Positions 1-64,000 of a DNA stretch of 64,000 bases are shown piece after piece. A program made the translations under genes and the position numbers. Position 1 is the stretch's first letter; the number at the start of each line of letters is the position of its first letter. The notes below the pieces were generated by a model. That model searched no databases, had not been told where the DNA came from, and worked only from the letters and a program-made list of their open reading frames with translations. Source of the DNA: Spirochaetia bacterium (lineage in GTDB: Bacteria > Spirochaetota > Spirochaetia > DSM-2461); the NCBI GenBank assembly GCA_963666985.2, contig CAXXIA010000002.1, forward strand, positions 2,016,001-2,080,000. The letters are read 5' to 3'.

Positions 1-1919
1 CAGGCGGTCTCATCCCGTCTCGGCGCGGTCTGCTGGAGATAGATGAGCTGCATCAGCGTTTCAAGGTCCCTCTTCGAAGCGTTTCCGCTCAGTCCCTCGT
101 GCGTTCCGTAAATGAACGGTTCGATGTCCAGGGTTTTTCCGGCGAGATTCTTTCGGAGATCAACAAGCGAAAAATCGCCCAAGCCTCCCTGCGAAACGGC
201 GTCGGCGGCGTATTGCGCGGAAACATACTCAGAGTCATCCACCAAAGAGGTGCCTCCCGGACTGACGGCTTGGAAGAGGATTTCGTCTTCTTTAAAGTCG
301 GTGGTTTTCAGCAGCACCACCGCGCCGTTGGAAAGCACCCAGGTTTGAATCCCGGTACCCTCGATTTCCGAACGCGAGATGATTTTCCCCGGTGCGGGCG
401 TCTCTTCCACAAGGGGGCCCGCGGCGGACGAATCTTCCCAGGGCTCAATCTCGGCGGTTTGAGTCCGTTCCAGGACGTCCCGGATTTCACTCTCTGATAT
501 ATCCGTAATGGCCGGAACCGACGGCCCTTTAACGAGAACCACGCGGTTCTTTTCGGTAAGAAGAGTATCGGCGACAGCCTGCACGTCTTTCAGACCGATG
601 CCGGGCAGAAGATCCTGAACCGTATTCCATTGCCAGTCGATGGAGGGGTAGGAGTCGTCCATGAGATACGCATCCAGAAGGATATCGACGATGGAGGATG
701 ATTCCATATCGTCTCTCTGCCGCCAGAAATTCTCGAAAGATCCGGTGAAATCCTCTTTGGCCCGTGTCAGTTCGCTCTCCGTAAATCCGTACCGCCGGGT
801 CCGCTCGGCCTCGGTAAGAACGGCCTCCAAACCGCCGAGCGCTTCATCTTCGGGGATGGCCGCGGCCAGTCCCGCCAGGGATGTTTTCGGTGTGTAAGTC
901 GTTGAAAAACCGTAGCCGTAGAGGAACGGAGGATCTTCGCTGCGGCTCAATTCCGACAGACGGTTATTGAGCATCCGGTAGAAAAGACTTTCCGCGAGTT
1001 CCTGCTTAATCTGGGGCCGGAATCGAGCCTCGGGCGGATCGTACTTCACATAAACTTGAACGCTCGCCCCGGTCGCCTCCGGATCGTGGATGACTTTTAT
1101 CAGCGTTTCATCGTGATCGGGAATGGGATATTCGGGCCTGGGCCGCGGATTTTGCGGATTTGGATGACCCCCGAAGCGCGCCTTGATCAGCCGAACCGTT
1201 TCCTCCGGGTCAAAGTCTCCGACGGCGATAACGGCCATCAAATCGGGCCGATACCAGTCGCTGTAGAAGCGGAGCAGAGTCTCCGGCGGTGCGTTGGCGA
1301 CAATATCCATGTCGCCGATGGGCTTTCTTTCCGCGTAGCGGGAACCCCGAAAGAGAACGGGATAAACCTCGTCCTGCATTCTGGTCTCCGCGCTTCGGCC
1401 CATGCGCCATTCTTCCTGGATAACGCCGCGTTCCTTCTCGACTTCCTCCGCGTCGAAGGTCGCATGGAAAGCCCATTGCTCCAGAACGTCGAGACCCAGA
1501 AGGAACTGATCCTTATCTTCACTGCTGACATTGAGCCGGTAGACCGTCTGATCGAAGGATGTGTAGGCATTAATCTCCGGACCGAATTCCATGCCGAAGG
1601 ATTCCAGAACATCCACGAGTTCCCGGCCGGGAAATTTTTCGGTTCCGTTGAAGAGCATATGCTCGACGAAATGGGCCAGACCGCGCTGGTCTTCATCCTC
1701 CAGGGTTGAACCGGCCTTTACCGCCAGGCGCAGTTCGGCCATGCCGGCGGGTTTGTCGTTGGAGCGAACGTAGTAGGTCAGTCCGTTCTCCAATGTCCCG
1801 GTGAGAACGTCCGGATCGTTGGGAATAAGATCTTCGCTTTGGGCCCTGGCGAAGAGGGAAGCGGCGAACACGATGAAAAGAACAGGAAAAGCAAGTATGC
1901 GTCGAGCGTGAGGGGTCAT
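1..1919 (-). CDS. M16 family (insulinase/PqqL-like) zinc peptidase, exported; 3' end runs off the window
   Basis: Manual translation from ATG 1919: signal peptide MTPHARRILAFPVLFIVFAASLFA, then GTLENGLTYYVR...VKAGSTLEDEDQRGLAHFVEHMLFNGT with the inverted HxxEH zinc motif. Absent from the ORF track because no stop falls in the window. Confidence 0.9.
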   Translation of the reverse strand, partial: MTPHARRILAFPVLFIVFAASLFARAQSEDLIPNDPDVLTGTLENGLTYYVRSNDKPAGMAELRLAVKAGSTLEDEDQRGLAHFVEHMLFNGTEKFPGRELVDVLESFGMEFGPEINAYTSFDQTVYRLNVSSEDKDQFLLGLDVLEQWAFHATFDAEEVEKERGVIQEEWRMGRSAETRMQDEVYPVLFRGSRYAERKPIGDMDIVANAPPETLLRFYSDWYRPDLMAVIAVGDFDPEETVRLIKARFGGHPNPQNPRPRPEYPIPDHDETLIKVIHDPEATGASVQVYVKYDPPEARFRPQIKQELAESLFYRMLNNRLSELSRSEDPPFLYGYGFSTTYTPKTSLAGLAAAIPEDEALGGLEAVLTEAERTRRYGFTESELTRAKEDFTGSFENFWRQRDDMESSSIVDILLDAYLMDDSYPSIDWQWNTVQDLLPGIGLKDVQAVADTLLTEKNRVVLVKGPSVPAITDISESEIRDVLERTQTAEIEPWEDSSAAGPLVEETPAPGKIISRSEIEGTGIQTWVLSNGAVVLLKTTDFKEDEILFQAVSPGGTSLVDDSEYVSAQYAADAVSQGGLGDFSLVDLRKNLAGKTLDIEPFIYGTHEGLSGNASKRDLETLMQLIYLQQTAPRRDETA

Positions 1920-2009
1920 GACATAGAATATAGATCGTTCCGGGAAAAGCGACAAATGACAGTTCCGAAAGGGATCTTCTTTGTCCCGGTTCTATACGGT
2001 ACTCCTCGG

Positions 2010-2258
2010 TTACCAGCTGGCCCCGGCGTCGATGGACTTGGCGAACTTCAGATTCCCGTTTGTATTGTCAAGATAGCTGATGTAGACATTGTTACCATTA
2101 GCGGCCAGAGAAGTGTACTGACCGACATCGCCTGTTGAATCAACCGTCTGAATCCCCGTCCAGAGTCCGGAGCCGGGATTGGCGGAGCCTGTATCACAGC
2201 CCGCAAGAAAAATCACCGAAATCGCTACGGTTATTAAAAAACAGAGTTTGACTTTCAC
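2010..2258 (-). CDS. Short lipoprotein with a single beta-propeller/BNR-like repeat; possible gene remnant
   Basis: GTG at 2258 preceded by AAGGAG; lipobox IFLAGC; VDSTGDVGQYTSLA...ISYLDNTNGNLKFAKSIDAGASW resembles one blade of a repeat protein, then a stop. Confidence 0.55.
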   Translation of the reverse strand: MKVKLCFLITVAISVIFLAGCDTGSANPGSGLWTGIQTVDSTGDVGQYTSLAANGNNVYISYLDNTNGNLKFAKSIDAGASW

Positions 2259-2409
2259 GGCTTGTCTCCTTGAGAATCGCTGATCTGCCAAAACGGAGTC
2301 CAGCACGTTTTTAGGAGAAGTATATCAAGAGGGCGTGTTGTATTACTACGGATTAATATGAGCTTCAACGTAATGTCTGTCCGCTTTGAAATCCAAGCAG
2401 GCTTTCATT

Positions 2410-3259
2410 TTAATTCCGCCCACAGTGTTCGGCATCTTTTTCGCCGAGCAAATTTCCGATGTGTTTGGTTTCAAAAAACATTTTTCTATTTGCTAGGACG
2501 ATGAATACGGCGGCAAGGGCAATGATGAATGTTTCAATGCATTTTGTTTGCGGAGTCATGGCAATTTTTTCTTGAAGAAAATTCACGAATAAATGAAACA
2601 CGATACAGGCAAGCATGCTGCGGTTGTTTTTTACATACACCCATGTTGTTAAAAATCCCAGCGGGATAACACTTATTAAGAAATTGACGGCATAACCGGT
2701 TCCCAGGTGAGCAAGACCCGAATGATATGTTCCATTGATGAAGAAAAGCGGAAGATGCCAAAGAGACCAGATAAAACCAAAAATGATGGATTCTCGAAAC
2801 CAACTGCAATATTCGGCGATGGAATCTTCTCCGTATCCTCGCCAGCCGACTTCTTCAATAACGGAGGCCAGTAAGATTGTGAGAAGAGCCGAGACGCCTT
2901 TAATGGAAAACGAAAAACCTTCGGTTAATGAAAACTGATTAATGGATTGGCCGAACAACACAGAGACAAGGATTGAAATCGCCACAATGATAAAAAAAAG
3001 AACAACGGCCAAGATGATATTCGTCAATTTTATGCGATAAAATCCCCAAATCTTGCGTTTCAGATCAAGCTTCAAGTTTTTGCTCTTTGAGAAAAGAACC
3101 ATAATTACCGCGGTAACCGCCGGAACAAAAAGTCCCAACGACATAACCGCCAGTGCCATATCGCTGTTTCGGATGAACATGGACATTATCCAAAAAAGCC
3201 ATGTGAATCCGAAAACAAATAAATAAAATCGAACAGGACGATATTTATATTTTTTCCAT
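2410..3259 (-). CDS. CPBP (CAAX/Abi) intramembrane glutamic endopeptidase; apparent +1 frameshift just after the start codon
   Basis: EEVGWRGY, FIWSLWHLP and FHLFVN motifs in ORF 2410..3186. The natural-looking N-terminus (MEKYKYRPVRFYLFVFGFTWLFW) needs one A removed from the A6 run at 3250-3255. Confidence 0.85.
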
Positions 3260-3403
3260 TTTTATCTTCCGGCTTTTAAGATTCAATGTGGAAATGCCGC
3301 CGATTAGTGTAACACGGTTTAAGTATGGAAATGATTAGAAAATGATTATATGCGGATTCTTATGAGAAATCTTCCGGGCTTAATCGGGTTAATCGGCGGC
3401 CTC

Positions 3404-5287
3404 TCATCCGAAAACCGGATTGAACGCCGTTTCCAGAAGCTGTTTCGTGTAGGGATGCTGCGGGGCTTCAAACACCCGGGCGGCCGGACCGCTTTCCACG
3501 ATTTTTCCGTTTTTCATCACCGCGATTTCATGGCAAAGGTCGCGGACCACGGCCATGTCGTGGCTGATGAAGAGGTAGCTCAGGTTGTGGCGGGCCTGGA
3601 GTGTTTTAAGCAGTTCAATCACCTGGAACTGGATGGAGCGGTCCAGGGAACTGGTGGGTTCGTCCAGAACGATGAGCCGGGGCTTCAGGACCAGGGCCCT
3701 CGCCAGGGCGATGCGCTGCCGTTGTCCGCCGGAGAACTGATGGGGGTAGCGGCCCTTGAGTGAAGGATCGAGTCCCACTTCCAGCATGGCCTCTTCGATG
3801 AGTTGCCCGCGATTGTTCTTCTTTCCGATATTGTGGATTTCCAGGCCTTCACCGATGATGCGTTCCACCGAAAGGCGCGGGCTGAGGCTTCCGAAGGGGT
3901 CCTGAAAGATAATCTGGATTTCCTTCCGGAGCGGCCTCATGGCGCCGCGGTCGAGTCCGTTGAGGGATTGGCCGCCGTAGACGATGTCGCCCTCGCTGGT
4001 TTCCAGTCTGAGAAGGGCTTTGCCCAGAGTGGTTTTTCCCGAGCCGCTTTCGCCGACCACGCCCAGGGTTTGCCCTTCACGGATAGCGGCGCTTATTCCA
4101 TCCACGGCTTTTATGAATCCGACGGTTTTTCTGAAGAATCCCCGCTGTATGGGGAAGTGGACTTTCAGGTCGCGGAATTCGGCGAGGATGGGTTTTGTGG
4201 TGTCCAGTGCCGGAGAAACTTCGCCCGGTTCGGCGTCCAGCAGGGATTTTGTGTAAGGATGAGAGGGCGCGGCGAACACGTTCGCGGTTTTGCCTTCCTC
4301 GACGATGTCGCCGTTGCGCATAACGGCCACGCGTTCGGCGAAGCGGCCGACGATGCTCAAATCATGGGTAATGAAGAGGACGGCCATGCCGGTTTCGGCC
4401 TGGAGTTTTTTGATGAGGGTGAGGACTTCGGCCTGTATGGTAACGTCCAGGGCTGTGGTGGGTTCGTCGGCGATAAGGATTTTGGGGTGATTGATCATGG
4501 CCAGGGCGATCATGACCCTCTGACGCTCGCCGCCCGAGAGCTGGTGCGGGTATGCGTTCAGGCGTTTCTCGGCGTCGCGCAGTCCGACGCGGTTCAGCCA
4601 GTCCAGGGCGAGCGGGGCGGCCTCGGCCGACGGGAGCCGCCTGTGCAGGAGCACCGATTCTGTCAGCTGCTTTTGAATGGTGTGCAGCGGGTTCAGGGAG
4701 GTCATCGGTTCCTGGAAAATCATGCCCGCGTTGTTGCCGCGGACGGAGCGGAGGTCGGCTTCGGAGGCCTCAAGGACGGAGATGCCGTCGAAGTGAATGC
4801 TTCCGCCGGTGTAGGCCACCAGGGATTCGGGGTAGAGGCGGAGTACGGACTGCGCGGTAACGGTTTTGCCCGATCCGCTTTCGCCGACGAGCGCCAGGGT
4901 TTCTCCGGCGGAGAGATCCAAGTCTATGCCGTGAACGACTTCGTTCAGTTCGTCCCCTTTGCGGAAGGCGATGCGCAGTCCGCGGATGGAAAGGAGGGGG
5001 GTGTTGTTTTCAGCAGGCTCGGTCTGTTGCGGTGGGGATGAGGAGTTCCGCCGGTTTCCTGTATCTTCCGCGGATTGCGCGCCGTTTTTAATCGGCTCGG
5101 TTGGCGGCTTGGGCTGATCGGAATTGGTGCCGCCGACCGGGAATGGCGCTTCGCCGGTTGTGCCGCTCGCGGAAGTACCGGGGGCTGTGGGGCATCGACC
5201 GGCTCCCTTCCGGCTGTCGGAAGAGCCGCCGCCGATACCGTCCGGAATAAACCGAATTCGCGCCCAGGGGTCATCCAAATACATCAT
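3404..5287 (-). CDS. yejF: Peptide/microcin C ABC transporter fused dual ATPase (YejF-like) with long N-terminal extension
   Basis: Two Walker A motifs GESGSGKT, signatures LSGGERQR and FSGGQRQR; ATG 5287 overlaps the upstream stop (ATGA). Confidence 0.85.
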   Translation of the reverse strand: MMYLDDPWARIRFIPDGIGGGSSDSRKGAGRCPTAPGTSASGTTGEAPFPVGGTNSDQPKPPTEPIKNGAQSAEDTGNRRNSSSPPQQTEPAENNTPLLSIRGLRIAFRKGDELNEVVHGIDLDLSAGETLALVGESGSGKTVTAQSVLRLYPESLVAYTGGSIHFDGISVLEASEADLRSVRGNNAGMIFQEPMTSLNPLHTIQKQLTESVLLHRRLPSAEAAPLALDWLNRVGLRDAEKRLNAYPHQLSGGERQRVMIALAMINHPKILIADEPTTALDVTIQAEVLTLIKKLQAETGMAVLFITHDLSIVGRFAERVAVMRNGDIVEEGKTANVFAAPSHPYTKSLLDAEPGEVSPALDTTKPILAEFRDLKVHFPIQRGFFRKTVGFIKAVDGISAAIREGQTLGVVGESGSGKTTLGKALLRLETSEGDIVYGGQSLNGLDRGAMRPLRKEIQIIFQDPFGSLSPRLSVERIIGEGLEIHNIGKKNNRGQLIEEAMLEVGLDPSLKGRYPHQFSGGQRQRIALARALVLKPRLIVLDEPTSSLDRSIQFQVIELLKTLQARHNLSYLFISHDMAVVRDLCHEIAVMKNGKIVESGPAARVFEAPQHPYTKQLLETAFNPVFG

Positions 5288-6465
5288 ACGGCTTTCCTCG
5301 GATCGAACGCGTCCCGGACGGCTTCTCCGGCGAACACCAGAAGAGCCAGGATGAGGGCCAGAACGGTGAATGCGGTGAGGCCGAGCCACGGTGCCTGGAG
5401 GTTGGCTTTGGCCTGGGCCAGAAGTTCACCCAGGGAGGGGGAGCCGGGCGGCATGCCGAAACCCAGGAAATCCAGGGCGGTGAGCGAGGTGATGGCGCCG
5501 CTTAAGGTGAAGGGCATGAAGGTAAGCGTGGCCACCATGGCGTTGGGCAGAACGTGGCGGTAGATGATGAGCCGGTCGGAGAGACCCATGGCTTTGGCGG
5601 CCAGAACGTATTCGAAGTTCCGGGCCCGCAGGAATTCGGCCCGAACCACGCCGACGAATCCCATCCAGCTGAAGAGAAGCATAATGCCCAAAAGCCACCA
5701 GAAATTCGGCTGGATGACGCTGGAGAGGATAATCAGGATAAAGAGCGTGGGCAGGCTGCCCCAGACTTCAATAAACCGTTGACCCAGGATGTCGAGTTTC
5801 CCGCCGTAATAGCCCATGAAGGCTCCGGCTGAGACGCCGACGACGGAAGAGACGATGGTGAGTGTGAGTCCGAAGAGGACGGAGACCCGGAAGCCGTAGA
5901 TAACACGGGCCAGAACGTCCCGGCCGCGGTCGTCGGTGCCCAGAAGGTTTTCCCGCGTGGGCGGGGAGGGCGCGGGCCGGGGCAGGTTGTAGTTGATGGT
6001 GTTGTAGCTGAACCGGATGGGGGGCCAGAGCATCCAGCCTTGTCCGGTGATGAGTTCCTGTACGTAGGGGTCGCGGTAATCGGCGGTTGTTTCGAATTCG
6101 CCGCCGAAGGCTGTTTCGGGATAATCCGTGAACACCGGGAAGTAGGTGCGTCCGCCGCAGCGGACGATGAGGGGCTTTTCGTTGGCCAGGAACTCGGCGA
6201 AGAGACTCAAGGCGAAAAGGACGCAGAAAATCCAGGCCGAGATGAGGCCGAGTTTGTTGTTTTTGAAGCGGCGGATGCGTTCGGCCGTGAGGGTGTCGGC
6301 CGAGGCGGTGGGGATGGAGCGGGCTGCATCGCCGGGAGCGGCTGGGGGAGCGGTTGTAGTGGAACGGGTGGATGCGGCGTTTTTTGCGGCACCCTTTTTG
6401 CTGTGCTGCCTCTTCGGCCGCGAGCTGACTTTTTCGCGTTCATCCCCGCTGTTCTTACTGTTCAT
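5284..6465 (-). CDS. yejE: Peptide ABC transporter permease (YejE-like)
   Basis: YPETAFGGEFETTADYRDPY, LGTDDRGRDVLARVIYGFR and GEAVRDAFDPR are typical of YejE. Confidence 0.9.
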   Translation of the reverse strand: MNSKNSGDEREKVSSRPKRQHSKKGAAKNAASTRSTTTAPPAAPGDAARSIPTASADTLTAERIRRFKNNKLGLISAWIFCVLFALSLFAEFLANEKPLIVRCGGRTYFPVFTDYPETAFGGEFETTADYRDPYVQELITGQGWMLWPPIRFSYNTINYNLPRPAPSPPTRENLLGTDDRGRDVLARVIYGFRVSVLFGLTLTIVSSVVGVSAGAFMGYYGGKLDILGQRFIEVWGSLPTLFILIILSSVIQPNFWWLLGIMLLFSWMGFVGVVRAEFLRARNFEYVLAAKAMGLSDRLIIYRHVLPNAMVATLTFMPFTLSGAITSLTALDFLGFGMPPGSPSLGELLAQAKANLQAPWLGLTAFTVLALILALLVFAGEAVRDAFDPRKAV

Positions 6466-7610
6466 CAGACGGACCTCCCCTCGAAGTCGATTCGGGGATC
6501 GATCACGGTGTACATCAAATCAGAGATGAGCCCGAGGATGAGTCCCAGCAGGGTGGAGATGTAAAGCGTGCCGAACATCACCGGATAATCGCGCTGCATC
6601 ACCGCTTCCAATCCGAGGAGTCCCAGTCCGTTCAGGGAGAAGATGGTTTCAATGATGGTGGAGGACGTGAAGAGCATGCTGATGAAGGCTCCCGGGAAAC
6701 CGGCGATAACCAGGAGCATGGCGTTTCGGAAAACGTGACCGGCAAGGATTTTCTTCTCGGTCAGACCTTTGGCACGGGCGGTCATAACGTACTGCTTGCC
6801 GATTTCATCCAGGAAGGAGTTTTTCGTCAGCAGCGTCAAAGACGCGAATCCACCGATGAGCATGGCCGTGAGCGGCAGCACCAGATGCCAGAAGTAGTCC
6901 AGGATTTTCATGCCGAAACCGAGGTCTTTCCAGTTTGGTGAAATGAGTCCTCTCAGCGGGAAGATTTTCAGGTAGGACCCCCCGGCGAAGAGAACGATAA
7001 GAAGAATCGCGAACAAAAAGGACGGTACGGCATTGCCGAAAACCACCACGGCACTGGTCCATCGGTCGAATCGGGAACCGTCCCGGACGGCTTTACGAAT
7101 CCCCAGAGGGATGGAAATCAGGTACACCAGCAGCGTAGTCCAGAGTCCCAAGGAAATGGAAACCGGCATGCGTTCCACGATGAGTCCGATAACGCTGCGT
7201 CCTTTAAAGAGACTGTCGCCGAAATCGAATCGCAGATAATCCCGGATCATGTTGAAATAGCGGACGTGAAGCGGTTTATCGAATCCGAAGCGTTTTTCTA
7301 TTTCGGCTATGGTTTCCGGTGCCAAGCCGCGGGCTCCTCGGTAGGAGCTCCCTTTGTCCGTGCCGTTCCCGCCTCCGGTCGCGGAGCCGGATTGATCGGC
7401 GCTTTGCCGGCCCCCCGCACCTCCGGCTTCCATTTGACCGCTTCCCGAGATACGTTCCATCACCATGTTGGAGTTCATGCCCCGTGCTTCGGCCAGGGCC
7501 TGATCCACCGGACCGCCGGGGGCTACCTGAACGATGAAGAAGTTCACCGTGATGATGGCCCAGAGCGTGGGGACTATCAGCAGCAGCCGGCGAAGAATGT
7601 AGGATCCCAA
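6465..7610 (-). CDS. yejB: Peptide ABC transporter permease (YejB-like)
   Basis: TTG start 7610, just after the yejA stop; [43 protein letters not shown]. Confidence 0.9.
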
Positions 7611-7611
7611 A

Positions 7612-9537
7612 TCAGTTCCTCGGCAGCTTGGCGGCCTTTTCTTCGTCGAACCACCAGGTGTCGACGCCCAGGCTGTATTTGGGAATGGTTTCCGGTTTGC
7701 CGAACTTGTTCCAATAAGCCACCCGGAAAGAACTGTTGTGCCATTGGGGAATGGCGTAATGACGCCACTGGAGCACCCGGTCCAGGGCCCGTCCCCAGGG
7801 CAGAAGGGCCTGATTATCGTTTTGATTGGCAACAATGCCTTCTATCAGGTAATCAATCACATCATCCTGAACCCGGGCCGCATTGTAGGAGGATTCCAGA
7901 TAATCGGAATGCCATTCCAGTTTCAAGCCGCCGCCGTCCGGGTAGAATCCGCCCCCCAGGCTGCTGGTAAGCATGTCGTAATCACCGTTGCGAAGGCGGT
8001 TGAGAAATTGAGTGGTATCCACCATATGGATGTTCATGGTGATGCCCATTTTCTTCAGGTTCTCCTGGAAGGGAATGGCGATGCGTTCTTCGGTTGGGCT
8101 GTAAATAAGGAATTCGAACTCAAGTGGTTCGCCTGTGGCGAGGTTCGTCATGACCTGATCCCGCACCTCATATCCGGCTTCTTTGAGAAGTTCTCCGGCT
8201 TTGGTGATTTGGGCTCTGATCTGGCCGCTGCCGTCGGTTTTCGGCGGCATGTAGGGAGCTTCGAAGACTTCCTTCGGAATCTGATCGCGAATGGGTTCCA
8301 GGATTTCGAGTTCCTCCGGAGATGGGGTGCCGAGAGCCTCGAACGGTGTGTTCTGGAAGTAGCTGCGGGTGCGTTCGTATTGACCGTAGAACAGATTCTT
8401 GTTGGACCATTCGAAGTCGAACGCGTAGCTTATGGCGTCCCTGACTCTCTCGTCTGAGAAGACCGGCCGGGAAACGTTGAATACGAAGCACTGCATGCCC
8501 GGCGGAATTTCATGAGGGATTTCTTCTTTTCGAATGTATCCGGCATCGAAATTCGGACCGCTGTAGCTGGTGGCCCACTGCTTGGAAGAGTTCTCCTGAC
8601 GGAAGTCAACTTCACCGGCCTTCAGGGCTTCCAGCTGAACCGAAGTGTCCCGGTACATGTCGTAGCGGATATAGTCGAAATTCAAGGTTCCTTTTATAAC
8701 CGGAAGATCCATGGCCCAGTAGTCTTTCAATCGTTCATACACGACATACTGCCCCATGGCGTAATCGGAAACCGTGTAGGCGCCGCTGCCCAGCGGAACT
8801 TCTGTAATGGGTTCGCTGAAGTCCCGGCTTTCCCAGAATTGCCGCGGGAAAATTGATTGACCTCCCAGGGAGATAAGCATGTCCTTATCGCCTTTTTCCA
8901 AGGTAAATTTGACTTGATGTTCATCCAGGGCTTCCACCGAGGTGACCGGTTTGTAGTAGGTCTTCGCGAAAGGGACGCCCTTTTCCAGGATGATATTGAA
9001 CGAATAGACCACATCTTCGGCCGTAATGGGTTTCCCGTCCTGAAAGCGGGCTTCCGGCCGGATATGGAAGATAATCCAGTCGTATTCGGGGGGATATTCC
9101 ATCTTCTCGGCGATGAGTCCGTAGTAGACTTCGATTTCATCGGCGCCAGCCGTGAGCAGCGAATCATTGATGGCCGAGCAGGCCGGAGCCATGTCGCCTC
9201 GAAGAGCCCAGCGGTGAAAAGTATCGAAAGTTCCTGTAGAGGCCAATACCAGCGTTCCGCCCTTGGGAGCATCGGGATTCACATAGTCGAAATGATCGAA
9301 GTCCGCCGGATATTTGGGTTCGCTACGCAGGGAAATGGCGTGCGTAACGATAACTCCGTCTTCGTTGGGAATCTCCACGGGATTCGGCGGAACGGTTCGG
9401 TTGATTTCGGCGGTCGGCTTTTCTCTGCCGGCCGAAGAGGTGCCGCCGTTTGCGGCATCGGAAGAACCGTCTCCGCCGCCGCAGGAAAATAAGAAAACCG
9501 CAAGTCCCAAAAGGAGTGTACATCCGAGTCGTTTCAT
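7612..9537 (-). CDS. yejA: Peptide ABC transporter substrate-binding lipoprotein (YejA-like)
   Basis: Lipobox [48 protein letters not shown] and RALDRVL are family motifs. Confidence 0.9.
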
Positions 9538-9680
9538 CCCGCCTCCTACGCCTCAGAATATGGGAAACGGAGAGAGCGGTCAAACCTGTAGAATGATGAG
9601 CGTGTCATATTATTTCTTGAATGAGTACAGGTGTAAGAATTACGGGAAATGGTCGGATGAAAGGTTGGTTCCAGCGGCAT

Positions 9681-9713
9681 AAAAACAGGAGCCTGTCCAA
9701 GGGGCAAGCTCCT
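9681..9713 (-). terminator. Probable intrinsic terminator after the lipoprotein gene
   Basis: Minus-strand stem AGGAGCTTGCCC/GGACAGGCTCCT followed by GTTTTT. Confidence 0.55.
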
Positions 9714-9731
9714 ACTGATCATCTCAAGAAA

Positions 9732-10133
9732 TTATTTGGATAAAGTATATTCGTAATCGCCTATGGTAATAGTGGTGCCGCTTGTAATGGTTACAACTTT
9801 TGTCGACGTAGAACTTGAATAAGAACTGACAACATCGAATGTGAAGGTAATATTATTATCTTCGTCTGTTGATTGAACTATATCGCCGCTTATTGTATAG
9901 GTAATAGTACCCATTGTTCCGCCGCCGTAAAACGTCAATGCCGTAGAACTGAAGGTATAGGTCATTGTTGAATTAGTAGTCATATACCAAGTTGTCCCAA
10001 CCAAATCACTATAACTCGCTACGGTGATTCCCGTATCGGTACTCCCTGTTGCATCTTCACACGAACCCAATATCATTACGACCGCAAGCAGAAGTAAAAC
10101 CGATAAACCCTTGAAAAAAGCACCTTTTTTCAT
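9732..10133 (-). CDS. Small Thr/Ser-rich lipoprotein of unknown function
   Basis: GGAG RBS; signal MKKGAFFKGLSVLLLLAVVMILGSC; directly downstream of the TonB-dependent receptor. Confidence 0.75.
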   Translation of the reverse strand: MKKGAFFKGLSVLLLLAVVMILGSCEDATGSTDTGITVASYSDLVGTTWYMTTNSTMTYTFSSTALTFYGGGTMGTITYTISGDIVQSTDEDNNITFTFDVVSSYSSSTSTKVVTITSGTTITIGDYEYTLSK

Positions 10134-10144
10134 AGTTAAGCTCC

Positions 10145-12142
10145 TTAATATTTTAGACGGCCACCAAAAGCTATGGTGAAACCATCATAAAGTTCAAAAT
10201 ATTTTTCCTGGCTCTCCCCCTCGTAAGAGCCGCCGCTTCCTTTTATGAAATGGAGATTGTTAAGAGCATTGTCCCCTCGGATATAAACCTCGAAATAATT
10301 CCCCAAGGTTTTCTCAATGCCGAGAGAAAGCAGCAATTTATCCGGAGATTTATATGTGTAATACTGGGTTTTCGATATTATTCTTGGCGCTTCCCATATA
10401 GCGGTTCCAAAAATCCTGAGTCCGATTAATTCGAAGGAATAGGAAGAATCGATATTAATACTGTGGGGAACTCTTCCTGTTAAATCTTCGTATATTCCAT
10501 AGTAGTCATCATAGCCTAATGCCCGAGTGTAGGCGTAACTGATTGAGCCGGTATAGTTATTGAGAGTGAGTTTTATTTTGACGTCACCACCATAGGTAAG
10601 CGCTTTATCAACATTCTCGTAGGTATAGTTGCTGCCGCTTATTTGGGTTTCGATTAGGTTTTTTACTCTGTTGAAGTATCCGGATGCCGAAAGAGTTAAA
10701 ATTTCACATATTTTTTGTTCCATGGAAAGGTTAATACCGTGAGAAGTTTCAGGCTTTAAGTTCGGGTTTCCATAAACGTAAAAGTCGGTGCTGTTATGTG
10801 TATGGTGATAAACATAGTATTTTTCCAGCAGCGTGGGGATTTTATAGCCCATTCCGTATGAGGCCCGCAGTATTGTGCTGTCCGAGATGTCGGTTTTAAA
10901 GCTTAATTTGGGAGTTACCTGAAACAGATGAGAATCGTCAGAATCCAGTTTTGGTGAGTAATCTATGCGCAGTCCCGGAGCCAGAATGAAACGGTCGAGG
11001 GCGCCAATATTCCAGCTGTCCTGTGCGAAGGCGCTCCAAAGGAGCATACTTCTAAAATCACCATCCATGTTGTCATAATCTACCAAAGCGTCATAGTTAA
11101 TATTGCTTCCAAAGAGAAATGTGTGGCTTATGCTCGGGCTGTACTCTGCGCGAAATTCCCCTTCCGTTCCTAAGAAAGTTCTTTTTGTGTAATCATTTGT
11201 TTCTTCCGCCAGATCGTGGTCATTGATATCGAGGTAATAGTATTTGCCGCTTAAGAAACCGCTTATGGAAAGTCTATCTCCTATTTGCCGTTCACCCGTA
11301 AAGCCGCCATCCACACTGGTGGTTTTGTAAATGCTCTGATCTTCATATGTATCCAAATCCGAACTGATGTTGTAGAAATTCGTATACGATGAATACAATC
11401 CCCATTTCCCGTTATCTCCATACCAGTCCGCTGTTGCACGAATGGATCCCAATCGGTTAAAGGGGACAAAATATGCTTTAAAATCCCCATTGGATGTTGT
11501 TTGTATTTCTGTTTTCCCGTTATCGTAGTCCAATGATCCTGAAAAACCGAAACGAAAATTTTCGGTACTGTAGGCAAGAGCTCCGGTTGTTATATTATGA
11601 AGATTAGTTGAGAATTCTTCACTTAAATCCGCGGAGAATTCAGGTTCGGAAACTTTTTTTCTTTTCGTAATGATATTCACCACTCCGCCAATGGCATCCG
11701 AACCATATAGTGCCGAGCTGGCTCCTCTGATTATCTCAATTCTCTCAATCGAGGAAAGAGGAATCTGGCTGCTGGGAATAGAACCGTTTATTCTTCCGAT
11801 AATTTCGATTCCATCGATGAGGATTTTTGCATAGTCTCCTTCAAATCCTTGAATCATTATGGAGCTGGCGGCATGGCCGTCGGCCTGAATCCCAGGAATC
11901 TGATTGAGCAAATCGGATAAATTTGAAGCGCCGGAATCTTCGATTTCTTCTTTTGTTATAACTTCAACTTTTTCCGTGCTTTCATCGGTAGTCTCTTCAA
12001 ATTTACTGCCGGTAACAATAATTAAATCATCTTGTTCCAACGAACTCTGAGCGGAAAGAGGAACGGCCCCGAGAATGCGGAAAACAAGAAGAAAAACAAG
12101 AATATTTCCGACGGAAATATAAGAGAGAATAGATTTGTTCAC
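10145..12142 (-). CDS. TonB-dependent outer-membrane receptor
   Basis: TonB box-like DLIIVTGS; plug motif IERIEIIRGASSALYGSDAIGGVVNIITK; GNPNLKPE; C-terminal aromatic GRLKY. Confidence 0.92.
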   Translation of the reverse strand: MNKSILSYISVGNILVFLLVFRILGAVPLSAQSSLEQDDLIIVTGSKFEETTDESTEKVEVITKEEIEDSGASNLSDLLNQIPGIQADGHAASSIMIQGFEGDYAKILIDGIEIIGRINGSIPSSQIPLSSIERIEIIRGASSALYGSDAIGGVVNIITKRKKVSEPEFSADLSEEFSTNLHNITTGALAYSTENFRFGFSGSLDYDNGKTEIQTTSNGDFKAYFVPFNRLGSIRATADWYGDNGKWGLYSSYTNFYNISSDLDTYEDQSIYKTTSVDGGFTGERQIGDRLSISGFLSGKYYYLDINDHDLAEETNDYTKRTFLGTEGEFRAEYSPSISHTFLFGSNINYDALVDYDNMDGDFRSMLLWSAFAQDSWNIGALDRFILAPGLRIDYSPKLDSDDSHLFQVTPKLSFKTDISDSTILRASYGMGYKIPTLLEKYYVYHHTHNSTDFYVYGNPNLKPETSHGINLSMEQKICEILTLSASGYFNRVKNLIETQISGSNYTYENVDKALTYGGDVKIKLTLNNYTGSISYAYTRALGYDDYYGIYEDLTGRVPHSINIDSSYSFELIGLRIFGTAIWEAPRIISKTQYYTYKSPDKLLLSLGIEKTLGNYFEVYIRGDNALNNLHFIKGSGGSYEGESQEKYFELYDGFTIAFGGRLKY

Positions 12143-12241
12143 ATTATTAACCCTATTTATTAATCATCATGAATTATCAGAATAACCAAATGAGTAAAAT
12201 TACAATAAGTAAGTTAATCCATATTATAGTTTATGAAAATA

Positions 12242-12270
12242 ATCATATTAGGAAGGACTAACTGTGTCAA
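12242..12270 (-). promoter_or_regulatory. Sigma70 promoter of the receptor gene with a TTAG-N6-CTAA palindrome in the spacer
   Basis: TTGACA (12270-12265), 17 bp, TATGAT (12247-12242); TTAGGAAGGACTAA at 12248-12261. Confidence 0.7.
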
Positions 12271-12372
12271 TTGGTTTTTAAAAGAATTTTGGATAATCCG
12301 ATCGGCATTGAAAAATGAAATAGCGGCTTTTAATAAATATCTTTTCCGCAGGCCTTATACCGTAAGTCGGTA

Positions 12373-13047
12373 TTATTTGAGCTTATAATCCATACCGAAT
12401 GTAATCTCAACAGGAGTTCGATCGGTATTCGGTCTGGGGAAAGGCGCCGCTTTCTCAACGGCTTTCATTGTTGCTTGGTCGAGCAGAATGAAGCCGGAAC
12501 TTTCAATTATTTCTCGGGAAAGAAGCAGTCCGTCTTTGTCTATTGTAATTCGAATTTTTACTATTCCTTCCTGTTCCCTTCGACGTGCGCTGCTTGGATA
12601 TATTTTTCTGCGGGCTATGCTGCCGAGAATGAGGTTTTTATATTCAATACAGCCCGGATCATTCATCGCGGTGTTCTCAGCCGGTTTCGGGGCAATGGCG
12701 GACGATGAGGGCGAAAGTGTTTTTTCCTTGGGAATATCGTCTGAGGTCGCCGATTCCTCCGGCAGGGGAACGGGCTGTTTCTCTTGCGGCAAGGGTTTGG
12801 GAATCGAAAAAAGAGTTTCCGGAATCGGCGTCGGTTCGATCGGAGGCGTAACGGTCGATTGAGAAACCTTAACCGGCTGGGGCGGAGCTTTCATTATGTT
12901 TACCCGAGTAACGTTTGATAAGGGAGCCTCAGGCGCCGGTTCCTGAAAATTGGGAATGAGTCCAAGCGCGGTAAGAATCAGGAAACCGGCAATGAAGCTA
13001 ATCCCGTATCGGATCGTGTCGGATTGAAACATTCCCCACCCCGGCAT
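12373..13047 (-). CDS. tonB: Energy transducer TonB
   Basis: N-terminal TM, Pro-rich linker, YPSSARRREQEGIVKIRITIDKDG...SSGFILLDQA...APFP. The true start may be ATG 13032. Confidence 0.9.
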   Translation of the reverse strand: MPGWGMFQSDTIRYGISFIAGFLILTALGLIPNFQEPAPEAPLSNVTRVNIMKAPPQPVKVSQSTVTPPIEPTPIPETLFSIPKPLPQEKQPVPLPEESATSDDIPKEKTLSPSSSAIAPKPAENTAMNDPGCIEYKNLILGSIARRKIYPSSARRREQEGIVKIRITIDKDGLLLSREIIESSGFILLDQATMKAVEKAAPFPRPNTDRTPVEITFGMDYKLK

Positions 13048-13402
13048 TATTCAATTCATCGAGAATCCTCACGACAACGCCGAAATCAACACTGGCATCA
13101 CAAGCCAGCGTTATCCCCGATTCAATATCGTTGCATCGTTCCGAAATCAAGGTTTCACCTAATTCCGGCAGGCTGAGGGGAATCCCGTCGAGGGTAATCC
13201 GCTCGTTACGGTCAACCGTGAGAGTTCTGTTTCGGCGATCTTCCTGAACGGTACTTCCGGCTTTCGGAAGATCCATAGGCAGAACGGCTTTGCGGAATTG
13301 AGTGGAAATCATAAAGAATAGAAGCAGAATGAAAATAACATCTACTAAGGGTGTCAGATTCATCACGGCTTTATTCTTTTTCGCTTGAGAGAAATCAAGC
13401 AT
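12998..13402 (-). CDS. exbD: Biopolymer transporter ExbD
   Basis: NLTPLVDVIFILLLFFM motif; DASVDFGVVVRILDEL. Confidence 0.9.
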   Translation of the reverse strand: MLDFSQAKKNKAVMNLTPLVDVIFILLLFFMISTQFRKAVLPMDLPKAGSTVQEDRRNRTLTVDRNERITLDGIPLSLPELGETLISERCNDIESGITLACDASVDFGVVVRILDELNNAGVGNVSIRHDPIRD

Positions 13403-13943
13403 AATCCACAATCTCTCCGTTCGTATTTTCGGTTATTGATACGGCCAAACTCATCTTTAAAAGCCTGAGTTCAACGATACGGCCGAAAAGGTGAGAACAA
13501 AACAAAGCGGGAAGGGCCACAATTAAACCGAGTGCGGTGGTAAGCATTGCAACCCAGATACCCCCTGAAAAATCTTGAATGCTCATCTCCGGACCGGCGG
13601 CGGCCATACCTTGGAAGGAAGCGATAAGCCCGATAACCGTTCCGAGCAGACCCATCGAAGGAGCGGCGGCGGTTATGAATGAAAAGAGCCACAAACCGCG
13701 TTCCATCTCATTTTTAAGCTCGGCTCCCAATTCCAAAAGCTCCTCTTTCCGGAGTTCGGCGGGCATGGATACGGTCCTTTCGGATCTGATTCGTATCCGT
13801 TCCGTTTGAGAATTGCGTTTAAATCCCCGGCTGAAGAAAAAATAAAGAAGTCGCTCAATCGCCAGAGCGAGTACAACCAGAAGGAGTCCTACGAGAATCC
13901 GGTTGATCACCCCCCCTTTTTCAATATATTCCAGCGGAGTCAT
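13395..13943 (-). CDS. exbB: MotA/TolQ/ExbB proton channel
   Basis: APSMGLLGTVIGLI and GIWVAMLTTALGLIVALPA; adjacent to exbD and tonB. Confidence 0.9.
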   Translation of the reverse strand: MTPLEYIEKGGVINRILVGLLLVVLALAIERLLYFFFSRGFKRNSQTERIRIRSERTVSMPAELRKEELLELGAELKNEMERGLWLFSFITAAAPSMGLLGTVIGLIASFQGMAAAGPEMSIQDFSGGIWVAMLTTALGLIVALPALFCSHLFGRIVELRLLKMSLAVSITENTNGEIVDYA

Positions 13944-14884
13944 CGCAGTTCGTCCAATTGAGCCGCTAGTTCCGGGAGCTCATCAAATAACCGCGGCGAA
14001 GGACGCAAAAAGAATGACGACGACATTACCATGATGTTTCCCTCCCGTCCTGCTCGCGTTTTTTCAAGAAACGCATTGGGTTCCATAAGGTCTTCGGGTT
14101 TGGTAATGGACATGGCGCAGAAAAGAAAGTCCGGATCTTCCTTTAAAATATATTCGGGCGAAAGCATGGGACGAGCCATATCCAAGCCTTCCGCCAGATT
14201 TTTTACTCCGAGAAGCTTGAGAATCTCGCCCGGCAGGGATTTTTCGGTAAACGCAAGAATCGGATTCGCCGAATAAAGAAACGCTCCTTTTAGTTTGGTG
14301 TTATCGGAACCGAATCGTTTTTTAAGCTCTTCCAGATTTTGAGTTTTTTCTTTCACAAGAGCCGCGGCCTCATCCGGCCGTCCGCAGAAGACGCCCAGCT
14401 CTTCAGTGGACCTTAGAATTTCTTCCATCGTTCCGGCTTCATGCAAGTAAACCTTCAGCCCGCGATTTTTAAGATTTGTCCCCAGCTCTGTTACCATTGT
14501 GTTCAATATCACCAAATCCGGTTCCAACTTGATGATTGCTTCGATGCTGGGCTGAGCGAGATTTCCCACCGAAGGCAGTTGCGATGTTTTTTCCTGAGGC
14601 CAAATTCCCTCTCGGCTTTTACCAATCCCTACAAGGTGCGTTTCGCCGCCGATCATGTAGATGGTCTCAACGGCTCCGGCGGAGACCGATACAATTCTCT
14701 TATATTCCTGCCGAACCAAACCTTCGTTCAGATCAACGGAATTTTCTTCGGTATTTCTTTTAATATTACCCGGATGTTTACTCGCTCCGGATATCGCGTC
14801 ATTTTTTCGCGAACATGATGTTAAAGGTATGGATATGGCGAGTATGACCGCCAGTGAAAAAAACCAGATTTTATGCATTCGCAT
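13940..14884 (-). CDS. Heme/cobalamin-type ABC substrate-binding lipoprotein (HmuT-like)
   Basis: Lipobox LTSC; RIVSVSAGAVETIY, PSIEAIIKLEPDLV and RPSPR are class III SBP motifs. Confidence 0.85.
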   Translation of the reverse strand: MRMHKIWFFSLAVILAISIPLTSCSRKNDAISGASKHPGNIKRNTEENSVDLNEGLVRQEYKRIVSVSAGAVETIYMIGGETHLVGIGKSREGIWPQEKTSQLPSVGNLAQPSIEAIIKLEPDLVILNTMVTELGTNLKNRGLKVYLHEAGTMEEILRSTEELGVFCGRPDEAAALVKEKTQNLEELKKRFGSDNTKLKGAFLYSANPILAFTEKSLPGEILKLLGVKNLAEGLDMARPMLSPEYILKEDPDFLFCAMSITKPEDLMEPNAFLEKTRAGREGNIMVMSSSFFLRPSPRLFDELPELAAQLDELR

Positions 14885-16319
14885 TCTCCTTGTATAATTC
14901 CGGCCGTACTCCCGGCCTGATGATTCGTTTCAGGTAGTCCACGGCTATATTGTTTCCCCAAAAAATGCCGTTCGGGCTCAGATGTTCCATACCGGTTTTA
15001 CCCCTGAGGAAACCATGATCCCTATAGAGATTCAGTGCGGCGGCGGTGGTTGTTTTCGCGCTTGGACCGGTCAGTTCCGTAAGCTGGTCGATGCCGTAGT
15101 TTCCATATTGGAGTTGACCCAGGATGCGGTGATAAGGGTCGAATTGAGGGTTGATTAAAGCGGCCATTCTTCGTCCGGGAGCCAGGTTGTATACACTGTA
15201 AGGTCCGATGCGTCCGCCGGCGCCCCGTCCTAAGGGAAGGATGGTACGATTATCGTAACGAAGCCTGATGTAGCGATAATCATCCCGACCGGGTTTTACC
15301 ATTTTCGACAGCTCCAGGACTTCATAGCCCGCATCTTCCAGAATACTTATAAAAAGGTTGTGTTTTCTTCGTTCGGTTTCTTCCGTTCTTTGGAATTTCA
15401 CGGAGCCGTTTTTGAGATCCGAGGCTAGGGTTGAACCTTCATGAATCATTAGGGGATAAAAACTCGCTCCGTCCAGTCCAAGATCGACAAGAGTTTTCGC
15501 ATCATCAATCAAGTCCCGCTCGGTCTGTCCGGGATAACTATAGATTATGTCCAGACTCAGAATGCCGTTGAAATTGGCCCGCATGGCTTCCAGGGAATCC
15601 AGACAGTATTTCCGATTCCCCGTTCTTTCCAGCACCCGCCGTCCATTGTCGGAAAATGTCTGGATTCCGATACTCAGACGATTCAGCCCTAAATCTCTTA
15701 GAACGGCGAGTTTTGCCGGGGGTAAATTATGAAGAGTGCTTTCCATACTGATTTCGCAATCATCGGAAAGCGGCAGCTTATCTCTGAGGGACTTAATGAC
15801 TCGTTCCAGGGCCTTCCCGTTCAAAAACGTTGGGGTTCCGCCGCCGAAATAAACTTCTCTAAAAAATTCCGATCGGACATAAGTGATATTCGACATTTCT
15901 TCAATTTCGGAAATCAGGTATTCCGTGTAGGACTCAATAAGATCCCTTTGTCCCATTTCTCTGTTCAGATTGCAGAAACTGCAGATTTTGTCACAGAAAG
16001 GAACATGGATATAAATGGCTCCGCCTTTACGCTCGCCTGCTTCCATACCATTCAATTGTGATTTTGCCTTTTCCCATAGATCGGGGGGGCCATTATCCGG
16101 CGGGCCTCCGCTGTTTCGATTAAACGGACGACTCATAAGGCTGAGGGAGCGGGATAGCTTGCCGCTTTTTTTCTGTCTTTTAGGGATACCGGCGGGATGA
16201 CCGATGCGCCCATGACCTGTAGATTGTTTTGAACCATGAACCGAATCCCGGCCGCCTTCCAGTATTTGATTGAGTCCGGCCTCAGCATCATGATGGGAAC
16301 GATAGCGTTCAGAGAACAT
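14871..16319 (-). CDS. Class C radical SAM methyltransferase, ChuW/HutW/HmuW-like heme-degrading enzyme (HemN-like superfamily)
   Basis: YIHVPFCDKICSFC (CxxxCxxC), YFGGGTPT, RLSIGIQTF; N-terminal RSHHD; located inside a heme ABC operon. Confidence 0.8.
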   Translation of the reverse strand: MFSERYRSHHDAEAGLNQILEGGRDSVHGSKQSTGHGRIGHPAGIPKRQKKSGKLSRSLSLMSRPFNRNSGGPPDNGPPDLWEKAKSQLNGMEAGERKGGAIYIHVPFCDKICSFCNLNREMGQRDLIESYTEYLISEIEEMSNITYVRSEFFREVYFGGGTPTFLNGKALERVIKSLRDKLPLSDDCEISMESTLHNLPPAKLAVLRDLGLNRLSIGIQTFSDNGRRVLERTGNRKYCLDSLEAMRANFNGILSLDIIYSYPGQTERDLIDDAKTLVDLGLDGASFYPLMIHEGSTLASDLKNGSVKFQRTEETERRKHNLFISILEDAGYEVLELSKMVKPGRDDYRYIRLRYDNRTILPLGRGAGGRIGPYSVYNLAPGRRMAALINPQFDPYHRILGQLQYGNYGIDQLTELTGPSAKTTTAAALNLYRDHGFLRGKTGMEHLSPNGIFWGNNIAVDYLKRIIRPGVRPELYKENANA

Positions 16320-17139
16320 TGAGAATCTTCCTTTCCGGCTCGCTGCACGGAATCATCAAATCTCGTCCGGGAAGGACAAAAGGCACACCGGCGTTATCGA
16401 TATAGACAGTCAGGTGAATTCCATAAATTTCGTTTATAGCTTCGGAGGTGATTACCTCCCGGGGAGTTCCGTAATATCGGGAATGTCCATTCTTCATGAA
16501 AAGGATGGAATCGCAGAATTGGGCGGCCAAATTCAAATCGTGCATTACGGCGATTACCGTTGTTCCGGAATTCTGTACCCGTTCCCGGATTTTCAACATA
16601 ATGTCCACTTTATGCTGCATATCCAGATTGGCCGTGGCTTCATCCAGAAGCATTACCGGAGTGTCCTGTACCAGGCATCTGGCGAGCATGACTTTCTGCT
16701 GTTCACCGCCTGAAAGATCCCCGACCGGGCGATCTTGAAAATCCGTTAAATCAAGACGCCGCATGACTTCTTCGGTTTTTTTCCGGTCGGCCGAAGAATA
16801 CCCGGCCCATCGGTTTTCCACGTAAGGAAGCCTGCCCATCTGAACGGTATCGAAGACCGTCTCGGAACCCATGGCGCCGGGGCGCTGCGGAACAAGACTT
16901 ACGGTCCGGCTCCGCCGGGTTTTCAGGGGGAGCGCATCGGCGTCATTAATAAACTCGACACGGCCGTTCGATGCTTGAAGGTAACCGAGAATATTCTTAA
17001 TCAGCGTCGATTTCCCGCAGCCGTTGGGACCCAGAACACCGGTAATCCGTCCGGCGTTAAAACGCTGATTCATCTTATTGATGACGTTCCTCGAACCGTA
17101 AGAAAACTCGAGATTACTGACATGTACGGAGACGTTCAT
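16309..17139 (-). CDS. Iron-chelate/heme ABC transporter ATPase (HmuV/FepC-like)
   Basis: GPNGCGKST, LSGGEQQK, LLDEAT, VMHDLNLAAQFCD. Confidence 0.9.
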   Translation of the reverse strand: MNVSVHVSNLEFSYGSRNVINKMNQRFNAGRITGVLGPNGCGKSTLIKNILGYLQASNGRVEFINDADALPLKTRRSRTVSLVPQRPGAMGSETVFDTVQMGRLPYVENRWAGYSSADRKKTEEVMRRLDLTDFQDRPVGDLSGGEQQKVMLARCLVQDTPVMLLDEATANLDMQHKVDIMLKIRERVQNSGTTVIAVMHDLNLAAQFCDSILFMKNGHSRYYGTPREVITSEAINEIYGIHLTVYIDNAGVPFVLPGRDLMIPCSEPERKILNVL

Positions 17140-18128
17140 AGAAACATCCCATTGCGCCTGGTAACTGCGAGATAGAGGAAAAAGGGTGCTCCAAAGAACG
17201 CTGTTACGACGCCGATCGGAATTTCCACAGGGGCCAGAATCGTTCGCGCGAGAATATCGGCGAACAGAAGGAATGCTCCGCCCGCCAGTGCCGTCAGCGG
17301 AATAAGCCGACTGTGATTGGTTCCAACCAAGATCCGCATGGTATGAGGCATAATCAAACCGACAAAGCCGATCATCCCTGAGAAGGCGACTGAGAAAGCG
17401 GAGATGAGGCTGGCGGCTACCAGAAGCCTTTTTTTTATAACTCCCGTATTCACCCCGAGGGAATGCGCCTCCTCATCTCCCCGCGTGAGTGCGTCGAGAT
17501 CCAGCCTGTGGTAATGAAAATAGGCCAACGCCGCCAGGAGCGGTCCTAACAGAATGAGAACCCGCTTCCAGGTTGCCCCTCCGAGATAGCCCATCAGCCA
17601 TACGGAAATCCGGAAGGAATCTTCACCAATCCAGTACATGGCGAACGATGTAAAGGCACTCATGAATGAAGACACCGCAATCCCGATAATCAGCAGCATC
17701 GCCACGCTGACACGTCCTTTACGGACGGAGAGACGGAAGATGACAAAGGTGGTTCCGACGGAAGTGGCGAAGGCGAATACCCCGTAAAAGAAATCCGGAA
17801 GACCCAGGAGAAAGGCCAGTACGGCGCCGGTAACGGCGCTTGCGCTGATACCGATAAGATAAGGATCGGCCAAAGGATTTCGAAACACCGCCTGCACAAC
17901 CACCCCCGAAGAAGAAAGCATCATGCCGATTATCAGAGCCATTACCATTCGAGGAAGACGAAGCTCGAAGATAATCATGCGGGTGTATTCCGATATTTCG
18001 GGATTCAGGATTTGGAACAGCGTACCCTTTTCCAAAGGGACACTCCCGTATTTCAGGCCAACCCAGAATAAAAAAAGAATAACCAGGAGAAGTAGAATCC
18101 ATGTTTTTTTTAAAGCATAGGTTTTCAT
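17136..18128 (-). CDS. FecCD-family permease (HmuU-like)
   Basis: ELRLPR, FRNPLADPYLIG, GMIGFVGLIMPH, EIPIGVVTAFFGAPFFLYL. Confidence 0.92.
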   Translation of the reverse strand: MKTYALKKTWILLLLVILFLFWVGLKYGSVPLEKGTLFQILNPEISEYTRMIIFELRLPRMVMALIIGMMLSSSGVVVQAVFRNPLADPYLIGISASAVTGAVLAFLLGLPDFFYGVFAFATSVGTTFVIFRLSVRKGRVSVAMLLIIGIAVSSFMSAFTSFAMYWIGEDSFRISVWLMGYLGGATWKRVLILLGPLLAALAYFHYHRLDLDALTRGDEEAHSLGVNTGVIKKRLLVAASLISAFSVAFSGMIGFVGLIMPHTMRILVGTNHSRLIPLTALAGGAFLLFADILARTILAPVEIPIGVVTAFFGAPFFLYLAVTRRNGMFL

Positions 18129-18131
18129 GGT

Positions 18132-18638
18132 TCAGATGAATATTGAGGAAAAAAAGGCGCGGGCATTGGAGAAATCTTCTTCATTCGGATGCTTGGCGGC
18201 TTCTTCATGACGTTGCCGGCGTGCTTCATCCATGGCATGCGGATGATTTGCCGGCATTTTTTCAAACATCTTCGTTAACTTAGGATCTATTTTTCCCCTG
18301 CAGAGGAAACAGCCGAGAAACTCATTGTTTTTTTCAGCCGCTTTTTTCATCGATTCAATAACTTTTCGAGCATGATCCGATTCCGGAGCGGCTCCGAGAG
18401 TTCCCAGGAACGCTATTTTTCGACCTTCAAGTCGATTAAGAAGCGTCAGTGTTTTCTTATCGGCTTCGCCTTTATCAACCCAGAATCCGAGAATAAGTTC
18501 TTCGGTTTCGATTGTTTCAGGCGAATCATCGATGGAAAGGATGTCAAATCTGTCGGGAAAAGCCGCATGAAGCGCTTCGGCAACTCTGCGCGTATTACCG
18601 GTTTTTGAGGAATAAATAATAAGAGCCTTGGATGACAT
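18132..18638 (-). CDS. Flavodoxin-superfamily protein, HmuF-like
   Basis: YSSKTGNTRRVA FMN loop; GFWVDKG, FLGTLGA, CRGKID; His-containing cap NHPHA...AAKHPNEED; first gene of the heme operon. Confidence 0.75.
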   Translation of the reverse strand: MSSKALIIYSSKTGNTRRVAEALHAAFPDRFDILSIDDSPETIETEELILGFWVDKGEADKKTLTLLNRLEGRKIAFLGTLGAAPESDHARKVIESMKKAAEKNNEFLGCFLCRGKIDPKLTKMFEKMPANHPHAMDEARRQRHEEAAKHPNEEDFSNARAFFSSIFI

Positions 18639-18682
18639 TGTTACTCCGGAAAGAATTGTTATAACTAAGCAAATAATATTTA

Positions 18683-18707
18683 TATTAACTAATAAAATTA
18701 GTCAATA
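18683..18707 (-). promoter_or_regulatory. Imperfect AT-rich palindrome overlapping the putative -35 of the heme operon
   Basis: TATTAACTAAT-AAA-ATTAGTCAATA with one mismatch; includes minus-strand TTGACT. Confidence 0.5.
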
Positions 18708-18884
18708 ATATGGCCGGTTCAATCTTTGGTGAATTAAACGCAATGCGGACCGGAGTGTGTTCTGCGATTGAATTGAATGAGAAAATATGAATTCGCGGTA
18801 AAAATCGGATATACGGTCGGCTGTTCAATTTCGTCGAAAGATGTCGGCTGTTCCAATTTCGACGTTCTTTACTTCAAGCAAAAA

Positions 18885-20420
18885 TCAGTCTTCGGAATTT
18901 CGGCTTTCGGAATGCATCGTTACGCGGTTCCGACCCTTTCTTTTGGAAACGTACATGGCTTCATCGGCCATGGACACCAGGGTTTCCAGGCTTGTTTCTT
19001 CCGTAATTTTACCTCCGGCAACGCCGAAACTGCCGGTAACGAACGAAACGGAGGAATTTTCGGAGGATGTCGCGGTTTTCAAGTCTATCCTCAGCCTTTC
19101 GGCCACTTCAAAAGCGTCCGATGCATTCGATTCGGGGAGGAATACAACGAATTCCTCCCCACCGTAGCGGCCCACAAGATCCGGACGGCGGACGCCGTTT
19201 TTTAAAATACGGGCCATGTCAACCAAAAGCCGGTCCCCGGCGGCATGTCCGAGAGTATCGTTAACCTGCTTGAAATGGTCGAGATCGAGGTAAATCACCG
19301 AGCCGAATCTGCTGTGTCGGATCAGATTGATCATTTCGGTGCTAACCGAAGCTTCCCAGCTGTGACGATTTAAAAGGCCCGTCAGCGGATCTTCTCGGGC
19401 CATGCGGGCCAGTTTTTGAACCAGCAGCTCCCGTTCGGTAACGTCGCGCGCAACGATAAGGACTCCTTCTTCAGGTCCCCGCTTTGCCGGCAGGGCGGTT
19501 CGGGAAAGTTCCCAAACTTTCTCTTTTTCGGCAACACGCATTCCGTGTTCGAGGCAATCGGTCAATGCCGGAAAAGCCGATGAGAGAGGCAGTCCTATCG
19601 GATTTGTGTTTATTTCCCCGAAAGCCCGGCGTGCGGCCGGATTGGCGTCCGCGATGCATTCGTTTGAATCCAGTACGATAACCGCATCCTTCATTGTCTC
19701 CACAAGCCAATCCCGCCCTACGGGTGTAAGGAGTAATTGATGGTTTTTCATAATGGCTACATGAAAAAACGGGGAAACGAGAAGGAGCATGATGGGATTT
19801 ATATCGATGCCTCCCATGGGAAATCCCGTGATATACAGGATATTGGGAATAATGGGCAGAAAGCATCCTATAGCCATCAGCGTCGATTGGTTTCTATGAG
19901 ATCGGGGAGCGCGAAGAAGATTCCTGGATATCAGCAGGAGGGCGGATACGAGGCAGGTTATATTATAGCCGGCCTGAATCCAGTACCAAATGGCGGGATG
20001 GTACTCGGCGATAAGCCGATGCGTGTAATGATGATACGTAACGGAGGAATAATAAAGGTTATGAAGGCCGTTGGTGAAACGCAGAAGCATAACAACCGCG
20101 GGAAGAAGGAAGGGAATAATATCCAAAACGATGGGAATACGGCGGTTGGGTTCCACGAAATATAACGTGAACATAAACAGCAGCGGGGCGACGAAAGGAA
20201 GGCCGATATATTGAATATGCGACCAAAATTCGAGCTGGGCCGTCATGGTTCCGGTTATTTCCATTCCATACCCGAAGGTGTAAACGGCGGAAGCGGCGCA
20301 TAGAAGAAAAAAACGCAGAACGGCTTTTCGGCGGACTTTTTTAAAGGTAATTATCCCCAAAATCAGGAGGTAAATGGAACCGAGAATCAAGAGTGTCGAA
20401 AACAACCGTATGGGTGTCAT
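18885..20420 (-). CDS. HisKA_7TM + PAS-like + GGDEF diguanylate cyclase
   Basis: About 7 TM segments; DPLTGLLNR, DLDHFKQVNDTLGHAAGD, RYGGEEF; RPDL I-site-like region. Confidence 0.9.
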   Translation of the reverse strand: MTPIRLFSTLLILGSIYLLILGIITFKKVRRKAVLRFFLLCAASAVYTFGYGMEITGTMTAQLEFWSHIQYIGLPFVAPLLFMFTLYFVEPNRRIPIVLDIIPFLLPAVVMLLRFTNGLHNLYYSSVTYHHYTHRLIAEYHPAIWYWIQAGYNITCLVSALLLISRNLLRAPRSHRNQSTLMAIGCFLPIIPNILYITGFPMGGIDINPIMLLLVSPFFHVAIMKNHQLLLTPVGRDWLVETMKDAVIVLDSNECIADANPAARRAFGEINTNPIGLPLSSAFPALTDCLEHGMRVAEKEKVWELSRTALPAKRGPEEGVLIVARDVTERELLVQKLARMAREDPLTGLLNRHSWEASVSTEMINLIRHSRFGSVIYLDLDHFKQVNDTLGHAAGDRLLVDMARILKNGVRRPDLVGRYGGEEFVVFLPESNASDAFEVAERLRIDLKTATSSENSSVSFVTGSFGVAGGKITEETSLETLVSMADEAMYVSKRKGRNRVTMHSESRNSED

Positions 20421-20682
20421 TGGCTTTTTTTAGTATTCGCCCCTTTGAAAGCGGGAAGTGTTAAGTCCACTATATCATCGGAGGGGAAACATACCATAGA
20501 TTCCTTTTTAAGTCAGTGAAAGCGAAAATCGGGAAAGCTGCTTAAAGATTGAATCAAAGTCTTTGAGAGAATTCGTTGTATATCGCCTTTGTGTATGTGA
20601 TATTGTCAAAATAGATAATAAATATTTCAGAATTCATCATTTCACGCTACCATTTTTGAATGATCGGGATTATAGTCCAGTT

Positions 20683-21873
20683 ATGAACATTCTCATTGCG
20701 GATAAGTTGTCCGAAAGTGCAGTAGACGCCCTGAAAAAACTGGGCGCGAAGATTCGGGTCGAGCCCTCGCTTGGGGCCGACGATCTTCCCAGTGCCGTCG
20801 GAGATGCCGACGTTCTGGTGGTCAGGTCGACCAAGGTTACTTCCGCCGCGATTGATGCGGGTTCCAACCTTTCGCTGATTATCCGCGCCGGGGCGGGCGT
20901 GAATACGATTGACCTAAAACATGCGTCGGAGCGGGGCATTCATGTTGCCAATTGTCCGGGAAAAAACGCCGACGCCGTAGCCGAGCTGACCATGGGACTT
21001 ATTGTCGCCGCCGACAGACGCATCGCCGATCAGACCGCCGATTTACGAGCCGGTAAATGGGACAAAAAAGGTTACGGCAAGGCTCCGGGATTAAAGGGAA
21101 GGACTTTGGGAATTCTCGGTTACGGTTCCATTGGAAAAAACGTGGCCGAACGGGCCGCGGCTTTCGGGATGCCGGTTATCGCCTGGTCCAGGAGTCTGAC
21201 TCCGGAACGCGCCGAGGAGGAGGGGATCGGATTCTGCTCCACGCCGATGGAACTTGCGGCCGCTTCCGATATCGTTTCGGTTCATCTTGCCGCCGCGTCG
21301 GAAACCGTTGGGCTGATCGATACGGAGTTTCTTGCCGCAATGAAAGACGGGGCCGTCCTGGTTAATACATCGCGCGGCGAAATCGTCGATAGAGCCGCAT
21401 TGATGAAGGCCATTGAGAATAAAGGGCTTCGAGTCGCCCTGGATGTGTATGAGGGTGAACCCGCAGCGGGTGATTCGACCTTTTCCGATACCGATCTGGC
21501 GGCGAAAATCGTGGGAACCCATCACATCGGAGCTTCCACGGAACAAGCTTCCGAGGCCATTGCCGAAGAAACGGTCCGTATCATCAAAACATATATGGAA
21601 ACGGGAAAACCGGCGAACCCCGTAAATGCGCAGGACAAAAGTCCCGCTCCCTTCGGATTGGTTATCCGGCATTTTAACCGTGTCGGCGTTTTGGCCGGTG
21701 TTTTGGTTGCTCTCAGGGAAGAGGGAATCAATATTGAGGAGATGGAAAACGCCATTTTTTCCGGCGGCAAGGCCGCCGTGTGTACCCTCAAGCTTGATGA
21801 CGAACCGGGGAAAGATCTTATTGCAAGGCTGAATGAGAATCCGGACATCATTCAGGCAACGATGACGAATTAA
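20683..21873 (+). CDS. serA: D-3-phosphoglycerate dehydrogenase-like D-2-hydroxyacid dehydrogenase with C-terminal ACT domain
   Basis: IIRAGAGVNTID, GILGYGSIG, LVNTSRGEIVD, LDVYEGEP, HIGAST; ACT-like HFNRVGVLA. Confidence 0.75.
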   Translation: MNILIADKLSESAVDALKKLGAKIRVEPSLGADDLPSAVGDADVLVVRSTKVTSAAIDAGSNLSLIIRAGAGVNTIDLKHASERGIHVANCPGKNADAVAELTMGLIVAADRRIADQTADLRAGKWDKKGYGKAPGLKGRTLGILGYGSIGKNVAERAAAFGMPVIAWSRSLTPERAEEEGIGFCSTPMELAAASDIVSVHLAAASETVGLIDTEFLAAMKDGAVLVNTSRGEIVDRAALMKAIENKGLRVALDVYEGEPAAGDSTFSDTDLAAKIVGTHHIGASTEQASEAIAEETVRIIKTYMETGKPANPVNAQDKSPAPFGLVIRHFNRVGVLAGVLVALREEGINIEEMENAIFSGGKAAVCTLKLDDEPGKDLIARLNENPDIIQATMTN

Positions 21874-21921
21874 CGGACATCGCATGGTCACACGGCATCT
21901 TGTCGGTCTACCATAGTGACC

Positions 21922-22485
21922 ATGAAGTCCATATGCGTTTTCTGCGGATCGAGTACGGGAAGCGATGCCGCTTTTTCCGCCGCGGCGAAAAGTCTCGGCG
22001 GACTCATTGCTTCCCGCGGTTTTTCATTGGTTTACGGCGGAAGCAACATCGGTTTGATGGGACTTGTCTCGGCCGCCGCGCGTGATGCGGGTGGAGATGT
22101 CACAGGCATTATTCCCGAAAGAATCGCCCGAAACGTGGCCATGCAGCCGGGAATCACTCTGGAAGTCGTACCGGACATGCACGCCCGCAAATCCCGAATG
22201 TATGAGCTTTCGGACGGGTTTATTTCCTTGCCCGGCGGTATCGGAACGCTGGAAGAAACGTTCGAAGTCTGGACCTGGAACCAAATCGGTTATCACGCGA
22301 AGCCTTTGGCCCTCTATAATGTTTCGGGATATTACTCCACTCTGTGCGACTTTCTTAACCACAGCGCCGCATCGGGCTTTATTCGTCCGAAGCAGCATAA
22401 AGCCTTGATCGTCGAGACAAACCCGGAAGTGCTTCTCGACAGCATGGAAAGCTGGTTGCCCGATTATGGTGCGAAATGGGATTGA
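21922..22485 (+). CDS. LOG family (TIGR00730) nucleotide monophosphate phosphoribohydrolase
   Basis: ICVFCGSS, LVYGGSNIGLMG, DMHARK, PGGIGTLEE. Confidence 0.92.
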   Translation: MKSICVFCGSSTGSDAAFSAAAKSLGGLIASRGFSLVYGGSNIGLMGLVSAAARDAGGDVTGIIPERIARNVAMQPGITLEVVPDMHARKSRMYELSDGFISLPGGIGTLEETFEVWTWNQIGYHAKPLALYNVSGYYSTLCDFLNHSAASGFIRPKQHKALIVETNPEVLLDSMESWLPDYGAKWD

Positions 22486-22540
22486 TTCCCGCCGGCGTTT
22501 GAACGTTCTGCCGTGCCCCGTTTAGCCGCGTCTCGTCCGA

Positions 22541-23839
22541 TTAGGAATAGAACTTCTTGTAGTCGCCCCGCGTAATAATTCCCAACAGCTTTGTCCCGTT
22601 CAGCACCGGAAGATGCCCTATGTTATGACCGAGCATGTTGCGTTCCACCTCACGGATTGTATCGCTCGGAGCGCAGGAAACGAATCTCTTCGCCATATAG
22701 GCGCTGACGGGCGCGTGCATCGCTTCGGCCTTTCTGGCTTTGCTGACGTCTTTCAGAGAAAACACACCAACGACGTTGCCTTCGGCATCCAAAACGGGAG
22801 CGCCGGAAAAACCTGTTTCTTCGAACAGCATGGAAGCATCCAGAATTTTCATATTCGGTGATAAAGATGTAACATTTCTCGACATCAAATTCTCTGCGGT
22901 TAAGGCATCCACGGGAACCGTTTCAAGGCGCTGCAGCAGCATGTCCCAAACATCGAGATCTTCTTTTATCAGAGCCGAAGCGGCCGCGATATGACCGTGT
23001 CCGCCGAATTCGGCCAAGACATCCAGCAGATTGAACCGTTCTTTTCGGCTCCGGCCGATAAGAAGATGGTGATTTTTACTTTTAATATCCACAAGGACGA
23101 TCAGAACATCCACCGGTTCGGCGGCAAAGACCCGATCCACCACTTCCGCAATTCCGGAAATTTGTTCTTCCAGTACAACTCGGGAGAGTCCCACCTCATG
23201 ACCCCGGAAACGGCGCCATGACAAATTTCCCAGAATGCGATGGAAAAGGTCCGCTTGAAAGGGCTCCCTGAGAGGGCGGAGGAGCCGGCGAACCATATTC
23301 AGAGAAGCTCCCTGGTTTTTTAGCCAAACCGCAGCTTCGAAGTCTCTTATCGTCGTTGAATTGTGAGTGAAATTTCCCGTATCCGCATAAATCCCTGCAA
23401 GAGCGATTGTCGCGACATCAGGAGGAACGGAGATATCGGCTTCCCGGCAGAGAAGGGCCATATGGGAGGCTTGAGCTCCCTCGGACGCCGAGATAAGCCG
23501 TGCGCCGGGAATGTCCGCGTCTTCGTTGACATGATGATCGTAGATAACCGTTTCCAAGGGAACGTCGCCGAGCGCTTCAAGAACTTCGCGGATTCGTCCC
23601 TTGGATCTGGTATCCACCACGATAAGGCTTTTCGGTTTTACACCTTTAATATCCTTAATGATCAGCAAAGGGATATCGTATTGATAAACCGTCAAGGCTT
23701 CCTGTACGGCAGGCTGTGTAAGACGGCTTCGTACCGGAACATGATCGGGATGCAGAGCGGCGGCCAGGACCATGGAACCCAAGCAGTCCAGATCCATATT
23801 CGCATGCCCGACAATCAAGCGGTCGACCGGATGACTCAT
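22541..23839 (-). CDS. DHH/DHHA1 phosphoesterase with C-terminal CBS pair
   Basis: HANMDLDCLGS, VVDT, YDHH, GIYADTG, GGHGHIAAASA; two CBS domains at the C-terminus. Confidence 0.85.
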   Translation of the reverse strand: MSHPVDRLIVGHANMDLDCLGSMVLAAALHPDHVPVRSRLTQPAVQEALTVYQYDIPLLIIKDIKGVKPKSLIVVDTRSKGRIREVLEALGDVPLETVIYDHHVNEDADIPGARLISASEGAQASHMALLCREADISVPPDVATIALAGIYADTGNFTHNSTTIRDFEAAVWLKNQGASLNMVRRLLRPLREPFQADLFHRILGNLSWRRFRGHEVGLSRVVLEEQISGIAEVVDRVFAAEPVDVLIVLVDIKSKNHHLLIGRSRKERFNLLDVLAEFGGHGHIAAASALIKEDLDVWDMLLQRLETVPVDALTAENLMSRNVTSLSPNMKILDASMLFEETGFSGAPVLDAEGNVVGVFSLKDVSKARKAEAMHAPVSAYMAKRFVSCAPSDTIREVERNMLGHNIGHLPVLNGTKLLGIITRGDYKKFYS

Positions 23840-23963
23840 AAATGAAGTCTAGGGCCTGAACTTTAAAACGTACAAGTAAAATATTTATCCTGTGATCGCC
23901 AATCAAAATATATCGGCGGTTTTCATCTCTTCTTGCTCGGCGCCGGTGTGGTAGGATTCCCGA

Positions 23964-25199
23964 ATGCAATATCGGACAATGCCCGGCGGAGGCCGCCGGT
24001 TATCCGCCTTGGGTTTCGGCATCATGAGACTGCCCACCCGTGCCGGCATCATCGATGTTAAACGAAGCGACGCGATGCTTACACGCGCCCTGGATGCCGG
24101 CGTGAATTATCTCGACACCGCCTATCCCTACATGAAAGGTCAATCGGAACCCTATATAGGGCGTTTCCTTCACGAATCGGGACGAAGAAACGACGCGGCG
24201 GTGGCTACGAAGCTCCCGCATTGGCTCACCAATACGCGCCCTCAGATGGAGAAAATGCTGGAGACTCAGCTTAAAAGACTGCGAACGGACCGCATCGATT
24301 ACTACCTCATACATAACCTCGTCGGCGGAACTTGGGAGGATTTAATGCGGCGGGATGTTCTCGGATTTCTTGAAAGCGCGAAGAAATCGGGGAAAATCTT
24401 GAACGCGGGCTTTTCCTGGCATGGAACCGCGGAAAGTTTTCCCTCCGTGGTCGACTCCTGGAATTGGGATTTCTGCCAGATTCAATACAATATTCTCGAC
24501 GAACGGCGGCAAGCCGGAACCGCCGGGTTGGAATACGCCGCCTCAAAGGGATTGGGTCTTGTTGTTATGGAACCTCTTCGCGGCGGGAAGCTGGCCTCTA
24601 AAATCCCAACGGAGGCGGCCGAAGCGTGGAAGGCGCTTCCGCGGCGCAGTCCCGCCGAATGGTGCCTTTCCTGGGTCTGGAACCGCCCGGAAGTGACCGT
24701 TGTTCTTTCCGGTTTTTCCGATGAGGATCATTTGGACGCCACTCTGGCCCTCGCCGGCCAAGCGCTTCCCGAAACGCTCACCCGAAAGGAAACGGAAGTT
24801 ATCGCCGCTGTCCGGGACGCCTACGGAAAGGCGGGCGCGGTGGACTGCACGGGCTGCCGCTACTGCATGCCGTGTCCCTTCGGTGTTTCCATTCCGGATG
24901 TCTTCGACTGGTACAACGAATGGAAAACCGTGCGGCACGATCTGACGCAGCGTTTGTTCTATCTGACTACCGTGGGAGGCCTACTGTCCGGAAAAAGCGG
25001 TCTGGCATCACGCTGCACCTCCTGCGGCGCCTGTCTTGCAAAATGTCCGCAGTCTCTTCCCATTCCGGAACTCCTTAACGGCATTACCCGCGAATACGAA
25101 GGCCTTCTCGGACGCCTGACCGAATCGGGCGGTAAGATCCTCCGCGCGTTCCGGCGCATTTGGAAAAGACTTTTTCAAGGAACGGAAAGAGCAAAATGA
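23964..25199 (+). CDS. Aldo/keto reductase with C-terminal 4Fe-4S dicluster domain
   Basis: LGFGIMRLP, NYLDTAYPY, VMEPLRGG; CTGCRYCMPCP and CTSCGACLAKCP. Confidence 0.9.
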   Translation: MQYRTMPGGGRRLSALGFGIMRLPTRAGIIDVKRSDAMLTRALDAGVNYLDTAYPYMKGQSEPYIGRFLHESGRRNDAAVATKLPHWLTNTRPQMEKMLETQLKRLRTDRIDYYLIHNLVGGTWEDLMRRDVLGFLESAKKSGKILNAGFSWHGTAESFPSVVDSWNWDFCQIQYNILDERRQAGTAGLEYAASKGLGLVVMEPLRGGKLASKIPTEAAEAWKALPRRSPAEWCLSWVWNRPEVTVVLSGFSDEDHLDATLALAGQALPETLTRKETEVIAAVRDAYGKAGAVDCTGCRYCMPCPFGVSIPDVFDWYNEWKTVRHDLTQRLFYLTTVGGLLSGKSGLASRCTSCGACLAKCPQSLPIPELLNGITREYEGLLGRLTESGGKILRAFRRIWKRLFQGTERAK

Positions 25200-25424
25200 C
25201 GGATTGAAAATTTAATCAAAAGCCGTTGGATCATTTTGAGTCCCGCCGAATGCCGTTTGGGCACTTAAGCGCATTAAATATTTAATCCCACACACAGTTC
25301 CGCACCTGTATACTTATCATCCGGCTGAAGCCGCGAATAAGCCGCAAAGAGACCGGCAAACAGGCTGCAAAAACCGTGAACGGACCGCTGAAAAGTCGCG
25401 AAAGAGCGGCAAAGGAGCCGAAAA

Positions 25425-26219
25425 TTGGAAACCAAACGGATCAGAGATTGCGATATAGCCTATGAATTGAAAGGAGAAGGCGGAACTCCCGTTCTTTTCC
25501 TGAACGGCATCGCCATGACCATAGGACACTGGGGCGCCCTTGGCGGCATCCTGGAACCCAATCACCAATGCCTGTACCATGATTTTCGCGGCCAGCTGAT
25601 GAGCGGGAAGCCCGAGGACGGCTATTCTCTGGAAAGCCACGCGGATGATGTCAAAGAACTGATGAACGTCCTCGGCATCGAAAAGGCCCACATCGTGGGA
25701 ACCTCCTACGGCTCCGAAATCGCCATGATCTTCGTAATGGCCTACCCCGAGTCCTGCCTCAGCCTTACCGTCATCGACGGCGTAAGCGAACTCGACGCCG
25801 TTCTGGAAACCGCCGTTGATTCCTGGAAACTGACCGCCCTTGCCGACCCCGTTCTTTTTTACCGAACCATCCTTCCCTGGAATTATTCACCGAGCTACAT
25901 CGAGGCAAATCGTGAAGGATTTCGCAGCCGCGAAGAAGTGATGAAAAAACTTCCCCGGGAATACTATGAAGCCTTTTCCCGACTCTGCGACGCCTTTTTG
26001 GCCATCAACCTTACGCCGAAACTCGGCCTTATCTCCTGCCCGACACTCGTTATCGTCGCCGAACGGGACATTCTCAAACACCGCCTGTTCGCCGAGATTA
26101 TCACACGCGGTATTCCCGGAGCCGAACTGCGCATCGTGCCCGGCGCCGGCCATGCCGTGGTGATCGAACGCCCCGCCGAATTAGGCGAAATGATTCGCGA
26201 CTGGATAGGAAATTTATAG
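25425..26219 (+). CDS. Alpha/beta hydrolase (enol-lactonase-like)
   Basis: AAGGAG RBS and TTG start; DFRGQ, nucleophile elbow GTSYG, D and H in AERDIL / GAGHAV. Confidence 0.85.
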   Translation: METKRIRDCDIAYELKGEGGTPVLFLNGIAMTIGHWGALGGILEPNHQCLYHDFRGQLMSGKPEDGYSLESHADDVKELMNVLGIEKAHIVGTSYGSEIAMIFVMAYPESCLSLTVIDGVSELDAVLETAVDSWKLTALADPVLFYRTILPWNYSPSYIEANREGFRSREEVMKKLPREYYEAFSRLCDAFLAINLTPKLGLISCPTLVIVAERDILKHRLFAEIITRGIPGAELRIVPGAGHAVVIERPAELGEMIRDWIGNL

Positions 26220-26452
26220 GGATTTAATCCCCGCGGGTTCGCCGTGCCCCTTCCTTCTTTTGTATCCGTTGGCCACATGACCCCCGAAGCCCGGCCTTCA
26301 CCGCCCTTCCCGTACGCATCAGACCGCCCCCGCCGAAACCGGCGGCCTGCTGTTCAACCGCGAAAATCCGTTTATTCGGCCGGAACCGCCGCATCGGGCG
26401 TTCATCAGACTTGCCTAATCACCCGGCCGTCGTGTATATTTCACACCGCATC

Positions 26453-26527
<75 letters not shown>

Positions 26528-26629
26528 GTATTTGCTTGCAATGCAAGTGTTTATTGCTTCTTGAAGAACCGGCGGTTCTCCTGAATATCTACTGTTACGT
26601 CGATTGTTACGTTGAACAGGAGATGGAGA

Positions 26630-27778
26630 ATGAGCCGGTTTCTTTTTTATCACACGTTTCGAAGGAAGAATTTAAAAGGGAAATTTTTTTACTACATTCG
26701 GTTTATCGACTCTGATACAGGCAAAACCGTTAAAACACTATCATCAGGACTCACCAATAAGACACAGGCAATCAGGTGGGCTGAATCGAAACTCAAGGAA
26801 GTTCAGAATGAATTAAACATGGTTACTGATATACCTTTACTCTCTGAGTATGGATCAAACTACTTTTCTATGAACGGTCCATATGAAACCAAGAAAACTC
26901 AGAGAGGTTATTCGGTCGCAAAGGTTTATCTCTACACATGCTCCTGCTATACGCGAAATCATATCATTCCAATCTGGGGGATGTTTCGACTCAATAAGTT
27001 AACGACAGAAATCATCGATCAGAAGCTACTCGAAATCTTTCGATCTGGACGAGTCGCCAGTGATACCGTAAATCGTATTCTAAGAGTTCTCAGGCTTATT
27101 CTCGATGGTGCGGTATCGGATGGATATCTTAACGAAAATCCAGCCGTGAGAGTCAAACAGGTTAAAGTAACCAAGAAAGAACGAGGGGTCTTTACGCAAG
27201 GAGAACTTGTTTATCTCTTCTCTGATCCGCTTATCTGGACAGATATTAGGCATTATACGTTGAATCTCTTAGCGTTTACTTCAGGAATGAGACTCGGTGA
27301 AATCCGTGGTCTGTGCATTGAGAACGTCCATAGTGACTATATTTCGGTTCGTCAGCAGTGGGAGAATGGATACGGACTGAAGCCGCCAAAGGCTAACAGT
27401 ATTCGAGATATAGCAATTCCTCGAATTACATCCGAAGCTCTCCATTACCTAATCAGCTTAACTCGCCCGAGTAGGATTGTATTTTACTCATCTGAAGATG
27501 ATCGAAAACCAATGACAGCAAGCCATATAGTGAAATCATTGTATGAAGCGCTTCAAGGAATAGGTATTACTGAAGATGAACGCAGGAGAAGAAATCTAGT
27601 GTTTCACTCGTGGCGGCATACTCTGAATACAGTTCTTAGGGCGGAGGGTGTTGCTGATGCGAAGATAAGGCAGATTACAGGGCACAGGACAGAAGAGATG
27701 ACAGCTAATTATACTCATTTTCAGGCAGAAGACTTTAAAGATATTAGTGCGTTAACCAGTCGTATTCTCATACCTTAG
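26630..27778 (+). CDS. Tyrosine recombinase/integrase
   Basis: SGMRLGEI (R), PPKA (K), FHSWRH (HxxR), GHRTEEMTANY (H, Y); GGAG RBS before ATG 26630. Confidence 0.93.
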   Translation: MSRFLFYHTFRRKNLKGKFFYYIRFIDSDTGKTVKTLSSGLTNKTQAIRWAESKLKEVQNELNMVTDIPLLSEYGSNYFSMNGPYETKKTQRGYSVAKVYLYTCSCYTRNHIIPIWGMFRLNKLTTEIIDQKLLEIFRSGRVASDTVNRILRVLRLILDGAVSDGYLNENPAVRVKQVKVTKKERGVFTQGELVYLFSDPLIWTDIRHYTLNLLAFTSGMRLGEIRGLCIENVHSDYISVRQQWENGYGLKPPKANSIRDIAIPRITSEALHYLISLTRPSRIVFYSSEDDRKPMTASHIVKSLYEALQGIGITEDERRRRNLVFHSWRHTLNTVLRAEGVADAKIRQITGHRTEEMTANYTHFQAEDFKDISALTSRILIP

Positions 27779-27986
27779 TATCTGTAAAAAACATAAAAAA
27801 CATAAAAACCAATCTCACTTGGAAATATATAAAAACTACTTAATATGCAGTATATATTACATAAACTATATCAATTAGTATTTTTTTAGTTTGATGAAGA
27901 GAAGGGGCATTAGGGGTAGAAAATAGAGACAAGAAATAAAACCTAAGAATTATTAATTTCTAGATTTTTTGGAAAAGTTTATAAAA

Positions 27987-29709
27987 GGGGCTGTCTCATA
28001 AGAGGCGGCCCTTTTTCATGTCTGGAAGAATTCCCTTCTGAATTCAAGGGTGGTAGAATTCTTCATGGACACTAAAAAGAAGGCTACATTCAAAGATTAC
28101 GAAATCAGCCAACAGATGCTCCTGCCTCCAAGTCTCGATGAACTGCTTCCCGCAAACCATATATCCCGCACAATCAACAACTTCATCGACACGATGGATA
28201 CCAGTGAGCTCTTCAACGCCTATCCGGGAGGCGGTGCCAGCAGCTACCACCCAGTGATGATGCTGAAGGTTCTGGTGTTGGCCTACTCGAAACAGCTGTA
28301 TTCCTGTCGTCAAATCGCAGACGCTCTTCGTGAGCAGATATGCTTCATGTGGATCAGTGGTAATAACCGTCCTGATTTCCACACGATAAACAGATTTCGT
28401 AACGGTCCATTGAAGAAGAGCATCGAGAAAATCTTTGCCTCAATGGCCAACAGCCTCATCGAGAGCGGACATGTCCAGATGGAGAACTACTTTCTCGACG
28501 GCACAAAAATCGAATCAGCAGCTAACAAATACACATGGGTATGGGGCCGGGCGACAGACAAGTTCCAGAAGCGCCTGGCCGGCAATATGGATGAGCTTTT
28601 CGAATACATCGACCGCATCAATGAAGAAGAGGATGAGAAGTACGGCGACCATGACCTTCCCCATGTGGATCCTCAAGGCAGGCCGATGTCGGAGATTCTC
28701 GAAGATGCGGTATCCAAGCTCAATGAAGAGCTGCGCAAGGATCGGGAGGAGCGAGAAAAGAAGGAGATTCAACGGAGATTGAATACCGCTAGCAAGGACT
28801 ATCTCCCTCGTGCCAAAAAGTATGAGCAGCAGAAGAGAATCCTCGGCGACCGAAATAGTTACTCGAAAACAGACTATGATGCGACTTTCATGCGGATGAA
28901 AGAAGACTATATGAAAAATGGTCAGCTCAAGCCCGGGTACAACATCCAAATGGGTACTGAGAACCAGTTCATCCTCGGATATAGCATCCACCAGAGTCCC
29001 GGTGACTCCCTGACATTGCCGCTACATATGGAGAAACTGAAAAAGAATCTGAAACGCTATCCGAAAAGAATCATTGCTGATTCAGGATATGGTAGTGAAG
29101 AGAACTACCAGTGGTGTGAGGATCATGGTGTCGAGAAGTACATCAAGTTCAGCTACTTCCACAGGGAGCGGAAACGGAAGTTCAAGAAGCAGATTCATAT
29201 GAAAGAGAACTGGGACTATCGTGCCTCTGATGATACATACCGGTGCCCCAAGGGTCGCCGATTCAAACACGAGGAGACCAGAATCTCGAAAACAGGTTCA
29301 GGATTTCCGACCACTGAAAAAAGGTATACAGGCCCTGGATGCCAAAGGTGTTCTCTCCGAATCCGGTGCTGCAAATACGGAGGCAAAGAGCGCATCCTGA
29401 CGGTTCGTCCAAACCTGGAACGGCATAAGTCTGAAGTGCGCAAGTTGCTGACTTCAGAGGAAGGACTGAGAATGCGCTCTCTCAGGCCGATTGAAGTCGA
29501 ATCTGTATTCGGAGATATCAAGACGAATATGGGATTTCGGAGATTCCGAACCAGGGGATTGAAGATGGTCAGTACTGAATGGGGACTGTTGAGTATGGCT
29601 CATAACATGAGGAAGCTACAGAAACGATAAGGGGATGGGAGGGAACCTCCCGTCTTCGGAGGTCAACCAAATTTTAAAAGGGGCTGTCTCAAACTAATGA
29701 GACAGCCCC
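27987..29709 (+). mobile_element. IS1182-family insertion sequence
   Basis: Terminal IRs GGGGCTGTCTCAT(A/T)AG (15/16) at 27987-28002 and 29694-29709; each end forms a hairpin; no clear target duplication. Confidence 0.85.
28065..29630 (+). CDS. IS1182-family transposase
   Basis: GGASSYHPVMMLK, PDFHTINRFR, DGTKIESAAN, SKTDYDATFMRMKED, ADSGYGSE, IEVESVFGDIK. Confidence 0.93.
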   Translation: MDTKKKATFKDYEISQQMLLPPSLDELLPANHISRTINNFIDTMDTSELFNAYPGGGASSYHPVMMLKVLVLAYSKQLYSCRQIADALREQICFMWISGNNRPDFHTINRFRNGPLKKSIEKIFASMANSLIESGHVQMENYFLDGTKIESAANKYTWVWGRATDKFQKRLAGNMDELFEYIDRINEEEDEKYGDHDLPHVDPQGRPMSEILEDAVSKLNEELRKDREEREKKEIQRRLNTASKDYLPRAKKYEQQKRILGDRNSYSKTDYDATFMRMKEDYMKNGQLKPGYNIQMGTENQFILGYSIHQSPGDSLTLPLHMEKLKKNLKRYPKRIIADSGYGSEENYQWCEDHGVEKYIKFSYFHRERKRKFKKQIHMKENWDYRASDDTYRCPKGRRFKHEETRISKTGSGFPTTEKRYTGPGCQRCSLRIRCCKYGGKERILTVRPNLERHKSEVRKLLTSEEGLRMRSLRPIEVESVFGDIKTNMGFRRFRTRGLKMVSTEWGLLSMAHNMRKLQKR

Positions 29710-29741
29710 TTTTTTCTATCTAATGATTCTCTAGGAGCTTG

Positions 29742-30255
29742 TTAATCATCAATTTGAACAATATCAACAGTACCAACAATTCTGATATCACCCAGATAAT
29801 CATCTAAATCTGTTGCATAGTAACTGTATTTTTTGCCTAGAGCATCAACGGATAGTGTGTAACTTCCTAATCCACTATTATCACTATTGCTAATAGTAAT
29901 TGTTCCACTCATCGCTACATATGCTATTTCAGTCGAGTCATCTCCAATTTCGATATGTGAATACCCATTCTCAGTATATCTATGCATAATAATATAGACT
30001 CCATCAGGCGGGACCGTCCAAGAGTCATCTCCATCACGATAGAAATCCAGACTTACAATCATTGGTTCTGAGGATGTTCCAATATCAAATGAATGTGTAG
30101 GAACCGTTACTTCATTCCCCTCATCATCAGTCCAGCCTGTTGTAGCTGTTCCTCCGCTATGATAACCCGTACCGTCTGTGTAACTTGATAGGTCGAAAAC
30201 TTCAAAATCATCTTGATTCTGACTACACCCAGCGATTAGTAAGACAATAGTAAAA
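29742..30255 (-). pseudogene. Lipoprotein gene whose start was removed by IS3
   Basis: ...FTIVLLIAGC lipobox begins exactly at the IS3 boundary (30255/30256); acidic beta-rich body. Confidence 0.65.
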
Positions 30256-30283
30256 TGGAATTCCCAGACTTCTATAGACACCT

Positions 30284-31144
30284 CTAGCTTGCAATAGAAC
30301 CCTTTTCAAATTCAACCGGAGAGATCCCGCCAAGATGCTTGTGGCGACGCTTCCGGTTGTAAAATGCTTCAATATAATCGAACACATCAGACCGTGCTTC
30401 ATCCCTTGTTCGATATGTCTTCCGGCGAATCCGTTCCTTCTTCAAACTACCAAAGAATGATTCCATGGCTGCATTGTCCCAGCAGTTTCCACGACGGCTC
30501 ATACTTCTCTTCAGTCCGTTGTCACGACAGAATCTAATCCAGTCACCGCTGTCAAATTGGCCGCCCTGATCGGAATGGATAAGGACTTTGTTTTTCGGGC
30601 GTCTCTTCCAAACAGCTGTCAGTAAGGCCTGGATAACCAGATCACGATGAAGCGTGTTCTGCATGGACCAGCCGATGATTCTCCTGGAATAAAGATCCAT
30701 GACAACTGCGAGATACAGCCAACCTTCATGAGTTCGAATATAGGTAATATCCGTTGTCCACGCAGTATCGGGTTCTTCTACATTAAAGTCCTGCTGGAGA
30801 TGGTTCGGGGCAGCCTGGGACGGTTTTCCATACTTGAATCGACGCATCTTGAAGCCGACCATCGCCCTGATACCATGCTCTCGCATGATTCTGGCTACTC
30901 GATGGACGCTGCAGGATTCTCCGTCTTCCATCAAATCCTCATGGATTCGTGGACTTCCGTAGACCTGATCGCTTTCTTCGTAGAAGTGGCGAATCTTCTT
31001 CAACAACCGAATGTCTTCAATCTTTCTCTCTGATTGAGGTTTTCTCAACCATGCATAGAATCCGCTTCGATTGACATCGAGAACCCGGCACATAGTCTTC
31101 ACTCTGAATTCAGCCCTGTAGTTTTTGATGAAGGCATATCTTAC
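30284..31144 (-). CDS. IS3 transposase OrfB (DDE), expressed as OrfAB through a -1 frameshift
   Basis: WTTDITYI, IHSDQG, CWDNAAMESFF; frame open up to the A7G slippery site at 31180-31173. Confidence 0.92.
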   Translation of the reverse strand, partial: VRYAFIKNYRAEFRVKTMCRVLDVNRSGFYAWLRKPQSERKIEDIRLLKKIRHFYEESDQVYGSPRIHEDLMEDGESCSVHRVARIMREHGIRAMVGFKMRRFKYGKPSQAAPNHLQQDFNVEEPDTAWTTDITYIRTHEGWLYLAVVMDLYSRRIIGWSMQNTLHRDLVIQALLTAVWKRRPKNKVLIHSDQGGQFDSGDWIRFCRDNGLKRSMSRRGNCWDNAAMESFFGSLKKERIRRKTYRTRDEARSDVFDYIEAFYNRKRRHKHLGGISPVEFEKGSIAS

Positions 31145-31428
31145 TCGGACTGACTCGCGAAGTATGCCGCGGCTTTTTTTAAGATATCTCGCTCTTCCTG
31201 CACCCGCCGCAGCTCTGCTTTCAGCCTGGCATTCTCGACTTCAAGCTCCTTATTTGCTTTTGCCGATTCTGGTGCTTTTGGATTTCGAGAATCGGCCTTC
31301 AGCCACTTATAGAGGCTATGGGTTGAGACTCCTATACGCTCAGAGACTTCCTTGATGGAGTAGCCCCGCTCAACAACCTGGCCGACTGCTTCTGCCTTGA
31401 ATTCGTCCGAATATCGCGGACTTCCCAT
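31141..31428 (-). CDS. IS3 transposase OrfA (HTH + leucine zipper)
   Basis: RYSDEFKAEAV...ENARLKAELRRVQEERDILKKAAAYFA; AGGAAGGAG RBS region. Confidence 0.92.
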   Translation of the reverse strand: MGSPRYSDEFKAEAVGQVVERGYSIKEVSERIGVSTHSLYKWLKADSRNPKAPESAKANKELEVENARLKAELRRVQEERDILKKAAAYFASQSE

Positions 31429-31487
31429 GATGTACACTCCTTCCTCATTTTGAGTTTAGCAGTGTCTATCAAAAGCTGGGAATTCCA

Positions 31488-32511
31488 TCTTGCCGACAAA
31501 ATTATCGAATCCCTCTCGCTTATCCTCATCTATATATATCTTTTCATTTACTACCTGTCGGAGCATCACAACAGCATATTCATGCATATGAGCATTATTT
31601 TGATCGATTCGCCATCGGTTTTTATCCCAATAATACGTGTTTCCTGAATCTGAAGCACTTTTGAAGATATTTCCATATCTTATTAACAAACGATCAGTTA
31701 GGCCAAAATCATTCCATTCCAATTTTGAACATTTTTCCAGCTTATCGGCCAGCTTTGAATCATAGTATTTCTGGGCACTTTTCAAGACGTCCATGAACTC
31801 ATTCTGAGCTAATGGTTCTTTTATACTGGAGTTCCTTATACTAAGTTCCGTTAGTACATGTTCAGGTCTATAACCCCTTCCATACATAGCTGTGGCTTGA
31901 CCGAATAAAGAATTATTCCGATTCCCTACTACCAGAGAGTAATTGCGAGTTTGTATATCTGAGCTTGGAACGACTTCAGGAGCAACTATTGAATCGATCT
32001 TTTCAGTAATACAGATTCCTTCATTTCGTATTATCTGCACATTAGGATTTCCAAAAAAGAAGCGGGAGACGTCTTTACAACTAGCATCGAAGTATGGCCG
32101 CAAATGAACAAGACGCCTTAAATACTCTTCAACTGTTTGCTTCTCTGTAATTTCGCAATCTAGATCGAAGAACACATGAAACCTTTCTCGTGGCTCTTCA
32201 CCATCATGCTTTACTTTCCCATGATTCCGAGATGTCGCTATCCAGAATCGATAGGCAGCAAATTCCTGCATGAATTGCTCGATAGTAATGATATCTTTCT
32301 CTTCGATACGACTATCATTATCGATATCTGCATAGAGCCATGATGTGGATTGAAAATTCTCTTTGCATCTCTCACCATCTGCCATCTTGCATAGCATATG
32401 GTCTTTGGTTACAGCTTCACGGAAGGATTCAACTTCATCGATTTTAACAGGAATCTGATAGACCTTGTTTTTTGGGTCTCCGACTGTATCACTTCTGTAA
32501 ATTATCGCCAT
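31488..32511 (-). pseudogene. Phage/plasmid P4-type primase (AEP + PriCT-1 + start of D5_N), truncated by IS3 before the helicase domain
   Basis: YADIDND (DxD), ATSRNH, RFHVFF, YFDASCKDVSRFFFG; GNRNNSLF...EPL PriCT-like; WNDFGLTDRL...YYWD..RW D5_N-like; no Walker A before the IS end. Confidence 0.75.
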
Positions 32512-32695
32512 GCTGCTTACACTCCTGTGTACTTTCCAATTGTTTCATTGTTTCATCGATGAGTCCCCGTACGATATGTGATAACGGGCAACGTTTTGAT
32601 TCTGCGAGTCTCTTCAAAAACTCGATTTGATACCAATCTATGACCAATTTTAGGTAATCAGGATCATAAACTTGACTGCTTGGATGAATTACCAT
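32489..32695 (-). CDS. Small putative ribbon-helix-helix DNA-binding protein
   Basis: AGGAG RBS; strand-helix-helix pattern LKLVID...FLKRLAE...LSHIVRGLID. Confidence 0.5.
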   Translation of the reverse strand: MVIHPSSQVYDPDYLKLVIDWYQIEFLKRLAESKRCPLSHIVRGLIDETMKQLESTQECKQHGDNLQK

Positions 32696-32870
32696 TTTCT
32701 ACTCCTTTGATCTGTTTAGTTCGAAGTGATTGAAGAAGAGCGATACCGATATATTCGCTTCGGTTCATCTTCAACTCGGATCGTCTCAACTCGATTTTTC
32801 GAGCAAGAGACGGGTCTAGGGTGAAACTGAAAAGTCGTTTCTTCCGCTTTATGGAATTGCCCATAGACAC
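32664..32870 (-). CDS. Small CopG/RHH-like DNA-binding protein
   Basis: KRLFSFTLDPSLARKIE...MNRSEYIGIAL; AAGGAG RBS (the start may be ATG 32864). Confidence 0.6.
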   Translation of the reverse strand: MSMGNSIKRKKRLFSFTLDPSLARKIELRRSELKMNRSEYIGIALLQSLRTKQIKGVENGNSSKQSSL

Positions 32871-33310
32871 TCCTTTAGTGGTCCTCAGAAACGAGGATTG
32901 AGATGATATAGCTCGCCTACAGCGAACTTTTTTAATGGGGGGGGCAGAATTGCTTGGAATAGCTGTATTACAGCCTATGAAAATAAAAACTCGCGGAGAT
33001 CTCCACGAGTTGTGTGTATTATACCCTACTCGCGGTGTTAACCCAAAACTTAGTGTTGAAAAGGGTCAAAGTTGTTATAGATAAGCAAAAAAATCTTGCG
33101 ACTAAGACGGCGGTATTACAGACCTGACTTTGTGTTTTTCCCCAATGGGGCGGGTCTCTTGCTATAATGATTGTTACTGAAATTGTTACTTGAGTGTTAC
33201 GTTTACTTTCAAAATACTTTGATAATCGGTTATTATGCTGTTTGCTTTATTTCTTTTATCCGTATATAATTAAAGAAAAAGAGCGTAATCGAAAAACAGT
33301 AGAAATTCGA

Positions 33311-33402
<92 letters not shown>

Positions 33403-33527
33403 ATTTAGACTTACTGGAGTTGAAGGGGTGAGCCGCTGAGCAATAGCGAAGAAGAGGTGCCAGGATGGCACCGAAAGGCGAAACCAGCGGCCTGGAGGAA
33501 TCCGACACGATGTCGGATGATGGAAGG

Positions 33528-33589
33528 CGAGTCCAGTATCGCCCAACAAAAGAGGGGGCTGTCCCATAAGGGGCGGCTCCTCTTTTGTT
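33528..33589. repeat. Third copy of the tRNA 3' end (18 bp) plus a second copy of the terminator hairpin (likely also terminates tetR)
   Basis: CGAGTCCAGTATCGCCCA at 33528-33545, then AACAAAAGAGGGGGCTGTCCC-ATAA-GGGGCGGCTCCTCTTTTGTT. Confidence 0.85.
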
Positions 33590-33606
33590 CTTCGGAAGAA
33601 TCAGGC

Positions 33607-34209
33607 TTATTTTTTGTCGCCGTTCGGACAGCGAAGGAGGCTTTTCGCCAGCAGCCGAATATACTCCTTACGGGTTTCTTCGTTGTGTAAATCCACGGAG
33701 GCAAATTGATCATAGAGCCTCGGAGCGAAGATAAGCGGAAGAAGCGTGGCCGAGATTATCTGGATGATGGCGAGCTGAAGCGTTTTTTTATCGAGTTCCA
33801 CCCCCCTGCCGGTTAAATCTTCTTCAAGATTCTTTAAGAAAAGACTGAAGGCATCCATGGACGGTCCGCTGTAATCTCCGTTGAATACCCCTGAGAAGTG
33901 GGCACGGGTAATTCCGGGAAAGTTAACAACACCTTCCATTAAGTGATTCAGGATGACGGTAAGTCTGTCGATCGGTTCGGATTCGTCCGATTCCCGGAAA
34001 TCGGACCAGTCAAAGGCATTCTTGAGTGTAATGTCGATAACTTTCTTCACAAGGTTGTCTTTACTTCGGAAGTAGTAATTGATGGCCGCGCTGTTTACAC
34101 CCGCTCTCTCAGCGACTTTCCGGATGGTCATCGCTTCGAGTCCTTCTTCATTGATGCAGTCGATTGCCGCCAGGATTATTTTTTCTTCCGCGGAAGTTTC
34201 GGAATTCAT
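33607..34209 (-). CDS. TetR/AcrR family transcriptional regulator
   Basis: EKIILAAIDCINEEGLEAMTIRKVAERAGVNSAAINYYFRSKDNL HTH. Confidence 0.93.
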   Translation of the reverse strand: MNSETSAEEKIILAAIDCINEEGLEAMTIRKVAERAGVNSAAINYYFRSKDNLVKKVIDITLKNAFDWSDFRESDESEPIDRLTVILNHLMEGVVNFPGITRAHFSGVFNGDYSGPSMDAFSLFLKNLEEDLTGRGVELDKKTLQLAIIQIISATLLPLIFAPRLYDQFASVDLHNEETRKEYIRLLAKSLLRCPNGDKK

Positions 34210-34248
34210 GATTTCCCCATTTGATTGAAACGGCTGTTTGATTCGGAT

Positions 34249-35166
34249 TTATCCTACATTTCTCCGGGAATCTTTTTCAAGCGGAGCGAATATTTCCTTT
34301 TCTTGAATGCCGCACATCCTTTCGGAACGTTCCCAGAGTCTGCACGCCGCGTCCCGATTATAGGAAACACGGCCGGATCGGATCGGTTTTCCTTCCAGCC
34401 AGTATGTTCCGTTTCCAAGAGTCTTAATCGGTGCGGTAATCAAATGAACGATGGTTTTGGCAGCATGATCCGAACCGACACCATGCTTTCGCCGCTTCGA
34501 CCAGAACCAGGATTCGAATCCGAGAGTGTTTTTTTGGCCGAGCCCTGTGTTTACCAAACCCGGATCGGCGGCGAAGGCGCGAACGGAACCGTGTTTCCCC
34601 AAACGGCGGGCCAGTTCGTAGGTAAAAATTACATTGGCGAGCTTGGATTGGCGATAAGCCTTGAGAAGGTGGTATCCCTTTCTTAAGTGGAGATCGTCCC
34701 AGTGGATTCGACCGGAGCGGTGCGATCCGGAGCTTACCGTTACGATCCGTGCTTCGGGGGCGGATTGAAGGAGCGGCAGAAGAAGCCGTGTCAGCAGGAA
34801 GGGTGCCAGATGATTCACGGCGAATTGGAGTTCGTAGCCCTCCGCGGTTGTTGTGTACCAGCTTGCGACCGTTGCGGCGTTGTTGACCAATCCCGCAAGA
34901 CCCTCGCATCCTCGGGAGGCCGTGAGATTTTCTATTGAAGCGGCCAATTCCCGAATATTCCTCTGCACCGAGAGATCCGCCGTAAGATATTCCACGGCGG
35001 AATTCGGGGATTCGGTTTGAATCAATGTTTTCGCGATTCGGCATTTCTCTTCCGACCGCCCGACTCCGACGACAAAGAAATTCGATGCGGCCAGGTTTCT
35101 CGCCGCCGCCAGTCCGATTCCGGAAGTCGCGCCCGTTATAACGACGGCTTTTTTCTCCGATTTCAT
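34249..35166 (-). CDS. SDR oxidoreductase (retinol-dehydrogenase-like subgroup)
   Basis: TGATSGIG, LVNNA, FAVNHLAPFLLT, YRQSKLAN. Confidence 0.9.
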   Translation of the reverse strand: MKSEKKAVVITGATSGIGLAAARNLAASNFFVVGVGRSEEKCRIAKTLIQTESPNSAVEYLTADLSVQRNIRELAASIENLTASRGCEGLAGLVNNAATVASWYTTTAEGYELQFAVNHLAPFLLTRLLLPLLQSAPEARIVTVSSGSHRSGRIHWDDLHLRKGYHLLKAYRQSKLANVIFTYELARRLGKHGSVRAFAADPGLVNTGLGQKNTLGFESWFWSKRRKHGVGSDHAAKTIVHLITAPIKTLGNGTYWLEGKPIRSGRVSYNRDAACRLWERSERMCGIQEKEIFAPLEKDSRRNVG

Positions 35167-35212
35167 TCTTTCCTCCTCACAAGGTTTTTTTTGTTCGAAG
35201 TAACTTTATAAT

Positions 35213-35279
35213 TAAAACGTACGATTAGTCCATATGATTAAAACACGTGTTTGACGTCTCGGGTAATAAGGCTTATCGT
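35213..35279. promoter_or_regulatory. Two palindromic TetR-like operators overlapping a sigma70 promoter in the divergent intergenic region
   Basis: TAAAACGTACGATTAG (35213-35228), TAAAACACGTGTTTGA (35239-35254); TTGACG-17-TATCGT (35251-35279); a related site TGAAACGGCTGTTTGA lies at 34226-34241 before tetR. Confidence 0.6.
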
Positions 35280-35313
35280 GAATCGATTATAAGGGGACCG
35301 GGAGGATTGAGGG

Positions 35314-36129
35314 ATGGAGAGTCGGGTTATGATTACGGGAGGCGCGGGTGCTCTGGGACGCGCGTTCGCCGCGGAATGCGCGGAACGGGGCTGGGATTTA
35401 ATTCTGACGGATATCGACGGGAACGCTTTGGCCGATACGGCCGCCGGATTATCCCGCGCATACGGAATCCGCGTGGATGTTTTTCCCTGCGATCTTATGA
35501 AGGAAGAGTCCAGGAATACTCTTTATTCCGATCTCGCGGATTCGGCATTGAAAATTCGGATGCTGATTAATGTGGCGGGTCTGGATTATGAAGGCGGGGT
35601 TTTGGAAAGGACACGGGAAGAGCTTCGAAAGATCGTTCGTCTGAATGTCGAGGCGACTTTGGAAACAACTCGCGCCGTATTGGAACTGAACGATTCGGAG
35701 CGGTCCTTTCGGCTCATTACCGTCTCGAGTCTTTCGGCCTATTACCCCATGCCGCTTAAAGCGACATACGCGGCGTCCAAGGCGTTTCTGCTGCAGTTTT
35801 CATTGGCCGTTCGAGAAGAACTTCGGAGTTCCGGGGGTTCGGCAACGGCGCTTTGTCCTTCGGGACTTCCTACACGGGAAGAAGCAATCGATGCCATCGA
35901 CGCTCAGGGCTTTATGGGACGGATAACGGCGATGAATATCGGAAAAGTGGCGGCTCTGACAATCGACGGAGCGCTTAAGGGACGGGCCGTTGTAATACCC
36001 GGTGCCGTTAATCGGGTTCTTCGGTTTCTCGGTTCGATCGTACCTCTTCCGATTCAAACCAGACTCCTTGCGGCCCGATGGGAAAAAGCGCGCGGCAGAT
36101 TCCGGCCGGAACCCGCCATTGGTGAATGA
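35314..36129 (+). CDS. SDR oxidoreductase (DltE/17beta-HSD-like subgroup)
   Basis: TGGAGALG, LINVAG, VSS, YAASK. Confidence 0.88.
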   Translation: MESRVMITGGAGALGRAFAAECAERGWDLILTDIDGNALADTAAGLSRAYGIRVDVFPCDLMKEESRNTLYSDLADSALKIRMLINVAGLDYEGGVLERTREELRKIVRLNVEATLETTRAVLELNDSERSFRLITVSSLSAYYPMPLKATYAASKAFLLQFSLAVREELRSSGGSATALCPSGLPTREEAIDAIDAQGFMGRITAMNIGKVAALTIDGALKGRAVVIPGAVNRVLRFLGSIVPLPIQTRLLAARWEKARGRFRPEPAIGE

Positions 36130-36228
36130 ATAAATCTTTAACCGAAACCCCCTGTCGACGGATTGAGAAAATCGGGCCTGCGATGTAATACATATGAAGA
36201 GTGTTTTATCGCTACAGGAGGCCCCAAT

Positions 36229-37446
36229 TTGTCAAATATCCCGATTTTTGAAAAATGCCGGAATTTTGAAGCAGCACAGCAGGCTCGGGAAGGCGGGTAT
36301 TATCCGTACTTTCGCCCCATAGAAAGAGCTGAAGGAACAAAAGTCATTATCGAAGGCCGTGAGCTGCTGATGTTCGGTTCGAACAACTACCTCGGTCTGG
36401 CTCAGGATGAACGGGTTCAGGAAGCCGCCGTTAAAGCGATTCACGATTACGGAACCAGCTGTTCCGGTTCAAGGTTCATGAACGGGACTCTAGATCTTCA
36501 TGAGAAGCTGGAGAATAAACTGGCGGAATTTACCGGTCAGGAAGCCGCCCTTTGTCATACCACCGGATATCAAACCAATCTCGGTGCCATCAGTGCGCTG
36601 GTCGGACGGAAGGATCACGTGATATCGGACAAATTTAACCATGCTTCCATCATGGACGGTATCTTTCTGGCCCGCGGTTTTTCGGGCGGGGTGAATCTTC
36701 ATCGCTACAAGCATAACGATATGGACGACCTCGAATCGGTATTGAAAAAGATACCTGCGGACGAGGGAAAAATTGTGGTGACCGACGGCGTGTTCTCCAT
36801 GGAAGGAGACATCGTAAAGCTGCCGGAGCTGAAGCTGCTTTGCGAGAAGTACAATGCCGCGGTTTATTTGGATGAAGCTCATGCCGTCGGCGTTGTAGGG
36901 GCCACGGGAAGGGGAACTTCGGAACATTTCGGTTCTCCGGATTTGGTGGATTTGGTGATGTGCACCTTCAGCAAGTCTTTCGGTTCCATCGGAGGATTTG
37001 TCGCCGGACCGGCGAAGGTTATCGATTATGTCAAACATTTTTCCCGGCCGCTGATATTCAGTGCGTCCATGCCTCCGGCCAATGTGGCCAGCGTTCTCAA
37101 AACTCTGGAAATTATCATGGAAGAACCTCAAAGGGTGCGCCGGCTGCAGGAAATCGCCGATTATATGCTCAAAGGATTTGCCTCACGGGGTTTTGATATC
37201 GGCCGCGCGGAAACGCCGATTATTCCCATTATTACCGGTTCTCAGGAGAAAACCATCGCTTACTGGACGGCTCTCTTTAATCGGGGGATTTACGTTAATC
37301 CGGTTCTGCCTCCGGCGGTTCCCCCGAACCGCTGTTTGATTCGCACCAGCTATATGGCGATTCATCAGCAGGCCGATTTGGATTATTTCCTTGATGCGGC
37401 CACCGAAGAAGCGGACAAACTTGATATTCCCCGAGCGGCGGCCTGA
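36229..37446 (+). CDS. spt: PLP-dependent alpha-oxoamine synthase, serine palmitoyltransferase-like
   Basis: AGGAGG RBS and TTG start; YPYFRPIE, FGSNNYLGL, GTSCSGSRFMNGTLDLH, NHAS, DEAH, TFSKS (PLP Lys), IFSAS, VNPVLPPAVP...IR follow the Bacteroidota Spt pattern as I recall it. Confidence 0.75.
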   Translation: MSNIPIFEKCRNFEAAQQAREGGYYPYFRPIERAEGTKVIIEGRELLMFGSNNYLGLAQDERVQEAAVKAIHDYGTSCSGSRFMNGTLDLHEKLENKLAEFTGQEAALCHTTGYQTNLGAISALVGRKDHVISDKFNHASIMDGIFLARGFSGGVNLHRYKHNDMDDLESVLKKIPADEGKIVVTDGVFSMEGDIVKLPELKLLCEKYNAAVYLDEAHAVGVVGATGRGTSEHFGSPDLVDLVMCTFSKSFGSIGGFVAGPAKVIDYVKHFSRPLIFSASMPPANVASVLKTLEIIMEEPQRVRRLQEIADYMLKGFASRGFDIGRAETPIIPIITGSQEKTIAYWTALFNRGIYVNPVLPPAVPPNRCLIRTSYMAIHQQADLDYFLDAATEEADKLDIPRAAA

Positions 37447-38267
37447 TGACGAAGAGACCTTCTTTTCGATTGGCGATTCTGACAGGCGGTTCCAGCGGCA
37501 TCGGACTGGCCGTTGCCGAACGTCTTGTCGGTGAAGGCACCTCGGTGGTTCTGATGGCAAGACGCCCGGAGCTTCTCATGCAGGCCGCCGAAAGATTGGA
37601 GTTTAAAAAACGGGACAAAGCTGAAATCCACACCGTTTCTCTGGACGTTTCGGATGCTTCCGCGGTGCGCCAGGGGGTCACCCAAATTCTTCAAAACATC
37701 GGAACGCCCGATTTGGTTTATTGCGGGGCGGGAATGACTCATACCAACCATTTCGCCGAGATTACGCGGGAACAGTTTCAGGCGATTCTGACAACGAATG
37801 TCGGAGGTATTTGGAACGTGCTGTCGTCGGTTCTTCCGAGTATGAGGGAGAGGGGAGAGGGGACCGTCGTGACGGTTTCTTCCGTATCGGGCTTGGTGGG
37901 AACCTACGGGTATTCCGCCTATGCCGCTTCGAAGTTCGGCGTTATGGGTTTGTCTCAGGTTTTGAGAAACGAGCTCAAACCCGACGGGATTCGGGTGAAG
38001 GTGCTCTGTCCGCCGGATACCAACACCCCGCAGCTGGAGGAAGAGCGGCTCACGATGCCGGAAGAAACCCGGAAAATCAACGGGATGGCCGGATGCAAGG
38101 AGCCCGAGGAGATCGCCGAGGCGCTGATGAAAGGCTTACGAAAGCGACGGTTCGTTATCCTTCCGGGATTTATGAGCAAGGTTACCTGGTATCTCTACCG
38201 GTGGTTTCCCGGATTTGTTCATCTGATTATCGATTCGGATGTCCGGAGGGCGCGAAAGGCGAAGTGA
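37446..38267 (+). CDS. 3-ketodihydrosphingosine reductase-like SDR (KDSR/FVT1/Tsc10 subgroup)
   Basis: TGGSSGIG, VSS, GYSAYAASKF, and PPDTNTPQLEEE...PEETR motif of KDSR-like SDRs; start overlaps the spt stop (TGATG). Confidence 0.7.
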   Translation: MTKRPSFRLAILTGGSSGIGLAVAERLVGEGTSVVLMARRPELLMQAAERLEFKKRDKAEIHTVSLDVSDASAVRQGVTQILQNIGTPDLVYCGAGMTHTNHFAEITREQFQAILTTNVGGIWNVLSSVLPSMRERGEGTVVTVSSVSGLVGTYGYSAYAASKFGVMGLSQVLRNELKPDGIRVKVLCPPDTNTPQLEEERLTMPEETRKINGMAGCKEPEEIAEALMKGLRKRRFVILPGFMSKVTWYLYRWFPGFVHLIIDSDVRRARKAK

Positions 38268-38354
38268 GTGCTTTGGCTCCCAGGGAGCCGAAGCATCAGG
38301 AAGTGGTGCATTATATTGCGCTGAACAGGTGCGATACCGCGATAATATCGCCGA

Positions 38355-39170
38355 CTATTGCTTGAATTCCAGCCGAACCAGCCTGACCATGCTGAAAAGA
38401 TCGGAGAAGCGCATTCTGAATTTCGTATCGGAAGTCCATTCTTTATTTATGGCGATTCGTCTGTAGAACGGATAATCGGCGGCCACATGGATTTTCGGGG
38501 AGACTTTGGAAAAGAACTTGCGGGTGTTCCTTAAGGCGAAATACATTTCGGCGCCTTTATTTCCGGTTTTCTTGACGTAGTTGTTTGAAATCTTCAGTCC
38601 GACTTTCCCCACGGTATCGAAGACCATGGAAGAGTCGGGAAAGCTTTCGGCGATTTTTTTGATGAATTCGCCGACAACCTCTTCTTCAAAGTAGTAGAGA
38701 ACTCCCCCGACAATGAAGAGACATCCCTTTTGAGGGGTATAATCGATTCGGTTAATCCAGGAGTAATCGAAGCAGGACTGGGCTATGGATTGGCTCCGTT
38801 CCCGAGGGGCAATGTATTGATTTCTCAGCTCGATGATTTCCGGCAAATCCAGGTCGAACCATCGCACGGATCCGTTATCGATTCTTGAAAATGTGGTATC
38901 CAGACCTGAGCCTATGCTGATGATGACCGCTTCGGGATGCACGGAAAGATATTCCTTGATTTCCCTATCGAAATTGGCGGCCCTGACTGCGCTGGCCAGG
39001 CAATAGTACTCCTTGGATGAATCAATATGGCTGAAATCGTAGCCGACTTCATCGGCAATTCGGGTGGATTCGGCATCGTTGAGCAGGGACGGCCACTTCT
39101 TCGTTGCATAGGCCCGTCCCCACAAGGGTACAAAGAGTGTTTCCTGGATATTGCCGGCAGGTAATGTCAT
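38355..39170 (-). CDS. Class I SAM-dependent methyltransferase (LCM/TcmP-like)
   Basis: ETLFVPLWGRA, ISIGSGLDT, WFDLDLPEII, GVLYYF. Confidence 0.88.
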   Translation of the reverse strand: MTLPAGNIQETLFVPLWGRAYATKKWPSLLNDAESTRIADEVGYDFSHIDSSKEYYCLASAVRAANFDREIKEYLSVHPEAVIISIGSGLDTTFSRIDNGSVRWFDLDLPEIIELRNQYIAPRERSQSIAQSCFDYSWINRIDYTPQKGCLFIVGGVLYYFEEEVVGEFIKKIAESFPDSSMVFDTVGKVGLKISNNYVKKTGNKGAEMYFALRNTRKFFSKVSPKIHVAADYPFYRRIAINKEWTSDTKFRMRFSDLFSMVRLVRLEFKQ

Positions 39171-39200
39171 TTAATTTTGAGAGTTCCTTCGGCCGCCGGT

Positions 39201-40835
39201 CTAATATCCGTCCGAGGCGGCTCTGTTCATATCCTTTTTGTAGAGTTCGTTATAAACAAATCCCCGGTTTCTAAGAGTGTCTTTCACCGGCTGAGTGAAG
39301 GGCATTTGCCTCCAGAAAATACCTCGGACTTCCTTGTCCAGTTTCTGGACGCCGTCCACTTCTTTGGTTATCCAGAGGACATAATCCTCAAGGAATCGCA
39401 GGCGGACGTCTCCGCGGAGTTTTTTGGAGCTGAACCATTGATAGTAGTGGCCGGTCAGGCCTTCTTCCATCCAATAGTGGGCCGCTTTTTCCTTGGCGAC
39501 GTTCCAGCGTAAATCGCCGAGAGCATAAATCACGGCCAGCTTGAGGTTCTTCGGGAACATGGGAATGGCGATACGGCCGCGGCTGGTTCCTCTGTTGAAT
39601 CGTTCGAAGGGTTCCCAGCAGACTCCCTTATCTCCGTAGCAGGGAATAATAATGGTATGCGGAACGATACGATTCGTTTTCTGGCGGAAACTCCTGCGGA
39701 AGACTTCCGGATCGATTTGTTCGATTTGATCCATAAACCGGATGATGTTTTCGCGCGTTCCGATCAGATCGAGATTCGGGAAAAAGAAGTTTTTCATCAG
39801 GAAGGGAAGGTGATTCCCCTGCCTGCCGACGCACATTTTAGCCATTTGGCGGATGCCGTCGAGTTCCGCTTCGAGAACGCTTCGATCGGCTTTGCTCAAT
39901 CCGCCCATACTTTCGATTTTGTTTCCCAGTTTGCCGAGTTCGGCGTTTGCGTCTTTAAATTTTCCGATATTGTTCGAAATATCGCGGTCCATCTTGCTGA
40001 GTTTCCGCAGAACATCGTTGATTCTGCTCAACGACGCTTTCTGATCCGGTGAAAAAGCTTTTTGAATACCGGGAATGGTCGGATGGGGATCGTGCCGGGA
40101 AATGGCGGCGGCGAGGGATGAAAGTTCGTTTTCAAGTCCGCTTCTGCTTGTCATGAGTTTCTGCAGGAACGACAGATTGGCTTCCATGGATCCTTGAGCT
40201 TTATCAAGCTGAGCTTTGGCTTTGGAAGCGGCGCTGAGCTTTGATATTTTCATCTCATCCGTAGCCAGAGGGTTCACTTGACCGGCGAGGACCAGATCCA
40301 TCCATTCGTCGATGTAATGAACCGGTTCGTCCAGTTCTTTTCCGGAGACGATTTTGGAGATCATCCGTCGCTGTTCCCCGGAAACAAGCGTGGGAAGGAT
40401 GTAACCGTAGCGCAGGGCCCATCGTTTTTCCATTACCGGTCCGTGGTAATGGGCCGATAAACTGCGGGCAAGATCCCAATAGGCCGGAATGAGTCTTTGG
40501 CGGTACACGCCTTTGTCTTTTGGATCTTCCGCTTTGAGGTATTTTTGAAGAAGTGTGTGGAATCTCTGGGCGGATTCGCCTTCTCCGGTAAGAATCTTGG
40601 AATAGTAATCCTTTTCAAAAAAGACGGGATCGGAATCTTGTTCCCATTTTGCAACGGAACTGAAATTCTGTTTGGAAATGTTTTCCGTTTGAATTGTTTG
40701 ATCGTCTTTGATTACGGGAGCCGGTTCGTCGAAGAGATCCGAAAAGTCCGGGACGGATGCAGGAGACGTGTCGTCACCCAGGAGATCAGCAATCTCCGGG
40801 TCGATGTCTCCTGCAGCCACAAAATTATCCGACAT
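39201..40835 (-). CDS. Conserved hypothetical protein with central coiled coil
   Basis: Long clean ORF. The start is placed at ATG 40835 because the track's start (40889) lies inside tRNA-Ala. Confidence 0.75.
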   Translation of the reverse strand: MSDNFVAAGDIDPEIADLLGDDTSPASVPDFSDLFDEPAPVIKDDQTIQTENISKQNFSSVAKWEQDSDPVFFEKDYYSKILTGEGESAQRFHTLLQKYLKAEDPKDKGVYRQRLIPAYWDLARSLSAHYHGPVMEKRWALRYGYILPTLVSGEQRRMISKIVSGKELDEPVHYIDEWMDLVLAGQVNPLATDEMKISKLSAASKAKAQLDKAQGSMEANLSFLQKLMTSRSGLENELSSLAAAISRHDPHPTIPGIQKAFSPDQKASLSRINDVLRKLSKMDRDISNNIGKFKDANAELGKLGNKIESMGGLSKADRSVLEAELDGIRQMAKMCVGRQGNHLPFLMKNFFFPNLDLIGTRENIIRFMDQIEQIDPEVFRRSFRQKTNRIVPHTIIIPCYGDKGVCWEPFERFNRGTSRGRIAIPMFPKNLKLAVIYALGDLRWNVAKEKAAHYWMEEGLTGHYYQWFSSKKLRGDVRLRFLEDYVLWITKEVDGVQKLDKEVRGIFWRQMPFTQPVKDTLRNRGFVYNELYKKDMNRAASDGY

Positions 40836-40843
40836 ATCCGATT

Positions 40844-40917
40844 TGGAGGTGAAGGGAGTCGAACCCATGACCTCGTGAATGCCATTCACGCGCTCTAGCC
40901 AACTGAGCTACACCCCC
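40844..40917 (-). tRNA. tRNA-Ala(GGC), CCA not encoded
   Basis: GGGGGTG/CACCTCC+A acceptor with G3:U70; anticodon arm CGTGA-ATGGCAT-TCACG; GTTCGACTC T-loop. Confidence 0.95.
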
Positions 40918-40930
40918 GGATGCGAAGGCT

Positions 40931-40959
40931 ATCGTATCGACGGCCTTATGATGTGTCAA
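40931..40959 (-). promoter_or_regulatory. Sigma70 promoter of tRNA-Ala
   Basis: TTGACA-17 bp-TACGAT, 13 nt upstream of the tRNA. Confidence 0.75.
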
Positions 40960-41097
40960 CATGAAACGCCTAAAAAACGGATAAAAAACCGTTTTTAGGT
41001 TCCCGCCGAACCATGATTCAAAGACAATGGTTCTTCTTTTTATTTTGAAGAAAGTTCCAAGGGACGGTCAAGTCCGATTTCGATTATACTCCACATC

Positions 41098-42042
41098 ATG
41101 ACGGAACAACACGGCTCCGATCCTCTTATCAAGGATCTTTTGGAAGGATTTTCCCTGGTTATGAGGGGGAAAGCATCACTGATGGAGAAGGTTACCGCGG
41201 CCTTTCTCTCAGGGGGGCATGTTCTTTTGGAGGATTTGCCCGGTACGGGCAAGACGACCGTGGGACGAACTTTGGCCCATCTGGTGAAAGGGGCCGTGTT
41301 CAAGAGAATACAGTTCACGCCGGATCTTCTTCCCTACGATATTACCGGCGTGGATGTTTGGGACGAGGAGAAAAAGGATTTCGTTTTCAGACCGGGTCCT
41401 ATTTTCGCCAATATCGTTCTGGCGGACGAGATCAACAGAACCACACCCAAGGTTCAATCCGCTCTTTTGGAGGCCATGGCCGAGTTTCAGGTAACCATCG
41501 GCAACAATACGCGGCTTCTGGCGGATCCTTTTATGGTGATCGCAACGCAGAATCCCATTGAAACCGAGGGAACCTATCCTCTTCCGGAGGCACAGAAAGA
41601 CCGGTTTATGCTGCTGCTTCGGCCCGGTTATCCCGACAGGGAGTCCGAGTATTCCATCGTGCGCGACGATCCGGGCAGAACCGCGCTCCCCGGTTTGAAA
41701 TCGGTTTGTTCTTTAAAGGACTTGCGGGCGCTGAAGGAGAAGGTTCGCGAGGTGTACGTGGACGACAGGCTTCTTCGCTGTACCGTTGATCTGGCCGCCG
41801 TGCTGCGGGATCATCCCGATACTGTTTTGGGAGTTTCCACACGGGGGGCGCTGATGCTGGTTTCGGCCATGCGGTCTTTGGCGCTGATTCGCGGACGGGA
41901 TTATGTTATCGATCAGGACTTGTCCGATTTGGCCGCGGATGTTTATGCGCACCGTATCCGGCTTAGGGGCGGGAGCGCCGACGCCGTTTCTTTCGTTTCC
42001 GACATGGCCTCCAAGGAGATCCGCCGTATCCGCCATGGGTAA
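41098..42042 (+). CDS. MoxR family AAA+ ATPase
   Basis: LEDLPGTGKT, RIQFTPDLLP, LADEINRTTPKVQSALLEAM, ATQNPIETEGTYPLPEAQKDRF. Confidence 0.93.
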   Translation: MTEQHGSDPLIKDLLEGFSLVMRGKASLMEKVTAAFLSGGHVLLEDLPGTGKTTVGRTLAHLVKGAVFKRIQFTPDLLPYDITGVDVWDEEKKDFVFRPGPIFANIVLADEINRTTPKVQSALLEAMAEFQVTIGNNTRLLADPFMVIATQNPIETEGTYPLPEAQKDRFMLLLRPGYPDRESEYSIVRDDPGRTALPGLKSVCSLKDLRALKEKVREVYVDDRLLRCTVDLAAVLRDHPDTVLGVSTRGALMLVSAMRSLALIRGRDYVIDQDLSDLAADVYAHRIRLRGGSADAVSFVSDMASKEIRRIRHG

Positions 42043-44024
42043 GAGTTTTGGGCCGGGAAAGCCGCAGCCGATGGAGCCGCGGGCCGGATGGCGCGGGATT
42101 TCTCTTATCGGCCGAATCGCGGTTCGTTTGACGATGAGAAGACCGGAGAGATCCGGAGCCCGGCGGCTGATTCCGCACGATATTCGGCGGGGGGGGCGGG
42201 GGCTGATTTCACGGCGGTTTCCACAGATGTTTCGGCGGGAGTTTCAGCGGCGGGATTTGGCTCATTCCGGGCACAGCAATCCGCGACTCCGAGAGTGGAA
42301 TCCCCGCCGAAAAAGCCCGAAGAAGCCGAGAATCCGGATTCGTGTTGCGCCGCAGGCAATCGCGGCACTTTTTCTACCTCCTTTGCTGGTTTTCAGCGGA
42401 CCTGCGCGCCATGTGGCACCGGTCTTTATTCTCGGAGTGGGGCTTCCGGCTCTTGTTGTTTTATCTTTCCTGTTTTTGGTTTTATGCTTGCCGGCGTTGA
42501 TTCGTTCTTCGCGGTGTATTGATGATAACGGCGACGGCGATACCGGAGAGAGGCCGTATTGGAGTAGTCCTGAAGACGAGAACGTCTCCGATGGTTCCCC
42601 GTTTACTTCCGGGGGTGAGGCTTCAGATAGCCTGGAATCTTCGGTTTGGTCCTTTCCGGCGGGTGTTTCTCGCTCCGCTTTCAGAGCTTGGCTATTCGCA
42701 TCGGAGCGGCCGGAGTTTGAGCGGCAAAGTAGCCCGCACAGGTAAAGTGCGCGGAGGCTGGAGTGTAAGCGGATCCTCCGGCGGTGTGAGGGAAGGAGCG
42801 GCGGTTTTTCGGATTAATCGCAGAGGACTTTGGCAGGGAAGAGTCCTTCTTCGGGCTGTCGATCCGTTCGGTTTTTTTCGCGTGGATTTTCCTTTGGCCG
42901 GATCTCCCCGAATTGCTGTTCCTCCGTTTCTCACTGAGCCTCCGAATCTGCTGCCGACGGGCAGGCTTTCCGCCGATGAAAAAAGCGCGCCCAGAATCAG
43001 GGAAGACTCCGACGAGCGTCTGGAAAGACGCGGATACATCCCCGGTGACGATCCCCGGCGTATCGATTGGAAACAGTACGCCCGAACCGGCGATCTGCTT
43101 GTTCGCGTGGGGGAGGAGGCCGTGCCCGTGAGGGGGAGGGTCTGGATTTCCGTGGCTGTTTCTACCGGCCATTATTCCCGGCGTTCCGGGTATAACCGTT
43201 TGGACGGATGTCTGGAAGCGGCCTCCGCGCTGGTCCGCGGATCGCTGGAGAACGACAGGGATGTTCGGCTTCATCTGCCCGACGGCAGCACCTGGCTGGA
43301 TGCCTCCGGCAGTGACTGGGAAGCGGCCATGGCCGCCTCGGAACCTTCTCGATCGGCTCCGGTCCTCCGGCGGGGGAGGGCGCTTTTTGCCCGGAGACGA
43401 GTTTCAACAACGGTATCGGCTCCAACTGCGTGGAACACTGATGAGTCTTCCCCATCCTCCGGCAGGTGGGCACGGTCCGCCGGTTTCGAAGAACTCGGCG
43501 AACTCGAAGGGCGCAGCCAAATCGCCGCGGGAGAGTTCCCGCCTCAAGGTGAAACGCTTCTTCTCGTTATTCATCCTTCGGATTCGGCGGGCCTTGATTA
43601 TGCCGAGGCCGCCCGCTCGGCCGGGTGCCGCGTTTCACTTTTTTTTCCGGATTTTTCCTTTGCCGAAACTTCCGGCCGGAGAATGTCGGCGATCCGGGCG
43701 ACTCAGGGGAAAAAGGAGTTCCGGGAAGGCTTCTTTCGCCGGCGGGAAGGTCGGCCGAACGATCATCTTGAGTTTCGACGGAAAGCTCGGGGTGAAGGGC
43801 GGCAAAGCGGCCATCGTGAAGCTCAAGGAGAAGTCCCGGCCGGCGGATATCATCAAGACCGCCGCGGCGCTCGGTTGGCAAAGCTGCGCGATACCGGGCG
43901 TGAACCTCGATTAACTCCCCGCGCATCCCTCTCCGGCCGCCTGCAAAACGCGCTTTATCGCCGCCGAATCGAAACAGCCGTCAACACGGCACGCGGAAAA
44001 GGATTCAATGTCCATGTTCTCTAG
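42035..44024 (+). CDS. DUF58 protein; apparent +1 frameshift near 42500-42520
   Basis: DPFGFF and RGYIPGDDPRRIDWKQYARTGDLLVR in ORF 42519..44024; the N-terminal TM hairpin is in a different frame starting at ATG 42035. Confidence 0.75.
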
Positions 44025-46377
44025 CCGCATCGCCGCAGATCGGCTTACCGGAAAGCCTCCGGCCGGTGTGGTTTTCGCCCGCCGAGGCATGGCCGAACGG
44101 ATTCTGTTTCATGCCCTGGGCTGGACCCTGCTCTGCCTGTCGCTCCGGGAAGCCGTCCCGGCTGCCTGGGCCTGGACGGCCCTGCCCATCGCGGTGATTT
44201 TCGGAGTTGCGGCCGATCTGAGCGGCTTGCGCACGCTGACGGCCGCCCTGGCGCTCATCGCCGCGCCTTTGCTGATCCGCTTAGCCATCCTTGCAATCTC
44301 GGCGGCGGCCGGCTCGGACTTCATCGTGGCGCTGGATAACGGATGGGTGTTAACCGCGCCGTATTGGTATTTCACCGCGGCGGCCATGCTCTTCGTGCGC
44401 CGCCGGCCCGCGCTCGGATATGCCGAGGCCGCCGTTCTGGCCCTTTTCTGCGGCATTGTGCTGGCCCGGGACGATGATTGGAGAGCGGCCTTCTCGGCTC
44501 CGGCGACAGCCGCGATCAAGCTGGTTTGTGCCGCAGCCGTTCTTGTGCTGACCGCGCTGTGTTTTGCCGCATCGCGCCGGGGATCGGCGGCGCAAAAGGC
44601 CGGCATGGGACCGCCCCCGTTTCGCAGGCCGGATAGTTCGGATATAGCGCATTACATCATCCTGGCGGCGGCTCTGGCGCTTCTGTTTTTCGCGGGGAAT
44701 AAAATGCGCCGGGAGAGTTCCCTCAGCAGCGGCGGCGGAGTTCTCGCCAGCGATCTTTTTCATTTCGACTTCAACGACGTTCTTTCTCTGGAACCGGAGA
44801 TCAGCATGAACGGAGAGCTCACCATGCTGTACCGGGAAGACGGCCCGGCCGTTCAGCGCTATCTTCGCCGCTACACGCTTTCCGGCTGGAATCCCCAGAG
44901 AGGTTTCTTCCGGGACGGAGAGCGGGAAAAGGATTTCCCGGAGCGGGACGCCATGCCGGTGAGTCTGCCGAAGGGACCGATGGAGTGGCCTCACGCCGGT
45001 TTCGAAACCCGTGAGCAGGTCCATCAGGAATACTACCTTGTGGCTCTGGACCCCAATTCCTTCTTTGCTCTTGATTATCCGGTTTCCGTGGAGCCGTGGG
45101 TTATCTGGGACGATGCCTCGTTCGTTCGCGCGTACGCGGTGGAGTCCCGTGTTTCGATTGCGGATTTATGGGATCTCTACGGCGCGCGGACAAGCGGCAT
45201 GGCGGAGCCGGATCGGTCGTATTATCTGGAAGGAGGGGATGATCCCTACTTTATCTCTCTGGCCGAAAAGGTTGTCGGGGAGAACAAGACTCCCTGGTCC
45301 AAGGCCGCGGCGATTGAGAAATGGTTTCACAAAGAGTTCTACTATTCCCTGAAGCCGGGCCTGGCGGCCGACGGCGATCAGCTTTCCCTCTTCCTGAAGG
45401 AAACCCACCGCGGATACTGCTCTTATTTCGCGTTCGCCATGACCCGGCTCTGCCGAGCCGCGGGCATTCCCGCCCGGGTCGCCGTGGGCTTTGTGACCGA
45501 CCCGAGCGTTTCAACGCTCGGCTTTGTTCCGGTTCGGGCCGACCAGGCTCACGCCTGGGTGGAAGTCTGGCTCGACGATCATGGCTGGATAACTTTCGAT
45601 CCGACGACCGACACCATGGCTCCCGGCGAGGAATATCCCATTCAGTTCATCTCGCCGGATGAATGGCTTCCGCTGATTGAAGAAGCCCTCACTCGGCGGG
45701 GCGAAGTTTCCGTGGCCCTTGATGAAGAGGATGATACGGAGGAGAACGGCGGCTTCTGGAACAGCGTGGTTCGGCTGGTGCGGCATCGGCCCGTCCTGGC
45801 CTGGATTATCGTTATTCTGATTCCCGCGGCCCTTTATGCTCCCGGGCGAATCGTACCGGGGTTGATTTATGCCGTCGCCGCCCATTCCCGCAATTCCCGG
45901 AAACGAGTCAAAGCCCGATGGAAGATGTTTGCCCGGCGTTTGATTCGGAGCGGGAATGCACCGTTCGCCTCGGAAACCCCGGCGGATTGGGCCGCCCGTG
46001 TGTGGACTTCATTTGCTTCGGCGGGCGCGGCGAATCCGCGCACCGAAAACTCCGCCCGGGCGGCGGCGGAACTTGTGCCGGATACGAAGACGTCGACAGT
46101 TCCGAACGCCGGTCCGCACGCCGGTCCGAACGCCGATCCGCACGCCCCCGATCAAGTTCCTTCCGCCTCGCCCGGAGGCAGCGCCGGCCTGTCCGGATTC
46201 GAAGACTGGACCGCCCTGTATTTGAAGGCGGTCTTTTCCCCGGTTTTTTCAAAGCAGGATTCCGAGGTCGCCGATTCGGCCGCTGAGACCGTCCGTGCAT
46301 CCTGGAAAAAACAGCCGCGATCGGTGCGGCTTCGTTCCGCTCTCGGACTCGGATGGCTGGGAGGTCTGCCGTGGTAG
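44008..46377 (+). CDS. Membrane transglutaminase-like domain protein
   Basis: Multiple TMs; GYCSYFA, GIPARVAVGF, HAWVEVW, GWITFDPT (Cys-His-Asp). Confidence 0.9.
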   Translation: MSMFSSRIAADRLTGKPPAGVVFARRGMAERILFHALGWTLLCLSLREAVPAAWAWTALPIAVIFGVAADLSGLRTLTAALALIAAPLLIRLAILAISAAAGSDFIVALDNGWVLTAPYWYFTAAAMLFVRRRPALGYAEAAVLALFCGIVLARDDDWRAAFSAPATAAIKLVCAAAVLVLTALCFAASRRGSAAQKAGMGPPPFRRPDSSDIAHYIILAAALALLFFAGNKMRRESSLSSGGGVLASDLFHFDFNDVLSLEPEISMNGELTMLYREDGPAVQRYLRRYTLSGWNPQRGFFRDGEREKDFPERDAMPVSLPKGPMEWPHAGFETREQVHQEYYLVALDPNSFFALDYPVSVEPWVIWDDASFVRAYAVESRVSIADLWDLYGARTSGMAEPDRSYYLEGGDDPYFISLAEKVVGENKTPWSKAAAIEKWFHKEFYYSLKPGLAADGDQLSLFLKETHRGYCSYFAFAMTRLCRAAGIPARVAVGFVTDPSVSTLGFVPVRADQAHAWVEVWLDDHGWITFDPTTDTMAPGEEYPIQFISPDEWLPLIEEALTRRGEVSVALDEEDDTEENGGFWNSVVRLVRHRPVLAWIIVILIPAALYAPGRIVPGLIYAVAAHSRNSRKRVKARWKMFARRLIRSGNAPFASETPADWAARVWTSFASAGAANPRTENSARAAAELVPDTKTSTVPNAGPHAGPNADPHAPDQVPSASPGGSAGLSGFEDWTALYLKAVFSPVFSKQDSEVADSAAETVRASWKKQPRSVRLRSALGLGWLGGLPW
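46101..46148 (+). repeat. 4 x 12-bp in-frame tandem repeat within the transglutaminase gene
   Basis: TCCGAACGCCGG/TCCGCACGCCGG/TCCGAACGCCGA/TCCGCACGCCCC encoding PNAG-PHAG-PNAD-PHAP. Confidence 0.8.
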
Positions 46378-46379
46378 GG

Positions 46380-48332
46380 ATGCGATTTCGCCAAACTGCC
46401 AACCGGCCGAATAACCGATGCCATGCAGCCGGTCGGCCGGCAATACGCGCAGCAGCAATCTCCTTCTTCCATCGCTCGTCCATATTCCTTTCGACACGGC
46501 GCGCAGCATCAGCAGCCCTTTTCCTCGCGATCTTCCTCGTCATCTCCCCCCAGCCGTGCCACCCGGAAAATGCCGAAACTCCGGATGAACTCCTGGCGCA
46601 AGTGGACGCGGCCGTTGACGAGGAAAGTTACACCCGCGCCATCGCCCTTCTTGAACAGGGAAAAGAACTCTGGCCGGGAGATTTCAGAATCCCGATGCGC
46701 GCCGGAGATCTTTACAAAAGAAGGGAACTTTACAGACTCGCCCTCGCCGAATTCCAGGCGGCCGAATCCCTCTCCCCCGGCGATACCGAAATCCTCTACG
46801 AAATCGCCGAAACACACGGATATCTCGGCAATAACACCATTGCGGTGGAAACGCTGGAACAAATTCTCGACACCGCCGTGGGCGAGAATTTCAGGATTCA
46901 GATTATTTCGGACTTGAGCTGGATGTATTTCAAAACCTACCGGATGCAGGAAGGAATCGACCTGCTCGAATCCACCTTGTCCGAAGGCTTCGACAGAAAT
47001 CTTGCCCACACACTCGGAACACTGTATTCGGGCGTTTACAATCGGGAAAAATCCCGGGAATGGTATGAACTCTCCATCGAAGACGCCCTCTCTTACGGCG
47101 ATGACTACTTTGCCTCGGTGGCCTATTACAACCTGGCCCTGTTGGAATTCGCATCGTACCGGTTCGACCGGGCGCGCGCGGAAGCCCTGAACTCTCTGGA
47201 TCTCCGTTCCCGCGCCGGAGGAAACATGGTTATCGGGGAACTCGACATGATGGCCTGGCACCTTTCCGATGCTTTGGAATCCTATAAAACCGCCGAGTCT
47301 CTGGACCACACGCCGCTCACCCGCGTGGACATGGCCGTGTTCTATCAGCGCATCGGCCGACTGGATGAAGCCCTAAGGATTGTTCAAAAAATCATCGACA
47401 ACCCGGATGCGAGCTGGATGTATCACTTCGGCGTCGACAAAGTGCGCTTCGGCATGGACATCTCGGAAATTCTTGCCGACTGCTGGGCCGGCAAAGCGGA
47501 AACGGAAAAGCTGACACCCCGCGCCGGATTCATCAATCGATGCAAAAGTCTGCGCAGCAGAATCGTCTGGAGGGCAAAGGCCCGTTATCACGAGAGAACA
47601 TACAAAAAACTGGGCAAAGAGTACGCCGAAGATCTGGAACGCAAAGGCAACCATCTGGATGCCTCCTGGAATTCCTATCAGGCCGCCGAAGGCTACCCGA
47701 GAATCGCCCTGGTTCGCCTGGAAAAAGCTCGCGAGCTTGAAACCGCCATCATGGAAGCCGCCGTTCCCTGGTACGATCTGGAAGACGGATGGACATCCAA
47801 AGATCCCCAGTCTCTTCTGAAAGCCATCGACGCCTTTGGAGCTGATGAACAAAATCCCCGGGAAAGAGCTCTGCGAGGTTTATCCGGGGGCATAGGACGA
47901 GTGACCCCCGAAGCCATTCGGGATGAATCCCTCTCCGTTCTCTACCAAATGAATCCCGGCGGCCTGAGGCAGTACGGCCTTTCCCTTCCCATTGAACTCA
48001 CCGTTACCGGTCCCGGCCGCTCCTCCCTCCGGCGGAAAACAAGGATTCTGCTTCACCGCTCAAACCATTCCGTACACCGGCCGGGAGAGGGCGGCCCCGC
48101 GGCAGCGGCGCTGACCGTCTCCTCCGCGGACGATGGTGAGTGCACCTGGTACATCGCCGGCCCGGACGGACGAACCAGAACCACCGCGAAGAGCGGCAAT
48201 ACCGTCCGCAGGAAAGAAACCGCATCCATTCTTACCGAGCTGTTGAACGGCCTTTATCTTACCCCCGTGGTTCTCACCGGCGGCGGGGATAGCCGTGAAA
48301 GCGGCGCGGCTTCCGCAGGAACCGAGCCGTGA
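46380..48332 (+). CDS. Exported tetratricopeptide-repeat protein
   Basis: Hydrophobic signal ALFLAIFLVIS; TPR-like helices (AGDLY...ALAEFQAAESLSP, LGTLY, AYYNLALL). Start uncertain. Confidence 0.7.
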   Translation: MRFRQTANRPNNRCHAAGRPAIRAAAISFFHRSSIFLSTRRAASAALFLAIFLVISPQPCHPENAETPDELLAQVDAAVDEESYTRAIALLEQGKELWPGDFRIPMRAGDLYKRRELYRLALAEFQAAESLSPGDTEILYEIAETHGYLGNNTIAVETLEQILDTAVGENFRIQIISDLSWMYFKTYRMQEGIDLLESTLSEGFDRNLAHTLGTLYSGVYNREKSREWYELSIEDALSYGDDYFASVAYYNLALLEFASYRFDRARAEALNSLDLRSRAGGNMVIGELDMMAWHLSDALESYKTAESLDHTPLTRVDMAVFYQRIGRLDEALRIVQKIIDNPDASWMYHFGVDKVRFGMDISEILADCWAGKAETEKLTPRAGFINRCKSLRSRIVWRAKARYHERTYKKLGKEYAEDLERKGNHLDASWNSYQAAEGYPRIALVRLEKARELETAIMEAAVPWYDLEDGWTSKDPQSLLKAIDAFGADEQNPRERALRGLSGGIGRVTPEAIRDESLSVLYQMNPGGLRQYGLSLPIELTVTGPGRSSLRRKTRILLHRSNHSVHRPGEGGPAAAALTVSSADDGECTWYIAGPDGRTRTTAKSGNTVRRKETASILTELLNGLYLTPVVLTGGGDSRESGAASAGTEP

Positions 48333-49049
48333 GATTCCTCTCGGATCTGCGCACGGCGGATCCTGTCGACTGCCCCTACCTGCCGAATCGTTCGTTCATC
48401 CAGGAATACTTCTTTGCCGATTCTCTCTCGCATCGGGAATTCTCAAGGCTGCTCGCGGCCGGATGGCGCCGATTCGGAAATTTCTTTTTCCGCCCGAATT
48501 GCCCCGGATGCGTGCGGTGCATTCCCATCAGGGTCGATGTCCGCTCATTGAGTCCCACGCGAAGCCAGCGCCGCATCATCACCAGAGGCCGGGATGTCCG
48601 CATGGAGGCGGTTGAACCGCGGCCCTCGGACGAAGCCTGGCTGGTCTATTCGGAACATTCTTTGAGTCAGTTCGGCAAGGGCACCGACAGGGAAGACTTT
48701 GAACGCACCTTCTTCGATAAAGCCGTTCCCGCTTTTCAGACCGAGTACCGCCTGGATGGAAATTTGATCGCATTGGGATTTCTGGATGCCGGGGATGAGG
48801 GCATGAGCAGCGCCTACTTTTCCTTCAGAGCCGGAATGGTCGAAACTCTCGCTCGGTTCACTCAGCGTGTTCCGGGAGTCGGCCTTTGTTCTGGAGAACG
48901 GCGGACAATGGTACTATTTGGGTTATTGGGTTCCCGGATGTCCGTCCATGGAATACAAAGCCCGCTTTGGCCCCCATCAGCTGCTGGATTACGGAACGGG
49001 AGAGTGGATTCCTCCGGAGGATTATTTCATCGAATCGCTTGAGAACTAA
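48329..49049 (+). CDS. bpt: Arginyl/leucyl-tRNA-protein transferase (Ate1-like, Bpt); single extra base near 48827
   Basis: CPYLP, GWRRFG..FFRPNCPGCVRCIPIRV, SQRR, SSAYFSF; the C-terminus YYLGYWVPGCPSMEYKARF is in the +1 frame. Confidence 0.8.
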
Positions 49050-49137
49050 TCCCTGTTTCGGGGGAACAAGATGCCGAAAGAGGAGAGGACTATACTGAAC
49101 AAGGAAACCCGCAGCCGGTTTTCCCCGGGAGATTCAT

Positions 49138-49839
49138 ATGAGCATCAAATCATACCGCTATAAAGCATTCATCGTTTTAGGACTTTTCATTAGTATCGCA
49201 GGTTCCGCCGGAGGATACGAATTGTCCTCTTATGATCTTATCAGCACGGCGGCGGAGGAAATCTGGAACGATATTGATAATTCCGACGAGTTTCCGCTTC
49301 TTCCCACGATAGACGAATTGAAGGAATCACGGCTCTTTTCCGAAGGACGGCTGAAGAGTCTCACCACCCAGGAACTCTGGTCCGAAGCGCATGCCATGGC
49401 GGGCTTCCAAAGTGCTTACCTTGAGCGATTGAACGACTACCCGAGTGAATTCGTTTTTTCTTCCGTATCGCTGTGGGATGCCAGAACACAGGTTCTTGAT
49501 ATTGAAATCGAGCGTCAGGTGGGATTCGAGGAAGGATGGATCTGGGAATTGATTGGTCAAATCAATAATGAGCTTGTCGGTATCGCCGGGTTCTATGGCG
49601 GCATGATCGATATCCTCTCAACGGAGGATCGGGTTCTGCTGGCGGAAGGCTTTACGCAAACCGCCCTGCATTTCTCCGAGTACCTTTCTCCTGAGGCCCT
49701 GCTGCTGTTTCCTTATTTTCTGACCGGAGCGGCCGAGAATGAGCCGGAAGAATATCTCCAATACCTTCTGAAAGACTTTCTTGCCGAGCTGGAAGATGCC
49801 GCCGCCGAACAGTCCGAATCGGAGCAAACTGCGGGCTGA
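49138..49839 (+). CDS. Acidic exported hypothetical protein
   Basis: GGGGAG RBS; N-terminal signal-like segment; no motif recognised. Confidence 0.65.
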   Translation: MSIKSYRYKAFIVLGLFISIAGSAGGYELSSYDLISTAAEEIWNDIDNSDEFPLLPTIDELKESRLFSEGRLKSLTTQELWSEAHAMAGFQSAYLERLNDYPSEFVFSSVSLWDARTQVLDIEIERQVGFEEGWIWELIGQINNELVGIAGFYGGMIDILSTEDRVLLAEGFTQTALHFSEYLSPEALLLFPYFLTGAAENEPEEYLQYLLKDFLAELEDAAAEQSESEQTAG

Positions 49840-50114
49840 TAAGAAAAAAACTTCAAATCCGGGTTTTTTCGATAATCCTGATTCTCTCTCGGTATCCGCG
49901 TTTCTGTTCACATTCTGCGGCAACACGGGAAGCGGCGCTGATGAGGATATCGGCGATTGAACTGCTGGGAATGGAACGAAAATGGATTATATGTTTATCG
50001 ATGCCCAAGTATTCAATCAATACTTGGGCGGCTGGGATGCCGGCGGCAATCCCCGTTTAGCGAGAAATCCCAGTATTGATGATTTTCAAAAGACTCAATA
50101 TCGACCAAATCAAT

Positions 50115-51384
50115 TTACGGTCTGTTTGCCAGCCATTGAAAAAAGTCACTTGTCCAAAGCGTCAAGGCGCCGACCTGACAATGTTCGCCGCCGCCGTTAT
50201 CGGATGGGTAGAGTATCGCCGTTACATCGTTGGTACCCGTAAAAACATCAATAGAATCTTCCATGAGGCGTACGGGAACAAAGTGATCGTTTTCACCGGC
50301 CAAGAGTAAAACAGGACATTTCACAAGAGGTGCTGCCGATTCAATTTCATAATCCTTATAGGCTTTGTAAAACGCCTATGTAATCTTCTTGTTTCCCGAA
50401 AATCCAGGCGCCGTGGCGTAAAGCCCAATCCGTTTCCGAAGAAAAACGCATCGATATATTTAATAGCCGAGCGGTGGATTGCGAGGGGTTTCCGTCTTCG
50501 AAAACACGTTTTCGAAATGATTCAGGCATATTCTCACCTACGGCTTCTGAGAAATCGTGAAATATGTCGTAATGCACAAGGGCTTCAATTCGAGGATCTG
50601 ATGCCGCCGCCTTTGTCGCCAAAATACTGCCGAGGCTGTAGCCTACAAGGACAATTCGATTATACTCGGAATAATCGGACAAGAATGAATCCAGGACGGC
50701 CTTGTTCACCGGTGCCCAATCGGCGATCATCGGTATTCCGTCGCATCGAATGGCGGCTCCCTGACCCGGTCCGTCATAAGATGGAAACGCATAGCCTCGT
50801 TTTAAAGCTTCCGCTCCCAAGGTGAAGTAAGTTTCTTCCTTTATCGAATCATATCCATTAACCATGCAAATCAAGGTACGGGAAAACGAACCCTCCATTT
50901 GTGGAAAATACAGGGTTTCCAGAGATTTCTCAGCGTAAGAAATACGATTCAAACGATATTCAATTCCCAGAGCATCAAGACCTGAATAGAATGTATCCCG
51001 GCATTTCATGTAGGTTGATTTCTTTCTTGGATCCTCAGGGGAAAGCAGGAACTCGGCGGTTCGGTAGTAATTCGAGGCACGAAGCAGCGCCCTTCCGGAT
51101 GATGTGAAATCATTCGGATACATCTTTGCTTGAGATTTGGAGAGAGCTGCGAGCTTGGACCATTCCGTATACCAGGATTCCGAATCACCCTGTCGAATCC
51201 CGGAAACCGTTTGGAAGATCTCGTTGATATCGGCTCCTCCGACGGCCGTGTATCCTAAAGTACGAAGAGCCTCGTAGCTATACGTCTGATTATTGGGAAA
51301 CAAAACGCCGTATCCGTTTTTATTACAGCCGCTGAAACCCAGAACAAAAAGAATCAATAATGCAATTTTCATTTTGATCGACAT
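50115..51384 (-). CDS. Lipoprotein alpha/beta hydrolase (FrsA/dihydroxypseudooxynicotine hydrolase-like); +1 frameshift near 50364-50367
   Basis: AGGAG RBS, lipobox GFSGC, RASNYYRTAEF, DGPGQG, GYSLG; catalytic D/H (GENDHF, GGEHCQ) lie in ORF 50115..50324. Confidence 0.8.
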
Positions 51385-51480
51385 CGTAATGATCTCCTGC
51401 TTTTTTGAAGGAGAAGCTAATGCGAATTGTGAATGGTGTGTATCGAGAAAAAGGTTGATTTTAGCTTTATACCGGTTGAT

Positions 51481-52338
51481 TCAACCATCAATCTGACGAA
51501 TGAGTTCAACTTTATTTGAGCTTTCGGTCTTTTTATACGGTCTGTCCATGTGTGTCTTCACCGTCGGCAAAGAAATCTTCAGGAGTCGGGCAATTTCTTT
51601 ATAGGTGTACCCTTTGGCGGCCAGATCGTAAACTTCTGTTTCTCGGGGGGAAATCGAGAATCTTTTAAAGGACTCGGCCCGAACAACTTCGCTTTTTCCC
51701 AATTTACGGAGAAGCCGTGAAAGAAGGTATGCCGAAAATCTAACCTGCAGCAGGAAATAGAAAGAAAGATAGAAAATCCGATTCCACCGCTCCATGCCAA
51801 GAATACTTCCCCTGAAAAAAGTCGGAACAATAAGAATGATGGCAAATAGTAAAGATAGGCTCCCTGCCGTTCTGTAGGTTCGCGGTGGAATTCGCTCAAC
51901 GTCCACCCTCCCTCCATGGCGAATCAATGGAAAGACCGCCAGCAGGATAACAGCGGAAACCAGGTAACGGACAAAGACTGAAAAGAGATAGGCATGATCT
52001 TTTTCATGGAACAGAAAAAGGATAACGGGTGCCGTGACCGTAATTACCAGCATTATTTTCCATGGAATCTTGAGCCATCCGGTCCCGCTGAGAGATTCCG
52101 AATATGCCATAAGCGCCGTGCACATGAAGAATACGAGTGTCAAGGAAAAAGGGCTGTTAACATTCGTTTCCCAGGTGGATACCATCAATCCGACCGATAT
52201 TGTGTAGAGCAGAAACGATCCAAGAAAAATTACAAAGCGGCGATCAGCCTGAACCTTGGAATTATAAGCCGTTAGAGCCGCAATCGTAATTGTTACCGTA
52301 CCCCCGCAAAAGGCAAGGATTCCTAAAATATCCGGCAT
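51481..52338 (-). CDS. Membrane-anchored LuxR-type transcriptional regulator
   Basis: About 7 TM segments, then ISPRETEVYDLAAKGYTYKEIARLLKISLPTVKTH. Confidence 0.85.
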   Translation of the reverse strand: MPDILGILAFCGGTVTITIAALTAYNSKVQADRRFVIFLGSFLLYTISVGLMVSTWETNVNSPFSLTLVFFMCTALMAYSESLSGTGWLKIPWKIMLVITVTAPVILFLFHEKDHAYLFSVFVRYLVSAVILLAVFPLIRHGGRVDVERIPPRTYRTAGSLSLLFAIILIVPTFFRGSILGMERWNRIFYLSFYFLLQVRFSAYLLSRLLRKLGKSEVVRAESFKRFSISPRETEVYDLAAKGYTYKEIARLLKISLPTVKTHMDRPYKKTESSNKVELIRQIDG

Positions 52339-52551
52339 ATCAGCGTACGAACTTTAATGAACTTCATTTTATCATTCTATACCGTTATGAGAATCAATAT
52401 AATAATCCAATCGGACATTGGAATTCTTCTTTAAACGGATGCTGATTGATGTTCTGTGGTGAAAGAATTTCAATGAACCGGATTCAGTCGATGAAAATGA
52501 TTTACTTGCTGTTGTAGTTGATAAAGCAAATGATGAGATTCAATTCTGTGT

Positions 52552-53217
52552 CTATTTTAATTCGGGGCTGTTTGGTTCGATTTTTAAGGAATTCTTTCGT
52601 TGCCGCAAAGTTTTTCCGAAACGAAGAATTCCATAGACAATGAGAAGAAATCCCACACCCAAGTTCAGTATCCGAACAGCGGCTTCAGGTATGTGTTTAT
52701 GAAATATCGATACCAATGACATGGAACAGACAAGAAATAATGGCGTTGCGGATCCGGCTCCAAGGCCGAATAGAGCAAGTGCGCCTCGTGAGTAATTGCG
52801 ATCAATCGCCTTTGCCGTAAAGACACTGCTCCAGAAAACAATCGTCAGCGGACTTGAAACGGTTAATAGTATTCCGGCAAAAAAACAAGTCCATTTGCTG
52901 TCGGTCAGTATTGAAGATTTCGGAGCGGCCGTTTCCGTAAACATTCCGGAGTAAACCATCACAATGCCGAAAAGAATTAAGACAATTGAACTGATAATCC
53001 CCAGAAGAAAGCGGGCCGATTTCTTTTCCAGCAGTTTCCCGATGCCAAGGAAAGAGAGTGAGATATAGACAAAATCTATGAGTGTTACCCCTAAGGTTGC
53101 TGCGACTCCATTTAAAAGTCCGGTATTCAGAGTGATATTCAGAATCAGAAAGAAAACCGGTCCAAGAGCCAGTTGAAGAAAGAAACCTGTAGAGAGTCCG
53201 TCAATAAATGTTTTCAT
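52552..53217 (-). CDS. LysE family translocator
   Basis: GFFLQLALGPV, GVTLIDFVY, LTVSSPLTIVFW; hydrophobic. Confidence 0.85.
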   Translation of the reverse strand: MKTFIDGLSTGFFLQLALGPVFFLILNITLNTGLLNGVAATLGVTLIDFVYISLSFLGIGKLLEKKSARFLLGIISSIVLILFGIVMVYSGMFTETAAPKSSILTDSKWTCFFAGILLTVSSPLTIVFWSSVFTAKAIDRNYSRGALALFGLGAGSATPLFLVCSMSLVSIFHKHIPEAAVRILNLGVGFLLIVYGILRFGKTLRQRKNSLKIEPNSPELK

Positions 53218-53268
53218 TAATATCTCCCGAAATCAGGAACTCATTTCTTGGGATTCCAGCGTTTTGGT

Positions 53269-53846
53269 TTAGAGATCACCGGCGTGTGATGGTTTTGCAA
53301 GGTACCCATAAGATCCAAGTGTTATAATCGAAGGTTCCTTTAAGAACTTTTCGCTTGCTTCTCTAAAAACAATTTCGCCCGTTACTTCCGCCGGCAGTTC
53401 AAGATCCGCTCCGCGGCAGGTATATTCACTTCCCAGACGAAAAATTGATCTCCGCCGTACATGCTTTCTTTTGGAGGGACATCGCCTCCGGCAATGAACT
53501 TCATCGTAACTCGTTGAATCGGGCCCTCCGCCGCCTCAAGATGTCCTACCACAGTTCTGCCTTCTGCCTCCGAATGTAATTTTAACGACTCGGGAGAGAC
53601 ACGATAGCATAAGCTTTGAGGATAGCGGTTCCGCATATACCGTGCCCCAATATCGCTGTTCACATAAACGGTAACCGGCTTTGCCGTATCCTTGTTATGA
53701 ATAATAATAAAGCAATCAAAGGAGCCGTACGCCGGCGAATGGATTCGAGCCCACTCATAGAATCCGGGGATATGCGCAAAAGGGCAGTAAAATTCATATA
53801 TGTCATGCATTTGTTGGAGATTAAGATAAAACAAAAGTACTGTCAC
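53269..53846 (-). pseudogene. Hypothetical protein with probable -1 frameshift near 53432-53434
   Basis: ORF 53382..53846; adding one G gives WGSEYTCRGADLELPAEV...IITLGSYGYL to a stop at 53269. Confidence 0.4.
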
Positions 53847-53996
53847 CTGTAAATAGCGGTTGCGTTACCGGGAGTACATTTTGCGTGACATAATCTACCT
53901 AAACAGCCGCTGACGTGATTGCGGCGGAGTCGGGAAAAAAACGAGAGCATGCTCGGAGGATGGGTATCTTTCCGTCGGCCGCCGGAACGGCCCTTG

Positions 53997-55037
53997 CTAA
54001 ACCAGCACGTACTGTATCGTGACATACGCCGCGTAGAGGCTCAGCAGCCAAGCGCCCTGCCAGCGCCGGAAACGGCCGTTTTTGTCCATGCCGATGAAGA
54101 TGCGGAAGGAAAGAATGATCAGCAGCATCGCCGGGAAGTGAAACCGGAAGAAAGTCGGCGGAACGGCCAGGGGAACCGCCGTGGAGGCCGCTCCGATAAC
54201 GAAGAGAGCGTTAAGAACATCCGCGCCGACGATGTTGCCTACGGTTATTTCAGGATGACCTTTCTTGATGGCCATAATCGCCGTTGTGAGTTCCGGAAGC
54301 GACGTGCCGAGGGCGACCATTGTCGCGGCGATGACGTCTTCGGGAACCCCCAGCCGACGGGCCGTTTCACTGGCCGCCGGTATCAGCAGACGGGAAGCGA
54401 TGATGACCAGGAGCAGTCCTCCGAAAAGCATCAGAAATGTGACGATGAGGGAAATCTCCCGGCCGGAATCTTCGCTTTCCGCTTTCGCATCGGGATTGCC
54501 TTCGGAGCGCGCCCACCGGTAGGTCATGACAAGATAAACACCCAGAAGGAGAACCAGGACAATACCCATCTCTCGGGAGATAATCGGTTTCCCGGGATGG
54601 ATGAGCACGGCCAGTCCGGCCAGCGCCACCAGAAATACCGCCGAACCGAGCTGCCACCAGCCGGTCCTGTTCAGAATCCATTTATTAATGGGCGGCGCCG
54701 CGATGAGGGCCGTCAGGCCGAAAATCAGACCCGTATCGGCAATGATGGATCCCACGCCGTTTCCCAAAGCCAAACCCGGATTTCCCATGAACGCCGCCAT
54801 GACCGAAACAAAAGCTTCGGGCGCCGTGGTGCCGATACTGAGGATGGTGGCTCCGATGACGATTTTCGGAAGACCGGTTCGAAGCGCAATGTTCACGGCT
54901 CCGTCGATCATCCAGTCCGCGCCTTTGGAAAGAAGAAAAACGGTGAAGACTATGGCCAGAAGCAGGCCCCAAAGCGGGAAGGAGGCAAACACTTCGGCCA
55001 AGGCGTGTTCATCGACGACATAGGTCCATATGTTCAT
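53997..55037 (-). CDS. Calcium/sodium antiporter (YrbG family)
   Basis: GATILSIGTTAPE, ALGNGVGS, VALGTSLPEL, GNIVGADVLN; start moved to ATG 55037 because the track's start overlaps tRNA-Gly. Confidence 0.9.
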   Translation of the reverse strand: MNIWTYVVDEHALAEVFASFPLWGLLLAIVFTVFLLSKGADWMIDGAVNIALRTGLPKIVIGATILSIGTTAPEAFVSVMAAFMGNPGLALGNGVGSIIADTGLIFGLTALIAAPPINKWILNRTGWWQLGSAVFLVALAGLAVLIHPGKPIISREMGIVLVLLLGVYLVMTYRWARSEGNPDAKAESEDSGREISLIVTFLMLFGGLLLVIIASRLLIPAASETARRLGVPEDVIAATMVALGTSLPELTTAIMAIKKGHPEITVGNIVGADVLNALFVIGAASTAVPLAVPPTFFRFHFPAMLLIILSFRIFIGMDKNGRFRRWQGAWLLSLYAAYVTIQYVLV

Positions 55038-55172
55038 GTAACGTATTATGGAAGTCCGGATGGTTTGCCACAAGGAGGTCTCTCTGCAAAAGAATATTCG
55101 GAAGTATGGAAAAGGTATGGAGTGACGATACGTTTCCGTACCGTGCGGATCGGAAGCCGAAGGCTGTGCAAT

Positions 55173-55200
55173 AAAAAAAAGAGCCGCTCGGAAGCGGCTC
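55173..55200 (-). terminator. Intrinsic terminator after tRNA-Gly
   Basis: GAGCCGCT-TCCG-AGCGGCTC followed by T8. Confidence 0.85.
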
Positions 55201-55205
55201 CAAAG

Positions 55206-55277
55206 AGCGAAAGACGAGATTCGAACTCGCGACATCCACCTTGGCAAGGTGGAGCTCTACCACTGAGCTACTTTCGC
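55206..55277 (-). tRNA. tRNA-Gly(GCC), CCA not encoded
   Basis: GCGAAAG/CTTTCGC+T; anticodon arm CCACC-TTGCCAA-GGTGG; GTTCGAATC T-loop. Confidence 0.95.
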
Positions 55278-55291
55278 ATCGGGTGAAAAGA

Positions 55292-55320
55292 GTTATACCG
55301 AATACGGGGGGAATTATCAA
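55292..55320 (-). promoter_or_regulatory. Sigma70 promoter of tRNA-Gly
   Basis: TTGATA-17 bp-TATAAC. Confidence 0.7.
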
Positions 55321-55435
55321 GACCTCCTGGGGCGTTTTTCTTATTGCGCCGGCATCGGACATACCGGTGCGGCCCGGTTGCTTTAAAAAACGGATTCTCG
55401 GAGAGGCTTCGGGGGGTCATGCTGCTTCCCATTCT

Positions 55436-55900
55436 TTAACCGGCTTCCCGGTTCTTCTCCATTTCAATGACCGCGCCGCGGACTCGTCCGATGTTCCTGT
55501 TGAACGCGACGAATCGGCATTGAAGGTAGAATGCGCCTCCGTAGAGCGGATAGGCCAAAAGAGCGGCGATTCTCTCATCCCAGTTCAGTCCGTCCATGAG
55601 TATGCGGAAGCAAAGAAGCTGGATGCCGTAGGAGACGGAGAATGAAAGGAGAAAAAGAAGAATTTCGATGGGCCGGAAGCTGCGCGAGCGGAAGGTCCAG
55701 AGTTTGTTCAGCGTGAAGTTGCAGATGAGTCCGCCGGTATAGGCAAAGCGGTTCGCCCAAATGGGATTGGTATGGAGAAGATCGTTGAAAAGAAAAAACA
55801 GGCTGAAAATAACGACGGTGTTCACCCCGCCGACCGACATGTACTTCACCAATTGATGGAGCGATGGGTAGCGCCGAAGATGAACAAAGAACCGCTTCAT
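55436..55900 (-). CDS. GtrA family membrane protein
   Basis: QLVKYMSVGGVNTVV, ANRFAY...NFTLNKLWTF; 4 TMs. Confidence 0.85.
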   Translation of the reverse strand: MKRFFVHLRRYPSLHQLVKYMSVGGVNTVVIFSLFFLFNDLLHTNPIWANRFAYTGGLICNFTLNKLWTFRSRSFRPIEILLFLLSFSVSYGIQLLCFRILMDGLNWDERIAALLAYPLYGGAFYLQCRFVAFNRNIGRVRGAVIEMEKNREAG

Positions 55901-56108
55901 GAGGGATATTATGGTGCAATAAGGTTGATTTTTCATCCTCCGGGAGACTTGCTGCGCCGTTCCGCGCTGTACAGCCGGATATGAAGCACGCGCGGTACCG
56001 AGCTGCACATCCGGTGCACCGAGGATAAACCTTGAGCTTTTATTGGCGGAGGCCGATGCCGAGGCCTACTGGAACTTCGGAAACGACCGGCTTTCGGCCT
56101 CCCGTAAT

Positions 56109-58037
56109 TCAGTCCAGACCGAAAAGCTCCTTCATGGCCGCGAGGTTCCGGGAGTTCTTTATATCGAGGTCCGCATACATGGCTTCAATGCGGTCGGCGT
56201 AAAACTCAACGACTTTGTACCGGACGAGCTTCATGGTTGAGTTCACCAGTTTGTCCTCTTCGCTGAAGGCTTTCGGAATAATCTCGAAGACGGTAGGTCT
56301 CCACGCCGGCGGGATGGTTTTTTCTCCTTCATCCGCTTTTCGATAAGACTCGAATTCCTCCATGAGGACGTCCAAAGCGGTCGAGGCGTTCTTCGCTCCC
56401 CTGGTTTTGAACAGATCCTTACAGCGGGGAACGTCCAGAGTCACCAGGGCCGTGGTGTATTTTTTCTGGTCGTTGTAAACCATGATCTGATTGAAAACGT
56501 CGGTTTTGGCCGTGAGGACTTCCTCGATTTCCTCGGGCGGATATTTTTCTCCGTCCGAGGCGATGAGCAGGGCCTTCTCCCGGCCCACGACCATAAGAAA
56601 TCCGTCTTCCTCATAGTAGCCCAAATCTCCCGTCCAGAGCCATCCGTCCCGGAGCGCCTTTGCCGTGGCTTCGGGATTCTTGAAATAGCCCTTCATGACG
56701 TTATCGCCTTTTATAACGATTTGTCCCTTTTCGCCGGGCGCGGCTTCTTCGGTATCGGATTTCATAATCCGGCATTTGATGCCGGGCATTACCATGCCCG
56801 AAGTACCGAATTTGTGGCATGCGGGTGAATTCGCCGAGATAATGGGAGAGGCTTCGGTCAGGCCGTATCCCTGATAAACCGGCAGTCCCATGGCCGCATA
56901 GAATTCCTGCTGCTTCACTTCGAGAATGGCCCCGCCGCCGACGCAGTAGCGAAGCTTATCGCCGAATATTTTTTTTGTTTTGGAGAACACAAGGGTTTTG
57001 GCAAGCCAGTGGTTGAAACCGTAGCGGAGCTTCGTTCCCAGGCTCGGTTTATTATAACCATCTCCGATAAGCGCGATTCCCGCGCGAAGGCCGCGCTGAA
57101 AAATCCCGTAGATAAAATTGCCTTTCGCTTTCACCCCTTCGGTAATTTTTTTCATGAAGTTTCCGGTAAGGGAGGGGACGGTAAGGATGAAATCCGGATT
57201 CCGTTCTTTGAGGTTAATGGGGATATTGGGAATCATTTTTGCCGCGCCCTTGTGGGCATCGATAAACGAGAGTGTCATGGCTCGGGCCAACCCGGTATAG
57301 GAGGCAACTGTATGAGCGAAACTGTGGTCCAGCGGCAGAATTATCAGGTTTTCGACTCCCATGGGGAGTCCGAAGTGATCGACGGCCGTCCAGGCGTTGG
57401 AATAGTAATTCAGATGCGTAAGCATGATTCCCTTGGGATTGCCGGTGGTGCCCGAGGTGTAGCAGATGTTCACCGTATCATCTTCCTGCGCGGCGGCCTT
57501 TGAGGAGCGGACCGGCTGCGGGTCCGCGGCGTAAGCCTCGGCGCCCTCGGCGGTCATGGACGGCCAGTCGATCCAGTCGTTACCCTGCTGCAAACCGATT
57601 TCCGAAAACTTATTTTTTTCATCTTCGGTCGGAGCGTCCAGGAACACGATAAAGGGCTTTTGATCAATTTTATCCCAAACTTGAATAAGCTTGGGCAGGG
57701 TGATTCGGCTTACCGCCACGCCGACGGCTTCCGAATGATTCAAGCGGAAGGGGAATTCCTCCGCCTGAAGCTTCAACGACATCGGTACGGAAATTAATCC
57801 GGCTTTGAGCATGGCCATTTCACCGATAATCCATTCGGGCCGGCCTTCGGCGATCAAACCGATGCGTGAGGCGCGTTCAAATCCTTTTTTCAGGTACCAG
57901 GCCGCTATTTCGTCGGAGATTTTTTCGGTTTCTTCGAAACTGACGTTCTTCCAGCCTTCTTCCGTTTTGCCGCTGAGGTAGGTTCTATCGGTATATTTTT
58001 CCGCGGCTTCCGCGAGCATTTGTATAACCGTACGCAT
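56109..58037 (-). CDS. Long-chain fatty acid-CoA ligase (AMP-dependent synthetase)
   Basis: YTSGTTGNPKG, QGYGLTEASP, WLWTGDLG, GREK. Confidence 0.92.
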   Translation of the reverse strand: MRTVIQMLAEAAEKYTDRTYLSGKTEEGWKNVSFEETEKISDEIAAWYLKKGFERASRIGLIAEGRPEWIIGEMAMLKAGLISVPMSLKLQAEEFPFRLNHSEAVGVAVSRITLPKLIQVWDKIDQKPFIVFLDAPTEDEKNKFSEIGLQQGNDWIDWPSMTAEGAEAYAADPQPVRSSKAAAQEDDTVNICYTSGTTGNPKGIMLTHLNYYSNAWTAVDHFGLPMGVENLIILPLDHSFAHTVASYTGLARAMTLSFIDAHKGAAKMIPNIPINLKERNPDFILTVPSLTGNFMKKITEGVKAKGNFIYGIFQRGLRAGIALIGDGYNKPSLGTKLRYGFNHWLAKTLVFSKTKKIFGDKLRYCVGGGAILEVKQQEFYAAMGLPVYQGYGLTEASPIISANSPACHKFGTSGMVMPGIKCRIMKSDTEEAAPGEKGQIVIKGDNVMKGYFKNPEATAKALRDGWLWTGDLGYYEEDGFLMVVGREKALLIASDGEKYPPEEIEEVLTAKTDVFNQIMVYNDQKKYTTALVTLDVPRCKDLFKTRGAKNASTALDVLMEEFESYRKADEGEKTIPPAWRPTVFEIIPKAFSEEDKLVNSTMKLVRYKVVEFYADRIEAMYADLDIKNSRNLAAMKELFGLD

Positions 58038-58172
58038 GGTGTGATTCTCCTATTCGTGAACATCTTAAAATGCTTGGAGGTGTTTGTACATTAAATAAAT
58101 AATCTCAATTAAGTCTTGTGGCGGGATTTTCGGAAGAGTTGGAGCATCGGTTAACCGCACGAAAAAAGAATC

Positions 58173-58239
58173 GAATCACCTCTCATTTTTTCCTTGACAA
58201 CCGTCTTTGCCATGTTACTCTGGTGAGAAGTGATTCACC
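58173..58239 (+). promoter_or_regulatory. Sigma70 promoter of the liv-like operon flanked by a 13-bp inverted repeat
   Basis: TTGACA (58194-58199), 16 bp, TGn-TACTCT (58216-58221); GAATCACCTCTCA (58173-58185) vs TGAGAAGTGATTC (58224-58236), 12/13. Confidence 0.55.
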
Positions 58240-58259
58240 TATTACAAAGGAGGTTATTT

Positions 58260-59480
58260 ATGAAACGGTTCCTTATCGCAATTCTTTTCATCACAGCCGC
58301 CGTTATGGCGATGGCCAACGGTTCCGATGAAGAAACCGCGAAGCCCATCAAGCTCGGCGGTGTATGGCCTTTGGCCGACATTACCGGTGAACAGGCAAGC
58401 AAGGCCGCGCAGCAGGCCGTTGAGGAAATCAACGCCGCCGGAGGAGTTCTGGGACGTCCGCTGGAACTGATTGTCATCGACAGCGAATTCAAGCCCGATA
58501 AGGGAGCGGCCGCTCTGGAACGGTTGGCCACGGTCGATAAGGTCGACGTGTTTATCGGCGGTATGGCTTCCAGTGTTCATCTCGGACAAATCCCTACGCT
58601 GAAAAAATACAAAAAGCTTACGGTTTGGACGGGAGCCGCCAGTCATCTGGCCGAAGAAGCCATCGGTCCCGACGCCGATTGGTATTTCCATCTGCATCCC
58701 TGGGATTATAATCAGGGTGAAGGTTATGTTATCGGCTGGAATGCCATCTCGGAGAAATACCCGCAGATAGCCACCGAAAGATGGTTCATGGCGTATGAAG
58801 AAGGTGCTTTCGGATCCCCGTCTTTCGATGCATCGGTAGCCATGTTCTCCGATATGGGAACCATCGACGGAGATTCTTTTACCAGTGCCGCCGCAGGCGG
58901 CGGTGATTATACCGCGGTTCTGGAAACGGCCAAGGCGTACAAGCCGGATATCTTCCTTTGGGCCGGATACGCCGCCGATGCTCTGCCCCTTATGGAACAG
59001 TCCAAAGCCATGGGATTCGCTCCTCCTCTGTATGTCGGAGCGCCTCCGGGATGGCCCGCGGACTTCGGCGCTTCGGAGCTTGCTGAAAATGTAACACTTT
59101 ATGGCATGTGGGCTCCGTCCATCAGCGACATCAGTGCCGTCGGCAAGAAGTTTACGGACGGCTATACCGAGAAATACGGAGCTCTTCCCGCCACTTATTT
59201 CGCGCCTCTGGGATATACCGTGGTTTACGTTGTCGCCGAAGCGATTGAGCGCGCGGGAACCCTGGATACCGAAGCCCTCATCAAGGCCATGGAAGAAACC
59301 GCGTATGATTCTCCCCTGGGAGAAACCATCACCTTTACTCCTTCCAACATCATCAAGCATCAGGGCCTTCGCAATCAAAAGATCCTGCAGTGGCAGAACG
59401 GCCGACAGGAAGTTATCTGGCCCTTTGAGTACCAGACAGCCGAACCTGTGTATCCCTTCCCCGGTTGGGATAATCGCTAA
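58260..59480 (+). CDS. Branched-chain amino acid-type (LivJ-like) ABC substrate-binding protein
   Basis: AAAGGAGG RBS; AVEEINAAGGVLGRPLELIVID; VVAEAIERAGTLD. Confidence 0.9.
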   Translation: MKRFLIAILFITAAVMAMANGSDEETAKPIKLGGVWPLADITGEQASKAAQQAVEEINAAGGVLGRPLELIVIDSEFKPDKGAAALERLATVDKVDVFIGGMASSVHLGQIPTLKKYKKLTVWTGAASHLAEEAIGPDADWYFHLHPWDYNQGEGYVIGWNAISEKYPQIATERWFMAYEEGAFGSPSFDASVAMFSDMGTIDGDSFTSAAAGGGDYTAVLETAKAYKPDIFLWAGYAADALPLMEQSKAMGFAPPLYVGAPPGWPADFGASELAENVTLYGMWAPSISDISAVGKKFTDGYTEKYGALPATYFAPLGYTVVYVVAEAIERAGTLDTEALIKAMEETAYDSPLGETITFTPSNIIKHQGLRNQKILQWQNGRQEVIWPFEYQTAEPVYPFPGWDNR

Positions 59481-59503
59481 AGCGTCATCATTCATATAAC
59501 GGT

Positions 59504-59521
59504 GCGGGCCTTCGGGCCCGC
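59504..59521 (+). other. Stable C(UUCG)G hairpin between the SBP and permease genes (probable mRNA-stabilising stem)
   Basis: GCGGGCC-TTCG-GGCCCGC, no U-tract. Confidence 0.6.
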
Positions 59522-59549
59522 CCGATTCGAATATTTCGGAGAATAACAA

Positions 59550-60467
59550 ATGAAAAAGCGGTTGATAATCACCGGAGGGGCCGTCGCGCTTGTTCTGCTG
59601 ATCTTATTATTTCTTTGGAAGCCCACCGTGGTTATCTATGGAGTACAGAGGGCGGGGCTCTACTCAGCCATCGCCATTCCCATGGGACTCGTGCTCGGTA
59701 TCGTTCACATCGTGAACCTGGCCCATGGTGAACTGATGATGGTTTCCGCCTACTTAACGTATTTCCTGGCCACCAAGCTCGGAATGGACCCCCTGTTGGC
59801 CCTGATTCCCGCAGCCGTGGTTCTTTTTGGATTCGGGATTCTGATTTATCGGCTGACAATCAGTCATACACTGAAGGCGCCTGAGCTGAACCAGCTCATT
59901 CTTACCTTCGGCATTGCCATAGTGCTTGTTCAAGCGGTGAATCTTATCGCCACCAGTCAGCCCCGCAAACTCAGCGTGGACTACGTAACGGCTTCGGCGA
60001 AGATGGGCGAAGTCCATTTCGGAATCTACGACTTTGTGTTCGTGGCCCTGGCCGTTGCCATCCTTTTGGGACTCCAATGGTTTTTGAAAAAGACAAAAAC
60101 CGGCAGAGCCGCTTTGGCTGTGGGGCAGAATCCAAAGGGCGCCCAGCTTGTCGGCATTAATGTTGATCGGACTTACATGCTCGTATTCGGCATTGCCACG
60201 GCTCTTGTCGGTGTTGTGGGAGGATTCTTCCTGACCAAGCAGTCTCTCTTCCCGGCCGTCGGCGGTCCCTTCACCATGAAGAGTTTCGCTCTGGTCGCCA
60301 TGGCGGGAATCGGAAATCTTCCGGCCATTTTCTTTGCGGCCCTGGGACTGGGCGTGGCCGAGGCGTTCATTTCATCGTTTCAAGGTTATGGCGGATGGGC
60401 GCACATTGTTTTCTTCGCCCTCATCATCGCGGTCATTCTGATCCGCTCCTTCAGGGGAGGCAAATAA
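59550..60467 (+). CDS. LivH-like ABC permease
   Basis: IVNLAHGELMM, TKTGRAALAVGQN..GAQLVGINV. Confidence 0.9.
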   Translation: MKKRLIITGGAVALVLLILLFLWKPTVVIYGVQRAGLYSAIAIPMGLVLGIVHIVNLAHGELMMVSAYLTYFLATKLGMDPLLALIPAAVVLFGFGILIYRLTISHTLKAPELNQLILTFGIAIVLVQAVNLIATSQPRKLSVDYVTASAKMGEVHFGIYDFVFVALAVAILLGLQWFLKKTKTGRAALAVGQNPKGAQLVGINVDRTYMLVFGIATALVGVVGGFFLTKQSLFPAVGGPFTMKSFALVAMAGIGNLPAIFFAALGLGVAEAFISSFQGYGGWAHIVFFALIIAVILIRSFRGGK

Positions 60468-61444
60468 TGACCGGTAAAATAGTGAAATCCACCGTATTAA
60501 TCGTTCTGCTGATTCTGGCTCTGATTTTTCCGATGATCGCCGGACCGTATCCGCAGTCCATCATGAAGACGGTTTTTGTCTATATGGCCCTGGCGCTTGC
60601 CTGGGACATTCTGCTTCGGTCGGGACAGTTGTCGTTCGGCATCGCCGGGTTTTACGGACTGGGCGCTTATGCATCGGTTTTGGCGGTGACCCATCTCAAC
60701 CTCGGCGGTGTATCGGCGGTGCTTTTCGGCGGTATTTTCTCCGCCTTGGTTGCTCTGCTTCTGGGACTGATTATCTTAAGGCTTCGTGCCATGTATTTCG
60801 CCATTACCACCTTGGCTTTGGCTGAAATCTTCCGCGTTATCATCCGAAACTGGAAAGGTTTCGCGGGCGGCCCCGATGGACTTATTCTTCCGTCGGTTGT
60901 TTTCGACGGAGCTCCCGTTCCCTCTTATCTTCTTGTTCTGGGGGTTGTTCTGATTGTTATCGGAGCCTCCGAGTTTGTTGAAAAAGGCCGTTTCCGTTTT
61001 GCCCTTACGGCCATTCGGAATAATGAAATTGTCGCTAAAAGCCGGGGTGTGAATGTTTTTACAACTCTTTTAAAGGCTTTTGTTCTTACTTCCGGTCTGA
61101 TGGGCATGGCCGGAGCCGCTTTCTCTCAGCTCTATGGGTTTGTTACCCCGGAAAACACCTTTTCGGCGGATTTCACCTTGCTGCCTCTGGCCATGGCGCT
61201 TTTAGGCGGCATCTACGGAACATGGGGACCGGTTATCGGTTCTCTGGTGCTGGGAATTATCGCCGAATACCTGAAACTCTTCATGCCTTACGGGCATCTG
61301 ATCGTTTACGGAATCATCATAATTCTTGTGATTCTTTTCATGCCGCGAGGATTCGTGGGACTTATTCGTGATATCGATACTCGGAATCGTTCCGGCAAGG
61401 GTGAAGATACCAAGACCTCTTCAAGCAAGGAGGTTCCGGCATGA
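60467..61444 (+). CDS. LivM-like ABC permease
   Basis: GQLSFG..GFYGLGAY, LRLRAMYFAITTLALAE, AIRNNE; start overlaps the upstream stop. Confidence 0.9.
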   Translation: MTGKIVKSTVLIVLLILALIFPMIAGPYPQSIMKTVFVYMALALAWDILLRSGQLSFGIAGFYGLGAYASVLAVTHLNLGGVSAVLFGGIFSALVALLLGLIILRLRAMYFAITTLALAEIFRVIIRNWKGFAGGPDGLILPSVVFDGAPVPSYLLVLGVVLIVIGASEFVEKGRFRFALTAIRNNEIVAKSRGVNVFTTLLKAFVLTSGLMGMAGAAFSQLYGFVTPENTFSADFTLLPLAMALLGGIYGTWGPVIGSLVLGIIAEYLKLFMPYGHLIVYGIIIILVILFMPRGFVGLIRDIDTRNRSGKGEDTKTSSSKEVPA

Positions 61445-62160
61445 AAGGACTGAAAACAACAGGATTAACAAGGAAATTCGGCGGACTGGTTGCCGTTGAT
61501 TCGGTTGATTTTACCTTGGAACCTGGCCGGATTGTGGGAATCATCGGTCCCAACGGCGCCGGAAAAACCACCTTCATTCATCTGATTTCCGGCGTCTATC
61601 TGCCCACATCGGGAACCGTGGAACTGGACGGCAGGGATATCACGATGATGCCGACTCATGAACGCAGCCGTCTGGGACTGAGCCGAACCTTCCAGATTAT
61701 CCATCCTCTGGAGAACCTGAATCTCGTGGAGAACGTGATGATCGGTTATCTGTTCGCCAAGAATCTGAAAAAGAAGGAAGCCCGCGCAAAGGCTGAAAAT
61801 CTGTGCCTTGAACTGGGATTGGACCGTTTGGAGCGCTCCGTTGACCAGCTCACCGTTCTTGAGGTGAAGAAGATGGAAATCGCTCAGGCTCTGGCCACCG
61901 AACCGTCCATTCTTTTTTTGGACGAGGTGATGGCCGGACTGACCAGCGAAGAATCTTTCGCGCTTATCGACTTCATCAAGCGAATCGGCGCCGAGAAGAA
62001 CTTGGGTATCGGCGTTGTTGAACATGTTATGGGCGTTATTAAGGAACTCACTCACAGCGTCGTGGTTCTGGACTCAGGAGCCGTTATTGCCCAAGGCCCC
62101 TATGAAGAAGTGGCGAAGCAGAGCCGGGTAATCGACGCGTACTTGGGAGGAGGCGCCTGA
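61441..62160 (+). CDS. LivG-like ABC ATPase
   Basis: FGGLVAVD, GPNGAGKTT, SRTFQ, LDEVMAGL, VEHVM, AYLG. Confidence 0.92.
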   Translation: MKGLKTTGLTRKFGGLVAVDSVDFTLEPGRIVGIIGPNGAGKTTFIHLISGVYLPTSGTVELDGRDITMMPTHERSRLGLSRTFQIIHPLENLNLVENVMIGYLFAKNLKKKEARAKAENLCLELGLDRLERSVDQLTVLEVKKMEIAQALATEPSILFLDEVMAGLTSEESFALIDFIKRIGAEKNLGIGVVEHVMGVIKELTHSVVVLDSGAVIAQGPYEEVAKQSRVIDAYLGGGA

Positions 62161-62861
62161 TGTTGACGATAGAAAACCTGAGCTGCGGCTACGGCCGCAT
62201 CGAGGTGATTCGTAATATGAACCTGGAAGTGGGTGCCGAATCGGTGGGACTGTTCGGTCCCAACGGCGCGGGAAAAACCACTTTAATCAATGCCTTGATG
62301 GGTTTCGTGAAACCGTCGGCCGGGCGTATTACGTTCAACGGCCGGGATATTACCGGTCTGGAACCTCATAACGTGGCCCGGATGGGGATTGCTCTGGTAC
62401 CTCAGGAACGGGAGCTGTTTCCTCTCATGACGGTCCGGGACAACCTTGAATTGGGATGTCTCTATATTCCCGGGAAAGAGGCGGGACTTGAGGAGAGAAT
62501 TGAACGAGTCTTCGCCGTTTATCCCATTCTGAAAGAACGTCAGAAACAGCTCGCGGGAACCATGAGCGGCGGACAGCAGCGGCAGCTGGCCATCGGCCGC
62601 GCCATTATGGCCGATCCGAAGCTGCTTATTCTCGACGAGCCTTCACTGGGGCTTCAGCCCAACCTTGTTTCCGATCTTTATGGAAAACTCACCGAGATGA
62701 AAAGCCGGGTTTCCATTCTTGTAACCGAGCAGAATGTTCGGGAATCACTCAAAGCCGTGGATCGAGGTTATGTCATGGAGCATGGCGGAATCGCCATCAC
62801 CGGCTCCGCGGAAGAGCTCAAGAAGGATCCTCACGTGGTCCGGGTTTATCTGGGGCTGTAG
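62160..62861 (+). CDS. LivF-like ABC ATPase
   Basis: GPNGAGKTT, AGTMSGGQQRQLAIGRA, LDEPSLGL, EQN. Confidence 0.92.
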   Translation: MLTIENLSCGYGRIEVIRNMNLEVGAESVGLFGPNGAGKTTLINALMGFVKPSAGRITFNGRDITGLEPHNVARMGIALVPQERELFPLMTVRDNLELGCLYIPGKEAGLEERIERVFAVYPILKERQKQLAGTMSGGQQRQLAIGRAIMADPKLLILDEPSLGLQPNLVSDLYGKLTEMKSRVSILVTEQNVRESLKAVDRGYVMEHGGIAITGSAEELKKDPHVVRVYLGL

Positions 62862-62864
62862 GTT

Positions 62865-63902
62865 ATGGGACTCACACATGGAAATACATCCCTCGGCCGT
62901 GAGGGCATCGGTATCGCCGGATGGGGCATTTACACTCCGAAGACCTTTGTTGAGGCCGCCGAAATCGCCGCGGCCACGGGGATTCCGGAGAATGTGATTC
63001 GGGAAAAATTCGGCGTTCTCCGCAAACCTGTTCCCGGGCCCGAAGACACAACGGCGTTTATGGGACTGGCGGCGGCGAAAGAGGCGGTTGCCAAGGCCGG
63101 AATCGATCCGGCCGAAATCGATGTGATTATCTGGAACGGTGCCCAGCACAAGGATTTTCCCTGCTGGCTTGCCGGATTGGATATCGCCGAACAGCTCGGA
63201 GCCGTGAATGCCTGGTCTTTCGATATGGAGGCCATGTGCGGCTCCATGATGGCGGGCATGGAAACCGCCCGTTCTTTGATGGTGGCCAACGAACGCTACC
63301 GGAACGTTCTTCTGGTGAGCGGCTACCGCAACGGCGATTTGATTCATTACGGCGTACCCGAAACAAGCTTTATGTTCGATTTGGGCGCGGGGGGAGCCGC
63401 TCTGCTGCTGAAGAAAGGACTCGGAAAAAATCTTCTGCTGGGGGCTTCTTTCAAGGGCGACGGTTCGTTCAGCAGGATGTGCACCGTAAAAACCGGCGGT
63501 ACGGCCAAGTGGCCCATGGAGCCGGACGACGTTGAAAAGCTCCATTTCACCATTGATGATCCGGATGCCTTCAAGAAGAACCTCGGCGAAAAAACTCTTC
63601 CGAATTTTTTCGCCGTTATCGACGAGAGCCTGGAACTCAGCGGGCTGAACCGGAAGGATATCGGCTATCTGGCCATTCTTCATTTTAAGCGGTCTTCTCA
63701 CGATTTGGTTCTCAAGGAATTGGGAGTTCCCGAAGAGAAGACGACGTATCTGAACGCGTACGGGCACATCGGTCAGAACGATCAGGTGATTTCCATCGCG
63801 GAAGGTTTGGCCGCGGGGAAAATCAAGGACGGCGACAACATCGTGATGGTGGGCGCCGGCCTGGGTTTCGTCTGGGCGTCGGCGGTGGTTCGCTGGGGCT
63901 AA
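62865..63902 (+). CDS. 3-oxoacyl-ACP synthase III-like (FabH-fold) condensing enzyme
   Basis: FDMEAMCGS (Cys), LAILHF (His), YGHIG (His where FabH has Asn), GAGLGFVW. Confidence 0.85.
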   Translation: MGLTHGNTSLGREGIGIAGWGIYTPKTFVEAAEIAAATGIPENVIREKFGVLRKPVPGPEDTTAFMGLAAAKEAVAKAGIDPAEIDVIIWNGAQHKDFPCWLAGLDIAEQLGAVNAWSFDMEAMCGSMMAGMETARSLMVANERYRNVLLVSGYRNGDLIHYGVPETSFMFDLGAGGAALLLKKGLGKNLLLGASFKGDGSFSRMCTVKTGGTAKWPMEPDDVEKLHFTIDDPDAFKKNLGEKTLPNFFAVIDESLELSGLNRKDIGYLAILHFKRSSHDLVLKELGVPEEKTTYLNAYGHIGQNDQVISIAEGLAAGKIKDGDNIVMVGAGLGFVWASAVVRWG

Positions 63903-63975
63903 GGCCTCGATTACGCTACCGGCGGTGTAATGCCCGCCGGAATTTGGAAAGTATCGGATAAGGAAGGAATTGATT

Positions 63976-64000
63976 ATGAAAGGGAAAATTTGTGTTGTAA
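63976..64000 (+). CDS. Start of a probable SDR (FabG-like), truncated by the window end
   Basis: AGGAAGGA RBS; MKGKICVV resembles the strand preceding TGxxxGxG. Only 8 codons visible. Confidence 0.4.

What the first reader, a model, noticed from the sequence alone, without database searches (positions are those of the whole stretch)
36229..38267. Candidate sphingoid-base pathway: Spt translationally coupled to a eukaryote-type KDSR in a probable spirochaete
Seen: an alpha-oxoamine synthase (YPYFRPIE, GTSCSGSRFMNGTLDLH, TFSKS, IFSAS) whose stop overlaps the start (TGATG) of an SDR with GYSAYAASKF and PPDTNTP..EE....PEET. Established: these motifs match, from memory, Bacteroidota serine palmitoyltransferases and the KDSR/FVT1/Tsc10 subgroup. 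Spt then KDSR are the first two steps of eukaryotic sphinganine synthesis, whereas the described Caulobacter-type bacterial route is Spt, bCerS, CerR. Inference: this organism makes sphinganine or a related long-chain base in the eukaryote-like order. I know of no characterised de novo sphingolipid synthesis in spirochaetes, and no bCerS-like GNAT gene is adjacent.
Basis: partly seen in the sequence, partly recalled or inferred. Interest (0 to 1): 0.85.

Follow-up and report, generated by a model that had tools for sequence, protein, structure and literature searches.

The report
Spirochaete sphingolipid-backbone gene pair
A spirochaete carries two overlapping genes that most likely make sphinganine, the backbone of sphingolipids, with a reductase of the yeast and animal family; the same pair recurs in many spirochaete families, but the lipid itself has not been seen.

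Summary
Observation confirmed. The synthase (36229-37446) is a Bacteroidota-type Spt: 410 bits to Sphingobacterium SPT against 246 or less to Kbl, BioF and cysteate acyltransferase. The genome's only other family member is the cysteate enzyme. The SDR (37446-38267) belongs to the Tsc10/KDSR family: its C-terminal profile hits only Tsc10 in the PDB, and a eukaryote-only profile ranks it first in the genome. In 301 genomes of the class the pair is adjacent in 38 (15 families). Among 95 Spt genomes, KDSR and CerR-like genes co-occur once. Two corrections. The genome does encode a bCerS-like GNAT about 84 kb away. Bacterial Spt-then-KDSR order already has precedent (BT_0972; proposed SgaC). Best reading: serine plus acyl-thioester gives 3-ketosphinganine, then sphinganine, then probably dihydroceramide (0.68). 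No activity or lipid was measured. I found no paper on sphingolipid synthesis in spirochaetes. This scan noted the same pair before on other spirochaete DNA (e1-7329596, e1-7899703). New variant of a known kind; interest 0.6.

The parts
36216..36221 (+). Shine-Dalgarno AGGAGG, 7 nt before TTG 36229
   Evidence: sequence
36229..37446 (+). spt: PLP-dependent alpha-oxoamine synthase of the Bacteroidota (CFB)-type serine palmitoyltransferase group, 405 aa; H138, D215, H218, T246, K249 (PLP lysine)
   Evidence: NCBIfam NF047600 512.8 bits, best of 15 families but under its 640 cut-off; PDB 8guh 410 bits, Kbl 246 or less, CFAT 218; tree; residue table
37444..37448 (+). TGATG stop/start overlap; translational coupling inferred
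   Evidence: no Shine-Dalgarno before the ATG
37446..38267 (+). kdsR-like: classical SDR of the Tsc10/KDSR family, 273 aa; TGGSSGIG, R39, S146/Y159/K163, PPDTxTP...E...PEET lid motif; no transmembrane anchor
   Evidence: AlphaFold model pLDDT 95.8
35314..36129 (+). Upstream co-directional SDR (99 bp gap to spt). Not of the KDSR family and not a conserved neighbour; possibly co-transcribed, not counted as part of the pathway
   Evidence: 15 bits on the KDSR C-terminal profile

Best explanation
A two-gene operon for the first two steps of sphingoid-base synthesis. The soluble Spt condenses L-serine with a long-chain acyl-CoA or acyl-ACP on PLP to give 3-ketosphinganine. The co-translated cytoplasmic Tsc10-family SDR reduces the 3-keto group with NADPH to sphinganine, while the base is still free. 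A bCerS-like GNAT encoded elsewhere (C2:1967322-1968437) then probably N-acylates it to dihydroceramide. The Tsc10-family enzyme fills the slot that CerR fills in Caulobacter-type bacteria. Shown by computation: both family assignments, conserved adjacency, near-exclusion of CerR, no CerR orthologue found in this genome. Inferred: substrates, NADPH use (from R39), order of steps, and the role of the distant GNAT.
For: Spt: closest solved structure is SmSPT by 160 bits. The SmSPT active-site residues named in PMC10196870 (Y27, F28, N52, Y54, G80, S81, F83, H138, S185, D210, H213, T241, K244, F272) are conserved; M271 is Ile and A79 is Ser here. It has Ala where CFAT has the functionally important Lys280. 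It falls in a class-wide clade apart from Kbl, BioF, HemA and CFAT. SDR: the post-catalytic profile of 47 spirochaete sequences matches 1 of 177,635 PDB sequences, Tsc10 8jat, E 1.3e-11. That profile scores 11 of 11 eukaryotic KDSRs at 48-72 bits and all 22 other SDRs listed at 31 or less. A profile of 11 eukaryotic KDSRs ranks this gene first of 36 hits in the genome, 204 against 126 bits. Context, 301 genomes: Spt-like 95, KDSR-like 70, both 52, adjacent 38 in 15 families. Of the 95: KDSR only 51, CerR-like only 18, both 1, neither 25. bCerS-like, kdsr and spt form a three-gene run in G052, G171 and G183. An AOS-KDSR fusion (P0157) and a KDSR-acyl-AMP ligase fusion (P0259) exist. Seven Spt+KDSR genomes have no bCerS-like match, so there the reductase cannot depend on bCerS.
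Against: No enzyme activity or lipid was measured. The Spt scores under NCBI's equivalog cut-off (512.8 of 640), although 0 of 31 Bacteroidota-phylum genomes reached it either (best 517). First-shell residues do not fix specificity in this family (PMC13692747), and SmSPT itself accepts Ala and Gly. Whole-protein searches do not single out Tsc10: absent from the top 60 with the single sequence, sixth with the profile, absent from the listed fold matches. The KDSR family is one side of a branch with only 62/92 support. The window protein has Met204 where 90% of 70 homologues have Lys. KDSR-like genes occur in 18 of 301 genomes without a close Spt and in Nostoc, a genus in which one species was reported not to make sphingolipids (PMC8895605). 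The genome's bCerS-like protein is on a long branch, and 15 of its 31 closest class relatives are in genomes without a close Spt (hand count). Kin are not independent, so the co-occurrence P values overstate.
Confidence: 0.68

Rival explanations
1. Same pathway, bacterial order: bCerS acylates 3-ketosphinganine first and the Tsc10-family SDR reduces the 3-keto-ceramide, as a cytoplasmic stand-in for CerR.
For: In Caulobacter oxidised ceramide accumulates without CerR, so bCerS can act on the unreduced base (PMC11087976 passages). Mutual exclusion with CerR shows a shared slot, not an order. The SDR sits directly before a bCerS-like gene in G179, G209, G167, G228, G259 and G241. 45 of 52 Spt+KDSR genomes have a bCerS-like gene.
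Against: The characterised family members reduce the free base (PMC6148460). The SDR is tied to spt in 38 genomes. Seven Spt+KDSR genomes, two of them single-contig and 99-100% complete, have no bCerS-like match. The SDR begins directly with its Rossmann fold (strand 1 at residue 9), whereas CerR is periplasmic.
Confidence: 0.15
2. The pair makes a non-canonical amino alcohol: the synthase prefers alanine or glycine (1-deoxy bases) or an unusual acyl chain, and the SDR reduces that product.
For: Sub-cut-off Spt score and about 50% identity to Bacteroidota-phylum Spt-like proteins. SmSPT uses Ala and Gly at low efficiency (PMC10196870 abstract). 1-deoxyceramides are discussed for anoxic waters (PMC11334938). 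The same SDR family also serves a different AOS in beta-branching clusters.
Against: The serine-pocket residues match SmSPT, and the same Spt clade sits next to bCerS-like and CerR-like genes in G078, G025 and G290.
Confidence: 0.1
3. No sphingolipid role: the synthase stands in for BioF or Kbl (the genome has neither) and the SDR is a general lipid or steroid ketoreductase.
For: Only two alpha-oxoamine synthases are in the genome, and neither is BioF or Kbl. JGI labels many homologues 8-amino-7-oxononanoate synthase. The top fold matches of the SDR are 17-beta-HSD13 and FabG.
Against: BioF 379 and Kbl 369 bits against Spt 513; separate clades; no bioD found in the genome and no tdh over cut-off; partners alternate among three reductases tied to sphingolipid synthesis.
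Confidence: 0.04
4. The pair belongs to sulfonolipid synthesis: cysteate acyltransferase plus 3-ketocapnine reductase.
For: The genome has a capnine-type operon. Yeast Tsc10 served as positive control in 3-ketocapnine reductase assays (PMC11211663), so the SDR could moonlight.
Against: The cysteate role is taken by a separate paralogue (347 bits to CFAT 28eh, 209 to SPT) in its own operon with cysD, cysN, cysteate synthase and its own SDR. The window enzyme shows the reverse scores (410 against 218) and lacks the CFAT Lys.
Confidence: 0.03

Closest known systems
Eukaryotic de novo pathway: SPT then KDSR (yeast Tsc10, human FVT-1/KDSR; Cryptococcus Tsc10, PDB 8jat)
   Same: Same two reactions inferred. 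The SDR shares the family's catalytic triad and lid motif and is 25-36% identical to 11 eukaryotic KDSRs.
   Different: Single-gene bacterial Spt; the reductase has no membrane anchor (peak hydropathy 1.26 against about 2.6); operon organisation; no Lag1/TLC ceramide synthase found in 5 genomes searched, a blank without positive control. Eukaryotic KDSRs group with cyanobacterial and Chloroflexota members, not with this clade.
Bacteroides thetaiotaomicron Spt (BT_0870) plus KdsR (BT_0972; NCBIfam NF049977; PMC9278070)
   Same: A bacterial Spt of the same CFB type followed by an SDR that reduces 3-ketosphinganine: the same chemistry and order as proposed here, shown in vitro and in E. coli.
   Different: BT_0972 is a different SDR subfamily (no match at E 1e-55 or better in this genome, 0 of 301 over cut-off), is not clustered with spt, and Bacteroides also has CerR. 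Here a Tsc10-family enzyme is coupled to spt and CerR is not found.
Caulobacter-type route Spt, bCerS, CerR (Stankeviciute 2022, seen only through citing papers; PMC11087976)
   Same: Spt and a bCerS-like GNAT are present in the genome. 18 other Spt genomes of the class carry CerR-like genes instead of the KDSR.
   Different: No CerR orthologue found: best 122 bits, against 185-416 for 8 Spt-adjacent CerR-like proteins in leave-one-out tests. No ACP or acyl-CoA synthetase beside spt.
Pseudomonas fluorescens MYb115 sga cluster (SgaA PKS, SgaB AOS, SgaC proposed KDSR; PMC12134224)
   Same: An alpha-oxoamine synthase clustered with an SDR described as homologous to eukaryotic KDSR.
   Different: PKS-derived very long chain; SgaC activity was proposed, not shown, in the passage read. 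Its sequence was not compared here.
Sulfonolipid route CapA/CapB(SulA, CFAT)/CapC (PMC13692747, PMC11211663)
   Same: Parallel logic: alpha-oxoamine synthase then SDR. This genome encodes such an operon as well.
   Different: Uses cysteate; a different AOS clade and a different SDR.

Membership tests
Serine palmitoyltransferase (bacterial, CFB type) | Alpha-oxoamine synthase fold with PLP-binding His/Asp/His/Thr/Lys | tested here: met
   PF00155; H138, D215, H218, T246, K249 align with SmSPT H138, D210, H213, T241, K244
Serine palmitoyltransferase (bacterial, CFB type) | Closer to characterised Spt than to BioF, Kbl, HemA, CFAT | tested here: met
   PDB 410 against 246 (Kbl), 218 (CFAT), 192 (BioF), 178 (HemA) bits; NCBIfam 513 against 379 or less; FastTree clade of 26 class sequences at 1.0, its deeper placement weak (0.68 with the one Bacteroidota row)
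Serine palmitoyltransferase (bacterial, CFB type) | NCBIfam NF047600 equivalog cut-off of 640 bits | tested here: not met
   512.8 bits. The cut-off is narrow: 0 of 31 Bacteroidota-phylum genomes reached it, only the B. thetaiotaomicron control did. Filed as Spt-like, not as a member of that equivalog.
Serine palmitoyltransferase (bacterial, CFB type) | Condenses L-serine with a long-chain acyl-thioester | not testable with these tools
   Needs an assay; pocket residues agree with SmSPT but do not fix specificity
Tsc10/KDSR family (CDD cd08939 and InterPro names recalled, not searched) | Classical SDR: TGxxxGxG and Ser/Tyr/Lys triad | tested here: met
   TGGSSGIG, S146, Y159, K163; features as listed in PMC6148460
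Tsc10/KDSR family (CDD cd08939 and InterPro names recalled, not searched) | Family-specific post-catalytic lid region | tested here: met
   Profile A2 hits only 8jat among 177,635 PDB sequences; 11 of 11 eukaryotic KDSRs 48-72 bits, other SDRs 31 or less; reciprocal eukaryote profile ranks the gene first. Two lid positions deviate (R201, M204).
Tsc10/KDSR family (CDD cd08939 and InterPro names recalled, not searched) | Monophyly with eukaryotic KDSRs to the exclusion of other SDRs | tested here: inconclusive
   One side of a branch in both trees, SH-aLRT 94 and 62/92; long outgroup branches
Tsc10/KDSR family (CDD cd08939 and InterPro names recalled, not searched) | Fold closest to Tsc10 | tested here: inconclusive
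   Many SDRs tie at Z 30-32; 8jat not among the rows listed
Tsc10/KDSR family (CDD cd08939 and InterPro names recalled, not searched) | NADPH-dependent reduction of 3-ketosphinganine | not testable with these tools
   Needs an assay or tsc10 complementation
Eukaryotic KDSR in the strict sense | Membrane anchor (N- or C-terminal hydrophobic helix) | tested here: not met
   Peak 19-residue hydropathy 1.26 against 2.6 in two eukaryotic KDSRs; PMC6148460 notes the yeast anchor is dispensable for activity
Bacteroides KdsR (BT_0972, NF049977) | NCBIfam cut-off of 400 bits | tested here: not met
   Not among the top 25 families for the SDR; no match at E 1e-55 or better in the genome
Caulobacter-type Spt-bCerS-CerR pathway | bCerS homologue in the genome | tested here: met
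   31% identity over 379 aa to E. coli BL21 YghO, E 2e-45; 437 bits on an 18-sequence profile that includes it. YghO as bCerS homologue is recalled; supported by its place beside spt.
Caulobacter-type Spt-bCerS-CerR pathway | CerR homologue in the genome | tested here: not met
   Not found in this 93%-complete genome: best 122 bits against 185-416 leave-one-out; no match. CerR references were chosen by position beside spt, not by assay.
Cysteate fatty acyltransferase (CapB/SulA/CFAT) | Groups with CFAT; Lys at the CFAT 280 position | tested here: not met
   218 bits to 28eh against 410 to SPT; Ala279; the genome's other AOS meets both

The most novel reading that the evidence does not exclude
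Spirochaetia are a large, unrecognised group of sphingolipid producers (Spt-like in 95 of 301 genomes) in which most use a Tsc10-family reductase coupled to Spt, giving a true eukaryote-order route to sphinganine in bacteria. The reductase slot is filled by three interchangeable, unrelated enzymes across one class. In at least seven genomes with no bCerS-like gene the base is left free or is acylated by an enzyme not yet known. The eukaryotic KDSR would then descend from this bacterial family, which weakens the view that only the first step is shared between bacteria and eukaryotes.
Probability: 0.35. Interest if true: 0.8.

Novelty: new variant of a known kind. Interest (0 to 1): 0.6.

Why it matters
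It would add a phylum to the sphingolipid producers and give a bacterial case in which the reductase is of the same family as yeast Tsc10 and human KDSR and is genetically tied to Spt. That makes the debated order of bacterial ceramide synthesis testable with two soluble proteins in E. coli. It bears on whether bacterial and eukaryotic pathways converged beyond Spt. It suggests what some spirochaetes, several of which lack LPS, may put in their membranes. Surveys that require Spt, bCerS and CerR together would miss these organisms. A soluble, anchor-free Tsc10-family enzyme could also ease structural work on the lid and substrate site.

Tried and rejected
The search for related loci in genome contigs with the single SDR returned 80 generic SDR loci at 27-36% identity and no close relative; used only for outgroups. 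Single-sequence PDB searches and fold searches did not single out Tsc10; SDR folds tie. The Atlas named one near cluster '3-dehydrosphinganine reductase family protein' among many tied SDR clusters: a lead only. Pfam and NCBIfam gave no hit at the thresholds used for E. coli YghO or two spirochaete homologues, and only a weak GNAT hit for this genome's protein, so bCerS and CerR were sought with E. coli BL21 genes and home-made profiles. PF03798 (Lag1/TLC) rang in 0 of 5 genomes and 0 of 14 controls: a blank without positive control. Promoter and terminator scan: at chance level. Rfam: three tRNAs only. No Spt-KDSR complex was folded; binding is not claimed. Horizontal transfer of the pair with the nearby island was rejected: the island ends at 33363, and 36001-38000 has GC 0.51-0.54 against 0.51 for the contig. 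Recent transfer from a eukaryote was rejected: the gene nests in a spirochaete clade at 98/96. The Black Sea paper's supplement could not be read; it lists phyla with Spt-like proteins and may include Spirochaetota. Stankeviciute 2022 is not held. The 301-genome surveys used fixed thresholds (Spt 1e-100, KDSR 1e-60, bCerS 1e-30, CerR 1e-55) and score only the top candidates per genome, so 'neither' (25 genomes) means not found.
Full report
Observation. AGGAGG stands 7 nt before the TTG and nothing similar precedes the SDR start. All quoted motifs are present. The pair lies 2.9 kb outside a tRNA-Val island that ends at 33363 and has the GC content of the contig. The host is a spirochaete: three FlaA genes pass the Pfam cut-off, against 0 of 14 controls, and named homologues of both genes carry mostly Spirochaetia labels.

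The synthase. Of 15 NCBIfam families the best is the Bacteroidota-type Spt at 512.8 bits, under its 640 cut-off, ahead of BioF (379) and Kbl (369). The cut-off is narrow: 0 of 31 Bacteroidota-phylum genomes reached it, best 517, and in the 10 loci returned from that search the Spt-like gene had a YghO-like neighbour in 10 and a CerR-like neighbour in 4. In the PDB the best match is Sphingobacterium SPT at 410 bits; Kbl reaches 246, the cysteate acyltransferase 218. The active-site residues named for SmSPT in PMC10196870 (passages) are conserved except M271 (Ile) and A79 (Ser). A FastTree of 58 sequences puts it in a clade of 26 class sequences at 1.0, apart from Kbl, BioF, HemA and CFAT; deeper branches are weak. 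The genome holds only two enzymes of this family. The second is a clear CFAT (347 against 209 bits) in an operon with an SDR, cysD, cysN and cysteate synthase, which removes the cysteate alternative for the window gene. No bioD was found and no tdh passed its cut-off.

The reductase. Whole-protein searches are not decisive, since SDRs tie. The region after the catalytic lysine is. A profile of that region from 47 spirochaete sequences matches 1 of 177,635 PDB sequences, Cryptococcus Tsc10, at E 1.3e-11. It scores 11 of 11 eukaryotic KDSRs at 48-72 bits and the 22 other SDRs listed at 31 or less. A profile of the 11 eukaryotic enzymes alone ranks the window gene first of 36 hits in the genome, 204 against 126 bits. 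The lid motif is nearly that of mussel KDSR, with two deviations, R201 and M204. It lacks a membrane anchor and is not of the BT_0972 type. In trees it nests in a spirochaete clade (98/96). Eukaryotic KDSRs group with cyanobacterial and Chloroflexota members (93/99). The family as a whole has only 62/92 support. So 'eukaryote-type' is right as a family label, and nothing points to a transfer from eukaryotes.

Context across the class. In the same 301 genomes (85% complete or more) an Spt-like gene was found in 95, the KDSR-like gene in 70, both in 52. They are adjacent on one strand in 38, from 15 families; 36 have the order kdsr-spt and 2, including this genome, spt-kdsr. G010 and G002 of the same genus, seen, also have spt-kdsr. 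A CerR-like profile matched 38 of 301. Among the 95 Spt genomes 51 have only the KDSR, 18 only CerR-like, 1 both and 25 neither; kin are not independent, so I give no weight to the P value. In G152 and G269 a BT_0972-like SDR, under cut-off, sits beside spt instead. Three unrelated reductases thus alternate next to the same Spt, and two of them belong to or resemble families with a reported role in sphingolipid reduction. Fusions of the KDSR-like domain to an AOS (P0157) and to an acyl-AMP ligase (P0259) occur among the 150 representatives listed.

The third step. That YghO is the bCerS homologue, and that the epimerase beside E. coli spt is CerR, is recalled and supported only by position. 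No CerR orthologue was found: 122 bits at best, against 185-416 in leave-one-out tests of 8 Spt-adjacent proteins. Of the 52 Spt+KDSR genomes 45 have a bCerS-like gene and 7 do not; G052, G171 and G183 have all three genes in a row, and G052 is also the one genome with CerR-like matches. The role of this genome's own GNAT is uncertain: it is on a long branch, and 15 of its 31 closest relatives are in genomes without a close Spt (hand count).

Mechanism. Most likely serine plus acyl-thioester gives 3-ketosphinganine, the coupled SDR reduces it to sphinganine in the cytoplasm, and the GNAT then makes dihydroceramide (0.68). The main rival keeps the bacterial order, with the SDR reducing the keto-ceramide (0.15); exclusion of CerR cannot tell the two apart. 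Family substrate, coupling to spt and the seven genomes without bCerS favour the free base. Non-canonical substrates (0.10), a BioF/Kbl role (0.04) and a sulfonolipid role (0.03) follow. No activity, expression or lipid was observed.

Literature. A bacterial KDSR activity is published for BT_0972, which is not clustered with spt (PMC9278070; abstract, introduction, part of methods and passages read). PMC12134224 proposes a eukaryote-like KDSR, SgaC, and calls the step unusual in bacteria outside Bacteroides and Prevotella (passages). PMC10865984 already draws both orders for bacteria (passages). PMC11087976 places CerR in the periplasm and notes that the order is debated (passages). PMC11334938 extends Spt-like proteins to 38 phyla and suggests that non-homologous proteins may replace bCerS or CerR (section 20 and passages); 'Spirochaet' does not occur in its main text or in the preprint, but its supplement could not be read and may list the phylum. 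PMC12872458 reports an Asgard association for eukaryotic sphingolipid metabolism as a whole and does not name KDSR (passages). Also read as passages: PMC13692747, PMC11211663, PMC6148460, PMC8895605, PMC9246714, PMC11052126 and bioRxiv 10.64898/2026.04.12.717747. Stankeviciute 2022 was not available. Four searches joining spirochaete terms with sphingolipid terms and three on bacterial KDSR listed no paper that, by title, abstract or passages read, describes sphingolipid synthesis in spirochaetes or an spt-coupled Tsc10-family reductase; some searches listed only 25 of 83, 25 of 37 and 15 of 387 papers, and most subscription journals are not held.

Earlier notes of this scan describe the same pair in two other spirochaete genomes and the sulfonolipid operon in several. 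I reached both readings before seeing them; they are not independent support.

Verdict. A real, conserved operon; both family calls hold. It is a new variant of a known kind: known chemistry with bacterial precedent, in an unreported phylum and with an unreported enzyme pairing.

Noticed in passing
L175:10141-16518 (G000:C2:2828140-2834517): Sulfonolipid (capnine)-type operon in the same genome: SDR, cysD, cysN, cysteate synthase (TIGR03844, 461 bits over a 325 cut-off) and a CFAT (347 bits to PDB 28eh). Conserved in 4 of 4 same-genus genomes checked, the SDR in 3 of 4. The organism may make both sphingolipids and sulfonolipids. Noted before by this scan in other spirochaetes.
   Followed up: yes
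L176 (G008), L177 (G005), L178 (G179), L179 (G167), L126 (G209): Beta-branching cassette (FabD, ketosynthase, FabG, HMG-CoA synthase-like, two enoyl-CoA hydratases, FabL-like) ending in a distinct alpha-oxoamine synthase and headed by a bCerS-like and/or KDSR-like gene (the AOS end was not in the G209 contig). May make methyl-branched sphingoid-like bases. Not present in this genome.
   Followed up: partly
G029, G063, G088, G047, G096, G118, G137: Seven genomes with adjacent kdsr-spt and no bCerS-like match at E 1e-10 with an 18-sequence profile, two of them single-contig and 99-100% complete. No candidate acyltransferase was recognised among the neighbours scanned, apart from a hexapeptide-repeat protein near spt in G047.
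   Followed up: partly
P0157, P0259, P0215: Fusions of the KDSR-like domain with an alpha-oxoamine synthase (744 aa, about 80 unassigned residues between), with an acyl-AMP ligase (Chloroflexota label) and with an extended SDR distantly like CerR.
   Followed up: partly
L165 (G152) and G269:C55:29819-31803: A BT_0972-like SDR (218 bits, under cut-off) directly upstream of an Spt-like gene in small-genome family f13: a third reductase type in the same slot.
   Followed up: partly
L140:2536-8444 (G052): bCerS-like, kdsr, spt run with a divergent MlaE/ABC/MlaD lipid transporter next to it.
   Followed up: no
window 26453-33545: Small island integrated in tRNA-Val: 53-bp exact repeat at 26473 and 33311, an 18-bp third copy at 33528, tyrosine integrase, a DUF772/DDE transposase, an IS3-like element and a PriCT-1 primase remnant; GC 0.39-0.49.
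   Followed up: partly
window 33607-36129: TetR regulator, a retinol-dehydrogenase-like SDR (minus strand) and a second SDR (plus strand) just upstream of spt; not conserved beside spt in the relatives seen.
   Followed up: partly
window 39201-40889: 562-aa protein with no Pfam or NCBIfam family; nearest Atlas clusters are unnamed and mostly Spirochaetota.
   Followed up: partly
G000 whole genome: Neither Kbl nor BioF nor HemA was found; the only alpha-oxoamine synthases are the Spt and the CFAT.
   Followed up: yes
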